A stretch of 64,000 nt of DNA, from positions 5,184,001 to 5,248,000 of the forward strand of contig OZ255842.1 in assembly GCA_965277805.1 (NCBI GenBank). The letters are read 5' to 3'. Made by a program: the position numbers and the translations under genes. The notes below the pieces were generated by a model, which searched no databases, had not been told where the DNA came from, and saw only the letters and a list, made by a program, of their open reading frames with translations. Below, piece after piece: positions 1 through 64,000 of the stretch. Positions within the stretch are counted from its first letter, which is position 1, and the number at the start of each line of letters is the position of its first letter. The stretch is from Candidatus Lustribacter sp. (GTDB lineage: Bacteria > Vulcanimicrobiota > Vulcanimicrobiia > Vulcanimicrobiales > Vulcanimicrobiaceae).

Positions 1-229
1 GCATTGAGAACGGGTATTTCCTCGGAAACCATGCGTCACGCAAGATGTTGGAACGCGTCGGTTACAAGCGGGAAGGCGTCGCGAGAAAACGATACCGGAG
101 CATGGCGGATGGAAAGCTGAAAGACGAATGCTTGATGGCGCTGCTCAAAGATGATTGGCCCGCGGATACGTGACCGGCCGGCGCAATGCCGCCCGAAATG
201 GCGGATCACGAACGGCCTCAAAGCTGACG

Positions 230-1741
230 TCAGTGATTGCGCCGGTACAAGAGTGCTTCCGCAACGTGGTCGCGGCCCAGTCGTTCGGAACCGGCGAGAT
301 CGGCGATCGTGCGCGCGACGCGGACGATGCGGTCGAAGCTGCGCGCGCTCAAACGTTCGCGCTGCATCACCGCCTCCAGCAACGCTGCTGACGGCTTATC
401 GAGTTCGGCGTGCGTGCGTAAGTCGTGGCCGCGCAACTGTGCGTTGACGCAGCCGTTGCGCTTATGTTGCCGTTTACGCGCCGCGATCACGCGCGCACGG
501 ATCGTACGTGACGGTTCGGATTGCGCTTCGCCGGAGAGTTCGCCGTACGGGACGTGTACGACGTTGACGTGCAGGTCGATCCGGTCGAGCAACGGGCCCG
601 ATATGCGGCTGCGATAGCGCGCCACGGACACGTCATCGCAGCGGCAATCGGCATTGCGCTCGCCGCGCTGTCCGCACGGGCACGGGTTCATCGAGGCGAC
701 GAGCGAGAAGCGCGCCGGGAACGTGCACGAGCCGGCGGCGCGCGCGATGGTCACGCTGCCGTCTTCGAGGGGCTGCCGCAGCACTTCGAGCGTCGAACGC
801 GGGAACTCGGCGATCTCATCGAGATAGAGCACGCCGCGTGAGGCCAGCGTCACTTCCCCGGGGCGTGGCGTGCTGCCGCCGCCGACGAGCGCGATGCGGC
901 TGCACGTGTGGTGAGGCGCTCGAAATGGGGGCTGACGTAGAATGCGCGGTGCGCTCCCCAGCAATCCCGCGATGCTGTAGATCGCGGTGACGTCGAGCGA
1001 TTCGTCGGGTGTCATCGGCGGCAGAATCGACGGCATGCGCTGCGCGAGCATCGTCTTGCCGCAGCCGGGCGGCCCGATCAGAATGACGTTGTGCCCGCCG
1101 GCGGCCGCGATTTCCAGCGCGCGTTTCGCGATGACCTGTCCCCGCACGTCGGCGAAGTCGTCGCCGCCGCCAGCGGCGTCTTGCTCGAGCGAAGGAGCGC
1201 CGGAGACCCGGAATTTCTCGCCGTTGCCCAGCACGACCGCAAACGCGTCGGCGAGCGTAGGCGCGGCGTACGTCTCGACTTCCGGAATCAGCGCGGCCTC
1301 CGCGTGGTTTGCGAGCGGTACGATCGCCCGGCCGATCCCGGCACGCTTCGCAGCGATCAGCATCGGTAGCGTCCCGGCGACGGCGCGCAGCGAACCGTCG
1401 AGCGCGAGCTCACCGAGCATCACGAATTCCGCCAGCAGCTTCGGCGCGAGTTGGCCGTCGAGTGCCAGGAGTGCGAGCGCGATCGGCAGATCGAATGCCG
1501 GGCCTTCCTTGCGCACGTCGGCCGGGGCGAGGCTCACCAGCAGCCGTCCGGCCGGTAACATGAAGCCGGAATTGATCAGGGCCGAGCGGACGCGGTCTTT
1601 GGACTCGTTGAGGGAACGGTCGGGGAGGCCGATAATCGCGATCCCCGGCGTCCCGGGCGAGGCGCCGGTCTCGACCCGCACGATCAGGCCCTCGACGCCG
1701 TGCATCGCGCAGGCGAACGAACACGGTTGCACCTGCTCCAT
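230..1741 (-). CDS. comM: YifB/ComM family Mg-chelatase-like AAA+ ATPase
   Basis: IIGLPD..KESKDRVRSAL, Walker A GPPGCGKT, FRAPHHT, LYLDEIAEF, MNPCPCG and ISGPLLDRIDL motifs; start placed at ATG 1741. Confidence 0.93.
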   Translation of the reverse strand: MEQVQPCSFACAMHGVEGLIVRVETGASPGTPGIAIIGLPDRSLNESKDRVRSALINSGFMLPAGRLLVSLAPADVRKEGPAFDLPIALALLALDGQLAPKLLAEFVMLGELALDGSLRAVAGTLPMLIAAKRAGIGRAIVPLANHAEAALIPEVETYAAPTLADAFAVVLGNGEKFRVSGAPSLEQDAAGGGDDFADVRGQVIAKRALEIAAAGGHNVILIGPPGCGKTMLAQRMPSILPPMTPDESLDVTAIYSIAGLLGSAPRILRQPPFRAPHHTCSRIALVGGGSTPRPGEVTLASRGVLYLDEIAEFPRSTLEVLRQPLEDGSVTIARAAGSCTFPARFSLVASMNPCPCGQRGERNADCRCDDVSVARYRSRISGPLLDRIDLHVNVVHVPYGELSGEAQSEPSRTIRARVIAARKRQHKRNGCVNAQLRGHDLRTHAELDKPSAALLEAVMQRERLSARSFDRIVRVARTIADLAGSERLGRDHVAEALLYRRNH

Positions 1742-1784
1742 CTGCGCCGAAGGCACGCTCAAGCAAGGGGACGAAAAAATCACC

Positions 1785-2357
1785 ATGGATACACTCGCGC
1801 GTCCGTCTCGGTATGGGTTTGAGGAACGCTTCGAACCGCAGTCCAACCGCTTCACGCTTACCGGATGCGATCATTTCGGTTTGCCCGCGCGCGATCCGGA
1901 ACTCTCGGGGAAATTCTTCGAGCAGATCCTCGGCGGCGTCGAGTTCTTCCGGGCCGGCTACTCCGAGGCCGAGCGCGCGGCGAGGAAGTCGCGCCACATC
2001 TTCTATCATGTCGGTAAGGTTTTGGTGGAGCTCGTCGAGCAGCGTACCGAAGCGGGCTACCCCGACCACACCAACCCCAACGGCGAGAACATGAACCCGC
2101 ACTTCGCCTTCGGCACCACGGCCGCGGGCGTGCTGGCGTTCAAAGACCATCTCACCCGCGAGGGGATTCCGTTCGCCGGACCGCGCCGCCACGGTAAGGT
2201 CATCAGCGCCGCCTCGATCTACTTCCGCGACATCGACGGCAACATCTTGGAAGTCGTCACGTGGGAAGATATGGCGGCGAGCGAGATCGTGCCGGTCGCA
2301 CCCGGCGAACGGCTCGCCGACTGGAACGCGCTCAAGCACAACTGGCGGCCGCACTAA
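1785..2357 (+). CDS. VOC/glyoxalase family protein
   Basis: DHFGLPARD, PHFAF and SIYFRDIDGNILEV metal-binding pattern; the N-terminal part of the ORF-track call overlaps comM and is treated as spurious. Confidence 0.8.
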   Translation: MDTLARPSRYGFEERFEPQSNRFTLTGCDHFGLPARDPELSGKFFEQILGGVEFFRAGYSEAERAARKSRHIFYHVGKVLVELVEQRTEAGYPDHTNPNGENMNPHFAFGTTAAGVLAFKDHLTREGIPFAGPRRHGKVISAASIYFRDIDGNILEVVTWEDMAASEIVPVAPGERLADWNALKHNWRPH

Positions 2358-2363
2358 CGGCGC

Positions 2364-3680
2364 ATGACCGCATCCGTCGTGCAGCAATTGCTGCTGATGC
2401 TGGTGCAGGGCATCTTCGTCGGCGGTTTGCTCGTTGCAGCGTTCCGGTTGCGGCGAACCTTCGGGCAGGCGCTCCTCTACATCGTCTTCGGCGTGATCTT
2501 CCAGTACGCGAACTTGCTGGCCGGCAGCGTGTACATTCCGCTCTCGCCGTGGCTCGTCGTAAGCCCGGGCTCGGTCGTCCTTTTTCCGGCAATTCTGTTT
2601 CTCGTGCTCTTCGTCTACCTCAGCGAAGATGCGGTTGAGGCGCGCAAGCTGATCTACGGCGTGGCAATCGCCAACGTCGTCTTTCTGCCGCTGAGCTTAC
2701 TCGTCGCCGCGCAACTGCAGTCTCCGCAGGTGATCAATCCGTTCCATCTCCCGCCGGACCTGTTCGCCGTGCAGCCGCGCATCGTCGTGTCGAGCGCGAT
2801 CGTGCTCTTTCTCGACACGCTGATCGTCTGTTTGCTGTACGAATGGGTCAGCCGGTACACGCGCTCGATCTTCTTGCGCGTCTACATCTCGCTGACGATC
2901 ACGCTGTTTTTCGATTCGATCGCCTTCGCGACCGCGGCATTCGCCGGCGGTCCGGCATACGTCGACATCATGGTCTCGCAGATCGTCGGGAAGACGGTCG
3001 CGGCGCTCGTCTACGCGATCATCCTCGCCACGTATTTGCGCTACTTCAACGTTGCCGAAAGCATGGTCGTGGGCGAAGGCCGGGCGCTCGGCGCGATGTT
3101 TCGCGTGCTGACCTATCGCCAGCGCTACGAAGAATTGCAGCGGATCGTCATTCGCGACGCGCTCACCAACGTCTACAACCGCGGATTTTTCGATGAGGCG
3201 ATCGAGAAATACGTCGCGATGTCGAAGCGCTCGGGCCGCTCGATCTGCATGATGATGGTCGACGTCGACCACTTCAAGCGGGTGAACGACACCTACGGCC
3301 ATACCGAGGGCGACCTCGTCCTCCAGCTCATCGCGGGCGCGATTTCTTCGATGCTGCGGGTTTCGGACTACGTGTGCCGCTACGGGGGCGAAGAATTCGC
3401 CATCCTCTTGCCGCAGACGGAGCTGGCCCAGGCCGTGGTGCTGGCGGAGCGTATCGTGACGGAGCTGCCGCGGGCTCTCTCGACCGGCTGGCAGGGCGCG
3501 GGCACCATGCCGATCACGGTCACGATCGGCGTGGCCGAGTGCCCGCACGAAGCCGCCGACGGCCCGGAGCTGATCCGCATTGCCGACCGGCGGCTGTATG
3601 CAGGCAAAGACGCCGGACGCAATCGCGTCGTGGCCGCCGACTATCCGGCGCTCGCGGTCCGGCTTCCGGCGGCGGGCTAG
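2364..3680 (+). CDS. Membrane diguanylate cyclase (GGDEF) with N-terminal VUT/YhhQ-like multi-TM domain
   Basis: About 7 TM helices, then DALTNVYNR, DVDHFKRVNDTYGH, RxxD I-site (RVSD) and GGEEF. Confidence 0.88.
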   Translation: MTASVVQQLLLMLVQGIFVGGLLVAAFRLRRTFGQALLYIVFGVIFQYANLLAGSVYIPLSPWLVVSPGSVVLFPAILFLVLFVYLSEDAVEARKLIYGVAIANVVFLPLSLLVAAQLQSPQVINPFHLPPDLFAVQPRIVVSSAIVLFLDTLIVCLLYEWVSRYTRSIFLRVYISLTITLFFDSIAFATAAFAGGPAYVDIMVSQIVGKTVAALVYAIILATYLRYFNVAESMVVGEGRALGAMFRVLTYRQRYEELQRIVIRDALTNVYNRGFFDEAIEKYVAMSKRSGRSICMMMVDVDHFKRVNDTYGHTEGDLVLQLIAGAISSMLRVSDYVCRYGGEEFAILLPQTELAQAVVLAERIVTELPRALSTGWQGAGTMPITVTIGVAECPHEAADGPELIRIADRRLYAGKDAGRNRVVAADYPALAVRLPAAG

Positions 3681-3695
3681 GTAAGCTGCGAAACC

Positions 3696-3739
3696 TTCTC
3701 CACACGGTGCACAGCCGTGCGTCCAGCGGCTGTGGATAA
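3696..3739. promoter_or_regulatory. DnaA-box cluster
   Basis: Perfect TTATCCACA on the minus strand (TGTGGATAA 3731-3739), a one-mismatch TTCTCCACA at 3696-3704 and a degenerate box at 3705-3713. Confidence 0.5.
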
Positions 3740-4169
3740 CCCGGTTTGAGCAGGCCGCACCTCCGCCGGAAGCCTGGTATTTGGCTGATTTCCGGTCGTT
3801 GCCGTGGCGGCGCGTGCGACGCCCGGGGTGCGCTGGGAACACTCCTTCCGGGCGGACGAACTTCTTGCGCGCCGGCATATGCGGTGCCGCCCCCAACATA
3901 CGAAAAACTGCGTTTTTCCAGTGTTTTGGCGTCGTTTGCGCTCCCTTTGGGCCGAAATGCAGCAAATTTCGGCCGGCTTGTAAGCACCGGCTTCGCACGC
4001 AAGCTGCTACCGCCGAAGTGAGCGTTCGCGGCCCACTTTTCCGTCTTCCGCTCGCATGCCGAACCCGCCGAACGTCGCAGGAGCTCCTTCTTGAGAAGAC
4101 CTTTCATTAAGGCGGCGTTCGTGCAGTCGCAGGGCGTCCCAACGGCGTGCGACAAGTCGGAGTGCCGAT

Positions 4170-5087
4170 ATGAAACGACTCGCTGTTCTCGCGTGCGCGC
4201 TCGTCATCGCGACCGGTTGTTCGAAAAACGCCGATACGACGGCCTCCGGGGGCAAAACGATCGGCGTGTCGATTCAGAATCGCGAGGCCCAGTTCTATCA
4301 GGACATGGAGTCCGGAATGAAGGCCGAGGCGCAAAAGTACGGCTACACGGTGAACGTGGTCGACGCCAGCCGCGACAACTCGAAGCAGCAGAGTCAGGTC
4401 GAGGACTTCATCTCGCAAAAGGTCGCGGCGATCGTCCTGACCCCGTACGATTCCCAGGCCATCGGATCGGCCATCGTCGAGGCCAATAAGGCGGGCATCC
4501 CCGTTTTCACGGCCGATATCGCCAACGCGTCGAGCCAAGGGGCCGTGGTCTCGCACATCGCCAGCGACAACGTTCAAGGCGGCGGCCAGGCCGGCAAGCT
4601 GATGTGCGCGGCCGTCCCCGGGGGCGGCCCGGTCGCGATCCTCGATGAGCCGGAAGTGACGAGCGTGCAGGATCGCGTCAAGGGCTTCAAAGCGGCCCTT
4701 GCGTCCGGCTGCCCGACGGTCACGGTCGTGGCCGATATCGACGGCGGCGGCGAGCGTGCCAAGGCCTCGTCGGCGACCGAAGACATTCTGCAATCGCACA
4801 AAAACCTCAAGGGCATCTTCGGGATCAACGACGACTCGGCGCTGGGCGCATCGACCGCCGTGCAAGCCGCCGGTCTGAACGGCAAGATCGCGGTCATCGG
4901 CTACGACGCGACGCCCGAAGCGCGCGCGGCAATTGCGGCCGGAACGATGTACGGCGATGCGATCCAGCATCCCGATCAGATCGGCGCGAAGACGATCGAC
5001 GCGATAGCCGATTCGTTCGCCGGCAAGACGGTGCCGAAGAAGATTGCCGTGGCCGTGGGTACCTTCACGAAAGCCGACGCGAAGTAG
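4170..5087 (+). CDS. Sugar ABC transporter substrate-binding lipoprotein (RbsB-like)
   Basis: Lipobox IATGC, IASDNVQGG, IFGINDDSALGA and IGYDA; GGAG RBS upstream. Confidence 0.9.
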   Translation: MKRLAVLACALVIATGCSKNADTTASGGKTIGVSIQNREAQFYQDMESGMKAEAQKYGYTVNVVDASRDNSKQQSQVEDFISQKVAAIVLTPYDSQAIGSAIVEANKAGIPVFTADIANASSQGAVVSHIASDNVQGGGQAGKLMCAAVPGGGPVAILDEPEVTSVQDRVKGFKAALASGCPTVTVVADIDGGGERAKASSATEDILQSHKNLKGIFGINDDSALGASTAVQAAGLNGKIAVIGYDATPEARAAIAAGTMYGDAIQHPDQIGAKTIDAIADSFAGKTVPKKIAVAVGTFTKADAK

Positions 5088-5089
5088 TC

Positions 5090-6586
5090 TTGGCCGATCC
5101 TCTGCTGCGCATGGCGGCGATCACGAAATCGTTTCCGGGCGTGCGCGCGCTCGACGGCGTGTCGTTCGAAGTTAACGCCGGTGAAGTCCACGCGCTCGTC
5201 GGCGAGAACGGTGCGGGGAAATCGACGTTGATGAAGATTCTCGCCGGAGCCTACATCGCTGAGGGCGGCACGATCGAGATCGACGGCAAACCCGTGACGA
5301 TCGACGGCCCGAAGGCGGCCGAACGGCTCGGGATCGGCATGATCTATCAGGAGTTCAACCTCGTGCCGGATCTCGGCGTGATCGAGAACATCGTGCTGGG
5401 CATCGAGCCGACGCGCGGCATGTTTCTCGATACGAAAGCGGCGATCGCGCGCGCAACGGCCGTGCTCGCCGAGCTCGGCATCACGCTGCCGCTCGACCGT
5501 CCCGCGCGGCGGCTCTCGGTCGCAGAACAACAGCTCACCGAGATCGCGAAGGCGCTGGTGCGGCATGCGCGGCTCATCGTGATGGACGAACCGACCGCCG
5601 CCCTGACCGATCGCGAAACCGACGCGCTGTTCGCGCTGATCGCGAAACTCAAAGCGCAGGGCGTGGCCTTCGTCTACATCTCTCACCGGCTCGAAGAACT
5701 GCCGCGCATCGCCGACCGCATCACGGTCATTCGCGACGGACGCGCGGTCGAAACGCGTGCGACCAGCGCGCTGCCGCAGAACGAGATGATCCAGCTGATG
5801 GTCGGGCGCGCGCTCGAAGCGCACTTCCCCGATTTGCCGCCCGTGGCGCCAGATGCGCCCGTTCGTTTAGCGGTGCGCGATCTGCGGGCCGCCAGCAACG
5901 TCAACGGGGTTTCGTTCGAGGTGCACGCCGGCGAGATCGTCGGCCTCGCCGGGCTCGTCGGAGCCGGACGCACGGAGATCGTGCGTGCGATCGCCGGTGC
6001 CGACGTCGCCACGAACGGCGAGATCGTCGTCGACGGCAAACCCGTTACCGGGCGCAGCCCGCATGCGGCGATCGAGGCCGGCATCGCCTTCATCACCGAG
6101 GACCGCAAGGCGCAAGGACTGGTGCTGGGCATGACCGTGCGCGAGAACACGACGCTAGCCCATCTGGCCGCTTACTCGCACGGGCCGTTCATCAGCCGTG
6201 CCGAGGAAGTCGGCATCACGAACCGCGAGATCGCGGAACTGCGCATCCGCACGCCCTCGAGCGAACAAGCCGTGAAGAATCTCTCCGGCGGCAACCAGCA
6301 GAAGGTCGTGCTCGCGAAATGGCTCACCGGCGACGCGCACGTGTTCCTCTTCGATGAGCCGACGCGCGGCGTCGACGTCGGTGCCAAAGCGGAGATCTAT
6401 ACGTTGATGCTGCAACTGCTCGCGCGCGGCGCCGGCATCGTGATGGTTTCGAGCGAACTGCCCGAGGTGCTTGGGATGTCGCATCGCATCCTGGTGGTGC
6501 GCGACGGGAAGATCGCTGCGGAATTCAGCCGCGCCGATGCGACGCCGGCGGCCGTGATCGCCGTCGCGGCCGGAGTGGCGGCGTGA
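5090..6586 (+). CDS. Sugar ABC transporter ATP-binding protein (RbsA-like, tandem ABC domains)
   Basis: GENGAGKST, MDEPT, LSGGNQQKV and DEPTRGVDVGAK. Confidence 0.93.
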   Translation: MADPLLRMAAITKSFPGVRALDGVSFEVNAGEVHALVGENGAGKSTLMKILAGAYIAEGGTIEIDGKPVTIDGPKAAERLGIGMIYQEFNLVPDLGVIENIVLGIEPTRGMFLDTKAAIARATAVLAELGITLPLDRPARRLSVAEQQLTEIAKALVRHARLIVMDEPTAALTDRETDALFALIAKLKAQGVAFVYISHRLEELPRIADRITVIRDGRAVETRATSALPQNEMIQLMVGRALEAHFPDLPPVAPDAPVRLAVRDLRAASNVNGVSFEVHAGEIVGLAGLVGAGRTEIVRAIAGADVATNGEIVVDGKPVTGRSPHAAIEAGIAFITEDRKAQGLVLGMTVRENTTLAHLAAYSHGPFISRAEEVGITNREIAELRIRTPSSEQAVKNLSGGNQQKVVLAKWLTGDAHVFLFDEPTRGVDVGAKAEIYTLMLQLLARGAGIVMVSSELPEVLGMSHRILVVRDGKIAAEFSRADATPAAVIAVAAGVAA

Positions 6587-7650
6587 ACCCGGCGACGCCG
6601 CCGGAAACCGTTCACGAAGTCAAGGCCGCGCTCGATGCGCGCTCGGGCGATGCCCAAGCGAAGCAACGCCGCCAGACCGTATTGCGCACGGCGATTGCGA
6701 TCGTCGCCTTCGTCATCCTGATCGTCATCGTCAACGCCCTGACCCAAGGCAACTTCTTTACCGCCGGCAACTTGACCAATGTTCTGCGGCAGATCACGTA
6801 CAACGCGATCCTCGCCGTCGGACAGACATTCGTGATCATCACCGCCGGCATCGATCTGTCGGTCGGCTCGCTGATTCAATTGACGGGCGTCGTCATGGCG
6901 CAGTTCGCGAACGCGAGCGGACTCAACGGTCCGCTGCTCGTGATCGTCACGACCGTGGTCGGCGTCGCGGTCGGCTGCTGCGCGGGCCTCGTCAATGCGC
7001 TGCCGGTCATCCGGTTCAACTTGCCGCCGTTCATTACGACCCTCGCGATGATGCTGATGGCGCGCGGTCTCGCGTTCAAGCTCTCGCACGGACAGCCGGT
7101 GCCGCTGAAGAGCACCGCGTTCGATGCGCTGGGCACGCAGTACGCGCTGCACGATCTGCTCGCGCCGCTCGGTATGCCCGGCATCCCGTGGGCCGTGCTT
7201 GTGATGCTGGTCGTCGTGATCGCGTTCGCCATCGTCCTCACGCGTACGCGCTTCGGACGCTACGTGCTGGCCCTGGGCGGCAATGAAGAAGCGGCGCGGC
7301 TGGCCGGCATCAACGTGCGCCTGGTCAAGCTGTTCGTGTACGTGATCTCCGGCGGCTGCGCGGCGCTCGCCGGCATGTTGCTGATGGCGCGCTTCTCGTC
7401 GGGCTCGCCGCAGACCGGCGTGGGCAGCGAGCTGCAGTCGATCGCGGCGGTCGTCGTCGGCGGAACGTCGCTGATGGGCGGGCGCGGCAGCGTCGTCGCA
7501 ACCTTCTTCGGCGCGCTCCTGATCGGGGTGCTCAACAACGTGATGAATTTGTTGAATATCGAATCGTATACCCAAGACATCGTGCTCGGCGCCGTGATCC
7601 TGCTCGCCGTGATCGCCGAAGAGTTGCGCAAGCGCGTGTTCGCCCGCTGA
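6583..7650 (+). CDS. Sugar ABC transporter permease (RbsC-like)
   Basis: GIDLSVGS, GGNEEAARLAGI and ELQSIAAVVVGGTSLMGG. Confidence 0.93.
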   Translation: MNPATPPETVHEVKAALDARSGDAQAKQRRQTVLRTAIAIVAFVILIVIVNALTQGNFFTAGNLTNVLRQITYNAILAVGQTFVIITAGIDLSVGSLIQLTGVVMAQFANASGLNGPLLVIVTTVVGVAVGCCAGLVNALPVIRFNLPPFITTLAMMLMARGLAFKLSHGQPVPLKSTAFDALGTQYALHDLLAPLGMPGIPWAVLVMLVVVIAFAIVLTRTRFGRYVLALGGNEEAARLAGINVRLVKLFVYVISGGCAALAGMLLMARFSSGSPQTGVGSELQSIAAVVVGGTSLMGGRGSVVATFFGALLIGVLNNVMNLLNIESYTQDIVLGAVILLAVIAEELRKRVFAR

Positions 7651-8798
7651 TGGCGGTCTTCGACGATATCACCGTCGCGCAACTGCGCGAACGGCGCAGC
7701 GCGAAGTGGACGATGTTTCCGGCCGACGTGCTGCCCGCGTGGGTGGCCGAGATGGATTTCCCGCTCGATGCCGGCGTGCGCGAAGCGCTGCTCGATTCGA
7801 TCCGCCACGACGACGCCGGCTACGCCAACGGCGCCGGCGTCGGCCCCGCGTTCGCATCGTTCGTCAAGGCGCGTTACGAGTGGACCCTCGATCCGAAGGG
7901 GGTGTTCGTGATCCCGGACGTGCTCGTCGGCATTTCCGAACTGTTGCGCACGCTCACCAATCCCGGCGATCGCATCGTCGTAAATTCGCCGGTGTATCCG
8001 CCGTTCTACCGCGTCATCGGCGAGGTCGAACGGACGGTCGAAGACGTTCCGCTGCTGCGCGCCGCCGACGGATCGTGGAGCCTCGATCTGGCCGGGCTCG
8101 AGCGCGCGTTTGCCGGCGGCGCTGCGGCCTATCTGCTGTGTTCGCCGCACAACCCGCTTGGCAAAGTGTTCGATCTGACGACGCTCGCGTGCATCGCGGA
8201 GCTCGCGGCCGAACACAAGGTGCTCGTGATTGCCGATGAGATCCACGCGCCGCTGACGATGGCCGGCGCGACGTTCGTGCCCTTTCTGCCGATCGGCGAC
8301 TACATCGATTGCGACTGCATCGCGTTGGCGTCGGCGTCCAAAGCCTGGAATCTGCCGGGGCTCAAATGCGCGGTCGCTGTTGCCGGCACCGAACGCACGC
8401 GCAAGCTGCTGGCGAAGATGCGGCCCGAACTGCCGTGGAGCGCCGGCAACCTCGGCGTCGTCGCATCGATAGCCGCGTTTACGCAGGGCTCGCCGTGGCT
8501 CGACGAACTGCTGGTCTACCTCGACGGCAATCGCCGGCTCTTGACCGACCTGCTCGCGCGCGAATTGCCGGGCGTGCGCTACATCGAACCGGAAGCGAGT
8601 TACCTCGCCTGGCTCGATTGCACCGCGCTCGACCTCGGGCCCGACCCCGTGTCGGTCTTTCTCGAACGCGGGCGCGTTGCGCTGACGCGCGGCCGCGACT
8701 TCGGCCCCGACTCGGCCCCGTTCGTGCGCGTCAACATGGGCACCTCACACGCCATCCTCACCGAAGTCATCCACCGAATGAAAAACGCGCTCGCCTAG
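7650..8798 (+). CDS. patB: MalY/PatB family PLP-dependent C-S lyase
   Basis: WVAEMDF, CSPHNPLG, DEIH, SKAWNLPGL (PLP lysine) and YLAWLD. Confidence 0.88.
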   Translation: MAVFDDITVAQLRERRSAKWTMFPADVLPAWVAEMDFPLDAGVREALLDSIRHDDAGYANGAGVGPAFASFVKARYEWTLDPKGVFVIPDVLVGISELLRTLTNPGDRIVVNSPVYPPFYRVIGEVERTVEDVPLLRAADGSWSLDLAGLERAFAGGAAAYLLCSPHNPLGKVFDLTTLACIAELAAEHKVLVIADEIHAPLTMAGATFVPFLPIGDYIDCDCIALASASKAWNLPGLKCAVAVAGTERTRKLLAKMRPELPWSAGNLGVVASIAAFTQGSPWLDELLVYLDGNRRLLTDLLARELPGVRYIEPEASYLAWLDCTALDLGPDPVSVFLERGRVALTRGRDFGPDSAPFVRVNMGTSHAILTEVIHRMKNALA

Positions 8799-8807
8799 TA
8801 TCAGATA

Positions 8808-9449
8808 TTATATAATCCCCCGCCGTAGCGCGGTGACGGCGGCTTGGGCGCGGTCGGAGGCTTTGAGCTTGTCGAGGATCTCGCGGATGTGGCCCTTCAC
8901 CGTGCCGAGGCCGAGGTTCAAGTGCTCGGCGATCGCGACGTTGCCGTAACCCTCGGCGATCAGCCGGACGATCTCGGTTTCGCGCACGGAGAGCGGCGAT
9001 GCGGGCGCGCTGAGTTTCTGACCGCGGAAACGGCGCAGGACGGCGTCGGCGATGTGCGGATCGAAGTACGCACCGCCTTCGGCTGCCGCGCGGACCGCGA
9101 GCAGCACGGCGCTCGTATCGGTCATCTTCACGCAGTACGCATCGGCGCCGGCTTCGAGCGCGTCGAGGATTTCGCTTTCGAGATCGTGCACGGTCAAGAT
9201 CACGACGCGCGTGTCGGGAAATTCGGCGCGGATGCGGCGCGTCAACTCGATCCCGTCGATTCCGGGCAGGCCGATGTCGGCGACCACGACGTTCGGCCGC
9301 AGTTTGCGGATCACGTCGAGCCCGTCCAAGCCGTCGTCGGCTTCGCCGATGACCTCGATGTCGTCGGAGGCGTTGAGCGCCGTGTGCAAGCCGACGCGCG
9401 TCAACGCGTGGTCCTCGACGATCACGACCTTATATGCTTTTTCAGACAT
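8808..9449 (-). CDS. NarL/LuxR family response regulator
   Basis: Receiver domain (EDH, ADIGLPGIDG) plus LuxR HTH (LSVRETE, TVKGHIREILDKL). Confidence 0.92.
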   Translation of the reverse strand: MSEKAYKVVIVEDHALTRVGLHTALNASDDIEVIGEADDGLDGLDVIRKLRPNVVVADIGLPGIDGIELTRRIRAEFPDTRVVILTVHDLESEILDALEAGADAYCVKMTDTSAVLLAVRAAAEGGAYFDPHIADAVLRRFRGQKLSAPASPLSVRETEIVRLIAEGYGNVAIAEHLNLGLGTVKGHIREILDKLKASDRAQAAVTALRRGII

Positions 9450-10542
9450 TGGCGGTCTCGCGCACCAGCGGTAAGAAGAGCGTGAATCGGCTACCGCGCG
9501 GCGCGCGCGCTTCGTATCCAACCGAACCGCCGTGGCTTTCGGCGACGCGGCGCACGAGATAGAGTCCGAGGCCGGTGCCGCCTCCGCGCCGCGACGCCGC
9601 CGCGCTGCTGAAGCGTTCGAAGAGCCGGTCGCGCAGGTTCTCCGGCACGCCGTAGCCGTCGTCGTCGACGGCGACCTCGGCGCTCTCGCCGTTGTGTGCG
9701 ACGCGCAGCGAGACGTGGCCGCCCTTGGGCGTCCACGTCAACGCATTGCCAGTCAGGTTCATCAGTGCGCGGCGCAACTCGCTCTCATCGCCGCTGGTCA
9801 GCGCGCGCTCACCCTCGGCAACCGTGAGCGCTATTTGCTTCGAGGCGGCGAGCGGCGCGAGGTCGCGCACCACCGTTTCGGCGACGCGGTTCAGGTCGAT
9901 GCGATCGCGTGCCGCGGCACGGTCGCCCGACTCGTAGCGCGCCACCAGCAACAACGTCTCTGCCAGCCGCTGCAACTCGTCGCTGGACTTGATGCTCCAC
10001 TCGAGCACGTCGCGGTAGCCCTCGGGCAGCGGTCCGTAGGCGCCCTCGCGCGCTTGGCGCATCGTCATGCCGGCAGCGGCGAGCGGCGTGCGCAGATCGT
10101 GCGAGAGCGCGTAGATGATGTCGCGGATGAAGTCGGAGCGCTCGGCGAGTTCGCGGTTGGCGCTCGCGAGCGCCTCGTTCTTCGAGGCCAAGAGGGCGCC
10201 TTGTGCCTCCTTTGCGGCGACCTCGCTCGCGCGCCGGGCGGCGCTTTGCGCGGCCACCGTGAGCACGCCGACGAGCAGAAACGACAAGCTCGACATCAAC
10301 CGGTTCGTCAGGGCCACGCTGTCCCACACGTAGCCCTCGTGGTAGGCGTCAAACCACGCCGCGGTGGCGTTGCAGATCAGCGCGCCGGCCACGAACGCGA
10401 GCGTCACCGAGCGTTTGCGGGTCAGCGCGCTCAGCGCGATCGGGATGTTGAGCAGGATCGACACGACGACCGGCTGCGGCGTGAACAGGTCCGCGGTCCA
10501 CGCGATCACGAGCAGGAGGGTGCACAGGGCGATTAGGGGCAT
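9442..10542 (-). CDS. Membrane sensor histidine kinase
   Basis: Four TM segments, H-box SHDLRTPL, N-box NLTGNA, DDGYG and GGTGLGL. Confidence 0.92.
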   Translation of the reverse strand: MPLIALCTLLLVIAWTADLFTPQPVVVSILLNIPIALSALTRKRSVTLAFVAGALICNATAAWFDAYHEGYVWDSVALTNRLMSSLSFLLVGVLTVAAQSAARRASEVAAKEAQGALLASKNEALASANRELAERSDFIRDIIYALSHDLRTPLAAAGMTMRQAREGAYGPLPEGYRDVLEWSIKSSDELQRLAETLLLVARYESGDRAAARDRIDLNRVAETVVRDLAPLAASKQIALTVAEGERALTSGDESELRRALMNLTGNALTWTPKGGHVSLRVAHNGESAEVAVDDDGYGVPENLRDRLFERFSSAAASRRGGGTGLGLYLVRRVAESHGGSVGYEARAPRGSRFTLFLPLVRETANV

Positions 10543-10646
10543 CGCGTCGCCTTTTTCTCGCGGTGAGGACGTGGTTACCGCATCCGAAAGGTTCATCCGA
10601 TCGGAGGGTTGCCGCACACCGAATGGAGGGACATGATTGTTGGCGC

Positions 10647-12206
10647 ATGTCCGTCGCCACCCATTCCCTGCGCCGCGCCGTTTCGCCGTGGGGCTCGTAT
10701 TCGTGGGGTTATGCCGACGTCGGCGCGGACATCTTCGTGGCGCTGGGGCTGGTTGTCGGCGCGGCCGCCGGTGCCGCGAACGTCGCGTTCCTCTTCGCCG
10801 GCGTCGTGTACGTCTGCGTCGGCCTGGCGTACACCGAGCTCGCCTCGGCCTATCCGGTGGCGGGCGGCGGCCAGTACTTCGTCATGCGCGGCCTGGGCGA
10901 TTTGCTGGGCTTCATCGCGGGCTGGGCGGTGCTGCTCGACTTCACGATCGACATCGTGCTCTTCGCGTGGGGCTGCGTCGGCTACCTCAGCTATCTGATC
11001 CCGTTTTTCGAGGCCACCAAGCATCCGCTGAACCATTTCATCTTCGTGCTCGCGCTGATCGTCGGGTTGGCCGTGCTCAACGTGATCGGCGTGCGCGAGA
11101 GCACCGCGTTCAACGGGATCGTCAGCGCGCTGGACGTCGTCAGCGAAACGACGATTCTGTTTTTCGGTTTCCTGTTTACCTTTAACCCCGATCTGCTGGT
11201 GCACTCGATGCAGGTCTTCTGGCCGACCCCGTTCATGCTGATGCAGGGCGTTTCGCTCGCGATCATCTCGTTCGTCGGCCTCGAGTCGATCTCACAGGCA
11301 GCCGAGGAAACGCACCGCCCCTCAGCGATCATTCCGCGCACGTCGATCGGGTTGATCCTGACGATCCTCATCTTCGCGCTTGCGTATTCGAACCTCGCGC
11401 TCGGCATGGAACCCTGGCACGCCACGCCGCCCGACGTGCACGGCCACGCGCAGATGCTCTGGCAAACGCTCGGCACGGCGGAAAACAACGATAAAGCCGT
11501 CGTGATCATGGCGCGCAATATTCCGTATTTCGGCGCCCTGGCGGCGCTCTACGTGCCGGTCTTGGGCGCGATTTTGCTGCTCATCTCAAGCAACTCCGGG
11601 GTCTTCGGGGCTTCGCGCATCGCGTACTCGATGAGCCAGTCCCGCCTCTTGCCCAGCGTGTTTCGCAAGATCCATCGCAAATACAGCACGCCGGTCGTCG
11701 CGATCGTGACGTTCACGAGCCTGTCGGTTGTGGTGTTGTGTCTGGCCGCGCTGCAAGGCGACAACGGCTTCAACTTTCTGGCCGATCTTTATGCGTTCGG
11801 TGCGGCGCTGAGCTATACGCTGGTCTTCGCAGCGCTGATCGCCTTACGTTTCAAGGAACCGGACGTGCCGCGCCCGTTCCGCATGCCGCTCAACATTAGA
11901 CTCAAGCGCCCGCGCGCCGACGTCTACTTTCCGATCATCGGCGTGATCGGATTCTGCGGCATCCTGATGATCTTGATCTTCGTGATCTTGACCCACCCGC
12001 TGGGGCGCATCGCCGGCCCGACGTGGGTGGTGCTCGGCTTGATCGCTTATGCCGTCTACCGCAAACGCAAAGAGCTGCCGGTCTTCGGTTCGCAGCAGCG
12101 CGACTGGTACGACGAGCAGCGCACGATCCTGATCAAAGCCGGCGAGTTGGAACTCCTGGACGAATTGACCGAGAACCGCGAACGCAGCGCCGAACTCGTC
12201 GGCTAA
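10647..12206 (+). CDS. APC family permease (copy 1)
   Basis: About 12 TMs, YTELASAYPVAGG, SFVGLESI and SRIAYSMS. Confidence 0.9.
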   Translation: MSVATHSLRRAVSPWGSYSWGYADVGADIFVALGLVVGAAAGAANVAFLFAGVVYVCVGLAYTELASAYPVAGGGQYFVMRGLGDLLGFIAGWAVLLDFTIDIVLFAWGCVGYLSYLIPFFEATKHPLNHFIFVLALIVGLAVLNVIGVRESTAFNGIVSALDVVSETTILFFGFLFTFNPDLLVHSMQVFWPTPFMLMQGVSLAIISFVGLESISQAAEETHRPSAIIPRTSIGLILTILIFALAYSNLALGMEPWHATPPDVHGHAQMLWQTLGTAENNDKAVVIMARNIPYFGALAALYVPVLGAILLLISSNSGVFGASRIAYSMSQSRLLPSVFRKIHRKYSTPVVAIVTFTSLSVVVLCLAALQGDNGFNFLADLYAFGAALSYTLVFAALIALRFKEPDVPRPFRMPLNIRLKRPRADVYFPIIGVIGFCGILMILIFVILTHPLGRIAGPTWVVLGLIAYAVYRKRKELPVFGSQQRDWYDEQRTILIKAGELELLDELTENRERSAELVG

Positions 12207-12811
12207 AGAGCGGCCTCTTCGCGCCGCTCGTCGACCAGCAGCGTGCCGTATTGGCCCGGGACGCCGATCAGCACATCGCACTTCGCCCGCGTCGTGATCT
12301 CCTCGATTGCGCGTCCGAGCGGCGCGCCGGTGTACTTGCCTTCGCGATACGAACCCATGACGAGCAAGTGCGCGCCGTTCTTGCGCGCGAGTTCGAGCGC
12401 GGCTGCGCTGATGCGCCGCGCGTGGATGATCTCCGTGTGAATGTTCGCGCCGTGCTTTCGCGCGATCGCCTCGGCCGTCGCGAGGACGCCCAGCCCTTCG
12501 CGATCTTCTTCGGGCGTTTGCGCGGAATCCGGCAACACCAGCGGCACCTCGACGATGTAGACGGCGAACAGCTCGGCGCGCTGCTGACGCGCCAAGCGCG
12601 CGGCGAGAACCATCATGTGTTCGGAGTGGATTTCGCCGGCGAACAGCACGATGATGCTGCCGACCATTTCCGAGAGCGCCGCCTCAGCCTGGCGCGCCGC
12701 AACGTCGGCGCGGGTGCGCGGCGGATGCAGCATCCACCACAGCGTGGCGACGACCGAGAGCAGTACGGCAAGGCCGAGCAGCGCACCGGCCGGGTGAACG
12801 GCAACGGTCAC
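12203..12811 (-). CDS. Membrane-anchored universal stress protein
   Basis: N-terminal TM, AHLLVMGS and AKCDVLI USP motifs; GTGA overlap with the upstream gene. Confidence 0.82.
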   Translation of the reverse strand: MTVAVHPAGALLGLAVLLSVVATLWWMLHPPRTRADVAARQAEAALSEMVGSIIVLFAGEIHSEHMMVLAARLARQQRAELFAVYIVEVPLVLPDSAQTPEEDREGLGVLATAEAIARKHGANIHTEIIHARRISAAALELARKNGAHLLVMGSYREGKYTGAPLGRAIEEITTRAKCDVLIGVPGQYGTLLVDERREEAAL

Positions 12812-13023
12812 GGTGCGGGCTTCCCCGCGGCCAAGGCGCCGCGAATGCGAACGTAACCGAGCACCATCATCGCGGCGCCGAGCAGAATGCCGGGCACCGA
12901 TTCCAGCCGGAAACCGACGCCGTGCACGATTTGGAACACGATCAGGCCGCCCAGCACGATGAAGAAGACGCCGAATACGCCGCGAGCGCGCGCGTAGGTC
13001 CGGCTCTGGGACAAGCCCCTCAC
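12808..13023 (-). CDS. Small two-TM membrane protein
   Basis: Two hydrophobic helices; GTGA overlaps at both ends. Confidence 0.7.
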   Translation of the reverse strand: MRGLSQSRTYARARGVFGVFFIVLGGLIVFQIVHGVGFRLESVPGILLGAAMMVLGYVRIRGALAAGKPAP

Positions 13024-14600
13024 GGAACCCCGGCCTTTTCGGGAGCGTCGTCGCGGCGCACGCGCAGCTTCTCGGCCAGCTCATCCATCAGCTCGAGTTC
13101 GCCCGATTCGCGCAAGATGACGAGTTGCTGCGCGCTCCAGTCGCGCTTCTGCGACCCGAAGAGCGGCAGCTTTTTGTGCTTGCGATAGAAGATATAGCCG
13201 ATCGTGCCCAAGATCAGCCACGACGGGCCGGCGATGCGTCCGATCGGGTGCGTCAACAGCACGAAGACGAGAATCGAGAGGATGCCCATCAGGCCGATGA
13301 CGCCGACGATCGGAAAGAGCACGCGTTCGCCGCGAAACATCATCGGCACGTTCCATGGAATGATGAACTTGCGCGGCGTCAAGGGATCGTTGAGGCGCAA
13401 TGCGATCAGCGCGCAAAACACGAGCGTGTAACTCGCGGCGGCGCCGAAGGCATACAGATCGCCGAGGAACGTGAAACCGCCGTTGCCTTGTAAGGCGGCG
13501 AAGATCAGTTCGACGATCGCCACCCCGCAGAACACGACGGTCGCGACGACCGGCGTGCGGTACTTGCGGTCGATCTTCTCGAAAATCGTCGGCAGCAACC
13601 GAAATTGGCTCATCGAGTAGGCGATGCGAGCCGCGCCGAAAACGCCGGAGTTGCTCGAGATCAAGAGCAGAATCGAACCGAGGATCGGAACGTAGAGTCC
13701 TGCGATCAGCCCGAAATACGGAATTTCCTGGGCGATGATCGCGACGGCCTTATCGTTGTTCGCCGGCGTTCCGAGGAAGGCGTAGAACGGCTGCACGACG
13801 CCGTGCGCGTCGGGCGGCGTGGCGTGCCACGGCGTCATGCCGAGCGCGAGGTTGGAATAGGCGAGCGCGAAGATCAGGATCGTGAGAATCAGCGCCAGCG
13901 ACGTGCGCGGGATGATCGACGACGGGCGGTGCGTTTCCTCGGCGGCGTGCGAGATCGACTCGAGGCCGACGAACGAGATGATGGCGAGCGAAATACCGTT
14001 CATCAAATTGAAGGGGTTGGGCCAGCCGGTCTGCATCGAGTGCACGAGCAGTCCCGGATCGAACGCGAACAAGAAGCCGAAGAAGAGAATCGACGTTTCG
14101 CTGATAACGTCGGCTGCGCTCACGAACCCCTGGAACGCCGTGCTCTCGCGCACGCCGCGGACGTTGAGATATCCGAGCCCGATGATCAGCCCCAGAATAA
14201 CCAGGAAGTGGATCAGCGGATGAACGGTTTGCGAGAGCCCGGGAATCAAATTGCTGAGATAACCGACGCAGCCCCAGGCGAAGAGCGCGATGTCGATCGT
14301 GAAATCGAGCAGCACGGCCCAGCCGGCCATGAAACCGAGCAGATCGCCAAGGCCGCGCATGACGAAGTATTGTCCGCCGCCGGCGACGGGATAGGCCGCT
14401 GCCAATTCGGTGTAGGCGAGACCGACGCAGATATAGACGAAGCCCGCGAACAGAAACGCCACGTTCGAAGCGCCGGCCGCGACGCCGAAGACGAGGCCCA
14501 GGGCCACGAAAATGTCCGCACCGACATCCGCGTAACCCCACGAGTATGAGCCCCACGGTGTGACGGACCGCCGCAGCGATGCTTGATCTTTAGATTCCAT
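13020..14600 (-). CDS. APC family permease (copy 2, paralog of 10647-12206)
   Basis: Shares long identical blocks with copy 1, e.g. PWGSYSWGYADVGADIFVALGLV. Confidence 0.9.
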   Translation of the reverse strand: MESKDQASLRRSVTPWGSYSWGYADVGADIFVALGLVFGVAAGASNVAFLFAGFVYICVGLAYTELAAAYPVAGGGQYFVMRGLGDLLGFMAGWAVLLDFTIDIALFAWGCVGYLSNLIPGLSQTVHPLIHFLVILGLIIGLGYLNVRGVRESTAFQGFVSAADVISETSILFFGFLFAFDPGLLVHSMQTGWPNPFNLMNGISLAIISFVGLESISHAAEETHRPSSIIPRTSLALILTILIFALAYSNLALGMTPWHATPPDAHGVVQPFYAFLGTPANNDKAVAIIAQEIPYFGLIAGLYVPILGSILLLISSNSGVFGAARIAYSMSQFRLLPTIFEKIDRKYRTPVVATVVFCGVAIVELIFAALQGNGGFTFLGDLYAFGAAASYTLVFCALIALRLNDPLTPRKFIIPWNVPMMFRGERVLFPIVGVIGLMGILSILVFVLLTHPIGRIAGPSWLILGTIGYIFYRKHKKLPLFGSQKRDWSAQQLVILRESGELELMDELAEKLRVRRDDAPEKAGVP

Positions 14601-14603
14601 GGT

Positions 14604-15908
14604 TTAGCGGAGGCGGACTCCCATCCGTTGGAGTGCGTGGAGAACGCGTTCGCCGTCGTCGACTTCAGCCGTGAGATTGCGCGCGCGTAAGACGAGCAGC
14701 GCACGGCCCAGGGTCTCGATCGCGTTTTCGACTTCGTGCCGGTCGGGCCGTTCGGAATCGGCGCCTTTGGCAAGCACCATCGTCGCATATTTCAGCGCGG
14801 TCTTCGCGTGCTCGACGTGATTGCGCACTTCCGAGAATGCCTTGAGTGCGGCCACGTAAGCGCGCGTCGCCTCGGTCCAGTCGCGCTTGCGCGCGGCCAG
14901 CATTCCGGCGAGCGTGTTGGCGTAACCCTCGTTGAGGGTTTGCGTATTGCCGAAGGTGCGTTCGAGGACCGAGCGCGCCTCGACTTCCGCAGCGGTGTTG
15001 CTGCCGGTGCTCGGGGCCGTTCGCGGCGGGCCCTGCATCGTCGTGGCGACGCCGACCGCACTGGACGGTGCTTCGCCCGGTTCGTTGAGGCCGAGCAGGG
15101 TGCGGATGTCGACGATGACTTCGCGCGCCGACGCATAGCGGCGTTCGGGATCTTTCTCGAGCAGCCGCAGCACGATACGTTCGATCGGCGCCGGCACCGC
15201 CGGGTTGATCGTGCGCAGCGCGGCCGGCGGTTCGTTCACGTGCGCGAAGATCACCGCCACGAGATCGTCGGACTCGTTCTTGAACGGCACGGTGCCGGTG
15301 AAGACTTCGTACATCACGACGCCGACGCTGTAGAGGTCGCTGCGCGCATCGGCGATCTTGCCCAGAAAGCGTTCGGGTGAGAGATAGGCGATCGTGCCGA
15401 CGATCTCGCCCGCATTCGTCACGCTCGACATCTCGCTCGTGCGGCGCGAGAGGCCGAAGTCCATCACCTTGATCGCGCCGCTGGACAGCACCATGATGTT
15501 GGCCGGCTTCACGTCGCGATGGACGACGTTGTTCTCGTGCGCGAACGCCAGCGCTTCGAGCAACTCGAGGATGTAGCGCAGCGCGGTATGCACGGTGAGT
15601 TCGCTCGGCGAGATGGTGGCCAGCGTGCGGCCCTGCACGAGTTCCATTACGATGTAGGACACGCCGTCGTTTTGCGCGGCGTCGTAGACGCCGACGATGT
15701 TCGTGTGGTTGAGGCGCGCCATCGATTGCGCTTCGCGCAGGAACCGCTTGCGCAGATCCTCGCTGCGGTCGGTCAGGATCTTGATCGCGACTTGGCGCTG
15801 CAGCACGACGTCCATGCCGCGGTACACGTCGGACATACCACCGCGCCCGATCAGGGCATCGATCCGGTAGCGTCCGCCGAGGAGTTTCTTCTCGAGCTCG
15901 CCGCTCAT
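14604..15908 (-). CDS. Hanks-type Ser/Thr protein kinase with C-terminal helical (TPR-like) domain
   Basis: [30 protein letters not shown] and SDLYSVG; no TM seen. Confidence 0.92.
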
Positions 15909-16249
15909 GCAAACGCCCCGCGATGCAGATGGGCGCCCGCGGCGTCGATCGTCACCACGTCGAAGCGCGCGTTCGCGCCGGGCGCCGCAATCTGCAGCCA
16001 GTCGGCCGCGATCGCGCGCAGCGTGCGCTTCTTGCGGGCGTCGACCGCGCCGATTGCCGAGCCGAAGCGCTGTGAAGCGCGGGCTTTGACCTCGACGAAA
16101 ACGATGGTGTCGCGATCGCGCGCGATGACGTCGATCTCGCCGCCGGGCAAACGCACGTTACGAGCGATCACCGCATACCCGGATTCTTCGAGGAGTCGAA
16201 CCGCAGCGTCTTCACCTTCACGACCGAACCGTGTTCGTCGGTTCATCAC
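15905..16249 (-). CDS. yraN: YraN family endonuclease
   Basis: G..GEDAA, RNVR..GEIDVIA, VFVEVKAR and RFDVV. Confidence 0.92.
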   Translation of the reverse strand: MMNRRTRFGREGEDAAVRLLEESGYAVIARNVRLPGGEIDVIARDRDTIVFVEVKARASQRFGSAIGAVDARKKRTLRAIAADWLQIAAPGANARFDVVTIDAAGAHLHRGAFA

Positions 16250-16926
16250 GACAAGCCCGGCAAGAGTTGAATGGCTTCACGGACTCGCCAAAACCCCCGC
16301 CGGTGGGCGGCGCATGGTCCGTGGGCCGTCAAGGCTTCGATGTGCCGTTGGGTCGCGTATCCCTTGTGTTCGGCGAAACCGTACTGCGGGTACAGCCCGT
16401 CGAGCTCGACCAAGAGGCCGTCGCGGTGGACTTTGGCCACGATCGAGGCAGCCGCAACACTGGCGCACTTGGCGTCGCCCTTGATGACCGGCTCCTGCGG
16501 TCCCGCGAACGACTTGATCCGGACGGCGTCGGTCAGCAGGTAGTCGATCGTACAGCCCGCGGCGGCGATAGCGCGCTCCATGGCGAGGACCGAGGCCCAG
16601 TAGATGTTCAGCCGGTCGATTTCGGCTACGCTCGCCTCGCCGACCGCCCAAGCGACGCAGTGCGCTTTGATCGTCTCGGCCAGTTCCGAGCGCAGCTCGG
16701 GCCGGACTTGCTTCGAGTCGTTGAGGCCTTTGAGATAGAGCGGGCCGTCGAGGACGACCACCGCCGCTACAACGGGCCCCGCGAGCGGCCCGCGTCCGAC
16801 TTCGTCGGTGCCCCCGATGAAGCGGTGTCCGTTCGCCCGGGCGGCATCTTCGTAGCGATGGAGGCGCACCAGGCGGCGCTGCTCGCGCTCGCGAGCGTTG
16901 CGGCGTTTCTTGGCCGGATCGGTCAC
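16246..16926 (-). CDS. rnhB: Ribonuclease HII
   Basis: DEVGRGPLAGPVVAA, LNDSK, KGDA..AAASIVAKV.RD and HKGY. Confidence 0.95.
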   Translation of the reverse strand: MTDPAKKRRNAREREQRRLVRLHRYEDAARANGHRFIGGTDEVGRGPLAGPVVAAVVVLDGPLYLKGLNDSKQVRPELRSELAETIKAHCVAWAVGEASVAEIDRLNIYWASVLAMERAIAAAGCTIDYLLTDAVRIKSFAGPQEPVIKGDAKCASVAAASIVAKVHRDGLLVELDGLYPQYGFAEHKGYATQRHIEALTAHGPCAAHRRGFWRVREAIQLLPGLS

Positions 16927-17726
16927 GCCGCGGCCTCCGGCGGATCTTCGAACGTGATGCGCCCGAGCTTGCCTTCGCCGAACGCGCGCATATAGGCGCC
17001 GGCGGCATTGTGCGCGTCGATCTCGTCGCCGCGGCGGATGAATCCCCGGGCGCGGGCGAAGCGCTCGAGGTCGGGAACGTCGAGCTTCGGGACGTGCACC
17101 GCAGCCCACGCATGAAAGCGCGCGATCACGTCTTCGGGATCGTAGCGTTCGCGCGGCAACGCCCCGGTCAGCGCCAGCATCCACTGCGCGTCGGCGGTCG
17201 GAATCTTCGGGACGAGGATGCCGGGCGTATCCATCACTTCGAGCTGGGCATTGGCGCGAATCCAGCGCAACTGGCGGGTCACGCCGGCTTTGTTCTCCGT
17301 TTTGGCCGCCGTTCGTTTCGCCAAGCCGTTGATCAGCGACGATTTTCCGGTATTCGGAATTCCGATCACGATCGCGCGCGAAGGTCCGCGGCCGGCGACG
17401 AAGCGATCGAGTTCGGCGCGCGCGCGATTGACGCTCGGCTGAATGCGGCCGTCGACCGCGATGGCGGGACGGTTATGCGCGGCATACCACGCCAGCCATC
17501 TGCGCGTTGCGAACGGATCGGCGAGGTCATCGCGGCCCAGGATCACGAGTCGCGGGCGCGTCCCGACGATCCGGTCGAGTTCGGGGTTGGAGCTCATCAA
17601 CGGCAAGCGCGCGTCCAGCACCTCGATCACCACATCGACCAGCGCGAGCCGTTCTTCGAGCAAGCGCATCGCCCGCACCATGTGGCCGGGAAACCATTGG
17701 ATCTGCTGCTCCGTCGGCTCCGTCAT
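16923..17726 (-). CDS. rbgA: Ribosome biogenesis GTPase RbgA/YlqF
   Basis: IQWFPGHM, DARLP, GIPNTGKSS and DTPGIL. Confidence 0.93.
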   Translation of the reverse strand: MTEPTEQQIQWFPGHMVRAMRLLEERLALVDVVIEVLDARLPLMSSNPELDRIVGTRPRLVILGRDDLADPFATRRWLAWYAAHNRPAIAVDGRIQPSVNRARAELDRFVAGRGPSRAIVIGIPNTGKSSLINGLAKRTAAKTENKAGVTRQLRWIRANAQLEVMDTPGILVPKIPTADAQWMLALTGALPRERYDPEDVIARFHAWAAVHVPKLDVPDLERFARARGFIRRGDEIDAHNAAGAYMRAFGEGKLGRITFEDPPEAAA

Positions 17727-18223
17727 GAGTGCAGACGCTCCGGCGGCCACAACCCGATCAGGGCCTTGCCGATGACGGCGTTTTCGTCGACCGGGCCCCA
17801 GGTGCGCGAGTCTTCGCTCTCGGCGCGGTTGTCGCCCAACACGTAGATCCCGTGGGCCGGGACGGTGATATCCGCGACGTTTTGCCGGTCGCGAAACGAG
17901 ACGTACGGCTCGGCGACCGCGGTGCCGTTGACGTAAAGCGTGCCGCCGTCGATGCGCACGTGGTCCCCGGGCAGCGCGACGACGCGCTTGAGAAACGTCT
18001 GCGCCGTCGCTTCGTCGTGATGGAGCGCGACGATATCGCCGCGTTTAATCGGGCCCATGCGATATGCGAGCGTGTTGATCAAGACGAGTTCGCCCGGCTG
18101 CACGTGCGGCAGCATCGAGGGTCCCGTCACTTGCGGAATCCGCAGGAAGAACGCCATCCCGATCGCGAGCAACACAACGACCTGCACGCTGACCCGGAAG
18201 ACATGACGCGGGTGCGAGAGCAC
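17723..18223 (-). CDS. lepB: Signal peptidase I
   Basis: GPSMLP (catalytic Ser), LKRVVALPGD (Lys) and GDNR..SEDSR. Confidence 0.9.
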   Translation of the reverse strand: MLSHPRHVFRVSVQVVVLLAIGMAFFLRIPQVTGPSMLPHVQPGELVLINTLAYRMGPIKRGDIVALHHDEATAQTFLKRVVALPGDHVRIDGGTLYVNGTAVAEPYVSFRDRQNVADITVPAHGIYVLGDNRAESEDSRTWGPVDENAVIGKALIGLWPPERLHS

Positions 18224-18257
18224 GTTGCGCCCTTCGCGCTTTAGCCGCGCAAATCCA

Positions 18258-18995
18258 CTAACGGAGGATGTGAAGGCGGTCGAGCGGCCAGAAGATCAGA
18301 AACGCATGGCCGGTGAACGAGGCTTTTTGCCCCTTGAGCGGACCGGCCAGAAATGTACCGTCGGCTTGCGCGAAGCCCCAGATGTGCGAGTCCTCGGAAT
18401 TGTTCCGGTTGTCGCCCATCATGAAATAGCAGCCGTCGGGAATGCGATCCGGCGCCGTCCACTTATCCTTCGGCGGGATGTTCGCCATCGTCGGATCGAG
18501 CGGCGTGCCGTCGACGTAGATGTTGTAATTGCGAATCTGCAATTCGTAGTTCGGCTTCTGCGCCTCGTAGGGTTCCACCAGTGCCTCGCCGTTGCGATAG
18601 ACGATCCCGTTGTGGATACGCAGCGTATCGCCGGGCGCGCCGATGAGCCGCTTGATGAAATCGTTGGGCGATTCGATCGGCGGCGGGAAAACGACGATGT
18701 CTTCACGCGACGGCTTACTGAAGCGGTATTCGAACTCATTGACCAGCAGCACGTCGTGGATCTGCAAGGTCGGGATCATCGAGCCGGACGGAATGAAGAA
18801 CGTCCGGATGACGAACGTGATCAGGAAGAGCGCAACGAGGCCCGCGACGATGAATGCATCGAGATATTCGCGGATGACCGTACGAGCCGACGGGCCCGTG
18901 TCGGGACCGGCAGCGACCGGCGCCGGTTTGATACTGATCGCCACCCGGACGATGGCGAAGATACAGATCAGAGCGAGAAGTTCGAGAGGGGTCAC
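18258..18995 (-). CDS. lepB: Signal peptidase I
   Basis: IPSGSMIPTL, FIKRLIGAPGD and MGDNRNNSEDSH. Confidence 0.93.
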   Translation of the reverse strand: MTPLELLALICIFAIVRVAISIKPAPVAAGPDTGPSARTVIREYLDAFIVAGLVALFLITFVIRTFFIPSGSMIPTLQIHDVLLVNEFEYRFSKPSREDIVVFPPPIESPNDFIKRLIGAPGDTLRIHNGIVYRNGEALVEPYEAQKPNYELQIRNYNIYVDGTPLDPTMANIPPKDKWTAPDRIPDGCYFMMGDNRNNSEDSHIWGFAQADGTFLAGPLKGQKASFTGHAFLIFWPLDRLHILR

Positions 18996-19002
18996 CGCTC
19001 GG

Positions 19003-19353
19003 CTACTTCGCGACCTTCTTTTCCTTGATGCGAGCGGCCTTACCGATCTTATCGCTCAAGTAGTAGAGGCGGCTGCGGCGCACGATGCCGCGCTTCGAAA
19101 TCTCGATGCGATCGACGCGGGGGCTGTGCAGCAAGAACGATTTCTCGACGCCGACGCCGTGCGCGACGCGGCGCACGGTGATCGATTCAGCCGAACCGCC
19201 GCCCTTGCGAACGGTCACGGTACCCTCGAACATCTGAATGCGTTCTTTGCCGCCTTCGACGACCTTCGAGTAAACTTTCACCGTATCGCCCGGCCGGAAA
19301 TCGGGGACGCTCGGCTTTTCCTGTTCCTTTTGGATCAGGTCGATGACGTTCAT
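19003..19353 (-). CDS. rplS: 50S ribosomal protein L19
   Basis: PDFRPGDTVKV, GVGVEK and RRSRLYYL. Confidence 0.97.
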   Translation of the reverse strand: MNVIDLIQKEQEKPSVPDFRPGDTVKVYSKVVEGGKERIQMFEGTVTVRKGGGSAESITVRRVAHGVGVEKSFLLHSPRVDRIEISKRGIVRRSRLYYLSDKIGKAARIKEKKVAK

Positions 19354-19373
19354 GACTGCTCTCTACTCACGCG

Positions 19374-19418
19374 CGGGAGCGGCCACAGAGGGGCCGCGAC
19401 AACCCGCCGAGTGTATCA
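19374..19418 (-). promoter_or_regulatory. Extended -10 promoter and hairpin leader of rplS
   Basis: TGaTACACT on the minus strand (19418-19410), followed by a GCGGCC..GGCCGC hairpin at 19379-19397. Confidence 0.5.
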
Positions 19419-19518
19419 CGAAAGCGGTAGCCGTTCAAGCGCGGTGCGGTTCCGTACGCTCGGTCAGCTCGGTAAGCAAACCAGCGACTTACCAGGCGCT
19501 AGGCGGTATAATCGGCGT

Positions 19519-20338
19519 ATGAGCGCCGCGGGGGACGACGTCTTAATTCAGGTCCATATTCCGAAATGTGCGGGCACGTCCGTGGCCCTGCTGGATGAGG
19601 CGTGCGGCCGTCAGCGGGGCGCTCGCCGGCTTCGGGTCGCTGTACGGCGACGAAGGCATTTTTGACGAGGAACGGCTTTGGCGAGCCTGCTTGAGTGATC
19701 CACGAACACGAGCTGCAAGTTCCCATTCCATCCGCCGCTTCCCGCGGGCCATTCGCGGCCGGCGCCTCCACTATTTCACGATCTTGCGCCATCCGCTGGC
19801 CAACTTTCTCTCGGGCGCGCGCTACATGCAGCAGAACCGGCCGAAATTCGGCGTCCCCGACTCGGTGGGTAACTCCACCCGCGCGATGGCGAAATGGATC
19901 CTCTCGCGTCCGCTGGGCGAGCCGTTCCGCGAGAATAACCAAACCAACCACCTGGCCCTCTTTCCGTGGTGTGCCGAAACGAACGGGCGCTTGCGGGGGG
20001 AGGAGTACGGCTTCTGGCACGCCTCCGATCAAGCGGCATATCAGCGCGACCGGGTTGCGCTCGCGAAGCGTGCGCTCGATTCGTTCATCGTCGTCGGTTG
20101 CGTCGAGCGATTGCCGCACTCACTCGATCTCCTCCGCAGACGGAGCGCGGCGTTTGGGATCGATCTGCCGCCGGTTGAAGACATCAAGCGCGACAACGTC
20201 ACGACGGTGCCGTTGGATGATGTTTCCTGGCTTCACGAAGACCTCGGCGTTCGCGTGATGGAGTCGTTCGCCGCCGACCTCGAGGTGTACGCGTACGGAG
20301 TAAAACTGCAGGAGGCAGCGAATCCGAGCTTCCGGTGA
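19519..20338 (+). pseudogene. Sulfotransferase-like gene with +1 frameshift (or sequencing error)
   Basis: MSAAGDDVLIQVHIPKCAGTSVA lies in one frame and the rest (WMRR..GFGSLYG..TILRHP) in another; comparison with the paralog places an extra C at 19586-19588. Confidence 0.78.
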
Positions 20339-21159
20339 GCCCGCCCGGGGACGACGTCCTCATACAAATCCATATTCCGAAGTGCGCCGGTACGGCAGTC
20401 GCCTTCTGGATGATGAACGCAACCGCCGGCAACGGCGCGGCGGGGTTCGGATCGCTGTACGGCAGCCACTCAGCCTTCGACGACGAAGCGCTGTGGGAGG
20501 CGTGCCTGAACGACCCGTCGATCCGGACGGCGAGCTCGCACGACGTGCGTCGCTTCCCGGCCGGCATCCACGGCCGGCGCATTCGCTACTTCACGATTTT
20601 GCGCCATCCATTGGCAAATTTTCTGTCCGCGGCTCGCTATATGCAGTCGGACCGGCCGCAGTTCCGCGTTCCCGATAGCGTCGGCAGCGGCACGCGCGAG
20701 ATCGCACAGTGGATGCTTTCGCGGCCGATCGGAGCGCCGTTCCGCGAGAACAACCAGACCAACCACCTGGCCCTCTATCCGTGGTGCGATGCAACGGGCG
20801 GACGCTGCCGTCCCGAAGAGTACGGCTCGTGGGATGCGGCCGATCAAGCGGCTTACGAACGCGAGCGGGTGGCGCTTGCGAAGCGCGCACTCGATTCATT
20901 TCTCGTGACCGGCACCGTCGAGCGTTTACCCGAGTCGCTCGGCTTGGTTCGCACTCGTAGCGCCGCGTTCGGCCTCCAATTTCCGCCGGTCGAAGAACTC
21001 GGCCGCAACAATACGACGCCGGTACCGATGGACGACGTTTCCTGGATTCAAACCGATGAGGTCGGCCGCCGTCTCCTCGATGCCGTCGCCGCGGACTGGG
21101 AAGTGTACGAACACGGAAGCAAATTACTCGACGCCGCATTGAAAACCGATGGCGTCTGA
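20335..21159 (+). CDS. Sulfotransferase family protein
   Basis: 5'-PSB-like HIPKCAGT and 3'-PB-like FTILRHP motifs. Confidence 0.78.
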   Translation: MSPPGDDVLIQIHIPKCAGTAVAFWMMNATAGNGAAGFGSLYGSHSAFDDEALWEACLNDPSIRTASSHDVRRFPAGIHGRRIRYFTILRHPLANFLSAARYMQSDRPQFRVPDSVGSGTREIAQWMLSRPIGAPFRENNQTNHLALYPWCDATGGRCRPEEYGSWDAADQAAYERERVALAKRALDSFLVTGTVERLPESLGLVRTRSAAFGLQFPPVEELGRNNTTPVPMDDVSWIQTDEVGRRLLDAVAADWEVYEHGSKLLDAALKTDGV

Positions 21160-21952
21160 CGATCTCCTCGTTTTCGTCCACATTCCGAAGTCCGCCGGAA
21201 CCGCGCTAAACACGTGGCTTGCGCTCTCGCACCATTACGGCAACCTCTACGTGAAAGCCGTGAATTCACCGGTCAACGCACTGCGCTGGACCGATGTCAA
21301 CCCGGTCGACCTGGCCGATCCGAAATTGCGATCGGTGGCCTCACATCACTTGCGCACGTACCCGCCGATCGTCCACGGACGACGCATGCGTTACATCACG
21401 ATTCTGCGCGACCCGATCGCGTGGTGGATTTCGCACGTCCGTTTTTTTCAAAAGCTCGAGGCGAACGAATCGCGGCCGCAGCGTACGCTGCGCGAATATG
21501 CCGAATGGATTCTCGATCAGCCGGAGCTGACGATGCTCGAGCAACTCAACGGCCAGACGAATTTCCTCGCCGAGCACGAGTGGTTCCGGTTGAATCGCCG
21601 CGACGACACCGGCATCGATTGGCAGGCCGAGGGCGATCTCTTCACGCGGTATCGCAGCGAGCGCTTCGAATTCGCGAAAGCGATCCTGCAAAATTTCGAT
21701 GCGGTCGGAACGGTCGAACGGCTGGATGACTTCACCCAAATCTTGCAGGCGAAAGCGCCGGCGTGGGACGTTCCGCTGATCCGCATCGATGGGCTCAACC
21801 CCACGCACGTGACGCAAGCGCCGCCGGTGGATGCGTCCTGGATCCACGCCGGCGATCCGGTGGGAAAGCGTTTGCTGGATGCGTTCGCCGAGGATTTCGA
21901 ACTGCACCGGCTGGCCGGCGAGCGGCTCGCCGCCGACTTCACGCAGCGCTAG
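21149..21952 (+). CDS. Sulfotransferase family protein
   Basis: FVHIPKSAGT and ITILRDP. Confidence 0.8.
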   Translation: MASDDLLVFVHIPKSAGTALNTWLALSHHYGNLYVKAVNSPVNALRWTDVNPVDLADPKLRSVASHHLRTYPPIVHGRRMRYITILRDPIAWWISHVRFFQKLEANESRPQRTLREYAEWILDQPELTMLEQLNGQTNFLAEHEWFRLNRRDDTGIDWQAEGDLFTRYRSERFEFAKAILQNFDAVGTVERLDDFTQILQAKAPAWDVPLIRIDGLNPTHVTQAPPVDASWIHAGDPVGKRLLDAFAEDFELHRLAGERLAADFTQR

Positions 21953-22671
21953 CGCGCCGGCGGGATCGTCACGGGCTGGAGCGGATCGCCGTCCGGCGCA
22001 CCGGTGGTGTCGAAGCGCTGATCGACCGGAATCGCTGCACCGAGTTTGCCGTCGCTCAAGGCGATAGCGGCCGGATTCGCGCACGGCCGCGTGACGACGT
22101 CGACGCCGGCGTTCGCGGGTGTGGTGCCGATGATGATCGCTTGCTGGCCCGTTGCGAGCGCGTAGCTGTGCGCTCCGACCGTTACGGTGACGTCGCCGGC
22201 GCTGCAGTCGACGCAGTAGAAATCCGTTCCGCTAGGTCCGGTGACGACGTAGCCTTCGGTGCCGCGCACGCCGATCTGCGACGTCGGCGTGACGAAGCGA
22301 TAGTTCGCGCGTCCGCCGGCCGGATGACGGATGTTGAAGTGGAGCACGCCCAACTCGAGCACCACGACGTTCGGATTGCTGGTGTCGGCGGCATTGAATG
22401 CGCCGAGGCGCACGCGCGTTTTCGCGCCGACGTCGATCGTGCTCGAGTCGGGTAGCACCACTTGCGCGCGCGATTGCGCGAGCGTGACCGCCAGCGCTTC
22501 ATCGCCGAGGTCGATCTTGCCGAGCACCGCGTGGTAGGCCGGGTCGGAGCCGCTCTGGTACTGCACGGTGCCGTTGACCCGCGCGAGTTGTTTGTCGGCG
22601 GCCGCGCGCAACGGCGTACACACGGCGAGTGCGATGAGCGCGATCGCGACGCACGCGGCGAACGCGCGCAT
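21949..22671 (-). CDS. Secreted FecR-domain protein
   Basis: Signal peptide, LPDSSTIDVGAKT and TPTSQIGVRGT. Confidence 0.78.
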   Translation of the reverse strand: MRAFAACVAIALIALAVCTPLRAAADKQLARVNGTVQYQSGSDPAYHAVLGKIDLGDEALAVTLAQSRAQVVLPDSSTIDVGAKTRVRLGAFNAADTSNPNVVVLELGVLHFNIRHPAGGRANYRFVTPTSQIGVRGTEGYVVTGPSGTDFYCVDCSAGDVTVTVGAHSYALATGQQAIIIGTTPANAGVDVVTRPCANPAAIALSDGKLGAAIPVDQRFDTTGAPDGDPLQPVTIPPAR

Positions 22672-22672
22672 G

Positions 22673-23347
22673 TCAGCCGCGCCGCGCGGCCGCGCGATCG
22701 CGCGAACGCTGCCGTCGCCACTCGGCGATCTTCGCGTGATCGCCGGAGAGCAGCACGTCGGGAACGGCGACGCCGCGAAATACCGGCGGCCGGGTGAACG
22801 CCGGATGGTCGATCGTGTCGGCGCCGCCGGCGAACGATTCGGCGTCGCGCGATTCGGCCGCGATCACGCCGTCGACCAAACGAACCGTCGCGTCGAGAAA
22901 CGCCATCGCCGCGATTTCGCCGCCGGTCAGCACGTAGGGTCCGAGCGAGAACTCTTCGACCGGATAGAGCGCGGCGAGCCGTTCATCGACGCCCTCGTAG
23001 TGGCCGCAGATCAGGATCAAGCGGTCGAGGCCGGCGAACGCCTCGGCATCCGGCTGCCCGAAAGCGCGGCCGGAGGCGGCTGTCAGCACGATGCGTCGCC
23101 GCTCACCTGCGGGGGCGCCGGCGAGAATGCCGTCGAGCGTGCGAGCCAACGGCTCGATCCGCAGCACCATGCCCGGGCCGCCGCCGTAGGGGCGCTCGTC
23201 GGCGCGCGCGCCGGGCTCGAGGCCGTCGAGCAAATCGTGGACGCGCACGCCGATCAGCCCGCGTTCGATGGCGCGGCCCACGATCGAGAGGCCGATGACC
23301 GGGGCGAACATCTCCGGGAAGAGCGAGATGACGTCGACGTGCAACAT
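22673..23347 (-). CDS. trmD: tRNA (guanine-N1)-methyltransferase
   Basis: DVISLFPEMF, PYGGGPGMV, CGHYEGVDER and YVLTGGEIAA. Confidence 0.96.
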   Translation of the reverse strand: MLHVDVISLFPEMFAPVIGLSIVGRAIERGLIGVRVHDLLDGLEPGARADERPYGGGPGMVLRIEPLARTLDGILAGAPAGERRRIVLTAASGRAFGQPDAEAFAGLDRLILICGHYEGVDERLAALYPVEEFSLGPYVLTGGEIAAMAFLDATVRLVDGVIAAESRDAESFAGGADTIDHPAFTRPPVFRGVAVPDVLLSGDHAKIAEWRRQRSRDRAAARRG

Positions 23348-23831
23348 GGGCGCAGTGGGTTTCTTCGCGCGGCTCTTTGGAATGGCCCCGGTGGCGCCGG
23401 CGGGCCCGCTCGAGCGCGGCGCTCGCGCCTTGCGGCGCGGCAACCTCGACGAGGCCGACAGCGCGTTTGCCGAGGCGCTCGCAACGGCGGCCGACGATCG
23501 CGGCCGGGCCTTGGCGCACAACAAACGTGCGCTGGTGGCGCTCGCCCGGGGCGATCGCACCGCCGCGCAGGCGGCCGTGGACGAGGCGCTGCGCACGTAC
23601 GCCGCCTGCGTTCCGGCGATGGTGAACGCCGGCAACCTGCTGCTCGAAGCCGGCGACGTTCCCGGGGCCATCGCGCGCTTCGAGGCTGCGATCGCGCTCG
23701 ACCCCGACTACCCGGAGGCCCACCACAACCTCGGCGTCGCCTACCGGCGGGCGGGCCGGCGCAGTGATGCGGTGCGCGAATTGCGCCGGGCGACGGGGTT
23801 GGAGCGGCGCCGCAAGAATGACCGACCCTGA
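23346..23831 (+). CDS. TPR repeat protein
   Basis: TPR consensus (LDPDYPEAHHNLGVAY); start is ATG 23346 or GTG 23355. Confidence 0.8.
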   Translation: MGAVGFFARLFGMAPVAPAGPLERGARALRRGNLDEADSAFAEALATAADDRGRALAHNKRALVALARGDRTAAQAAVDEALRTYAACVPAMVNAGNLLLEAGDVPGAIARFEAAIALDPDYPEAHHNLGVAYRRAGRRSDAVRELRRATGLERRRKNDRP

Positions 23832-24325
23832 TGGATCAGGATCAGGTTCTCCTATCGGACGAACTGCTCGCGGTATGCCGGGCGGCGGTGACCTACGCCG
23901 TCGAGTATGGCGCCACGTTCGTCGCCCCGCCGCACGTGCTGCTGGCGCTGCTCGACGATCCGAAGATCGGCGATGCGCTCAACGAAGTGCTGGAACGCGG
24001 CCGCATCGTAGCCGCGGCACGCCAGCCGTCGCCCGGCGGCGTGCACGAGGTCGGTGAAGGCGTCATGCCGCGCGGCGAAAAGCCGCCGTTCCTCCGATAC
24101 GATTCGCTCGTCTTTCATTCGAGCGACGGCCAGTATCAGCGCTGGCTCAACCGCGATTCGTTCAAGCTGTTCAACGAGTCGGCCAAACGCGCGAACGGCG
24201 GACGGTTCTTACCGCGTCATCTCGCGCTCGGCATCACCGTGGTAGCACAAGACGATCAGAACGTGCGCTCGCTCCTGGGCAAAGAACCCGAAACCTTCAA
24301 AGAAATCGTCTACGCGCTCAAGTGA
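23831..24325 (+). CDS. Clp N-terminal-domain-like protein
   Basis: Two Clp-N-like motifs (APPHVLLALL and LPRHLALGI); TGATG coupling to the TPR gene. Confidence 0.6.
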   Translation: MDQDQVLLSDELLAVCRAAVTYAVEYGATFVAPPHVLLALLDDPKIGDALNEVLERGRIVAAARQPSPGGVHEVGEGVMPRGEKPPFLRYDSLVFHSSDGQYQRWLNRDSFKLFNESAKRANGGRFLPRHLALGITVVAQDDQNVRSLLGKEPETFKEIVYALK

Positions 24326-24327
24326 CA

Positions 24328-24377
24328 GGATTCAGCTACGCTGAATCCGTGGCGTTTGGCCCTTCGGGCCAAGCCGC
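24328..24377. repeat. Two-hairpin dispersed repeat, copy 1
   Basis: GGATTCAGC-TAC-GCTGAATCC GTG GCGTTTGGCCC-TTC-GGGCCAAGCCGC. Confidence 0.7.
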
Positions 24378-24892
24378 GGCATCGTCTCAATAGTGCGGAT
24401 TTCTTCTAGGTATTCGAAGAGTTGGGGGAGGGTAATTTTTTCTAGTTCGCAGCGGGCCAGAGCGGCGTCGCCGTCTTCGCCTTCGTCGCGCAGGTAGCAG
24501 CGCGACTCGACGCCCGCGCTCTCGCTGAGGAACGACACCGCGAACCCCTTGCCGAGGGTGTCGTCGTAGATGCGCATCGCGGCGGGATTGAGGATCTCGA
24601 TCGAGTGCGCGCTATTGTTGGCGTCGAAGATCGTTATCGTGAGGTAGTCGCGGTTCGCGATCTCGATCGAGCCGACGACGAACGCGTTCTTGGCGGAAAA
24701 GAATTCATGACCGCGTTTGTTTCGTGAGCTCACCTCGTAGAACACGCGATGGGCGACGAAGCGGTTGAGAATCTTGCGGAGCGTGGCAATCGACGCAAGG
24801 GTTTCCGTGCGGTTGCCGCGGGTGTATATGATCTTCAAGAAAGGGGCGCCGCCGGCTCTCAAAAATTTTGCCCGCCGCCAACAGCGGGGCAT
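24332..24892 (-). CDS. Hypothetical protein (true start uncertain, probably downstream)
   Basis: Open frame with natural globular composition; no motif recognised. Confidence 0.65.
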   Translation of the reverse strand: MPRCWRRAKFLRAGGAPFLKIIYTRGNRTETLASIATLRKILNRFVAHRVFYEVSSRNKRGHEFFSAKNAFVVGSIEIANRDYLTITIFDANNSAHSIEILNPAAMRIYDDTLGKGFAVSFLSESAGVESRCYLRDEGEDGDAALARCELEKITLPQLFEYLEEIRTIETMPRLGPKGQTPRIQRS

Positions 24893-24928
24893 GTGCCGTT
24901 ACCCGGCGCCGGGAAGAAACCCTACCGG

Positions 24929-25306
24929 ATGCTCTCCATTCCCGATATGGCGCTGCTCGGCGCCGCCGCCCTCATGTTCTTCGGACCCGAACAGCTTCCC
25001 AAGGTGGCGCGGAAGGTCGGGCTCTTGGTCCGCGACGTTCAGAACACGTCGCAGTCGTTCATCCGCGAGATGGAACGGGCCGCCGACGGCACCAATTACG
25101 GCCCGGATATTTCGCGCGCGCACCTGATCGAAGACCCGCTCGCGACGAACGCAACGCTGCCCTCATACGATGAACCATACGTCCATCCGTACGCAGCAGC
25201 CGAGCCCATCGCCGAGCCGCCCGTGCTCCCGGCGTCGCCGTATCACGACGTCATGCCGCCCCGCGCTGCAAACAGCACGGCCGGCGACCACGACCTTCCC
25301 CCTTAG
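24929..25306 (+). CDS. Twin-arginine translocase TatA/TatB family subunit
   Basis: TM helix then FFGPEQLPKVARKVG amphipathic helix and a disordered tail. Confidence 0.85.
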   Translation: MLSIPDMALLGAAALMFFGPEQLPKVARKVGLLVRDVQNTSQSFIREMERAADGTNYGPDISRAHLIEDPLATNATLPSYDEPYVHPYAAAEPIAEPPVLPASPYHDVMPPRAANSTAGDHDLPP

Positions 25307-25530
25307 AGGTTGAAGTTTTGGCGGATCTCGTTGATCCGCGATTCCAACAGACCGCGCACCTGGCGATGCAGGCGGTCCTTTTGCTCTTCCGGGAGGCGCT
25401 GATACACGAGGTACCCGGCCGCCGAAAGGATGCCGCCGAGAACGCCGACCATAACGGTGCGCCCCGCATCACCGGGATCGGGTGCGTTCTGGCCCGGATC
25501 GTTCGTCGGGGGTTTGGTCGAGTCGGTCAT
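25303..25530 (-). CDS. Small single-TM hypothetical protein
   Basis: GGAG RBS, one TM segment and a charged helical C-terminus. Confidence 0.7.
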   Translation of the reverse strand: MTDSTKPPTNDPGQNAPDPGDAGRTVMVGVLGGILSAAGYLVYQRLPEEQKDRLHRQVRGLLESRINEIRQNFNL

Positions 25531-25577
25531 TGTTTGGGCTCCGTTCGACGCAACTCTACCCAAAAACTTCGCGCTCG

Positions 25578-25907
25578 TTACGCTTCTTGGCCGGTTCGCG
25601 CGCGCACGTGTTGTGGAAATTGCCGCCCGATCTGGGCGATCGCGAGCTCGGCCGTTGCGACGATCGCCTGCACGTCGATGCGGTCGCGTTCGGCTTCCGG
25701 CCAGCGCATCGCGAGCCGTCCGCCCGCACGTTCGCCTTCGACCTCAACGTGCGCGTGGTCGGTGAGCCCCACCCACGCGGCCTGAAGAATCGCCGAGGCC
25801 GCCGCGCAGATCACATCTTCGCCGGCGTCGGCCCAGCCGGCGTGACCCTCGGCAAAAACAGAGGACAGCCGATTGCGGCTGTCCCTGCGAAACGTCACCG
25901 TGACCAC
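25578..25907 (-). CDS. prp: Ribosomal-processing cysteine protease Prp
   Basis: GHAG...GEDVICAAASA motif, directly downstream of rplU. Confidence 0.9.
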   Translation of the reverse strand: MVTVTFRRDSRNRLSSVFAEGHAGWADAGEDVICAAASAILQAAWVGLTDHAHVEVEGERAGGRLAMRWPEAERDRIDVQAIVATAELAIAQIGRQFPQHVRARTGQEA

Positions 25908-25911
25908 CGGA

Positions 25912-26229
25912 CTACACCGGCAGGGTGATTTTTTCGATCCGGATTTCCGCGAAGCGCTGGCGGTGACCGACGAGCTTGCGGACGCGCTTCTTCGGCTTGT
26001 ACTTGAAGACGAGGATCTTCTTGTCTTTGGCCTGGCGCAGGACCGTACCCGAGACGACGGCGCCGCTGACGATCGGCGTGCCGATGTTCACGGCGCTTCC
26101 GTTCGAGCTCAGAACCACGCGATCGAAGGTAACCGTGGAGCCGACTTCCTGGTCGATGAGGTCGGTGCGGATGACGTCGCCTTCGGCTACGCGCAGCTGC
26201 TTGCCGCCGGTCTCAATGATCGCGTACAT
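25912..26229 (-). CDS. rplU: 50S ribosomal protein L21
   Basis: MYAIIETGGKQ and FKYKPKK..GHRQ. Confidence 0.97.
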   Translation of the reverse strand: MYAIIETGGKQLRVAEGDVIRTDLIDQEVGSTVTFDRVVLSSNGSAVNIGTPIVSGAVVSGTVLRQAKDKKILVFKYKPKKRVRKLVGHRQRFAEIRIEKITLPV

Positions 26230-26280
26230 AACCGCGGTATTTTATCAGAACGGGGTGACCGAAGTCAATGAAACGCCCTC

Positions 26281-26356
26281 TGTCACCCCGAGCTTGTCGA
26301 GGGGCAGCCTCGATCGCTAACCTTGGTGGCGGCCCCTCGACAAGCTCGGGGTGACA
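26281..26356. repeat. REP-like perfect 25-bp inverted repeat
   Basis: TGTCACCCCGAGCTTGTCGAGGGGC (26281-26305) and its exact reverse complement (26332-26356). Confidence 0.85.
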
Positions 26357-26412
26357 ACTGCCGCCGAGCGCCACGCGGAGGAGCCTTTTGGGAGGCGCCG
26401 CAAGGCCTGGAC

Positions 26413-27564
26413 ATGAGCACCGCAGCCGAGCCCAGCCTCGATGACCTCCGGGTCGACATCGTCGGGAGTTTTCTCCGTCCACCCGCTCTCAAGCGCGCCG
26501 CGGCGGCCTTCGCCGAGGGCGCGGACAACGCGGCCGAACTGCACGCCATCGAGGACACCGCGATCGCGGCGCTGATCGCGGAAGAAGAAGCGCACGGCCT
26601 GCCGATCGTTTCGGACGGTGAGTTCCGGCGTCGCCACTTCATGGAAAGCTTCGCCGACGTGGCCGGCACCGAGCCGTGGCGGGCCGAGCTCACGCGCGCG
26701 ATGGTCACCAAATCGCCCGAGAAGTCGGGCGCGGTCAAGGTGCTCGAGAAGGAGCACGGCAACGAGGTCCGCTGCCCCGTGACGCAGCGGCTCGAGCTCG
26801 TGCGCAACGCGCCGCTCGAGGAATACCGCTTCGCCGCAAGCCACGCGACGCGCCCGGCCACCGTTACGCTGATCGGGCCCGATCGCATCGGCCAGCGCTA
26901 CGCCTACGAACAATCGCTCGACGTGTATCCCGGCGGCCTCGATGAATTTCTCGGCGAGGTCGTCCGCGTCGAACGTGAGATCATCGGCGGTCTTGCAGCC
27001 GCGGGCTGCCGCTACGTGCACATGGACGCCCCCGGCTACACCGCGTACGTCGATGAAGATACGCTCGCCGCAATGCGCGGCCGCGGCGAAGATCCGGCGC
27101 AGAATCTCGAGCGCTCGATTCGCGCCGACAACGGCGTCGTGCGCGATTTCCCCGGCGTGACGTTCGGCGTCCATCTCTGCCGCGGCAACAGCCGCAGCCA
27201 GTGGCATCGTAAGGGCAGTTACGAAGCGATCGCGGAGAAGCTGTTCGGAAGCCTGGAGCACCAGCGCTTTTTGCTCGAGTACGACGACGAGCGTTCGGGT
27301 GGATTCGAACCGTTGCGTTTCGTGCCCAAGGGGAAAGTCGTCGTGCTGGGCTTGATCACGACCAAGCGCGGCGCGCTCGAATCGCCGGATGAGCTGATGC
27401 GGCGCATCGATGAGGCCGCCAAATATCTGCCGCTCGAACAACTCGCGCTCAGCCCGCAATGCGGCTTTGCGTCGGGGCTCGCCGGCAACCAGTTGACCGA
27501 AGACGAGCAATGGCGCAAAGTCGACCTGCTCGTCGAAACCGCACGCCGGGTTTGGGGAGGCTGA
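26413..27564 (+). CDS. Cobalamin-independent methionine synthase II family (single-barrel MetE-like)
   Basis: VGSFLRP, SDGEFRR and Zn ligands HLCRGN, LEYD, SPQCGFAS. Confidence 0.88.
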   Translation: MSTAAEPSLDDLRVDIVGSFLRPPALKRAAAAFAEGADNAAELHAIEDTAIAALIAEEEAHGLPIVSDGEFRRRHFMESFADVAGTEPWRAELTRAMVTKSPEKSGAVKVLEKEHGNEVRCPVTQRLELVRNAPLEEYRFAASHATRPATVTLIGPDRIGQRYAYEQSLDVYPGGLDEFLGEVVRVEREIIGGLAAAGCRYVHMDAPGYTAYVDEDTLAAMRGRGEDPAQNLERSIRADNGVVRDFPGVTFGVHLCRGNSRSQWHRKGSYEAIAEKLFGSLEHQRFLLEYDDERSGGFEPLRFVPKGKVVVLGLITTKRGALESPDELMRRIDEAAKYLPLEQLALSPQCGFASGLAGNQLTEDEQWRKVDLLVETARRVWGG

Positions 27565-27568
27565 ACGA

Positions 27569-28528
27569 ATGAAACGTTTCGGATTCACGCTTGCAGTTGC
27601 GGCAACTGCAGTAGTGCTCGCCGTTCACGTCGCGCAGGGTCAGTCGGCGCTGACCGTGATACGCGCCGTCGGGCCGCCGAACGACGGCTATAAGGCCGTG
27701 TATTACGCGCAGAAGTCCGGCATCTTCAAGAAGTACGGCCTCGACGTGCAGACCTCGATCGTGGCCAGCGGCGCGGCCGCGGCTGCGGCGCTGAGCGGCG
27801 GCGCGGCCGATGTCGCCTACACCAATATTCTCACGCTGGTACAAGCCCACACGCACAACGTGCCGATGACGTTTGTCGCGCCCGGCAACCTGCAGGTCAC
27901 CGGCAAGTCGCAGACCGACATCCTTGTCTTATCCGACTCGCCGATCAAGAGCGGCAAGGATCTCCTCGGCAAGACGCTCGGCTCGGCATCGCTGCGTGAT
28001 ATCAACGCGGCGGCGAGCCTGGCCTGGATCGACAAGACCGGCGGCGATTCGAAAACGCTGAAGGTGGTCGAAGTGCCGGCCTCGGCGGGCGCCGCGTTTC
28101 TCGAAGAGCACCGCGCCGATGCGGTGACCCTCAACGAGCCGGCGGTCAGTTTAGCCGTTGCCACGGGCAAGATCCGTATTCTGGCCGCGCCCTACGATGC
28201 GGTCGGAACCGGCATGACGGCGGGCTTTGCAGCGATGGAGCCGTACGTCGCCGCGAACCGTGACGCAATGGATCGCTTCGCGAAAGCGATGCACGAGTCG
28301 TCGGTGTACACCAACGCGCACCCCGCCGATACCGTCGATATCGTTGCCGCGTACAGCGGCGTCGCTCCCGACGTCGTAGCGAAGAGCGTGCGCTTCAATG
28401 ACGCCGAGTATCTCGAGCCGCGCTACCTGCAGCCGATGATCGACCTGTGCGCGCGCTACCAGCTGATCGACAAAGACTTTCCCGCCGCCGAGGTGATCGC
28501 TAGCGTGGCAGTCAAACCGCCACGCTAA
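27569..28528 (+). CDS. SsuA/THI5(NMT1)-like ABC substrate-binding protein
   Basis: Signal peptide, YAQKSGIFKKYGLDV and SPIKSGKDLLGKTLG. Confidence 0.82.
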   Translation: MKRFGFTLAVAATAVVLAVHVAQGQSALTVIRAVGPPNDGYKAVYYAQKSGIFKKYGLDVQTSIVASGAAAAAALSGGAADVAYTNILTLVQAHTHNVPMTFVAPGNLQVTGKSQTDILVLSDSPIKSGKDLLGKTLGSASLRDINAAASLAWIDKTGGDSKTLKVVEVPASAGAAFLEEHRADAVTLNEPAVSLAVATGKIRILAAPYDAVGTGMTAGFAAMEPYVAANRDAMDRFAKAMHESSVYTNAHPADTVDIVAAYSGVAPDVVAKSVRFNDAEYLEPRYLQPMIDLCARYQLIDKDFPAAEVIASVAVKPPR

Positions 28529-28537
28529 CGCGTCGAC

Positions 28538-28879
28538 TCACATCTCCATCTCGGGGAGAATTTCGATGAAGCCTTTGCGCGCCGCCGGGATCGTGGCGAC
28601 GAGTTTGGCGACGTCGTCGGCGTTCTTGCCCTTGAGTTTGTAGTAGCCCACCAGCGCTTCTTTGCGCGTCGGAAGCTGACCGTTCATGACCTCGGTCTTG
28701 CCGCCGACGACGCGCACCAGGCGCGAGCCGCTGGGATCGACCGGCGACCCGTCGACGAACGTGCCGTCGCCGCGAATTTTTTCGGTGAACGTGCCGTACT
28801 CGGCGTATTCCGCATTGCGTTCGGCGTCGGTCATGTTGAACGTCGCCGGATCCTGATAGAGCAGCACCATGTAGTCCAT
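28538..28879 (-). CDS. YciI/DGPF-like protein
   Basis: MDYMVLLY, KEALVGYY and IPAA..G.IEILP; GAGGGG RBS. Confidence 0.8.
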   Translation of the reverse strand: MDYMVLLYQDPATFNMTDAERNAEYAEYGTFTEKIRGDGTFVDGSPVDPSGSRLVRVVGGKTEVMNGQLPTRKEALVGYYKLKGKNADDVAKLVATIPAARKGFIEILPEMEM

Positions 28880-28936
28880 TGCGATTCCCCTCGTGTCCCA
28901 GGTGCCGGCGACGTCAGCGCCCCCGGTCACACCAGA

Positions 28937-28962
28937 GACGAACGGGAATCGGAAAATCGACA
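28937..28962 (-). promoter_or_regulatory. ECF42-type sigma promoter
   Basis: TGTCGA-N16-CGTC on the minus strand upstream of the YciI gene. Confidence 0.65.
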
Positions 28963-28963
28963 G

Positions 28964-29806
28964 TTAGGCGGAGACGGCGGCGAGGTTTGCGATGGGGCCG
29001 TCGTCGAGCTGCAGGGTCAGGCACTTGGCCGAACCGCCCGACCGGATGAACTCGTCGAGTTCGGTGCAGAAGACGCGGTAGCCGGCGTCGTGCAGGCGTT
29101 CCTGGAGACGGCGGGTCGCGGAGTGCATCACGACCGCATCGTCGACCTCGACCGCGTTGGGCGCCATCGCCAGCGCGTCTTCGAGATCGATTTCGATCAG
29201 ATATTCGGGTTCGATCGCGCGGCGCAAGAGCGCTTGCGCGTGCGGCGAGAACGCGTCCATGTAGGCCATTACGTGGCCGCTCGAAAGCGGGCACAGCGCC
29301 TTGTCGAGGTGGAAGAAGCGCTCGTCGACCAGCAGCAGAGGCAGCACGCGGCAGCCGACGATCTCTTGCAGTTGCAAGGTCGCGTTGCGTTCGCTGCGCC
29401 AGCCGTAACCGACATAACATAGCGGCCGGACGCGGTCGAACATCGCGTCGCCCGCACCTTCGAAATACGTTTGCTGCAGAAAGGTCGTCGCGAGTCCGGC
29501 GCGCGTGAGCGCAGCGCGGAAGATGCCCTGTTCGCGGCGCCGCTCGGGGTGACGGAAGCTCGACACGATCGCCAGGTTGCCGCAGATCAAGCCCGCGTTG
29601 GCGGTGAAGACGAGGTCGGGAACGTGCTCGTTCGCTTCGAGGCGCACGAACTCGACCGCGCCGGCGCAGCCGAGCGTTTCGATGAAGCGATCCCATTGAC
29701 GCTGCGCGTTGGGCGCGGAATAGCCGACGTTCCGCGTCATCCAGGGATTGATGTCGTAGGTGACCGCGTAATGCGTAGGCGGGCACACCAGAAACCGCTT
29801 CGACAT
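28964..29806 (-). CDS. Amidinotransferase/pentein family hydrolase (ArgZ/AgrE arginine dihydrolase-like)
   Basis: YDINPWM, PDLVFTANAG, FEGAGD, FFHLD and GGSAKCLTL. Confidence 0.85.
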   Translation of the reverse strand: MSKRFLVCPPTHYAVTYDINPWMTRNVGYSAPNAQRQWDRFIETLGCAGAVEFVRLEANEHVPDLVFTANAGLICGNLAIVSSFRHPERRREQGIFRAALTRAGLATTFLQQTYFEGAGDAMFDRVRPLCYVGYGWRSERNATLQLQEIVGCRVLPLLLVDERFFHLDKALCPLSSGHVMAYMDAFSPHAQALLRRAIEPEYLIEIDLEDALAMAPNAVEVDDAVVMHSATRRLQERLHDAGYRVFCTELDEFIRSGGSAKCLTLQLDDGPIANLAAVSA

Positions 29807-29926
29807 GCCCCAATGGTACCTTAGTCGTACGCGTGCGACATTCGACAAACGGTCAATCGTTTTCGGTGCGCGACGCCATCCGGCCGGGGAAGGTTCGTTT
29901 TCGCGCCGCCGAAGCAGACCACTTAT

Positions 29927-30370
29927 ATGAAGATGCTGCTCGCTGCCGTGACGCTTGCTCTAGTGATCGGGACCGGCGCCGCGTTTGCTGCCTCGCCGGC
30001 ACCGGCCGCGCAACCTGGGAAAGTAGGACAGAAAATGGAGACGCCGAGCGGGCTCGAGTACGTCGACGAGGTGATCGGTACGGGCGCCGAGCCGAAGACC
30101 GGTCAACACGTCACCGTGCACTACGTCGGTACGTTGACGAACGGCACCAAGTTCGATAGCTCGCGCGATCGCAACGAACCGTTCACGTTCGTGATCGGCG
30201 AGGGTGAGGTCATCAAGGGCTGGGATGAGGGCGTTGCCACGATGCGCGTGGGCGGCAAGCGCAAGTTGACGGTCCCGCCGCAGCTCGGTTACGGCTCGCA
30301 GGGCGCCGGCGGAGTAATCCCGCCGAACGCCACGCTGATCTTCGACGTCGAACTGCTGGGTGTTAAGTAG
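29927..30370 (+). CDS. FKBP-type peptidyl-prolyl isomerase, exported
   Basis: [22 protein letters not shown] and [14 protein letters not shown]. Confidence 0.95.
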
Positions 30371-30371
30371 T

Positions 30372-30416
30372 GGATCGCTAAAGCGGTCCTTCGCGTTTGG
30401 GCTTTGCCCAAGCCGC
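30372..30416. repeat. Two-hairpin dispersed repeat, copy 2
   Basis: GGATCGC-TAAA-GCGGTCC TTC GCGTTTGGGC-TTT-GCCCAAGCCGC. Confidence 0.75.
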
Positions 30417-30421
30417 CCGTT

Positions 30422-30727
30422 TTAACGTACGTCGATCGAGACGTCGTCGCCGTTCACGGTCACGGGGTAGACCGGTAACGGAGAGACGGCCGGCAGGGTC
30501 AGCGCCTTGCCGGTCGTGACGTCGAAGAACGCGCCGTGACGCGGGCACATGATGCGGCAGCCGTCGAGTTCGCCGCCGTCGAGCGCGCCGCCGTCGTGCG
30601 TGCAGACGTCTTCAACGGCGTACAGTTCGCCCGCGACGTTGCACAGCAGCACCGGGACCCCGTCGACCACGACCCGCTGCATCGAGCCGGGGGCGATCGC
30701 ACTCTTGTGTGCGACCGGTCCGCTCAC
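30422..30727 (-). CDS. Rieske-type [2Fe-2S] ferredoxin
   Basis: CTH...CPRH Rieske ligands. Confidence 0.92.
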   Translation of the reverse strand: MSGPVAHKSAIAPGSMQRVVVDGVPVLLCNVAGELYAVEDVCTHDGGALDGGELDGCRIMCPRHGAFFDVTTGKALTLPAVSPLPVYPVTVNGDDVSIDVR

Positions 30728-31044
30728 TTCGCGTCGTCGCTCGAGTGGGTTTCGAAGACGTCCTGGCCGTTGCCGGCGTGATGCGCGGCGGGCGTGCGTT
30801 TCGGTGCCGGCGCCGGCGTGACGAGGTAACGGTCGACGATGCTGCCGTCGATGACGACCGGATACGACGTACCGTTACGATTGCCGTACCGGTGATGAGA
30901 GGTCGGCATCGGGTGCGGCCGCCGGACCGGCGGTATCGTACGCGTGTTCGGCGGTAGCGGCTGCTGGTTGACCGGCTGTGCCGATAGTGCTGCGGGCGCC
31001 GCAAAGAGCGCGCACGCAGCGAGAACGGCCCCGAGCGGGCGCAT
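30724..31044 (-). CDS. Small secreted Pro-rich hypothetical protein
   Basis: Signal peptide; TAATG overlap with sufB and GTGA overlap with the ferredoxin. Confidence 0.65.
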   Translation of the reverse strand: MRPLGAVLAACALFAAPAALSAQPVNQQPLPPNTRTIPPVRRPHPMPTSHHRYGNRNGTSYPVVIDGSIVDRYLVTPAPAPKRTPAAHHAGNGQDVFETHSSDDAK

Positions 31045-32465
31045 TAGCCGACCGAGCCTTCCATTTCCATCTTGATCAAACGGTTGAGTTCGACCGCGTA
31101 TTCCATCGGCAGTTCCTTGACGAAGAAGTCGAAGAACCCGTTGACGATCATGGCGGTCGCATCGGCTTCGCTCAAGCCGCGGCTCATCGCGTAGAAGAGC
31201 TGTTCTTCGCCGATCTTCGAAACCGAGGCTTCGTGTTCGACGGTCGAGTGCTGCTCGTCGATCTTCATCGTCGGCTTGGTATCCGATGACGAACGGTCGT
31301 CCATGATCAGCGCATCGCATTTGACGCGCGTCTTGGCGCCGACGGCACCCTTATGGATCTCGACCAGGCCGCGATACGTCGTCTTGCCGCCGTGTGCGGA
31401 GACCGACTTGTTCGTAACGACCGACGTCGTGTTCGGCGCACCGTGAATGACCTTCGCGCCGGCGTCCTGATGCTGGCCTTCGCCCGAAAACGCCGCCGAG
31501 AGGATCTCGCCGCGCGCGCCTTCGCCCATCAGATAGATCGCCGGGTACTTCATCGTAAGACGCGAGCCGATGTTGCCGTCGACCCATTCGACGGTCGCGT
31601 TCTTGTGCGCGACGGCGCGCTTCGTGACGAGGTTATAGATGTTCCGGTACCAGTTCTGAATCGTGGTGTACCGGATCGAGGCGCCTTCCATCGCGATCAG
31701 CTCGACGACGGCCGAGTGCAGCGACGAGGTGGAGAACTTCGGCGCCGTGCAGCCCTCGATGTAGTGAACCTTCGAGCCCTTGTCGGCGATGATCAGCGTG
31801 CGCTCGAACTGGCCCATGTTTTCCGTGTTGATGCGGAAGTAGGCCTGGAGCGGCATCTTCACTTCGACGCCCGGCGGCACGTAGACGAACGATCCGCCCG
31901 ACCACACGGCGCTGTTGAGCGCGGCGAACTTGTTGTCTTGGACCGGAATGACGGTCGCGAGATATTTCTGGACGATCTCGGGATACTGCTTGAGCGCGGT
32001 ATCCATGTCGCAGAACAGCACACCGTCTTTTTCGAGTTCCTCGATGACGGAGTGGTAGACGACTTCCGATTCGTACTGGGCCGAGACCCCGGACAAGAAC
32101 TTGCGCTCGGCTTCGGGGATCCCGAGGCGGTCGAACGTCTTCTTGATGTCGTCGGGGACGTCGTCCCACGACTGCTCGGTCCGGTCGGACGACCGCACGA
32201 AGTAGTGGATGTTGTCGAAATCGATGTCGTTGAGGGCTTCGGTATCGCCCCACGTCGGCATCGGCTTGTCGCGGAAGACCTGAAGCGCGTTCAGCCGGAA
32301 CTCGCGCATCCACGCGGGCTCGTCCTTCATCTCGGAAATGCGCTCGACGATCTCCCGGGTCAGCCCCTTGGCTGACTTGAAGACGTACTTGTCTTCCGAG
32401 TCATGAAACCCGTGCCGGTACTCCTCGATGAGGTCTTCGGGCTGGGTCTTCAGTTCAACGGCCAT
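31044..32465 (-). CDS. sufB: Fe-S cluster assembly protein SufB
   Basis: [40 protein letters not shown] and ELPMEYAVE. Confidence 0.96.
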
Positions 32466-32603
32466 ATCAGGTTAAGGGTACCCCTCGGGACAACGTTCGT
32501 CAAGATAGTCCAGGCCTATCTTAATTATCTGGGCCGGATTGTCTCCCGAGCTTGTCCGGAGGGCGTCCGAAACCCCTGCTTGCCTTGGACGTGCGCCGGG
32601 CCC

Positions 32604-32632
32604 TTTACATAGGGGGGGTGGGGGGGTATGAT
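32604..32632 (+). promoter_or_regulatory. Sigma-70 promoter with G7-T-G7 spacer
   Basis: TTTACA-17 nt-TATGAT. Confidence 0.75.
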
Positions 32633-32868
32633 GTGCGTCGGTGTTACCGGACCCCGGTTGAGTTAGCCGGGGTTTTTTAGTCGAAATCGTGGGGGACGGC
32701 GCGCCCAACGCGCCTGCGCAGTGGAACGTTCGCTTGCCAAAAAGGGGCAATGCCGACAAGAGTTCGCTGAAAGGTCGCAAGCGAGACGGTGTACCGCACG
32801 CGCTTGACGACGCGCCTGGAGGTGGGATTTCCCAACCGATAGATCTGTTCTAAGGAGCAAACCAAGAA

Positions 32869-33285
32869 TTGAAAGCACTCGGTACGCACATCGTTTGCGA
32901 GCTGTCCGGCTGTAATGCCGCAATGCTCACCGACGTCGACGCGGTCGCTGAAATGATGGAGCAGGCGGCTCTGGAAGCCAACGCCACTCCGATCACCAAG
33001 GCGTTTCACCGGTTCCAGCCGCAAGGCGTCTCCGGCGTCGTCGTCATCCAAGAATCGCACCTGTCGATTCACACCTGGCCTGAGACCGGTTATGCCGCGA
33101 TGGATTTTTACACATGCGGCGATCACACGGACCCCTGGGCGGCCTGCGAATATGCAGCCAAGATTCTCCGCGCAACGAACATGCGCACGACCGAAGTGAA
33201 ACGCGGGATCGAAGCCTCCCGCGGCCAGTTCACCCACGTGGTCACGACCGACGGCGAGGAACGCTCCCTCGAGCGTACCGCCTAG
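32869..33285 (+). CDS. speD: S-adenosylmethionine decarboxylase proenzyme (SpeH-type)
   Basis: QGVSGVVVIQESHLSIHTWPE and DFYTCG; TAAGGAG RBS. Confidence 0.95.
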   Translation: MKALGTHIVCELSGCNAAMLTDVDAVAEMMEQAALEANATPITKAFHRFQPQGVSGVVVIQESHLSIHTWPETGYAAMDFYTCGDHTDPWAACEYAAKILRATNMRTTEVKRGIEASRGQFTHVVTTDGEERSLERTA

Positions 33286-33310
33286 CCCCGACCCTTCCGC
33301 GCCGGAACCG

Positions 33311-33340
33311 AAGCGCTGCTGCAAAGCGGCGCTTTTTTTT
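33311..33340 (+). terminator. Intrinsic terminator between speD and speE
   Basis: AAGCGCTGCT-GCAA-AGCGGCGCTT stem followed by a T-run. Confidence 0.75.
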
Positions 33341-33384
33341 GCGACCAATGGTCCGGCGGGCTCTTTCACTAATACGAACCGCCC

Positions 33385-34272
33385 ATGCCGAAAACCGAAC
33401 ATTATCAGTGGTACGTCGAGCAGTTCGCCGACACCGAACTGCATCATCACGCGATCGACGAACTGTACTATGCCGGGAAGACGCCGTTCCAGTCGGTGGC
33501 CGTGCTGCGCACGGCGGTGTTCGGCAAGATGCTGGTACTCGACGGGGATACGCAGAGCTCGCAGGCCGACGAGAAGATCTACCATGAGTCGCTCGTGCAT
33601 CCGGCACTCGCGGCGAGTGCGGGCCGGCGCGAGGTGCTGATCCTGGGCGGCGGCGAGGGCGCGACGCTGCGCGAGGTGTTGCGGCATCCCGAGGTCGTGC
33701 GCTGCACGATGGTCGACATCGACGGCGAAGTCGTCGAGTTATCCAAAAAATACTTGCCCGAATGGTCGGCCGGCGCATTCGAGGATCCGCGTGCGAACGT
33801 CATCATCGGCGACGCGCTGGCGTTCATTAAGCAGCCCGGTACCTTCGATGCGATCATCTCCGATCTCACCGAGCCGCTGCCCGATTCGCCGTCGTTTCCG
33901 CTCTTCAACGGCGAGGTGTTTCGCGACATCAAGGCGCGCCTCGCGCCGGGCGGCGTGTACGTGCTGCAAGCGAGTACGGCCGGCTTTCACAACATGGCGC
34001 TGCACGCCAAAATGGCGCGCTCGCTGCGCGCGCACTTCAAACACGTCGCGAGTTTCTTCACCCACGTGCCGGCCTTCGACAACGACTGGGCCTTCATCGC
34101 GTGCAGCGACGCGCACGACGTCGCGGCGCTCGAGCCGTCGAAGATCGATGCCTACACGGGCCAACTGTGCGGCGAGAATTTCTTCTACGACGGTCAAACG
34201 CACCGGCGCCTGTTCAGCCTGCCGCTGTACCTGCGCCGCGAGCTCGCGAAGCCGGGCGACGTTTTTTCGTAG
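33385..34272 (+). CDS. speE: Spermidine synthase / polyamine aminopropyltransferase
   Basis: LVLDG, YHESLVHP, LGGGEGATLREV, VDID and IISDLTEP. Confidence 0.92.
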   Translation: MPKTEHYQWYVEQFADTELHHHAIDELYYAGKTPFQSVAVLRTAVFGKMLVLDGDTQSSQADEKIYHESLVHPALAASAGRREVLILGGGEGATLREVLRHPEVVRCTMVDIDGEVVELSKKYLPEWSAGAFEDPRANVIIGDALAFIKQPGTFDAIISDLTEPLPDSPSFPLFNGEVFRDIKARLAPGGVYVLQASTAGFHNMALHAKMARSLRAHFKHVASFFTHVPAFDNDWAFIACSDAHDVAALEPSKIDAYTGQLCGENFFYDGQTHRRLFSLPLYLRRELAKPGDVFS

Positions 34273-34279
34273 TGCCCGC

Positions 34280-35377
34280 ATGATGGATGAAGAGCCGCTG
34301 CGGCGGACGGCGCTGTTCGAGGTGCACCGCGCGCTCGGCGCGCGTATCGTGCCGTTCGGCGGCTTCGAGATGCCGGTGCAGTATGCCGGCATCTTGGCCG
34401 AACACGAAGCCGTGCGCAAACGCGCGGGGCTGTTCGATCTCTCGCACATGGCGCAGTTCGAACTGCGCGGCGGCGACGCCGGCGCGTGGGCCGACGAGCT
34501 CACCGTGAATCACGTCGGCACGATGAAACCGTTTCAGGCGCGCTACAACATCTTCACCAACGCCGCCGGCGGCGCGCTCGACGACGTGATCTTCTACCGC
34601 TTGCCCGACCGCTGGCTCCTGATCGTCAATGCCGGCAACGCGCACAAGATGTGGGCGTACTTGGAAGCGCAGCGCCGCGGTGACGTGCAGCTCGCCGATC
34701 TGCGCGGCGAAACCGCGTTGCTCGCGGTACAGGGCCCGCGCAGCGTCGAGGTGCTCGCGCCGCTGGTTGCGGGCGACATCGCGGCGCTCAAATACTATAC
34801 GTGCATCGAAACGGCGGCCGGCGGCGTGCCGGCGATCGTGGCGCGTACGGGCTATACGGGTGAGGATGGTTTCGAGGTGTTCTTGGCGGCCGATGCGGCC
34901 GTGAGTTTGTGGGATGCGTTGCTGACCGAACATCGCGGCGTGTTGGCACCGTGCGGGCTCGGAGCGCGCGACGTTTTGCGGCTGGAAGCCGGTATGCCGC
35001 TCTACGGCCACGAGCTGACCGAAGAGATCACGCCGCTGCAAGCCGGTCTCGGCTGGGCGGTGAAGTTCGCGAAACCATCTTTCACCGGCAAAGCGGCGCT
35101 GGAAGCGCAGGCGGCCGCGGACGCGTATCCGCGCATCGCCGGCGTCGTACTGGACGGGCGCGTTCCGGTGCGCGCCGGCTATCGCGTGCTGCGCGACGGT
35201 GCCGACGTGGGCGAAATTCGCAGCGGTTCGATCGCACCGTCCGTCGGGAACCAGAGCATCGGCACCGCGCTCATCGATGCGGTGAGTGCAACCGTGGGAA
35301 CCCGTCTGGGAGTCGAAGTGCGCGGCACCGAACATCCGGCGACGACGGTCGCATTACCGTTCTACAAGCGAGGCTAA
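34280..35377 (+). CDS. gcvT: Glycine cleavage T protein
   Basis: GLFDLSHM, RTGYTGEDGFE and GLGARDVLRLEAG. Confidence 0.95.
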   Translation: MMDEEPLRRTALFEVHRALGARIVPFGGFEMPVQYAGILAEHEAVRKRAGLFDLSHMAQFELRGGDAGAWADELTVNHVGTMKPFQARYNIFTNAAGGALDDVIFYRLPDRWLLIVNAGNAHKMWAYLEAQRRGDVQLADLRGETALLAVQGPRSVEVLAPLVAGDIAALKYYTCIETAAGGVPAIVARTGYTGEDGFEVFLAADAAVSLWDALLTEHRGVLAPCGLGARDVLRLEAGMPLYGHELTEEITPLQAGLGWAVKFAKPSFTGKAALEAQAAADAYPRIAGVVLDGRVPVRAGYRVLRDGADVGEIRSGSIAPSVGNQSIGTALIDAVSATVGTRLGVEVRGTEHPATTVALPFYKRG

Positions 35378-35763
35378 TGGTGGCACAACCGGCGGGACTG
35401 CTCTTCAGCAAAGACCACGAATGGGTGAAGCTGGACGGCGACATCGCAACGATCGGCATTTCCGACTACGCTCAACATTCGCTCGGCGATATCGTTTACG
35501 TGGAGCTGCCGCGCGTCGGCGCGACGCTGAAGCAATTTGCCGGCATCGGCGTCGTCGAGTCGGTGAAGGCCGTCTCGGATATCTTCACGCCGCTCGGCGG
35601 TGAAGTGCTCGAGATCAACCCCGCGGTCGAAGCCGATGCGTCGCTGGTCAACCGCGAACCCTACGACGGCGGCTGGTTCTACAAACTCAAGCTCAGCGAT
35701 GATTCGGAAAAGCAAAACCTGATGTCGGGCGACGAGTACGATAAGTTGATCGCCGAGGCCTAA
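35377..35763 (+). CDS. gcvH: Glycine cleavage H protein
   Basis: HEWV, LGDIVYVELP and ESVKAVSD (lipoyl lysine). Confidence 0.96.
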   Translation: MVAQPAGLLFSKDHEWVKLDGDIATIGISDYAQHSLGDIVYVELPRVGATLKQFAGIGVVESVKAVSDIFTPLGGEVLEINPAVEADASLVNREPYDGGWFYKLKLSDDSEKQNLMSGDEYDKLIAEA

Positions 35764-35767
35764 GCCC

Positions 35768-36691
35768 TTAGACCTCGGCTTCCGCCTGCGCTTCTCGCAG
35801 ATAGGAATCGCGCCAGGCGGTGGTGCTGTAAAGCCGGGACCCGAGATTTACGTGCCTCAGCCTTCCGCGCTGCGTTGCCTTGTGCAGCGCTTCGAGTGAG
35901 AGCGGTCCCACGAGTGCCGAGAGCGGGAGCAGGTCGGGCGGAGCCGCCATGCGTTCGAGGTTCCGCTGCACGCTGCGCGCCACGTAGAACGCGAGCGGAT
36001 AGTAGTTACCGGCGTCCGCCTGTGTAAGTGCGATGCGATATTGCCGGATCGACCGCGGCGGGATCGTTGCGAAGGGCAAGCCCAGGCGCGTGAGCAGAAG
36101 GTTGAGGGCCAGGCGCGCGACGCGTCCGTTGCCGGACGAGAACGGACGAATGCGCTCCAGACGCTCTTGGAACATCGCGAGCCAGAGAAATTGCGGCGCC
36201 GACTCAGCCGGTCCGTGCCCCAAGTGATCGACCAGCGCGGCGACCTCCGAAACGATCAGGGACGGCGGCGTTGGGATGACGCCGCTGCGCACCGGACGGG
36301 CGTTGTGGGTGCGCCACGCGCCGGGCATCGCCGAGCTGTCGACGAGCGTGGTGCCGCCGGTGACGCGAGCGTGCAATTGCCGGATCTCGGCGACCGTGAT
36401 GAGCGCGCCCGAAGCCCGCGGCCGTTGGCTTTGCACCCAGGCCGAGGCTCGTCCGTACCCCCACGCCAGCAGATAATCGCGGAAGGCGCGATCGCCGGCC
36501 ACCACCCCGCGCTGTAAGAGCGCGCGGATTTGAGCGAGCGTCATGGCGGAGCCGGCCAGGATGCACGAGCCCCACACCTCCTCGAGGCGTAGAGTGAACT
36601 TGATCTGTTCTGCAACATCAGCGGGACGAGCGCTCTCCGCCTGCGCCGCCATCGCGGCTTCGAGCGATCGTAACTTCGCTTCGGCGTTCAC
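35768..36691 (-). CDS. Fic-domain protein with degenerate motif and C-terminal HTH-like region
   Basis: IRPFSSGNGRVAR versus canonical HPFxDGNGRxxR. Confidence 0.82.
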   Translation of the reverse strand: MNAEAKLRSLEAAMAAQAESARPADVAEQIKFTLRLEEVWGSCILAGSAMTLAQIRALLQRGVVAGDRAFRDYLLAWGYGRASAWVQSQRPRASGALITVAEIRQLHARVTGGTTLVDSSAMPGAWRTHNARPVRSGVIPTPPSLIVSEVAALVDHLGHGPAESAPQFLWLAMFQERLERIRPFSSGNGRVARLALNLLLTRLGLPFATIPPRSIRQYRIALTQADAGNYYPLAFYVARSVQRNLERMAAPPDLLPLSALVGPLSLEALHKATQRGRLRHVNLGSRLYSTTAWRDSYLREAQAEAEV

Positions 36692-36769
36692 CTGTCCATA
36701 TTATATAAATTCGGCTAATTTGGACAGCTTTTCCGGTTCTTGCGCTAGGCATGCCCCGATGCTTGAACC

Positions 36770-39700
36770 ATGCACCCCTACCTCGCCGAACTCGCGCAAC
36801 GGATCCTCGTCTTTGATGGTGCTATGGGCACCCAGATCATGGCGCGCGAGCTTCTTCCCGAGGATTACGGTGGGCCGGCGCTTCACGGCTGCAACGAGGC
36901 GATCGTTCTCAGCCGGCCCGATATCGTCGAACACGTCCATCAATCGTACCTCGAAGCGGGGGCAGACGTCCTCGAAACGGATACCTTCACCGCATCGCGG
37001 CTCAAACTCGACGAGTATCAGCTGGGCGACCGCGTCGGCGAGATCAACCGGACTGCGGTTGCGATCGCGCGCAAGTGCGTCGACCGGGGGCATTGGACCC
37101 GGCCGCGCTTCGTCGCGGGCGCGATGGGTCCGACGGGGATGCTCATCTCGTCGTCGGATCCGGCGCTCTCGAAGATCACCTTCGAAGAGCTCGCGACGCT
37201 CTATGGTGAGCAGGCTCGTCATCTCGTTGAGGGCGGCGTCGACTTGCTGCTGCTCGAGACGAGTCAGGATCTGCTCGAAATGAAGGCCGCCGTGGCCGGC
37301 ATCATGCGCCAGTTTGAAAGTGGTTTACGGCGCGTTCCGATCCAGGCGCAGGCGACGCTGGACGTGACCGGGCGGATGCTGCTCGGTACCGACATCCGCG
37401 CGGTATGTGCGACGCTCGATGCGCTTCCGATCGACGTGATCGGACTGAATTGCTCGACCGGGCCGTCGCACATGCGCGACGCCGTACGGTTTTTGTGCGA
37501 AAACTCGCGCTGCTACGTCGCCGTGATCCCCAATGCCGGACTGCCGATCATGGGGCCTAAGGGCGAGACGATCTATCCCGAAACGCCGGACGAGATGGCG
37601 ACCGAGCTGCGCGCGTTCGTCACGGATTTCGGCGTGAACGCCATCGGCGGCTGCTGCGGCACGACCGAGGCGCACATCGCCGCGTTTTCGGCGGCGGTCG
37701 ACGGGCTTCATGGCCGCAAACCTGCCGAGAAGCCTCAGCAGCTCGTCGCCAGCGCAATGACCGCAACGTTCCTCGAGCAAGAGCCCAAACCGCTTCTCGT
37801 CGGCGAACGGATCAATGCGCAGGGGTCGCGGCGGATGAAACGGCTGTTGCTTGCCGACGCTTACGATGACATCGTGCTCGTCGCGCGCGAGCAGATCGAA
37901 ATGGGCGCGCACGTGCTCGATATCTGCACGGCCATGACCGAGCGGGTCGATGAGGCCGGTCAGATGGAAACCATCGTCAAGAAGCTCGCGCAATCCGTCG
38001 AGGTCCCGGTGATGATCGACTCGACCGAGCCCGCCGTGATCGCGGCAGCGCTTCGCGCCTACCCCGGCCGGGCGATCGTCAACTCGATCAATCTTGAAAA
38101 CGGCCGCAAGCGGATCGACGACGTCATGCCGCTGGTGCGCGAGGCGGGCGCCGCAGTCGTCGCCTTGACGATCGACGAAACCGGGATGGCGAAAACGGCC
38201 GAACGCAAGGTCGAAATCGCCAAGCGCATCTACGGGATCGTTACCTCCGAGTTCGACCTGCCGCCGGGCGCGCTTATCTTCGACGCGCTGACATTCACCC
38301 TCGCGACCGGGGATGCGGAGTTTCTCGATTCAGCCGTCGCCACGATCGAAGGCATCAAGCGCATCAAGCGCGAGCTTCCCGGTGTCCTCACCTCGCTCGG
38401 CGTCAGCAACGTCAGTTTCGGGCTCAAGCCCGCCGCCCGCGCCGCACTGAACTCCGTGATGCTGCATCATTGCGTGGATGCCGGTCTCGACATCGCGCTC
38501 GTGCATCCGCAAGAGATCACGCCGTATGCCGAAATCGACGCGCTCGAGCGGGTTCTGTGCGACGATCTCGTGTTCAACCGGCGCCCCGATGCCTTGCAGC
38601 GCGTGATCGAGCACTTCGAGGTCAAAGGGCCCGCCGCAGCGGCTGAATCGACGGACGATGACGCCGATCTCCCGATCGAGGTTCGCATTCATCAAGCGAT
38701 CCTCAGGCGCCGCAAGGACGGTATCGAGGACAAGCTCGATGAGGCGTTGCGTACGCGCGATGCGGTCGACGTCATCAACAACGTTTTACTGCCGGCGATG
38801 AAAGAAGTCGGCGACAAATTCGGTTCGGGCGAACTGATCCTGCCGTTCGTGCTTCAGTCGGCTGAGGTCATGAAGAAGGCCGTTGCGCATCTCGAGCAGT
38901 TTCTCGAGAAGAAGGATGGCGCGAGTAAAGGCAAGATCGTGCTTGCGACCGTTTTCGGCGACGTGCACGACATCGGGAAAAACCTCGTGCACACGATCCT
39001 TGCCAACAACGGCTATACGGTTTTCGATCTCGGCAAACAAGTGCCGATGAACGTCATTCTGGAAAAGGCCATCGAAGTCAACGCCGACGCCATCGGCCTT
39101 TCCGCGCTCCTCGTGTCGACCTCAAAGCAGATGCCGATCTGCGTTCAAGAACAAGACTCCCGCGGCCTCACGTTTCCGGTCCTGATCGGAGGCGCGGCAA
39201 TCAACCGTGATTTTGGAAGGCGCACGGCGCTCATCGACGGCGACCGCGTCTTCGCTCCGGGGCTCTTCTACGCGAAAGACGCGTTCGAAGGTCTCGACAT
39301 CATGGAGCAACTCGTGGTGCCGGCGAAGCGCGAGCTCTTGGTCGATCAGATGCGCGGCGAAGCGCTCGCGTCGCGTGCCCGCCCGGCCGCGGAGCCGGTG
39401 GCGATATCCGGCCGCACCGCACGCGAATGGCTGACACAGGCGGATGTTCCCGAAGCTCCGTTTTTCGGCGCGCGCACGATCGCCGGTCTCGATGCGAGCG
39501 AACTTTGGGCGCACTTCGATCTCAAGAGCCTCTACCGTTTGTCGTGGGGCGGATCGAACGTAAAAGGCGCCCAATGGGAGGCCCTCGTACGGGACGAATT
39601 CGACCCGCGGCTGCAGCGCTTTCGCACGCTGGCTGAGCGCTCGGCGCTCTTAGACCCCCGGGTGGTGTATGGGTATTTCCCGGCCAGCGGCGACGGCGAA

Positions 39701-40228
39701 GATGTGGTGATCTACGATCCGGCGGACATGCGCGTGGAAATCGCGCGGTTGCGTTTCACGCGCCAAGCCGGCGGCCAGCACTTGTGCTTGGCGGACTACC
39801 TCCGCCCCGCGGGTCCGAGTCATCAGCTCGACGTCATCGCACTCCAAGTCGTAACGGTCGGATCGGCGATTTCAGGGCGCATCGATGCGATGCAGCAGAG
39901 CGGCGATTATAGCGAATCGTACTTTCTGCACGGTTTTTCCGTGCAAGCCGCTGAAGCGCTGGCCGAACACACCCATCGCCGCATTCGCAGCGAACTCGGA
40001 CTTCCCGTGGACCAGGGGAAACGGTACTCGTGGGGTTACGGCGCGTGCCCCGACCTCTCGCAGCATGAGACCGTCTGGCGTTTACTCGACGCCGAGCGAG
40101 CGATCGGGACGGAGCTGACCAGCGCCTTTCAGATCGTTCCCGAACAGTCGACCGCTGCGATCATCGTCCATCATCCAGAGGCAACGTACTTCAATGCTGC
40201 GGCCAGCCGCGAACTGGTACCGGCCTAG
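36770..40228 (+). CDS. metH: Cobalamin-dependent methionine synthase
   Basis: DGAMGT, GLNCSTGP, GGCCGT, B12 motif DVHDIGKN and PEQSTAA. Confidence 0.96.
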   Translation: MHPYLAELAQRILVFDGAMGTQIMARELLPEDYGGPALHGCNEAIVLSRPDIVEHVHQSYLEAGADVLETDTFTASRLKLDEYQLGDRVGEINRTAVAIARKCVDRGHWTRPRFVAGAMGPTGMLISSSDPALSKITFEELATLYGEQARHLVEGGVDLLLLETSQDLLEMKAAVAGIMRQFESGLRRVPIQAQATLDVTGRMLLGTDIRAVCATLDALPIDVIGLNCSTGPSHMRDAVRFLCENSRCYVAVIPNAGLPIMGPKGETIYPETPDEMATELRAFVTDFGVNAIGGCCGTTEAHIAAFSAAVDGLHGRKPAEKPQQLVASAMTATFLEQEPKPLLVGERINAQGSRRMKRLLLADAYDDIVLVAREQIEMGAHVLDICTAMTERVDEAGQMETIVKKLAQSVEVPVMIDSTEPAVIAAALRAYPGRAIVNSINLENGRKRIDDVMPLVREAGAAVVALTIDETGMAKTAERKVEIAKRIYGIVTSEFDLPPGALIFDALTFTLATGDAEFLDSAVATIEGIKRIKRELPGVLTSLGVSNVSFGLKPAARAALNSVMLHHCVDAGLDIALVHPQEITPYAEIDALERVLCDDLVFNRRPDALQRVIEHFEVKGPAAAAESTDDDADLPIEVRIHQAILRRRKDGIEDKLDEALRTRDAVDVINNVLLPAMKEVGDKFGSGELILPFVLQSAEVMKKAVAHLEQFLEKKDGASKGKIVLATVFGDVHDIGKNLVHTILANNGYTVFDLGKQVPMNVILEKAIEVNADAIGLSALLVSTSKQMPICVQEQDSRGLTFPVLIGGAAINRDFGRRTALIDGDRVFAPGLFYAKDAFEGLDIMEQLVVPAKRELLVDQMRGEALASRARPAAEPVAISGRTAREWLTQADVPEAPFFGARTIAGLDASELWAHFDLKSLYRLSWGGSNVKGAQWEALVRDEFDPRLQRFRTLAERSALLDPRVVYGYFPASGDGEDVVIYDPADMRVEIARLRFTRQAGGQHLCLADYLRPAGPSHQLDVIALQVVTVGSAISGRIDAMQQSGDYSESYFLHGFSVQAAEALAEHTHRRIRSELGLPVDQGKRYSWGYGACPDLSQHETVWRLLDAERAIGTELTSAFQIVPEQSTAAIIVHHPEATYFNAAASRELVPA

Positions 40229-40229
40229 C

Positions 40230-41114
40230 ATGCGCATCGCCGAAGCACTCCGGTCCGAGACGCCGCTGATCTCGTTCGAGTTCTTCCCGCCGAAGAGCGA
40301 CGCCGCGGCGGATGAATTGCTGGCGACGATCGCCGCGATGCGTTCGCTTCACCCCGGCTTCGTCTCGATTACTTACGGCGCGGGCGGGTCGTCACGGGAT
40401 CGCTCGCTCGATCTCACCGAACGGATCCGCGGCGAACTCGGACTTGAGGTCATGGCGCATCTCACCTGCCTCGGCAGTGGTGCCGGAGAACTGCGCACGT
40501 ATGCCGATCGGCTGGCAGCGGCGGGCGTGACGAACGTTCTGGCGTTGCGCGGCGATCCGCCTCGCGAGGCACCGCGTGCCGTTGCGGAGCCCGGCGGACT
40601 CGCGCACGCATCGGAGCTCACGGCTCTGCTCGCGAACGATTACAACTTCTGCATCGGCGGCGCGTGCTATCCCGAAACGCACCCGGAAGCGGTCGATCCG
40701 CAAACGGATCTCGAGCATCTCCGCACCAAGGTCACGGCCGGAGCGTCGTTTCTGATCACGCAACTCTTCTTCGAAAATGAGCGGTATTTCCGGTTCGTCA
40801 AGCAGGCACGTGCGGCCGGAATCAGCGTCCCGATCATCCCCGGCATCATGCCGATCACCAATTACGATCAGTTACGGCGGTTTACGACGCTGTGCGGCGC
40901 GACGATCCCGTCGCGCCTGCGCGCCGAACTCGATCGCTGCGCTTCCGACGCCGACGCCGTCGTCGACCTGGGGGTCGCGTATGCGGCACTCCAATGCGCC
41001 GATTTGCTGGCCCGCGGCGCGCCGGGGCTGCACTTCTATACGCTCAACAGATCGCCGGCGGTGCGGGCGATCGTTTCGGCCTTGCGTGCAGAAGCCGTGG
41101 TGGCCGCGGCCTAG
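40230..41114 (+). CDS. metF: 5,10-methylenetetrahydrofolate reductase
   Basis: SFEFFPPK, ITYGAGGS, LALRGD, ITQLFF and HFYTLNR. Confidence 0.96.
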   Translation: MRIAEALRSETPLISFEFFPPKSDAAADELLATIAAMRSLHPGFVSITYGAGGSSRDRSLDLTERIRGELGLEVMAHLTCLGSGAGELRTYADRLAAAGVTNVLALRGDPPREAPRAVAEPGGLAHASELTALLANDYNFCIGGACYPETHPEAVDPQTDLEHLRTKVTAGASFLITQLFFENERYFRFVKQARAAGISVPIIPGIMPITNYDQLRRFTTLCGATIPSRLRAELDRCASDADAVVDLGVAYAALQCADLLARGAPGLHFYTLNRSPAVRAIVSALRAEAVVAAA

Positions 41115-41159
41115 GGTTTGCCCTCCCCCGCGATCAAAGACGCAGTAAGGAGCTTTTTC

Positions 41160-42524
41160 ATGTATACCCCGCATACTTCGCGCGACATCGATGCGATGCT
41201 GCGCGTCGTGGGCGTTGCTTCGCTCGACGAACTCGTCCGCGTGCCGGACGCCGTCGCCGTCAAAGCTCCGATCGATCTCGTGCCGGCCCTCTCCGAGATC
41301 GAGCTTGCCGAGCGGTTCGCGGGTTTCGCCGAGCGAACGACCGCGGGGAACTACCTCTCGTTTTTGGGCGCCGGTGCCTACCGGCACTACGTTCCGCCGG
41401 TGATCGCCGCGCTCGCGATGCGCGGCGAATTTCTGACGTCGTATACGCCCTACCAAGCCGAATCCTCGCAGGGCTATCTGCAAGCGATCTATGAGTGGCA
41501 AACGTACGTCACGCTGCTCACCGGCCTCGATGTAGCGAACGCGTCGGTGTACGACGGTGCGACGGCGCTGGCCGAAGGCGTCGTGATGGCGATCAACGCC
41601 ACCGGCCGCCGGGCAGTGCTCGTCTCGAACGCCGTGCACCCGAACTATCGCGCGGTGCTGCGCACCTACGCGCGCGGGTTGGAGATCACGATCGACGAGT
41701 TGCCCTACGATGCAGCCGGGACGACCGATTTCGCGCAGCTGCAGCACCTGCTGAGCGATCAGCGCTACGCTGCGGTCGTCGTGCAGTCGCCGAATTTCTT
41801 CGGCGCGATCGACGCGCCGCCGCCGGCTGCCGTCGCTTCCGTCAAAGCGACGAAGACGTTGCTGATCGGCGTCACCGCGGAGGCGCTCGCGCTCACGGTG
41901 CTGGCGACACCGGCGTCGTGGGGTGCCGACATCGCGGTTGGCGAGGCGCAGTCGTTCGGCAACGCCGTTGCGTACGGCGGCCCGCACGTTGGTTTCATCG
42001 CTGCGACGAGCGAACAGATGCGGCGTATTCCGGGCCGCCTCGTGGGGCGCACGGTCGACAAGGATGGGCGCACGGCATACGTGTTGACGTTGCAGGCGCG
42101 CGAACAGCACATCCGGCGCGAAAAAGCGACCTCGAATATTTGTACCAACCAGGCGCACTGCGCGCTGATCGCCACGATCTATCTGGCGGCGCTAGGCAAG
42201 AGCGGCTTGCGCGACGTCGCGTCGCACAACGTCGCGCGTACGGCGGAATTGCGCGCGGCGGTCGCCGCCGTTCCGGGCTGCGACGTCGCCTTCAATGCGC
42301 CCGCGTTCAACGAGTTCGTGCTGCGCGTGCCGGGCCCGGCGAGCGGTGTGCTGGAGTCGTTGCGCGAGCACCGCATCATCGGCGGCCTCGATCTCGGCCG
42401 GTTCTATCCGGAGCTGGCCGATTGCATTCTGATGAACGCAACCGAGCTGACGACGGCGGCGCAGATCGCGCACCTTACGACGGCGCTGCGGGAAGTGGTG
42501 GGACATGCCCTCGCCCGCATTTGA
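41160..42524 (+). CDS. gcvPA: Glycine dehydrogenase subunit 1
   Basis: SYTPYQAESSQG, ASVYDGA and REQHIRREKATSNICTNQ. Confidence 0.95.
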   Translation: MYTPHTSRDIDAMLRVVGVASLDELVRVPDAVAVKAPIDLVPALSEIELAERFAGFAERTTAGNYLSFLGAGAYRHYVPPVIAALAMRGEFLTSYTPYQAESSQGYLQAIYEWQTYVTLLTGLDVANASVYDGATALAEGVVMAINATGRRAVLVSNAVHPNYRAVLRTYARGLEITIDELPYDAAGTTDFAQLQHLLSDQRYAAVVVQSPNFFGAIDAPPPAAVASVKATKTLLIGVTAEALALTVLATPASWGADIAVGEAQSFGNAVAYGGPHVGFIAATSEQMRRIPGRLVGRTVDKDGRTAYVLTLQAREQHIRREKATSNICTNQAHCALIATIYLAALGKSGLRDVASHNVARTAELRAAVAAVPGCDVAFNAPAFNEFVLRVPGPASGVLESLREHRIIGGLDLGRFYPELADCILMNATELTTAAQIAHLTTALREVVGHALARI

Positions 42525-43998
42525 CACGCCGCTGATCTTCGACGGCGGTCAGGACGGCCGGGCGAACCGTTACGTGCCGCCGGCGCCGCCGATCGCGGAT
42601 TTGCTGCCTGCGGCGTTGCTGCGCGACGATCTGCCGCTGCCCGACAACACCGAACTCGACGTCGTGCGGCACTTCACGCGCCTCTCGCAAAAAACGTTCG
42701 GGATCGATACGGTCTTCTATCCGCTCGGCTCGTGCACGATGAAATACAACCCGCGCATCAACGACGCGCTGGCGAATCTCCCGGCGCTCCGCGATCTGCA
42801 CCCGTTCGCCCCCGACGAGCTCGCGCAGGGCGCGCTCGCGATTATGTGGGAACTCGAGCGCAGCTTGGCCGCGCTGTTCGGCATGGCAGCGTTCTCACTC
42901 AACCCGGCCGCCGGCGCACACGCGGAACTCACCGCGCTGCTGATCGCAAAAGCCTACTATAAGAAGAAGGGCGACGCGCGGCGCACGACCGTGATCGTTC
43001 CGGATACGGCGCACGGCACGAACCCGGCGTCGGCCGCAATGGTCGGATACGATGTCGTCTCGCTCAAGTCCGACGAACGCGGGCGCGTCTCGGTCGACGC
43101 GATTCGCGCGGCCGCCGGACCCGATACGGCCGTCTGCATGATGACGAATCCGAACACGCTCGGCCTCTTCGAAGACCACATCCATGAGATTGCGGCGGCC
43201 GTGCACGCGGCCGGCGGGCTGATGTATTACGACGGCGCGAACGCGAACGCGCTGATGGGCAACAGCCGGCCCGGCGACATGGGCTTCGACTTGATGCACT
43301 TGAACCTGCACAAGACGTTTTCGATTCCGCACGGCGGCGGCGGCGCAGGCGCGGGGCCGATCGGCGTCGCGGCGCACCTCGTTCCGTTTCTCCCGGTGCC
43401 GATCGTACGGGCGGACAGTAGCGATGAAACGCACGGGCGGTGGCCGTCGGACGAGCTGACGTTTGCGCTCGACTTCGACCGGCCGGATGCGATCGGCACG
43501 ATGCGTTCGTTCTGGTCGAACTTCGCGCACATGGTCCGCGCGCTCGCCTACTGCTACGCGAACGGCGCGGCCGGACTCGCGCGCGTCTCGCAACTCGCGG
43601 TGTTGAATGCCAACTACATCCGGGCGTCGATTGGCGACGTGATCGACATCCCGTACGACGAGATCAACCGCCACGAGTTCGTTGCCTCCGCTCAGTCGAT
43701 CAAGCGCGAGACCGGCGTGCGCGCACTCGACATAGGTAAGGCGTTACTCGATCGCGGCTATCACGCGCCGACGGTGTACTTCCCGCTGCTCGTGCCGGAG
43801 TGCATCATGATCGAGCCGACGGAAACGGAATCAAAGGAAACGCTCGACGGCTTCATCGCTGCGTTGCGCGAAATTCTGATCGCCGCGCGCGAAACGCCGC
43901 AGGCAGTGCTCGATGCGCCGGTTACGATGCCGGTGAGCCGCGTCGATGAGACCCGCGCGGCCCGTCAGCCCGACCTGCGGTGGCATAAAAAAGGGTAG
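42505..43998 (+). CDS. gcvPB: Glycine dehydrogenase subunit 2
   Basis: YPLGSCTMKYNP, AHGTNPASA and HLNLHKTFSIPHGGGG. Confidence 0.95.
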   Translation: MPSPAFDTPLIFDGGQDGRANRYVPPAPPIADLLPAALLRDDLPLPDNTELDVVRHFTRLSQKTFGIDTVFYPLGSCTMKYNPRINDALANLPALRDLHPFAPDELAQGALAIMWELERSLAALFGMAAFSLNPAAGAHAELTALLIAKAYYKKKGDARRTTVIVPDTAHGTNPASAAMVGYDVVSLKSDERGRVSVDAIRAAAGPDTAVCMMTNPNTLGLFEDHIHEIAAAVHAAGGLMYYDGANANALMGNSRPGDMGFDLMHLNLHKTFSIPHGGGGAGAGPIGVAAHLVPFLPVPIVRADSSDETHGRWPSDELTFALDFDRPDAIGTMRSFWSNFAHMVRALAYCYANGAAGLARVSQLAVLNANYIRASIGDVIDIPYDEINRHEFVASAQSIKRETGVRALDIGKALLDRGYHAPTVYFPLLVPECIMIEPTETESKETLDGFIAALREILIAARETPQAVLDAPVTMPVSRVDETRAARQPDLRWHKKG

Positions 43999-44090
43999 TC
44001 CTGCTGACTTTCCGAGATCGATAAAGTCCTTCTTGGGAGAGGGGCGTATACTTGGAGAAGACCCCTCCGGAACGGAGCGGATTTTCGACG

Positions 44091-44585
44091 ATGCGGATCA
44101 AGTACGAAGTTTCTGCGGGCGGGCTCGTCTTGCGGCGGAATGGTGCGACCCTCGAAGCGCTCTTGATTGGGCGCGGGATGCCGCGCGTCTGGTCGCTGCC
44201 CAAGGGCCATGTCGAGGCCCGCGAGACCCACGAGCAGGCGGCCCTGCGCGAGGTCCGCGAGGAGACCGGCTGTTGGGCTGAGATCCTGATCAAGCTCTCG
44301 GACATCTCGTACTGGTTCTACCTGAACCGGACCAAGCACAAGAAATCGGTCCATTTCTATCTGATGCGCTACCTCTCGGGCGATACGGCCAACCACGACC
44401 ACGAGGTCGACGAAGCCCGGTTCTTCGAGATCAAGGCGGCGAAAAAAGTCCTCAAGTACGTCAACGAGAAGCGCCTGGTAGACCTCGGCCTGGAGTATCT
44501 GGAGCGTGAGGGCGACTCGGTCTTCGAACCGGAGGCCCAGCCTGAACTCGAACTCGAGGCGATGAGGGACTCTAGCGCATCTTGA
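44091..44585 (+). CDS. NUDIX hydrolase
   Basis: Nudix box PKGHVE...AALREVREETG. Confidence 0.9.
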   Translation: MRIKYEVSAGGLVLRRNGATLEALLIGRGMPRVWSLPKGHVEARETHEQAALREVREETGCWAEILIKLSDISYWFYLNRTKHKKSVHFYLMRYLSGDTANHDHEVDEARFFEIKAAKKVLKYVNEKRLVDLGLEYLEREGDSVFEPEAQPELELEAMRDSSAS

Positions 44586-45334
44586 CCGCCCCTGAGGTTG
44601 ACGAGCGCGCCTGCCGCGTCTCGCTCGACGTTTTCGACGGTCCGCTGGACCTGCTGCTGAACTTGGTCAAAGAGCAGCAGCTCGACATCGCGACCGTGCC
44701 GCTGGCGCTCGTGGCCGACCAGTACTTCGCATACATTTCGGCGATGGAAGTGCTCGACGTCGAGGTCGCTGCCGACTACCTGGTCATCGCGTCGACGCTG
44801 GTCTTCCTCAAGTCGAAGGCCATGCTGCCGCCGATTCCCCAAGAGTTCGAAACGAGCGAGGAATCGGCCGAGTCGGTCGAAGCCCGCCTCCGTGAGCGGC
44901 TCCTCGCCTACTCGCGCTATCGCGACGCGAGCCAAGATCTGTGGGCGCGCGCGCAAGAAGCGGCCGCCTTCTACGTGCGGCCCGAGGGCGGCGACACGTC
45001 CGCCGAACTCACCCAGCGATATAAGATCGACGCCGCCAAGCTGGCGCGCGCACTGGAAGCAGCGCTCCGTTCGGCGAAGCCTGAGGTCCGCACGATCGTC
45101 CGCGAACGGGTCTCGCTCAACGAGCAGATGGACCTGGTCATCAAGACGATGCGCCGTGAAGGCCGCGCCAGCTTCTTCGCACTCTGCGCCAATGGGGATC
45201 GCTTTACCATCATCGTCACGTTCTTAGCCGTTCTGGAACTCGTCCGCCGCGGACGACTCGTGGTCGTGCAAAACGACGCGCTCAGCGACATCGACTTGCT
45301 GCCCGCGCCGGCGGCGGAGGTCGCGCGTGGCTGA
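44582..45334 (+). CDS. scpA: Segregation and condensation protein A
   Basis: FDGPLDLLL, AADYLVIAS and FLAVLEL. Confidence 0.93.
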   Translation: MTAPEVDERACRVSLDVFDGPLDLLLNLVKEQQLDIATVPLALVADQYFAYISAMEVLDVEVAADYLVIASTLVFLKSKAMLPPIPQEFETSEESAESVEARLRERLLAYSRYRDASQDLWARAQEAAAFYVRPEGGDTSAELTQRYKIDAAKLARALEAALRSAKPEVRTIVRERVSLNEQMDLVIKTMRREGRASFFALCANGDRFTIIVTFLAVLELVRRGRLVVVQNDALSDIDLLPAPAAEVARG

Positions 45335-45998
45335 TCCCGTCCAAGAAGAGCTGATCGAAACCGGCAGCCTGCAGCGCAACATCGAAGCCGTGCTGTTCGT
45401 GGCAAGCGAACCGATCTCGATCAAGGCGCTGGCCAAGCTGACCGGCGCCGAAGAAGCCGACGTCACCGTCGCGCTGCAGCACATCGACGAAGAGTTTGCC
45501 GAGCGCGGTGTCGTGCTGCGCGAAGTCGCCGGCGGCTACCGGTTCGCGAGCGCGCCCGCGGCGCGCGCCGCGGTCGAAGCGTACTTGCTGCCGCCGAAAA
45601 CGAACCTCTCGCCCGCCGCGCTCGAGTCGCTGGCGATCGTCGCTTACAACGAACCGGTGACCAAAGCGCAGATCGAAGAGATCCGCGGCGTCAGCGCCGA
45701 CTCCGTGATCGCGACCTTGCTCGACCGGCGCTTCATCGTCGAGTCCGGCCGGCGTGAATCACCCGGACGGCCGCTGCTCTATAAAACGACCCCCGATTTT
45801 CTCGAAGCGTTCGGGCTCAATTCGCTCGACGATCTTCCGGCCGTAGACCTCGACGCGCTGCAACCGCGCGATGTGGAACTGCCGATGACCCTCACGGAGC
45901 CCCTATCAGAAACACCATCAGCAGAAACCGAAACGACACCGGAATTGCCACCGGAAACGCCACCGGACCAGGAAGCAGGAGCACTATCGCTCGCATAG
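45327..45998 (+). CDS. scpB: Segregation and condensation protein B
   Basis: IEAVLF, LESLAIVAY, IRGV, GRPLLYKTT..FL..FGL. Confidence 0.94.
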   Translation: MADPVQEELIETGSLQRNIEAVLFVASEPISIKALAKLTGAEEADVTVALQHIDEEFAERGVVLREVAGGYRFASAPAARAAVEAYLLPPKTNLSPAALESLAIVAYNEPVTKAQIEEIRGVSADSVIATLLDRRFIVESGRRESPGRPLLYKTTPDFLEAFGLNSLDDLPAVDLDALQPRDVELPMTLTEPLSETPSAETETTPELPPETPPDQEAGALSLA

Positions 45999-47233
45999 CC
46001 CTTCCGGCCGACGCCGACGTTTGGGCGCAAATCAACGCCAACTGTCAGGCTGTCGCCGCCGCCCACGAACTGATCCAGCCGGGTGAACGCTTCGCGTTGA
46101 CCGACGATCAGCGTGCGGCCATCACCGAAATCAACAGCGCGCTCGACGAAGGCAAACACGAGTTCTTGCTGCAGGCGCCGACCGGGTCCGGCAAGACCGA
46201 AGTCATGCTGCGCGTCGCCGTCGACACGATTCTCGCCGGCGACAACTACGTCGTCATCCTCGCGCCGACGCGCGACCTGATCCGTCAGCACGTCACATAC
46301 TTCACCGATCGTTTGGCCGGTACGGGCATCGGCGTCGGGCAGATCCACGGCGGCGCCGCGCCGGCCGACCGCCGCGAAGCGGAAGAAGGCCTGAAGGACG
46401 GCAGCGTCCGCGTCGTGGTCGGATCGGCGATGCTGCTGACGATCGACCGCTACTGGGACATGATCGACGCCTCCGACCTCGTCTTCATCGACGACGTCAA
46501 CGCGTTCGACGAACGCGAACATCTGCGCTTGCTCGAGGGCATCGACGCACCGATGCTCTATGCGACGGCAACGCCGAACGAGTTGAAGAGCTTCCTGATG
46601 CGCGTCGGCGCGTTCAATCGCGTCGTGCGCATGCGCAAGATGCCGTTCAACGTGCTGCCGACGAAGGTTCACAAGATCGAGGGCGTGTGGGGCGAACCGC
46701 CGCCCGAACAGCTTTCCCGCGCCGACGAACTCATTCGCGATCATCTCGGCCGCGGTTCGCGCATCTTCGTGATCGGCCGGACGCGCGGCGACGTGCCGCG
46801 CCTCGCGCAGCGGCTCGAGGAAACCTACGACCTCGACGTGCAGCAGCTGCGCGGCGATATGGCCGATACGAGCGAACAGTCCAAGCGCAATCGCCGCAGC
46901 GGTGTCAAGGTCAGCGACATCGGCACGCGCGTGGAAATGATGAACGCGTTCCGCGGGCGCGCGCCGTCGATTCTCGCCGCCACCAACCTGATCGGCAGCG
47001 GCATCGATATTCCGGCCGCCGACCTGATCGTCATCACCGACTCCGATGCGTTCGGCGAATCGGAAACCGAGCAGCTCATCGGCCGCGTCGGCCGGCGCGA
47101 ACGTCCTTCGGATGCAGTGCTGGTCACCGGCACGACGTTCGAACGCAATCCTTCGCGCGCTGCCAGCGGCCGGGCGATGACGTTCATGCCGCGCGGGATG
47201 CGCGCGAGCCGCTTCAACTACGGACGCCGGTGA
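45995..47233 (+). CDS. RecG-like SF2 mini-helicase (start ATA 45995 or TTG 46097)
   Basis: LTDDQ, QAPTGSGKT, LAPTRDL, IDDVNAF, ATATP, GIDIP and QLIGRVGR. Confidence 0.8.
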   Translation: MALPADADVWAQINANCQAVAAAHELIQPGERFALTDDQRAAITEINSALDEGKHEFLLQAPTGSGKTEVMLRVAVDTILAGDNYVVILAPTRDLIRQHVTYFTDRLAGTGIGVGQIHGGAAPADRREAEEGLKDGSVRVVVGSAMLLTIDRYWDMIDASDLVFIDDVNAFDEREHLRLLEGIDAPMLYATATPNELKSFLMRVGAFNRVVRMRKMPFNVLPTKVHKIEGVWGEPPPEQLSRADELIRDHLGRGSRIFVIGRTRGDVPRLAQRLEETYDLDVQQLRGDMADTSEQSKRNRRSGVKVSDIGTRVEMMNAFRGRAPSILAATNLIGSGIDIPAADLIVITDSDAFGESETEQLIGRVGRRERPSDAVLVTGTTFERNPSRAASGRAMTFMPRGMRASRFNYGRR

Positions 47234-48063
47234 ATTTCGGACTTCACGTACGCGTCGGCGCCGGTTACGACGAGACGATCGCCTACGCGCAGCGGCTCGG
47301 GTGCACGTCGCTGCAGTTCTTCAGCGGCAATCCCAAGACGTATCGCGTCGGCGCGATCGACACGCCGGCCCTCGAGCGCTTCTCCAGCGGCCGCAAGGCA
47401 GCGGGCATCGCGACATCCGCGATCCACACCTCGTATCTGATCAACCTCGCGAGCGAAGATCCGAAGATCGCCACCGGCTCGTTGCGCTTATTGACCAACG
47501 ATCTGCGCGTCGCGGCCGCGGGCTCGGTACCGTTCGTCAACACCCACTTGGGCTCGTACGGCAGACGCGACCGCAGCGAAGGCTTCGCGCAGGTCGTCGC
47601 CGCGCTCGAAACGGCGCTGGCCGATATCGCGCCCGGCGTGTACCTCGTGATGGAGAACTCCGCCGGCGCCGGTCAGCTCTGCGGCGGCACGATGGAAGAA
47701 CTCGGCGCGCTGATCCGCACGATCGGCCATCCGCAGCTCGCGGTGTGCCTCGATACCGCTCATTCGTGGGCGGCCGGCTACGACATCGACTCGCCCGCCG
47801 GCGTCGACCGGTTCTTCGACCTGGTCGAGCGTGAGATCTGTCTCGACCGCGTCGTGATGTTCCACTTCAACGATACCGAAATTCCGCTTGGCGGACACAA
47901 GGACCGCCACTGGCATATCGGCGAGGGACTCATCGGCCTGGCCGGATTCCGCGCCATCGCCGGACACGCCGGAGTGAAGGGCAAAACCGCAATCCTCGAA
48001 ACCCCCGGCGAAGAACCCGACGACGTCCGCAACATGGAACGCATCCGCTCGCTCTTTAACTAG
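47230..48063 (+). CDS. nfo: Endonuclease IV
   Basis: HTSYLINLAS, ENSAG, CLDTAH, HFND and DRHWHIGEG. Confidence 0.93.
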   Translation: MNFGLHVRVGAGYDETIAYAQRLGCTSLQFFSGNPKTYRVGAIDTPALERFSSGRKAAGIATSAIHTSYLINLASEDPKIATGSLRLLTNDLRVAAAGSVPFVNTHLGSYGRRDRSEGFAQVVAALETALADIAPGVYLVMENSAGAGQLCGGTMEELGALIRTIGHPQLAVCLDTAHSWAAGYDIDSPAGVDRFFDLVEREICLDRVVMFHFNDTEIPLGGHKDRHWHIGEGLIGLAGFRAIAGHAGVKGKTAILETPGEEPDDVRNMERIRSLFN

Positions 48064-48078
48064 CGTTTAGGGGTTGCG

Positions 48079-49119
48079 GTGATTTTGCACTTCGACCTCG
48101 ATGCGTTCTATGCGTCGGTCGCCCAGCGTGACGATCCGAGTCTGCGCGGCATTCCGCTCGCGATCTCGGGGTCGAGCCGCCGCGCGGTGGTGCTCACCGC
48201 GTCGTACGAAGCGCGGCCGTTCGGCGTGCGTTCCGCGATGCCGCTCTACCGTGCGCTCGAACTGTGCCCGCAGCTCACGGTGGTGCGCCCCGAGTTCCCC
48301 CGTTACCGGGAAGCCTCCGACCGCGTCTTCGCGATCTTCGAAGACGGCTCGACGGCGGTCGAGGGTCTCTCGCTCGACGAGGCGTTCGTCGCGCTCGCGG
48401 ATTCCTCGCTCGAAGCCGCGGTCGCGTTTGCCGAACGCGTGCGCGAGCGCGTGCGCAACGAGGTCGGCCTCACGTGCAGCGCCGGCGTCGCGACGGTGAA
48501 GATGGTTGCGAAGATCGCTTCCGATGCGAACAAGCCCGACGGCCTCACGGTCGTTCCCCCGGGCACCGAGCGGGAGTTTCTCGCGCCGCTGCGCGTCGGC
48601 GCGCTGTGGGGCATCGGCCCGAAGACCTTGCCGCGCGTCGAAGCGGCGGGCGTGCGCACGATCGGCGACGTGGCCGCACTCGACGATGCGGCGTGTTACC
48701 GCATCTTCGGACGCGGCGGCACGTTCTATCGCGATCTTGCCAACGGGATCGACGACCGGGTCGTCGATCCCGTCCGCGAACGCAAGTCGATCTCGAGCGA
48801 AGAAACCTTCGAGTACGACGTGCGCGACGAAGCACGCATCCTCGCGCTCCTGCGCGAGCAGTCCGAAGAACTGAGCGAGGGCCTGAAGAAACGCGACATG
48901 CGCGCGCAGACCGTCGGCATCAAGATCAAACGCAGCGACTTCACCGTTACCGGCAAGCAGACGACGCTCACCGTGCCGACCAACGACGCCGACACGATCC
49001 GCGCCGCCGCCGAATGGTGCTGGAACCGGTCCGGCCTCAAAGGCGTCCCGATCCGACTCCTTGGCACGCGCGTCGCATCGCTCACGATCGGCGAAGAACG
49101 CGAGATGCGGCTGTTCTGA
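48079..49119 (+). CDS. dinB: DNA polymerase IV
   Basis: HFDLDAFYASV, SYEARPFGVRSAMP, SLDEAF and KPDG. Confidence 0.95.
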   Translation: MILHFDLDAFYASVAQRDDPSLRGIPLAISGSSRRAVVLTASYEARPFGVRSAMPLYRALELCPQLTVVRPEFPRYREASDRVFAIFEDGSTAVEGLSLDEAFVALADSSLEAAVAFAERVRERVRNEVGLTCSAGVATVKMVAKIASDANKPDGLTVVPPGTEREFLAPLRVGALWGIGPKTLPRVEAAGVRTIGDVAALDDAACYRIFGRGGTFYRDLANGIDDRVVDPVRERKSISSEETFEYDVRDEARILALLREQSEELSEGLKKRDMRAQTVGIKIKRSDFTVTGKQTTLTVPTNDADTIRAAAEWCWNRSGLKGVPIRLLGTRVASLTIGEEREMRLF

Positions 49120-51784
49120 TAGCGGGGCCATGTTCGCGCAGGCGTTGCTGCAGTGTTTCCAATGAGCCGGGCCTTGCCAATAAGTAGCCTTGACCCAGCC
49201 GGCAACCATGGTCTAAAAGCCAGCGCAACTGCTCTTCGGTTTCGATGCCTTCCGCGAGCGTCGTGAGGCCGAAACGGTTCGTTAGCTGCAGCAACAGTTC
49301 CGTAATGGCGCCGTCGTGTTCGTCGTGAGGTAGCCCGATCACGAACGAGCGGTCGATCTTTATGACGTCTACGATGAGCTGCTTCAGATACGATAGTGAT
49401 GAATGCCCGGTGCCGAAATCGTCAATCGCGACGGATAAGCCCCACTTCCGAAGCAGGCTAATCGTGTGCATTGCTCCGTCAATGTTCTGCATCGCGGTCG
49501 TTTCCGTCATTTCGACACCCAAATGTGCTGCGAGTCCCGGTGCCGCACGCAGTGCCTCGTTCAAGTCCGCGATAAACGTGAAATCGTCGAGCGTCTGCGC
49601 CGCGACGTTGAAATATACACGAAAACCACTCGGGAGTACGACACCCCCGGTGAAATCACGTATGAGCCGCTGGAGTACCCACCGAGTCAAAGGATTGATC
49701 AATCCGTTACGCTCGGCGGTTGGAATGAATTCTGCCGGCAAGAGCCGGCCCCGCTCCGGATGATCCCAGCGAACCAAGGCTTCGGCGCCGGTAACCGTCC
49801 GCGTTGCTAAGTCGAACGTCGGCTGATACACGAGCGCGAGCTGATCACCAGCGATGGCGTCGGCGAGCTCCACAAGGCGCACGCGCGATTCTTCCAAGAT
49901 CGTTTCCATCGAATGGTCGAAGGAGACGGTCGTCGAGCCATTGCGGGCCTTCGCGACACTGAGTGCCACGTCGGCCCGGCGCATCAGTTCCTCGGGAGTC
50001 GTCCCGTCTTCGGGAAAGCTCGCAGAGCCGATCGATGCTCCGACTTTGAGCATGCGCGTCCCTTCGCGATCGCCCGTGTGAAACGGCGTATGAAACTGTT
50101 CGGCATATTTTTCAAGCGCGCTTGCGGTCGAAGCCGGGGTTTCTACACCGGATAGGAGGACTCCGAATTCGTCGCCATTCATGCGCGCGACGAGATCGTT
50201 TGCATTGACGGCTGCAAGAGTCATGGCGATCTCCACCAGGACTTCGTCGCCGAGCATGTGTCCATGACGTTCATTGATTTGGCGAAATGCGTCGAGGTTG
50301 ATGAATGCCAGCGTGAACCGGTTCTTGCGATTTAGCTCGTTGCGGATAGCATTTCTAAATTGTGCCCGATTGTGAAGTCCCGTAAGCGCATCGTGCTCGA
50401 TCTGAAACTGAATGCGTTCGAACTGCAGTGCCTCGGAAAATCGCGTCGCAAAGAATGAGGCGACGACGTCGATGTATGCTTTGTCGTCTTCGGCGAACGG
50501 CCGATCCGTCATCGGCTCAGGGGAACCGAAACTGAGGAAATACGTCTTGCGGCCGATCGTTACCGTCGTTCCGATATAGCTCTGCCAGCCGGCTTCACTC
50601 CAGGCCTTTCCGTCGCCGTTCATGACCGTCAGATCGTCCCAGGCGGTCGTACGGGTTTCGGTTAGTAGAAGGGCGCTCATCGTGTTTTTCAGTGCGAACG
50701 TCGCGCCTGGAAAGATCGAGTCCATGAAACGCTGCGTATGCGGTTCGGATGCACTCCACGACGTTGCGTCAACGATGACTTGTTGATCGTCAAGGTGTGA
50801 AAGGCAGCCGAACATCGCTTTGCCCGGTCGAATTGCAATCGTTGCGGTCTGTAAGATCGCATCGAACGCGAGTGCTGAGGGCCCCCCCTTCGACGCAATA
50901 GCCCAAATCGCCCGAATCCGGTCTGCACGCAACGATGCCTCGTGGGCAAGCTGCTTGGAGGCCAATTCTGCGCCGTGGAGCTCGATACGTGCGTCTATGA
51001 GCGCGCGCATAGCGGACCACAAGACGAACGAGGCTCCAAACAAGAGCAAGACTCGCCCGACGTAGTATGACCCGCTATAGCGATGCCCCCCCGCCAGAAA
51101 CAACGTGAACTCAAACGTGATGGCGAGCAGCGAAAATGCCAGCGAGCGTTCGATCGTCGTCGGGCCCGCGATTCCGACGGCAAGCCATGTGGCGAGGCCG
51201 AGCAGGAGCACGGTGGCCGGTCCCACTCCGGTCGACATGAGGCGGGCGACCGATGCGTGCGAGGCTAGCGCCGGTAGACGGTCGACCCAGACAAAGGCGG
51301 TGGCAACTGCCAAGGCAACCACCGCAGTCGCGATGCTGGTCGCAGCCACGGTAAAACGCTTCGAAGGATGCCCGGCATCATCGCGCCGGCGAAATACGAC
51401 ATAGGAGAGGGCCCCGGCGCTCGCGACCACGTGCCAAAAAACGTAAAGCCAGATTCCCGTTTGCTCTGAAACGTCCAGCATTGGTGCATTTTCCGGCATC
51501 AACGGCAGTGTTGCCATCGCCAGAAGTAAGATTATCGCGCACGCACCGAACGAGAGGCCGAGCACGAACGTCGAACGCTTGCCGGACGCATAGCGCCAAG
51601 TCGAAAGCAGGACGAAAGCCGTTGCAGCGTCGCCGACTACCGCCATTGCGTAAGCGATGGGCGCCAGACCGGCTAAACGAAGGATCGGAGTGTTCGGAGA
51701 AACCGCGCCGGCGACGGCGAACGCGACGATGCACGCCGCCAATAGAAGGCTGTGGCGGCTGTTTACCGCCAGCTTAAAAAACAC
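49082..51784 (-). CDS. Membrane (MASE4-like) GAF-like GGDEF-EAL protein, probable c-di-GMP phosphodiesterase
   Basis: Multi-TM N-terminus with WLYVFWH, degenerate NGDEF, intact EALVRW, DDFGTG, KIDRSF and EGIET. Confidence 0.88.
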   Translation of the reverse strand: MFFKLAVNSRHSLLLAACIVAFAVAGAVSPNTPILRLAGLAPIAYAMAVVGDAATAFVLLSTWRYASGKRSTFVLGLSFGACAIILLLAMATLPLMPENAPMLDVSEQTGIWLYVFWHVVASAGALSYVVFRRRDDAGHPSKRFTVAATSIATAVVALAVATAFVWVDRLPALASHASVARLMSTGVGPATVLLLGLATWLAVGIAGPTTIERSLAFSLLAITFEFTLFLAGGHRYSGSYYVGRVLLLFGASFVLWSAMRALIDARIELHGAELASKQLAHEASLRADRIRAIWAIASKGGPSALAFDAILQTATIAIRPGKAMFGCLSHLDDQQVIVDATSWSASEPHTQRFMDSIFPGATFALKNTMSALLLTETRTTAWDDLTVMNGDGKAWSEAGWQSYIGTTVTIGRKTYFLSFGSPEPMTDRPFAEDDKAYIDVVASFFATRFSEALQFERIQFQIEHDALTGLHNRAQFRNAIRNELNRKNRFTLAFINLDAFRQINERHGHMLGDEVLVEIAMTLAAVNANDLVARMNGDEFGVLLSGVETPASTASALEKYAEQFHTPFHTGDREGTRMLKVGASIGSASFPEDGTTPEELMRRADVALSVAKARNGSTTVSFDHSMETILEESRVRLVELADAIAGDQLALVYQPTFDLATRTVTGAEALVRWDHPERGRLLPAEFIPTAERNGLINPLTRWVLQRLIRDFTGGVVLPSGFRVYFNVAAQTLDDFTFIADLNEALRAAPGLAAHLGVEMTETTAMQNIDGAMHTISLLRKWGLSVAIDDFGTGHSSLSYLKQLIVDVIKIDRSFVIGLPHDEHDGAITELLLQLTNRFGLTTLAEGIETEEQLRWLLDHGCRLGQGYLLARPGSLETLQQRLREHGPAIRTAASRVLRRS

Positions 51785-51925
51785 GGTCCCCCGTCTCGCG
51801 CGAAACTCAGTGCGTCAAAAGAGAACCGACGAACCGATCTATCGAGCGTCCACCCATTTCAGGCTACCATACAATTTACTGATCCTTGGAGCGTTAGCGT
51901 ACGCAAGCAGCGTTTCACAGGCTCC

Positions 51926-53044
51926 CTACAGGCCCCAGGGCCACGGGAAGCCGATCGTCAGCGCGCCTTCGAGGGTGGTGGCGCCGTTGAACGTGTGCTT
52001 GTTCTCGATCAGCAGCCGCGCGTGACGGCCGAGTTGCGTGGCGGCGTAGATTACGACATCGCGCGTCGCCGTCGGCGTCGCCGCGGAGTCATACCGCGTG
52101 CCGAGATAGGCATGATTGCCGAGGGCATAGCGGATGCGCGCGAAGCCGCCGCTCGAACCGAACGCCGTTCCGAAACCGTCGGCATCCGCATCGTGGCCCC
52201 ACCACTGCTCGGTGAGCATGCTCCAATGCGCGCGATGGAGATCGAGTCCCACCGCATCGCGCCGGTAGCCGTCGAGAAACGCGCCGGTGCCGCTCGGGAA
52301 GATCTCGCGCGAGCCCTCCATGGCATCGCCGCTAAGGGTCGCCCAATCGGTGACCGGCGTGCGCACGAACAAGCCGATTTCGGGCCGGCCGGCGCGCGTG
52401 TTGATCCCGGTGTTGATCGGTGCGCCGCCGTATGCTGCGCCTTTGAATTCGCCGACCGCGAAGGTACCGTCGATCACGGTGCTGCCTGCGTGTTGCTCGA
52501 CCTCGACACCTAGGCGCGGTTGCGCGAGCGTGAGATCGTTGAGCCCGACGTGTGAGCCTTCGTAGCCGTAAGTGGCCAAGTCGTCGAGTCGTTGACCCGG
52601 TGAGTGAATCAGCGGTAATTCGTAGAGGCCGGTGCGGATCAACGTTTTGGAATGCTGCAGATACGTTGCCGCGTAGGCGAGATAGGCACCCGACGGTCCG
52701 CCCTGCGCGCCGAGGTTGTAGTGCAGAAAGAGGCTGATGCGGCCGACGTCGGCGTTGGAAAGGAGCACGCCGCCCGGCACCAACGGGCGCGCACCCGGAG
52801 CCGGATCGCGATCGTCTTCGAGCTGGTAGCGGAACGCAATCCCCGTCGTGCCGTGTTTACGAATCGGCAGTTGATAGCCGTGGTCGCGAAACGCGTTGCC
52901 GAACGCGTTGAGTTCGGGCAGCACGCTGTGGCAGGCTTCGCACTTCATCTGATAGCGTTGCGCGAAGAGTGGAATCGCCGCTGCGGGCTGCGGTGCGCAT
53001 ACCGCGAACAACACGAGCGCTGCGAGCAGAAGTCTACTGAACAA
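51926..53044 (-). CDS. Cyc2-like monoheme cytochrome c - porin fusion
   Basis: Signal peptide, then AIPLFAQRY-x3-CEACH-x3-PEL-x3-G-x2-F-x3-GY, followed by about 300 aa with beta-strand-like alternation. Confidence 0.72.
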   Translation of the reverse strand: MFSRLLLAALVLFAVCAPQPAAAIPLFAQRYQMKCEACHSVLPELNAFGNAFRDHGYQLPIRKHGTTGIAFRYQLEDDRDPAPGARPLVPGGVLLSNADVGRISLFLHYNLGAQGGPSGAYLAYAATYLQHSKTLIRTGLYELPLIHSPGQRLDDLATYGYEGSHVGLNDLTLAQPRLGVEVEQHAGSTVIDGTFAVGEFKGAAYGGAPINTGINTRAGRPEIGLFVRTPVTDWATLSGDAMEGSREIFPSGTGAFLDGYRRDAVGLDLHRAHWSMLTEQWWGHDADADGFGTAFGSSGGFARIRYALGNHAYLGTRYDSAATPTATRDVVIYAATQLGRHARLLIENKHTFNGATTLEGALTIGFPWPWGL

Positions 53045-53468
53045 CGATTTCGCCCCGCATCGGATGGCCGTAGTGAAAGAAACAACCGAACAAATACGTA
53101 CCGGGCTGGTCGGCCGTAAACACCGGCGACGCCGCGCCGGCTTGCAGCGTGCCGCTGCTCCAGCCGGCAGAGAGCGCCGAACCCGACGCGGTCAGCGCCG
53201 AGCCGTCGAACGGTGATGCGGCTGGAAACGTCGAGCCGGCGATCGACGTCGCGGTGTGCGCGAACGAATCGGTGTTGACGAACTGTACGTGCGTTCCGAC
53301 AGCGACCGTCAGCACGTCGGGAGAATAGCCGTTCATGAACGACGTCAGGTTAACGGAAATTGTCTGCGCGTTTGCAGCGCCGGCGCCGCTGCCGGCTGAC
53401 GGCGCACCGAAGGTGCAACCGCTCAATGCAACGACGAGGACGAGTGCCGAAAGCCGGTGCGCGTTCAC
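53034..53468 (-). CDS. Cupredoxin (type-1 copper) lipoprotein
   Basis: Lipobox LSGC; HTATS ... CFFHYGHPM (H, C-x2-H-x4-M). Confidence 0.88.
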   Translation of the reverse strand: MNAHRLSALVLVVALSGCTFGAPSAGSGAGAANAQTISVNLTSFMNGYSPDVLTVAVGTHVQFVNTDSFAHTATSIAGSTFPAASPFDGSALTASGSALSAGWSSGTLQAGAASPVFTADQPGTYLFGCFFHYGHPMRGEIVVQ

Positions 53469-53563
53469 GCCGCCATGATAAAGTCGTTCGCTTGAAAAAG
53501 GACTGAACGCGAGCACGCGCTGCGTTCAGGCATCGTTCAACCAAGCATTGTAGGCTCGGTTGC

Positions 53564-54178
53564 ATGAAACGTTTAGGACTTCTCGCAGCATGTGCGGGGC
53601 TTTCAGTCGTGGTTGCGGCATGCGGCGGCGGCAGCGGCGGTAGCGGCGCCTCCACTGCGCTCACGACCCCGATCCCAACCGCGACGCCTGCATCGCAAAC
53701 GACGGCGACCCCGCAACAAATCGAGATGGCGCTGCCGGGCGGTACCGGCATCGGTACGGAAACCGATCCGACATTCGGCGCGATCGCCGGCTACACGCAG
53801 CAAACGTACTCGCAAGTTCTGGCGTTCGTGCCGGGTGCGCAAATCATGATCGTCAACGGTCAAGCCGCATCGAGCGCGACGCCGCACACGCTCAACGTTC
53901 TTTCGCAAACTTCGTTTCCGGCGAATCCGACGTTGACGACGACCGCCGCCGGTGGATCGACGATCGCCGCCGGGTTCCAAACCGGCGTCGTTGCCGCGGG
54001 AACCACGGTCGGGCCGTTCACATTGACGGCCGGCCTCTACTATATCGGGTGCGGCTTCCACTATCTCTCGAACGGCATGCGAACGGTGCTTGACGTTGCG
54101 GTGGCGGCGACGCCCGGCCCGCAAGCGACGCCGGTGCCGACGCAAGCGGTCCTGCCGAACAACCCCTACGGCTACTGA
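53564..54178 (+). CDS. Cupredoxin-like (type-1 copper) lipoprotein
   Basis: Lipobox VAAC; PHTLN ... CGFHYLSNGM (H, C-x2-H-x5-M). Confidence 0.8.
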   Translation: MKRLGLLAACAGLSVVVAACGGGSGGSGASTALTTPIPTATPASQTTATPQQIEMALPGGTGIGTETDPTFGAIAGYTQQTYSQVLAFVPGAQIMIVNGQAASSATPHTLNVLSQTSFPANPTLTTTAAGGSTIAAGFQTGVVAAGTTVGPFTLTAGLYYIGCGFHYLSNGMRTVLDVAVAATPGPQATPVPTQAVLPNNPYGY

Positions 54179-54726
54179 TGCGCCGGCTCGCAAAGTTCGC
54201 GCTGCTCGTCGCGTTCCTCGGCACGCTCGCTGCGCCCGCAGCGAGCGCTGCGGCGGGACGCGCGGTCGGTGACATTCCCCTGGTCGATCAGTCCGGCGTG
54301 CCGTTTCACTTGAGCGAACTCGTCGGGCGTCCGGCGGCGATCACGTTCTTTGCTACGCGCTGCCAAGATACATGCCCGATCGTCAACGCGGTGTTTGCGC
54401 GCCTGTCGCGCGCGTCGCTGCACGCGCGGCTGGTGACGATCTCGCTCGATCCCGGCTACGACACGCCGTTCGTCATCGCGAATTACGCCCGTGCGCTGCA
54501 AGCACGCACGCCCGCGTGGCACTTCGTCACCGGCAAACCGGCCGACGTCGCGAGCGTGCTCGCGGCCTTCGGCGTCGTGCTCGAGAAGGGTTCCGACGGC
54601 ATTCCGGATGCGCACAGCGACATGATCTACATTCTCGACCATCGGGGCCAGCTCGCGAACACGGTTCCGCTCTCGACGCATTCGTTCGCCGATCTCCGGA
54701 GCGCGTTGACGAAGCCTTCGCTCTAG
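54178..54726 (+). CDS. SCO family copper chaperone
   Basis: CQDTCP (CxxxC), ISLDPGYDT and conserved His (AHSD). Confidence 0.9.
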   Translation: MRRLAKFALLVAFLGTLAAPAASAAAGRAVGDIPLVDQSGVPFHLSELVGRPAAITFFATRCQDTCPIVNAVFARLSRASLHARLVTISLDPGYDTPFVIANYARALQARTPAWHFVTGKPADVASVLAAFGVVLEKGSDGIPDAHSDMIYILDHRGQLANTVPLSTHSFADLRSALTKPSL

Positions 54727-54758
54727 GAGTCTTCCGGCGACATCGGAAAGCGCCGGAA

Positions 54759-55751
54759 ATGAAGATGCGTAAGCTTGGCTCGGCCGGCCCTGAAGTGTCG
54801 GCCATTGCGCTCGGATGCATGGCGATGTCGGGTGTCGGAGGTCCCACCGACCGCGGCGAGAGCATCGCTACGATTCATGCAGCGCTCGATGCGGGCATCA
54901 ACCTGCTCGATACCGGCGACTTCTACGGCAGCGGGCACAATGAATTGCTCATCGCCGAGGCGCTGCGCGGCCGCAAGCGCGACGACGTTCTGCTGAGCGT
55001 GAAGTTCGGTGCGATGCGTGCGCCGGCCGGGCAGTGGGGCGGTGGCTACGATGCGAGCCCGGGAGCCGTGAAGAACTGGCTCGCGTATTCGCTCGTGCGC
55101 CTGGGCGTCGACTGCATCGATATCTACCGGCCGGCGCGACTCGATCCGCAGGTCCCAATCGAAGAAACCGTCGGCACGATCGCCGAGATGGTCAAAGCGG
55201 GCTACGTGCGCTACATCGGGCTCTCCGAAGTTTCGGCGGCGACGATCCGGCGCGCAAACGCGGTCCATCCGATCGTCGATGTGCAGCTCGAATACTCGCT
55301 GTTCACGCGCGGCATCGAAGACACGATTCTGCCGGCGTGCCGGGGGCTTGGAATCGATATCACCGCGTACGGCGTGCTCGCGCGTGGATTGTTTGGCGGA
55401 TCGATGGCCCAAACGCGAACGTCGACGCGCGCGAGCTTACCGCGCTATACGGGCGAGAACCTCGAGAAGAATCTGGCGCTGGCCGACGCATTGCGAGCCG
55501 TCGCGAATGCGAAGGACATCTCTCACGGCCAAATCGCCATCGCCTGGGCGTTACATCAGGCTGCGGAGATCGTGCCGGTGATCGGCGCGCGCACGCGCAC
55601 GCAGCTGGCCGATGCGCTCGGCGCGTTGGACGTCACGCTGACCGCGGGCGACCTCGCCGCAATCGAAGCCGCCGTTCCGAAAGGCGCGGCCGCCGGCGAG
55701 CGCTACAACCCCCACCAAATGCGCGAACTCGATTCCGAAGTGCGCGTCTAG
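54759..55751 (+). CDS. Aldo/keto reductase
   Basis: LGCMAMS, DTGDFYG, IGLSEV and EYSL. Confidence 0.92.
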   Translation: MKMRKLGSAGPEVSAIALGCMAMSGVGGPTDRGESIATIHAALDAGINLLDTGDFYGSGHNELLIAEALRGRKRDDVLLSVKFGAMRAPAGQWGGGYDASPGAVKNWLAYSLVRLGVDCIDIYRPARLDPQVPIEETVGTIAEMVKAGYVRYIGLSEVSAATIRRANAVHPIVDVQLEYSLFTRGIEDTILPACRGLGIDITAYGVLARGLFGGSMAQTRTSTRASLPRYTGENLEKNLALADALRAVANAKDISHGQIAIAWALHQAAEIVPVIGARTRTQLADALGALDVTLTAGDLAAIEAAVPKGAAAGERYNPHQMRELDSEVRV

Positions 55752-58700
55752 TTACGAAACGGCGCGGAGCGGGCGTGGCGGGGCGCCGGGCATGAGGCCG
55801 CTGGTTACTGCCAGGGGATCGTAGGCGGCTACTTCCGGCGCGTCGGCGTCGCCGGTGTTGCCGCTGCGGCGGGCGGCGCGGAGCGCTTCGATCGCGTCGG
55901 GCAGCGCGTACTGCTCGCCGACGTAGCCGGCGACGAAGCGGCCGCCGCGGATCTCACCGCGCGCTTCCATCTTGCGCAGCGCGGCGAGGATCTCGCGCCA
56001 CGGCGGCGCCAGCGTTTCGCGCTTGACGATATCGCGGAACACGACGCCCCAGCGTGCGAGCAGGCGTCGCGCAAACGCGTCGGCGTCGAGGTGATCCAGT
56101 TCCGATTCGAGCAAGGACCAGCGGCCGCCGGACGAGCGCGGGCGCGCGCGCATGCCGCTCTCGCCCAAGCGCCGTTTGCGATCGGCCAGCGCACGTAGCG
56201 CATCGAAGCCATCGGCAGTGACGAGTCCGGCCGCGACCAGCTGCCAGAGTGCCTCTTCCACTTCGGCCGGCAGACGTTTGGTGCCGCGCACGATGTCGGC
56301 AAAGAACGGCGCACCACGTTGCGCGATCTCGGCGAGCACTTCACGTGCGGCATGCGAGAGCGCGGGCGACTCATCGCCCTTGCGCAAGATCAATTCCCCG
56401 GCGTGTTCGCGCGCGAACAGCGCGATCGGCGCGAGTTTCGTCGGGCGGATGCGGCGCTGGCGGCCGTCGGCCGACGGCGTGAACGCCGGATGCGCCGAGA
56501 GACGGCCCCACATCACGTCGCCGGAGTAGCAGAGTTTGTCGAGATAGTCGCGCTTGTAGTCTGCGACGCGCGCCGGCAGCACGGTCGTCTCCCACGCCGC
56601 CGCCGGGATCTCGTAGCCCTCGAGTTGGCGGATGACGGCCAGGGTGCCGTCGACGCCGTGCAGACGCGACGTGGGCGCGACGTGCTGCCAGCGGAAGAGA
56701 AAGCGCACGTAGTCGGCCGTCGCGACCGGCTCGATCTCGCGGCGCAGCGCGCCGAGCGTCATGCGGTGAATGCGCGCCAGCACGCGGCGATTGCACCATT
56801 CCTCGACGTTATCGCGGAAGCGTCCGCGCAAGACCGCGCCTTCCGTCTCGATGCGGATCAGCGCCATCTCGACCATGCTAGCATCGAGGGAGAGGCGCGC
56901 GGCGAGTCCGTCGACCGTCACGGGTCCGCTCGATTCGAGCCACCCGCGTAGCATCTCCGCAACGGCTTCATCCGGCTGTTCGGGCAACGGGATCGTCGTG
57001 GCGAGTGCGGGCGTTTCCGTTTCGGCAATCGCTTCGGGGTAAATCATCCGCGTCAGCTCGCGACGTTCGGCGCACGTCCACAGCGTAGCATTGCCGACGG
57101 TGAGTGCGGTTGCGCGATGCGCGGAAACGAGTTCGTCGAACCATGGCTGCCACGCCTCGATGGGCGGCACGGCCACCAGCGTCAGCAGCGCGTCGTGCAG
57201 TTCGTCGGCGTCGCGCACCAGCGGCCACGACGATTCCGCCACCTCGGCGATCGCCGCCGGATCGAGCAAGCTCGATGCGTCGGCCGTGTTACGCGCCGTG
57301 TTGCGCAATGTGACCGCGCGCGTGCGCCGCTCTTCGAGCGGTGCGTCGTCGAGGTAGGCATACGGGTTGGCGTTGAGGATCTCGTGGCAGAAGGCCGAGG
57401 GCTCGGGCGTGTCGACCGCGAGCGTGCGGATCGCGCCGTTCTCGATGTCGCGCAGCACCGTGAGGAGACCGTCGATGTCCATCGCCTCGCGCAGGCAGTT
57501 GTCGATCGTCTCGTTGACCAGCACGTGATCTGGCACGCGGATTGGACCGGTTAGGTTCTCGCCGCACGCGGCCGCATCGGGAAAGCACGCCGCGAGCAGA
57601 TCTTCGGCGCGCATGCGCAGGAAGTTCGGCGGCACCTTGCGGCCGCCGGTGAAGCGCAGGATCGCGAGCGCGCGCAGTGCGTTCCAGCGCCAGCGCGCAC
57701 CGAATATCGGCGCGGCCAGCAGTGCTTGCGTCAGCGTGTCGACGGCGCTCGCCGACTTCACGTACTCGAACACCGCTTCGAGCGGAAAGGCGTGCTGCTC
57801 GGTCAGCGAGATCACGATGCCGTTGTCGTTGGCGGCGGCCTGCAGTTCGACGTTGAACGAGCGGCAGAACTTCTTGCGCAGCGCGAGGCCCCACGCGCGG
57901 TTGATGCGCGCGCCGAAAGGCGTGTGCAGAATCAACTGCATGCCGCCCGCTTCATCGAAGAAGCGCTCCGCAATCAGCGTGGTGTCGGTCGGCACGGCGC
58001 CGAGGATCGCCCGGCCCGCGCGGATGTAGGCCACGGCCTGCTCCGCGCCGGCAGCGTCGAGCGCGCACCGCGACTGCAGCCACGCCTTCGCGTCGTCGTC
58101 GTCGCGCTCGTCGATGGCAGTGCGGATGGCGGCGACTTCGCGCGAGAGCTCGATCGTGCGGCCCAGGCCCTCGCCGTTCCAGAACGGGATCGACGGCGGC
58201 GCACCGTGCGCGTCCTGCACGCGAACGACGCCGGTCTCGACGCGGCGGATCATCCACGAGGTGGTGCCGAGCAAGAAGATGTCGCCGGCCATGCTCTCGA
58301 CGGCGAAGTCTTCATCGAGCGTGCCGATCACGATGCCCTCGGGTTCGGCCACCACGTTGTAATTTGCGGTCTCGGGGATCGCGCCGCCGGAGGTGATGGC
58401 GGCGATGCGCGCGCCTTTGCGCCCGCGCAGGCGTCCGTTCACCCGGTCGTGATGGAGATACGCCCCGCTGCGGCCGCGTGAGGTGGCAATGCCGTCGGCC
58501 AGCATCGCCACGACGTCGTCGAAATCTTTGCGCTCGAGATCGCGATAGGGATAGGTCGTGCGCACCGCCGCATAGAGCTCGTCGACGTCCCAGTCATCGC
58601 CCGCGCACGTCGCCACGAGCTGTTGCGCCAGGATGTCGAGCGGCGCGTCGGGGATGCACAGCGCGTCCATCGTGCCGCTGCGAATTGCGTTGACCAGCGC

Positions 58701-59849
58701 GGCGCATTCGATCAGCTCGTCGCGCGTGGTAGCGAACAGCCGGCCTTCGGGCTTCGCGCCGACCCAATGGCCCGACCGGCCGACGCGCTGCAGTGTGACC
58801 GCGATCGAACGCGGTGATCCGAGCTGCACGACGAGATCGACCGAACCGATGTCGATTCCCAATTCTAGCGACGCGGTTGCGACGACCGCGCGCAGGTCGC
58901 CGTTCTTGAGCCGGTTTTCGGTGTCGAAGCGGATGTCTTTGGAGAGGCTGCCGTGGTGCGGCAGCACGATGCCCTCGCCCAAGCGCGTCGAGAGCGCGAA
59001 GGCCACCTTCTCGCTCATCCGGCGCGTGCCGACGAACACGAGCGTGGTCTTGTGCGCGAGCACGAGCGCGGCCACACGGTCGTAGATCTCACCCCACATC
59101 TCGCCGCTGGCGACCGAACTCAGCTCGTCGCTCGGCACCTCGACCGCGAGCGTCATCTCGCGCCGGTGTCCCACGTCGACGATGTGCGCGGTGCGGCTGA
59201 GGAAGTGCGCGACTTCCTGGATCGGCCGGACGGTGGCCGAGAGGCCGATGCGCTGCGGTTTCGCGCCGCCGTTGCGCATGACCAGATCGTCGAGCCGCGC
59301 GAGCGTCAGGGCGAGATGCGAGCCGCGCTTATCGCGCGCGAGCGCGTGGATTTCATCGACGATGATCGCTTCGACGTGGGTGAACAGCGCGCGCGATTTG
59401 GCGGCGGTGAGCAAGATGTAGAGCGATTCAGGAGTGGTGACCAGCACGTGCGGCGGTTTGCGCAACATGCGCGCACGCTCCGACTGCGTCGTATCGCCGG
59501 TGCGCGTCGCGGTGCGAATTTCGGCGAGAGAAATGTTCGCTTCGGCGGCCCGTTCGAGCAGCTCGCCGAGCGGCGTTTCGAGATTCTTGCGAACGTCGTT
59601 GGTCAGCGCTTTGAGCGGCGACACGTAGACGACGAGGACCTCGTCGGGCAGCGGTCCCTCGGCAGCGCGGCGGATCAAGCCGTCGAGCGCGGTCGTGAAC
59701 GCGGCCAGCGTTTTGCCCGAACCGGTAGGCGCCGCGATCAGCACATCGCGACCGGCGCGAATCAGCGGCCAGCCGTGGACTTGGGGTTCGGTGGGCTCGC
59801 CATAGCGTGCGGAAAACCAGCCGGCGACAAGGGGGGACAGCTCGTTCAC
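55752..59849 (-). CDS. lhr: Lhr family ATP-dependent helicase
   Basis: APTGSGKTLAAF, SPLKAL, TTPESL, DEIH, SLELGIDIG, QRVGRSGH and C-terminal RGGRFV. Confidence 0.92.
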   Translation of the reverse strand: MNELSPLVAGWFSARYGEPTEPQVHGWPLIRAGRDVLIAAPTGSGKTLAAFTTALDGLIRRAAEGPLPDEVLVVYVSPLKALTNDVRKNLETPLGELLERAAEANISLAEIRTATRTGDTTQSERARMLRKPPHVLVTTPESLYILLTAAKSRALFTHVEAIIVDEIHALARDKRGSHLALTLARLDDLVMRNGGAKPQRIGLSATVRPIQEVAHFLSRTAHIVDVGHRREMTLAVEVPSDELSSVASGEMWGEIYDRVAALVLAHKTTLVFVGTRRMSEKVAFALSTRLGEGIVLPHHGSLSKDIRFDTENRLKNGDLRAVVATASLELGIDIGSVDLVVQLGSPRSIAVTLQRVGRSGHWVGAKPEGRLFATTRDELIECAALVNAIRSGTMDALCIPDAPLDILAQQLVATCAGDDWDVDELYAAVRTTYPYRDLERKDFDDVVAMLADGIATSRGRSGAYLHHDRVNGRLRGRKGARIAAITSGGAIPETANYNVVAEPEGIVIGTLDEDFAVESMAGDIFLLGTTSWMIRRVETGVVRVQDAHGAPPSIPFWNGEGLGRTIELSREVAAIRTAIDERDDDDAKAWLQSRCALDAAGAEQAVAYIRAGRAILGAVPTDTTLIAERFFDEAGGMQLILHTPFGARINRAWGLALRKKFCRSFNVELQAAANDNGIVISLTEQHAFPLEAVFEYVKSASAVDTLTQALLAAPIFGARWRWNALRALAILRFTGGRKVPPNFLRMRAEDLLAACFPDAAACGENLTGPIRVPDHVLVNETIDNCLREAMDIDGLLTVLRDIENGAIRTLAVDTPEPSAFCHEILNANPYAYLDDAPLEERRTRAVTLRNTARNTADASSLLDPAAIAEVAESSWPLVRDADELHDALLTLVAVPPIEAWQPWFDELVSAHRATALTVGNATLWTCAERRELTRMIYPEAIAETETPALATTIPLPEQPDEAVAEMLRGWLESSGPVTVDGLAARLSLDASMVEMALIRIETEGAVLRGRFRDNVEEWCNRRVLARIHRMTLGALRREIEPVATADYVRFLFRWQHVAPTSRLHGVDGTLAVIRQLEGYEIPAAAWETTVLPARVADYKRDYLDKLCYSGDVMWGRLSAHPAFTPSADGRQRRIRPTKLAPIALFAREHAGELILRKGDESPALSHAAREVLAEIAQRGAPFFADIVRGTKRLPAEVEEALWQLVAAGLVTADGFDALRALADRKRRLGESGMRARPRSSGGRWSLLESELDHLDADAFARRLLARWGVVFRDIVKRETLAPPWREILAALRKMEARGEIRGGRFVAGYVGEQYALPDAIEALRAARRSGNTGDADAPEVAAYDPLAVTSGLMPGAPPRPLRAVS

Positions 59850-59868
59850 TTGGACTCGCTATAACACG

Positions 59869-60834
59869 TCAAACGTGGTCGGCGTTCCAGCACGGATCCG
59901 CCGCCGCAGAGGTTACTTCGCCGGCCGACCGCTGCCAGGCGGCGGCTGCTGCTGCCGAGAGCGGTAGCACCATCGTAACGCCGGTGCGGCGCGGCCGGAC
60001 GGCGCCTCGCGGGACGGCCCCGCGCGCCGGCGCGGGCGGCAGCCAGCCCGTCACCTTGCGCAGGTCGCCCGCGCCGTTGCGAATTAGCGCCGGGACGAGC
60101 GCCGCTGCTTCATCATCAACGTAGGCGAACTCATCGAGCGCAAACGAGTCGACGCCGGCGAAGCGCCGGCCGAGCACGTAGGCCACCAGCCGCCTTCCGC
60201 GCATGATGCCGAGCCGCACGAGCACGCCGCTCGCATCGCGCGCCCGCGCGCGCAGGCGGAGATATTCCCAAATCAGCGGCGGCCGCGTCAACGTGAACGT
60301 GCGCGTCGCATCGAGGGCGGTGAAGCACCGTTCGATTGCGGGCCAGTCGGCGTCGACGAGCGTGCGCGCGGAGATGCGGGCGTGCGGCAAGGTGTCGGCG
60401 CGGAGCATGATCGCACGCGACGGCAAACACACGAATCCCAAACGCTCGTAGAACGCCGGATGAATGTCGGAGAACAGGTAGACGAAATCGGTGCCGGCCG
60501 CGCGTTCGCTGTCGAGAAATGCGCCGAGCAACGCCGTCGCGTAGCCGCGCCCGCGCGCGTTTTGCGGCGTGAACACTGCACCGATGCCGGCCGCGCGAAA
60601 GGTGCGCTCGCCGCAGCGCAATTCGCGCTGATAACGCTTGCACGACGAGACGAGTTCACCGTCGAGCGAGAGCCCCAACGTACGAAAGCGCCGCCGTCCG
60701 AAGCCCGATGCGCTCACCGCGCCGAACTCGGCGGCGTAGTCGGCAAAGCTCAGACCGCCCGACCAAATCTCCGCCGAATGCGGGAGCACGTCACGCACGT
60801 ACTCCTCGGTCGAGAGCTGGACAATTCGCAGCAC
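59869..60834 (-). CDS. GNAT family N-acetyltransferase (start 60834 or 60855)
   Basis: IGAVFT..ARGRGYA acetyl-CoA loop and FYERLGF. Confidence 0.85.
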   Translation of the reverse strand: MLRIVQLSTEEYVRDVLPHSAEIWSGGLSFADYAAEFGAVSASGFGRRRFRTLGLSLDGELVSSCKRYQRELRCGERTFRAAGIGAVFTPQNARGRGYATALLGAFLDSERAAGTDFVYLFSDIHPAFYERLGFVCLPSRAIMLRADTLPHARISARTLVDADWPAIERCFTALDATRTFTLTRPPLIWEYLRLRARARDASGVLVRLGIMRGRRLVAYVLGRRFAGVDSFALDEFAYVDDEAAALVPALIRNGAGDLRKVTGWLPPAPARGAVPRGAVRPRRTGVTMVLPLSAAAAAAWQRSAGEVTSAAADPCWNADHV

Positions 60835-60847
60835 CCCCGCCCATTGT

Positions 60848-60895
60848 GGATTCACGTTCCGTGAATCCTTCGCGTTTGGGCTGCGCCCAAGCCGC
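60848..60895. repeat. Two-hairpin dispersed repeat, copy 3
   Basis: GGATTCACG-TTC-CGTGAATCC TTC GCGTTTGGGC-TGC-GCCCAAGCCGC. Confidence 0.75.
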
Positions 60896-60897
60896 CG

Positions 60898-62130
60898 TTA
60901 AATGAAGGCGAGAGGCGCGAACTGCCCGTCGAGGATCGGGGTGGAATCGGTGCCGAGCCAGCGCTGGATTACCGTTGCGTAGACCGCGCGGAAGTCGGTG
61001 CCGAATTTCAGGTTGCCGTTGCGGTCGAGATCGGTCAGCGAGGGATGATCGCCGTACACGCCGCCGCGTACGCTACCGCCGGTGATGAAGACCGGCATCG
61101 CCGTGCCGTGGTCGGTGCCGTTGCTCGAGTTCTGTTCGACGCGGCGGCCGAATTCCGAGAACGTCATCGTCAACACGCGCTTGTCGTTGCCGTGCGCTTT
61201 GAGGTCGTTGTAGAACGCGAGCAGTCCGTTCCCGAGGTAGCCCAGCAGACGGTCTTGCTGCGCGCGTTGTCCCGCGTGCGTGTCGAACGAACCGATCGAG
61301 ACGAACACGAGCTTGGTGCCGGTATTCGTGCCGATCAGCTGCGCGGCGAGCTTGAGCTGCTGCGAGAAGCCGTCGGTGGGATACGTCACCGCGGCCGTAT
61401 AGCCCGCGATCTTCGAGCGCAGAACGTCGCCGCCGTGATACGCCTGACGCGCGGTGTCGGCGATCATCGCGAGATACGGTGACGTGCCGCCCTTGGTGCC
61501 GTCGTACAGCGTGCCCGCGCTCTGCTTCGACGCGGTATCCTTGCCGGTGTTGTACGCGAACGCGCCGAGCGCACCGATCGCCGGAACGTCGACGTGCGCC
61601 GACACGAGCGCCGCCGGCAGCGTATCGCCGAGCGCGACGGTTTCGAACGGCGTCGGCTGTTTCGTGCCTTGCGGATAGCGGCGATCGAGGTAGCGTCCGA
61701 GCCAGCCGTACTGTTGCGGACGCACCGGCGACGCGGTTTCCCAGATCTGCGTCGCTTCGAAGTGCGAGAGGTTGGCATCGGGGTAGCTCACGGCTTGCAA
61801 CAGCGCGAGGTGCCCTTCTTTGAAGAGTTCGTCGAAGCCGGCCAGCGCGGGGTTCCACGCGATGCGGTCGTTGATGCGCAAGACCGTTTTCGGATCGACG
61901 CCGATCGTCGGGCGCACGCGATGGTACGCATCGTCGGTGTACGGAATGACGGTGTTGAGTCCGTCGTTGCCGCCGCTCATCTGCACGATCACGAGCACGT
62001 TGCCGGGATCGGCAGCGCTGCCGGTTACCGGCGCCGATTGCGCCGACGCCGCGCGCATGAATGCGAGCGGCATGCCGCCGCCGAGTGCGGCGGCTCCGAG
62101 GGAGCGGGTGAGGAATGACGTGCGCTTCAT
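60898..62130 (-). CDS. DUF1501 family protein (Tat-like signal)
   Basis: GGNDGLN, SHFEA, FDTHAGQ, SEFGRR and GTDHG. Confidence 0.9.
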   Translation of the reverse strand: MKRTSFLTRSLGAAALGGGMPLAFMRAASAQSAPVTGSAADPGNVLVIVQMSGGNDGLNTVIPYTDDAYHRVRPTIGVDPKTVLRINDRIAWNPALAGFDELFKEGHLALLQAVSYPDANLSHFEATQIWETASPVRPQQYGWLGRYLDRRYPQGTKQPTPFETVALGDTLPAALVSAHVDVPAIGALGAFAYNTGKDTASKQSAGTLYDGTKGGTSPYLAMIADTARQAYHGGDVLRSKIAGYTAAVTYPTDGFSQQLKLAAQLIGTNTGTKLVFVSIGSFDTHAGQRAQQDRLLGYLGNGLLAFYNDLKAHGNDKRVLTMTFSEFGRRVEQNSSNGTDHGTAMPVFITGGSVRGGVYGDHPSLTDLDRNGNLKFGTDFRAVYATVIQRWLGTDSTPILDGQFAPLAFI

Positions 62131-62141
62131 GGTGCTCGCGA

Positions 62142-63602
62142 TCAGTTCAGCTGGTTGACGGGAAGGTTGAGGGTCAGGGCGACGACGCCGCGGATCTTCT
62201 CTTGGTAGTTTTCGGGCCCGAACGGCAGCGGGTCGGTGATGCTGCCCTGCGCTTGCGCGCCGGTCCCGGCGAGGTAGTCGACGAGCGTCCCGCGCACGTC
62301 GGCGGTCACGTCGTCTTGCAGTGCCGAGGCGGTCAGTTCGTCGACGATGCGGGGCGCGTTGAAGCCGCCGGCCGCTTTCAGGAGGGCATCGGGCTGCACG
62401 TTGGGCGCGTTCGTCGCGACGGCCGGCGGTTTGGCCGGCGCGGTCGTGGCGATCAGCGAGTTGACGAAGTTGAAGCGCGCCAGCATGGTCGAGGTGTTGA
62501 TCCACGACGGCCCGCCGTCCCAGCCTTTGACGCTCGGCGGGTTGAGCGGCTCCTGGCCCATGCGCGCCAAGGTGCCCGGCAGATTGGCCGGGATTTCCGA
62601 AGCGCCGATGTAGCGCAGCGTTCCGATCGCGAACTCGATCGGGCTCTTCGGTTCCGAACGGTAGGCGCGCTGCGAGTAGAACACGTTGGAGCGGAGCATC
62701 GCGCCGAGCGTCTGCGAGATGTCGTAGCCCGAGAGTGCGTACACGCGCGCAACGGCTTCGATCAATTCCGGCTCGGGATCGGAATAGACGAACGCCTCGA
62801 GCAGCTTGCGCGAGATGAAGCGCTGGTGGATCGGCTGCGAGACGATGATGCTGATCGCATCGTCGGCATCGAACGAACCGGTGTGGCCGAGAAACGTCTT
62901 GAGTCCCGGATCGTGCTGGACGGCATTGAAGAAGGCCTGGCCGTTCTTGAGCGTCCAGCCGGTGAACGCGCGCGCGCCTTCCTTGACGTCGTCCTCGGTA
63001 TAGTTGCCGAGACCGAGCGTGAACAGTTCCATCACCTCGCGCGCGTAGTTTTCGTTCGGATGCGCCTTCGTGTTGAAGCGGTTATCGAGCCACACCAGCA
63101 TAGCCGGGTCCTTCGTCACCGAGGAGAGCAGCGTGCGGAAATTGCCCGTGCCCTGCGCGCGGAAAAGCGCGTTCTGCTGCGCCATCATTTCGGGCGGCGA
63201 CTTGCTGAACGCGGTAGCGAAGTGATTGTGCCAAAACAGCGTCATCTTCTCGGCGAGTTGATGCCGCGAGCGCAGCATCCGATCGAGCCACCACAGCTGC
63301 ACGGCTTTGGCGCGCTGGCCGTACATGTTGCTCGGCAGCGTGGCGAGTTCGGGCGGATAGTCGGGAAACGCGATGTCGGCGGGTGGATGAAAGAGCGCAT
63401 CGACGGCGCGCTGCGCATCGAGCTGCGCGCACGCCGCGATATCGGCCGTCGTTCCGCCGAAGCCGGCGCGGCGCAATAGGTGAGCGGCGTGCCGTTGGTT
63501 GAACGGTCCGCGGTAGGGCGCAAGTGCCGATGCAACGTCGAGCTGCCCGGCGGGGCGGAAGCCGACTTGCGGATCGGTGGACGTATCGAGCTTTTCGTTC
63601 AC
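62142..63602 (-). CDS. DUF1800 family protein
   Basis: HLLRRAGFG, EKMTLFWHNHFAT, NENYARE.MELFTLG and PPSVKGW. Confidence 0.92.
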   Translation of the reverse strand: MNEKLDTSTDPQVGFRPAGQLDVASALAPYRGPFNQRHAAHLLRRAGFGGTTADIAACAQLDAQRAVDALFHPPADIAFPDYPPELATLPSNMYGQRAKAVQLWWLDRMLRSRHQLAEKMTLFWHNHFATAFSKSPPEMMAQQNALFRAQGTGNFRTLLSSVTKDPAMLVWLDNRFNTKAHPNENYAREVMELFTLGLGNYTEDDVKEGARAFTGWTLKNGQAFFNAVQHDPGLKTFLGHTGSFDADDAISIIVSQPIHQRFISRKLLEAFVYSDPEPELIEAVARVYALSGYDISQTLGAMLRSNVFYSQRAYRSEPKSPIEFAIGTLRYIGASEIPANLPGTLARMGQEPLNPPSVKGWDGGPSWINTSTMLARFNFVNSLIATTAPAKPPAVATNAPNVQPDALLKAAGGFNAPRIVDELTASALQDDVTADVRGTLVDYLAGTGAQAQGSITDPLPFGPENYQEKIRGVVALTLNLPVNQLN

Positions 63603-63683
63603 GGTGGTTTGCCAACGCCTAGCATAGCGCGAACCGTCTCGTGCCGCGCGCACACTACATGACTTCTAATGTCGGGATGACGG

Positions 63684-64000
63684 TTAAGAAACGATTGCTT
63701 GGAGCTCTTCGGCGAGTTCGGGGGCAGAGATGCCGCGCGTGGGGCGGCCGCTTGCGCTCACGGTGACGCTAACGTCGGCGCGTAACATAGCGAGCGCCAG
63801 CAAGCGGCGGTGTTCGCGCCCGTAGGCGAGGTTGAGCTTCGTCTGGTGAGAGTACCAGGTGAATTTCGCGGTGCGGCCGGCCGGTGCGTCGCCGGCCGCG
63901 TCCTTCGGCACCATTCCGTAGGACGGGCTGAACAGAAACGCGTCGGGCACGTAGTAGGGCGGAAACGATCCGGCGCGCGCATCGACCGCGAAGACGTGAT
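63684..64000 (-). CDS. 3' part of a hypothetical protein running off the window
   Basis: Frame stays open to the window edge; no family recognised. Confidence 0.55.
   Translation of the reverse strand, partial: HVFAVDARAGSFPPYYVPDAFLFSPSYGMVPKDAAGDAPAGRTAKFTWYSHQTKLNLAYGREHRRLLALAMLRADVSVTVSASGRPTRGISAPELAEELQAIVS

Follow-up and report, generated by a model that had tools for sequence, protein, structure and literature searches.

A candidate electron-uptake conduit built from a Cyc2-like cytochrome-porin and lipid-tethered cupredoxins in Eremiobacterota

The four-gene locus and its host

The window (the whole stretch of 64,000 nucleotides of Candidatus Lustribacter DNA that was analyzed) contains a compact group of four genes. 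Their open reading frames were verified at the positions given in Table 1, and all four genes were as the first-pass annotation, made from the letters alone, had described them. The genes for a 372-aa porin and for CupA, a type-1 copper lipoprotein, lie on the minus strand and overlap by 11 nt, with the stop codon of cupA inside the porin gene. As had also been read correctly, the genes for a second type-1 copper lipoprotein, CupB, and for an SCO protein are arranged divergently on the plus strand; these two overlap by 1 nt. The group is flanked by genes for a MASE4-GGDEF-EAL protein and an aldo/keto reductase.

Table 1. Genes and sequence features of the locus, with positions in the window
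Feature	Position	Strand	Remarks
Monohaem cytochrome-porin gene (Cyc2-like, FAQRY subfamily)	51926..53044	-	ORF, 372 aa, TTG start; at least 512 homologues
Signal peptide, residues 1-23	52976..53044	-	probable cleavage after AAA; read from the sequence by inspection
Cytochrome domain, residues 24-67	52844..52975	-	IPLFAQRY-QMK-CEACH-SVL-PEL-NAFGNAFRDHGY; alignment of 38 sequences
Porin barrel, residues 68-366, 16 long strands	51947..52843	-	AlphaFold2 model; then 6-residue tail PWPWGL
cupA, lipoprotein type-1 copper cupredoxin	53034..53468	-	144 aa from GTG at 53468, the likely true start; ORF 53034-53516, open to 53516
Candidate operator palindrome TGAACGC-N11-GCGTTCA	53504..53528	.	perfect; in divergent promoter region of ~95 nt
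cupB, second lipoprotein cupredoxin	53564..54178	+	204 aa; 32% identity to CupA
sco, SCO1/SenC copper chaperone or thiol-disulfide protein	54178..54726	+	PF02630; signal peptide, CQDTC, downstream His

The palindrome matched once in the window versus not at all in 100 shuffles. Apart from its own copy at this locus, it was absent from the 85 loci searched. Thus, conservation gives the candidate operator no support.

The host is a diderm member of the Eremiobacterota. BamA and LpxC are both present in its genome, showing that an outer membrane is present, and the earlier description of an "apparently Terrabacteria-type host" has to be corrected accordingly. The genome also encodes a CcsA-type cytochrome c assembly protein and haem-copper oxidases with two COX1 genes, which are located away from the four-gene locus. 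One of these oxidases is of the caa3 type and carries a cytochrome c domain in subunit II. The sole match to the RuBisCO family was weak (69 bits), which gives no indication of autotrophy on iron in this genome. According to their source labels, related genomes come from peat, palsa, fen, tundra, and other soils.

Sequence, fold, and family of the cytochrome-porin

The 372-aa protein reads MFSRLLLAALVLFAVCAPQPAAA followed by IPLFAQRYQMKCEACHSVLPELNAFGNAFRDHGY, an exact match to the sequence quoted in the first-pass annotation, which had recognized a signal peptide and a single N-terminal CxxCH. The hydrophobic N-terminal stretch ending in AAA aligned across 38 sequences. In these sequences, which include paralogues, the sole CxxCH (C35-E-A-C38-H39) was invariant, as were A23, P25, F27, P43, L45, F48, G49, F52, G56, and Y57; a conserved sixth haem ligand did not stand out in the same alignment. 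A PXL motif is positioned four residues past CXXCH (H39-SVL-P43-E-L45) and was present in 92 of the 110 haem-bearing representatives among the best 150.

Cyc2 is defined in the available excerpts of Keffer et al. (2021) by a signal peptide, a single CXXCH, the motif AXPXFAR[Q/K][T/Y], PXL, and a 16-strand OprO/OprP-like porin (PMC8406198). The window porin resembles the Cyc2 proteins of A. ferrooxidans, Mariprofundus ferrooxydans PV-1, and Ca. Mariimomonas in its signal peptide, its single N-terminal CxxCH with PxL four residues on, the continuation NxFGxxFxxxGY, and a predicted 16-strand OprP-like barrel. It differs from them in several respects: it reads FAQRY instead of FAR[Q/K][T/Y], it is short (372 aa versus at least 400 in most Cyc2 proteins), it ends with PWPxxL past the last strand and not in an aromatic residue, and it has a dedicated cupredoxin gene in its operon. 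In AIPLFAQRY, Q stands in place of R and R in place of Q/K, leaving seven of the nine motif positions in agreement, and the distance to CxxCH is the same as in canonical-motif proteins. This departure recurred in 117 of 120 close homologues, and the strict motif was found in 16 of the 110 haem-bearing representatives mentioned above. Of the Cyc2 signature claimed by the first-pass annotation, CxxCH and the PxL spacing were thus borne out, whereas the strict motif was not. Owing to FAQRY, the window porin would be removed by the filter behind the published Cyc2 tree, as that filter is described in the excerpts (PMC8406198).

A second filter concerns length. FeGenie accepts Cyc2 candidates of at least 365 aa, which the protein reaches when translated from its TTG start. 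The deposited gene call comprises 340 aa and starts at MKCEACH; signal peptide and motif are therefore missing from it, and it would fail the length filter.

The β-barrel-like remainder noted earlier was predicted by AlphaFold2 to be a porin barrel (pLDDT 73.6). Foldseek matched the barrel to porins, the best solved structure being OprP (2o4v; Z 21.9, rmsd 3.0, 276 aligned), and an OprP-type fold is also given for Cyc2 in the parts of the literature at hand (PMC8406198). Unlike the window protein, the phosphate-selective porins OprP/OprO have no haem domain, and a sequence search of the PDB with the window porin yielded no OprP or any other match at E ≤ 10. In the model, the haem domain (residues 17-67) had a pLDDT below 50, so its placement within the pore is not given by the model. 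A complex prediction for the mature porin and the CupA domain scored 0.00, which says nothing about binding either way.

No family was assigned to the porin from Pfam or NCBIfam. A profile built for its own family gathered 3424 cluster representatives at E ≤ 1e-3. When this profile was compared by hhalign with 17 strict-motif proteins, themselves drawn from its hits, a probability of 100% and an E of 4e-46 over 353 columns were obtained. At the level of sequence profiles, the 372-aa protein shares homology along its entire length with proteins bearing the published Cyc2 motif, which upholds the Cyc2-likeness proposed at first. In the ESM Atlas, the matches were unnamed clusters; Porin_O_P occurred in 20% of the members of the nearest Pfam-bearing cluster. 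Distant relatives, collected from two clusters and a search with P0201, came from metagenome-assembled genomes of Acidobacteriota, Thermoanaerobaculia, and Nitrospirota. A plasmid search with the window porin gave no match. The canonical-motif protein P0258, used in the same search, matched over its N-terminal 40-70 residues only, in replicons of Ralstonia, Paraburkholderia, Caballeronia, and Methylocystis. As all four are listed as genera with Cyc2 homologues in the excerpts seen (PMC8406198), these matches may hint at a tie to Cyc2-bearing genera. Two proteins of 1035-1043 aa, in which an MCP chemoreceptor is joined to a Cyc2-like C-terminal half, were set aside as probable merged gene calls, and an apparently broken gene in G055 and G151 (in-frame TAG) was merely a stop codon read through.

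Copper proteins and gene neighborhood

CupA matched Pfam Copper-bind with 31 bits (cut-off, 21.2) and also Cupredoxin_1. Its best solved relative by sequence was plastocyanin; against the NCBIfam plastocyanin model it scored 26 bits, below the cut-off of 87.85. C18 in the lipobox LSGC and the residues H71, C129, H132, and M137 were invariant in 42 orthologues. CupB found no match in Pfam, and its similarity to CupA had an E of 6e-8. Its modeled domain (residues 84-180; block pLDDT 68-92) matched cupredoxins alone, weakly (best E 1.7e-3), including plastocyanin, auracyanin, pseudoazurin, and amicyanin. C20 in the lipobox VAAC, H108, C163, H166, and M172 were invariant in 28 orthologues, and the protein has a long Gly/Ser/Thr/Pro tether and a conserved Gly-rich PGPQATP tail. 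The type-1 ligand set of His, Cys, His, and Met is complete in both proteins. Two blue-copper lipoproteins had been annotated, and both were confirmed; the plastocyanin-type loop ascribed to them was found in CupA (C-x2-H-x4-M) but not in CupB, whose spacing is C-x2-H-x5-M.

Auracyanin is membrane-tethered. CupA, by its ligand spacing and best sequence matches, and CupB, by its model matches, resemble cupredoxins of the plastocyanin/auracyanin type but differ from them by the lipobox and long tether, and the scores were weak. CupB stands further apart through its longer His-Met loop and its conserved Pro/Gly-rich C-terminal tail.

The SCO protein was assigned to PF02630 with 64.8 bits (cut-off, 22.8; 1e-17), and CxxxC and the His were present in each of 66 orthologues. 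As a separate SCO-CusF protein is encoded at the caa3 oxidase locus, the SCO gene of the four-gene group is an extra copy.

The linkage of the porin to cupredoxin and SCO genes held up in relatives. In 79 of 80 related loci, the porin gene was directly preceded by cupA in the same orientation, and an SCO gene was found nearby in 67 of the 80; nearly all of these loci belong to a single bacterial family, and shared descent accounts for part of the synteny. In 77 of the 79, the extrapolated gap between cupA and the porin gene was between -50 and +34 nt. L088 and L089, which belong to another family, also retained the pair, as did the class-level relative L087, at 37% identity. The latter has an identical 11-nt overlap and shares no other neighbor; SCO and the two-component system described below are absent from it. 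Among the genomes listed, cupA adjoined the porin gene in all 31 that were porin-positive and was found in none of 7 that were porin-negative, one more having only a weak partial match.

These counts bear on the idea that no dedicated conduit exists, the protein being mainly a solute porin with a sensing or structural haem, the cupredoxin serving another periplasmic partner, and the adjacency arising from shared ancestry or co-regulation. The likeness of the barrel to general and phosphate porins fits this idea, and so do two porin paralogues in the host genome that have no cupredoxin neighbor. However, the stop/start overlap of cupA and the porin gene persisted across 37-82% identity while all other neighbors changed, and the presence of cupA followed that of the porin in the listed genomes, which makes this explanation very improbable.

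The operon of relatives closes with genes for an OmpR-type regulator and a kinase. The regulator gene starts 3-58 nt past the porin gene in 29 of the 36 loci from which both genes were recovered; in the host genome, the regulator pair is encoded 4 Mb from the four-gene locus. The best NCBIfam matches were RppA/RppB and the heavy-metal families TIGR01387 and TIGR01386, with scores well under the family cut-offs (202.8 versus 279.2 for the regulator and 109.5 versus 292.55 for the kinase). The kinase has 311 aa and, as read from its sequence, about 30 residues between two membrane helices, and it is therefore without a CusS-like periplasmic sensor domain. A role as a CusS-like copper sensor was ruled out for it on account of the almost missing periplasmic loop.

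The metal-responsive type of these matches, even below cut-off, would also fit a role of the module in acquiring, detoxifying, or distributing copper, in line with the alternative of copper uptake or reduction named in the first-pass annotation. The haem porin would then admit copper and change its redox state, by Cu(II) reduction or Cu(I) oxidation, and the cupredoxin-like lipoproteins and SCO would bind the metal and pass it to cuproenzymes; three of the four proteins are indeed copper proteins or copper chaperones. Against this role stands the full type-1 electron-transfer site in all 42 CupA and all 28 CupB sequences, an invariance that is the signature of electron carriers rather than chaperones. 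Moreover, no His/Met-rich copper-binding stretch was visible. The shortfall of the regulator and kinase scores, the missing sensor domain, and the distance of the regulator pair in the host likewise argue against copper handling, as does a conserved core that in L087 consists of cupA and the porin gene without SCO or the two-component system. We regard copper handling as unlikely.

A possible route of electron uptake

The four genes may instead encode an extracytoplasmic electron conduit, in which Fe(II), or some other reductant outside the cell, gives electrons to the haem porin of the outer membrane, and these travel via tethered type-1 copper proteins to a haem-copper oxidase; we give this reading roughly even chances. 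The 372-aa protein would form a 16-strand porin in the outer membrane and carry, at its N terminus, a small c-type haem domain as in Cyc2, the haem presumably being attached covalently at CxxCH. A soluble reductant, most probably Fe(II), would enter the pore and reduce the haem, and the haem would hand the electron to CupA, anchored in the periplasm by a flexible lipid tether. CupA and the porin would be made from one translationally coupled message. From CupA, possibly via its paralogue CupB, the electron would travel towards a haem-copper oxidase, and SCO would supply or maintain the copper of the cupredoxins. A Cyc2-cupredoxin conduit had been proposed in the first-pass annotation; the predicted barrel, the homology, and the cupredoxin/SCO linkage agree with that proposal, and the strict motif does not.

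The same parts might run in reverse: electrons leaving the respiratory chain would cross the cupredoxins and then the haem and reduce an acceptor outside the cell, for instance Fe(III) complexes, humic substances, or reactive oxygen species. The architecture is symmetrical as to direction, which no computed result fixes, and related genomes come from peat, palsa, fen, and soil, habitats rich in humics and iron. However, type-1 copper proteins generally have high potentials, and cupredoxins are thus suited to accept electrons rather than to donate them to Fe(III) or humics. In addition, Cyc2 proteins from several clades oxidize Fe(II) upon expression in E. coli, and the characterized members act as Fe(II) oxidases, as far as the excerpts of the two reports go (PMC8406198, PMC13647500). 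Outward transfer is decidedly unlikely on these grounds.

The uptake route was compared with known systems. MtoAB, MtrCAB, and PioAB use an outer-membrane barrel for electron passage and are encoded with a redox partner. In them, separate deca- or multihaem proteins are threaded through a larger barrel, whereas the window system has one haem fused to the barrel and a copper protein as its presumed partner. The rus operon of A. ferrooxidans (cyc2-cyc1-orf-coxBACD-rus), in the sections of the report available, likewise combines a Cyc2-type outer-membrane protein with a presumed acceptor cupredoxin, and electrons pass from Cyc2 to the cupredoxin rusticyanin (PMC10654088). The window locus lacks cyc1, cox genes, and an AcoP-like gene and thus falls outside the definition of a rus-type operon. 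Its cupredoxins are lipoproteins with loops like those of plastocyanin, in contrast to the soluble rusticyanin; it includes an SCO gene, and its cupredoxin gene comes immediately before the porin gene and runs into it.

A bolder proposal, which we make tentatively and consider somewhat doubtful, is that the lipid-tethered blue-copper protein and the one-haem porin form a minimal two-gene wire for extracellular electron uptake, with copper replacing all periplasmic c-type cytochromes. Such a wire would let about half of the sampled Baltobacteraceae-type Eremiobacterota genomes oxidize Fe(II) in acid peat and soil, and the clade would have been missed by published Cyc2 trees owing to FAQRY.

Cyc2 hits in Eremiobacterota and the Cyc2-rusticyanin link in Acidithiobacillus are already known. 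The former were obtained with FeGenie on metagenome-assembled genomes in two published reports, in which the protein hit is not specified; our literature search found no paper on this cupredoxin-porin operon. A possible iron-cycling role of Eremiobacterota has so far been based on the automated hits from these two metagenome surveys. The locus makes that idea concrete by offering a defined haem porin, a candidate first electron acceptor, and a putative copper-loading factor, joined in relatives by a regulator pair. It also reveals two blind spots: the strict Cyc2 motif filter leaves out the FAQRY clade, and the short gene call in the host annotation puts the porin under the FeGenie length limit. 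If the cupredoxin is the direct partner of the porin, the Cyc2-rusticyanin principle of Acidithiobacillus would hold in a distant phylum as well, there with a cupredoxin of another type.

Gene organization in the window

The four packed genes that the first-pass annotation had placed here were confirmed by ORFs, listed below with related features. The overlap of the porin gene with a cupredoxin gene was borne out, as were the divergent second cupredoxin gene and the sco gene. The most plausible start of cupA is the GTG at 53468. CupA matched the Pfam models Copper-bind (31 bits, cut-off 21.2) and Cupredoxin_1 (30.5 bits, cut-off 27), and SCO matched SCO1/SenC with 64.8 bits. The 372-aa porin and CupB gave no Pfam match, and a search of the module proteins against NCBIfam yielded no further match above cut-off. 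According to Pfam, the module is flanked by genes for a MASE4-GGDEF-EAL protein and an aldo/keto reductase, homologues of which were found in none of 80 related loci. The MASE4-GGDEF-EAL gene occupies the position taken by a two-component system in relatives.

Features of the module, its surroundings and related loci of the same genome
Feature	Location	Strand	Remarks
MASE4-GGDEF-EAL protein, 900 aa	49082-51784	-	141 nt downstream of porin gene, same strand
Porin, 372 aa	51926-53044	-	TTG start
cupA ORF	53034-53516	-	directly upstream of porin gene; stop 11 nt inside porin gene
Third GCGTTCA	53461-53467		
Palindrome	53504-53528		in divergent cupA/cupB promoter region
cupB	53564-54178	+	about 95 nt from cupA, opposite strand
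sco	54178-54726	+	overlaps cupB by one base
Monohaem cytochrome-porin paralogue, 393 aa	L002 1426-2607	-	motif FAHRF; C-terminal aromatic residue
Monohaem cytochrome-porin paralogue, 373 aa	L003 1471-2592	+	motif FSHQY; C-terminal aromatic residue
CusF-like/SCO1/SenC protein, 418 aa	L090 7048-8304	+	adjoins caa3-type oxidase genes

The porin of this genome is deposited as a 340-aa protein starting with MKCEACH, in which both signal peptide and Cyc2-like motif are missing and which would also fall under the 365-aa limit of FeGenie. The TTG at 53044 gives back the full-length porin, like that of 117 of 120 homologues. Between cupA and cupB lies TGAACGC-N11-GCGTTCA, a palindrome with perfect 7-bp arms and bordered by TTGAA and TTCAA. 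It is single in the window, did not arise in 100 shuffles and had no copy in the other related loci searched.

Structure of the porin and its relation to Cyc2

The porin begins with MFSRLLLAALVLFAVCAPQPAAA, followed by IPLFAQRY-QMK-CEACH-SVL-PEL-NAFGNAFRDHGY. In an alignment with 36 homologues and the two paralogues of the same genome, Ala23, Pro25, Phe27, Cys35, Cys38, His39, Pro43, Leu45, Phe48, Gly49, Phe52, Gly56 and Tyr57 were invariant. AlphaFold2 was run with this alignment (mean pLDDT 73.6) and predicted 16 long strands within residues 69-366, in agreement with the barrel expected by the first-pass annotation. Confidence was low for residues 17-67, as can be expected when a haem domain is modelled with its cofactor left out. 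Foldseek returned 233 matches at E<=0.001, and those listed were outer-membrane barrels throughout. A separate all-against-all structural search placed the phosphate porin OprP at the top (Z 21.9, rmsd 3.0, 276 residues), the porin type that Keffer et al. assign to Cyc2 in a passage of PMC8406198.

The family definition in PMC8406198 comprises a signal peptide, one CXXCH, AXPXFAR[Q/K][T/Y] preceding and PXL following the haem site, and a 16-strand porin; for the tree described there, sequences without PXFAR[Q/K][T/Y] were removed. The window porin and 117 of 120 close homologues carry AIPLFAQRY. They therefore deviate from the strict motif, and the clade would have dropped out of that tree. 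At E<=1e-3, the family profile of the porin matched 3424 cluster representatives; at 1e-10, it matched 820. CxxCH was present in 110 of the best 150 of the 3424 representatives, and 16 of these 110 had the strict motif. The residue after FA varies (FAQRY 19, FAHRY 18, FARKY 12, FARRY 8). Profile-profile comparison with 17 strict-motif proteins, themselves chosen among the matches of the porin family profile, gave a probability of 100% and an E value of 4e-46 over 353 columns spanning haem domain and barrel. Judged by sequence comparison, the porin is thus homologous to strict-motif proteins over its full length; the designation as Cyc2-like holds in this sense, but not for the strict motif.

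The two paralogues share 32% (FAHRF) and 29% (FSHQY) identity with the window porin, and no cupredoxin gene was found near either of them. The paralogue in L003 is followed by a YceI-like gene, with stop and start overlapping. Among the database proteins P0203, P0237, P0144 and P0158, distant family members of 652 and 600 aa carry extra C-terminal cytochrome c domains. In two entries of 1035-1043 aa, a Cyc2-like half is fused to an MCP chemoreceptor; these are probably merged gene calls.

Conservation and distribution of the cupredoxin-porin pair

With each species represented by one genome, a scan revealed 226 stretches encoding relatives; 80 loci were kept and all were examined. cupA was present in 79, missing only from a 4-kb contig (L046), which bears out the expected co-occurrence with cupredoxins. 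It lay on the porin strand in 79/79, with an extrapolated gap of -50 to +34 nt in 77/79. SCO was found in 67 of the 80 loci and cupB in 41 at E 1e-4, cross-matches to cupA counted; a separate cupB gene was seen in 31 loci at E 1e-10. Relatives commonly have the order TPR protein - cupB - sco - cupA - porin - response regulator - histidine kinase. By crude gene calling, with just 55 loci yielding the porin itself, a regulator was placed in 46 loci and a kinase in 35. The regulator started 3-58 nt past the porin gene in 29 of the 36 loci for which regulator and porin had both been called. Like their counterparts in the window, six of the SCO genes and a single cupB gene lie on the opposite strand.

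Two genomes from a different family of the same taxonomic order (L088, L089) share the arrangement regulator - kinase - TPR - cupA - porin, and neither SCO nor cupB was present in the 11-kb stretch retrieved for each. A class-level relative with 37% identity (L087) has, of the module, cupA and porin alone, again with an 11-nt overlap and surrounded by DUF1800, DUF1501, EamA and ABC transporter genes. Thus, the conserved core is the cupredoxin-porin pair.

A porin orthologue (E<=1e-60) occurred in 82 of 201 sampled genomes of the phylum. Of these, 78 were among the 113 sampled genomes of the window's family (its own genome not counted), and other families had almost none. cupA (E<=1e-15) was found in 77 of 151 sampled genomes of the family, six of them flagged unpublished (G204, G210, G213, G223, G260, G283) and counted solely for presence. 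Among genomes listed in both searches, 31/31 porin-bearing ones had cupA beside the porin, and seven porin-less ones lacked cupA too; a further porin-negative genome (G018) gave a weak partial cupA match only. None of four other genomes of the genus had cupA, and the one also searched for the porin lacked it. In the window's own genome, a TPR protein, a response regulator sharing 54% identity with that linked to the operon, and a short histidine kinase lie together at about 1.18 Mb (L084), away from the module. Here the four-gene module is thus split from its usual regulators, through relocation or re-acquisition.

Names of homologues and related loci were almost all Eremiobacterota (Vulcanimicrobiota, Baltobacteraceae, Velthaea, others). 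FeGenie matches to Cyc2 in Eremiobacterota MAGs are reported in PMC8357290 and PMC13594681, the latter predicting Baltobacteraceae to be iron oxidisers; the passages concerned mention neither cupredoxins nor an operon. Searches of the literature, supplements excluded, found nothing for Eremiobacterota with cupredoxin, and nothing on the cupA-porin arrangement for Cyc2 with cupredoxin, plastocyanin or gene neighbourhood.

Cupredoxins, host and proposed electron route

CupA has the lipobox LSGC followed by a Gly/Ala/Ser tether of about 18 residues. Its ligands His71, Cys129, His132 and Met137 were invariant in 42 orthologues, and its closest solved relatives were plastocyanins (weak, E 0.004). 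CupB is paralogous to CupA (32% identity, E 6e-8), with the lipobox VAAC, a long tether, and His108, Cys163, His166 and Met172 invariant in 28 orthologues. Its model (block pLDDT 68-92 across the domain) gave weak matches (E no better than 1.7e-3) to plastocyanin, auracyanin, pseudoazurin and amicyanin. The proposal of lipid-anchored cupredoxins with plastocyanin loops agrees with both lipoboxes and with the plastocyanin spacing C-x2-H-x4-M in 71 of 79 CupA orthologues, but the His-Met loop differs in length among CupB orthologues. In the C-terminal 25 residues of CupB, ATPGPQATP (core PGPQATP) is conserved after the cupredoxin domain and precedes a Gly-rich tail; the tail terminates in GY, and in some orthologues in CxGPYC instead. 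SCO retained CxxxC and the distal His in 66/66 orthologues. It comes in addition to the SCO-CusF protein encoded next to the oxidase (L090) and probably serves the cupredoxins.

The host genome consists of a single contig (5,533,281 bases; 95% complete, 5.9% contamination). Its genes include those for an Omp85/BamA protein (94 bits), LpxC (291 bits), a CcsA/CcmF-type cytochrome c assembly protein and two haem-copper oxidase subunits I, so that an outer membrane and the attachment of haem in the periplasm are plausible. One of the oxidase loci is caa3-like, with a cytochrome c domain in subunit II. The Pfam model for LolA had no match, and the RuBisCO family a single weak one (69 bits).

The main rival is a role in copper handling, to which the regulator would point by its two top-scoring families, RppA and the heavy-metal regulators, both with scores below cut-off. 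However, the kinase has no periplasmic sensor domain, and the electron-transfer sites are complete in both cupredoxins. Most likely, judging by its architecture and by the precedent of Cyc2 and rusticyanin in A. ferrooxidans, described in a passage of PMC10654088, the cupA-porin pair is an electron conduit. Architecture and conserved gene coupling speak in favour of this metal-oxidation or electron-uptake proposal, the chemistry of which is hypothetical. In the passages of PMC8406198 and PMC13647500, Fe(II) is the sole substrate demonstrated for Cyc2 proteins, and it is the substrate we infer for the porin. A reductant inside the pore would reduce the porin haem, the reduced haem would pass the electron to tethered CupA, and from there, perhaps via CupB, it would reach an oxidase.
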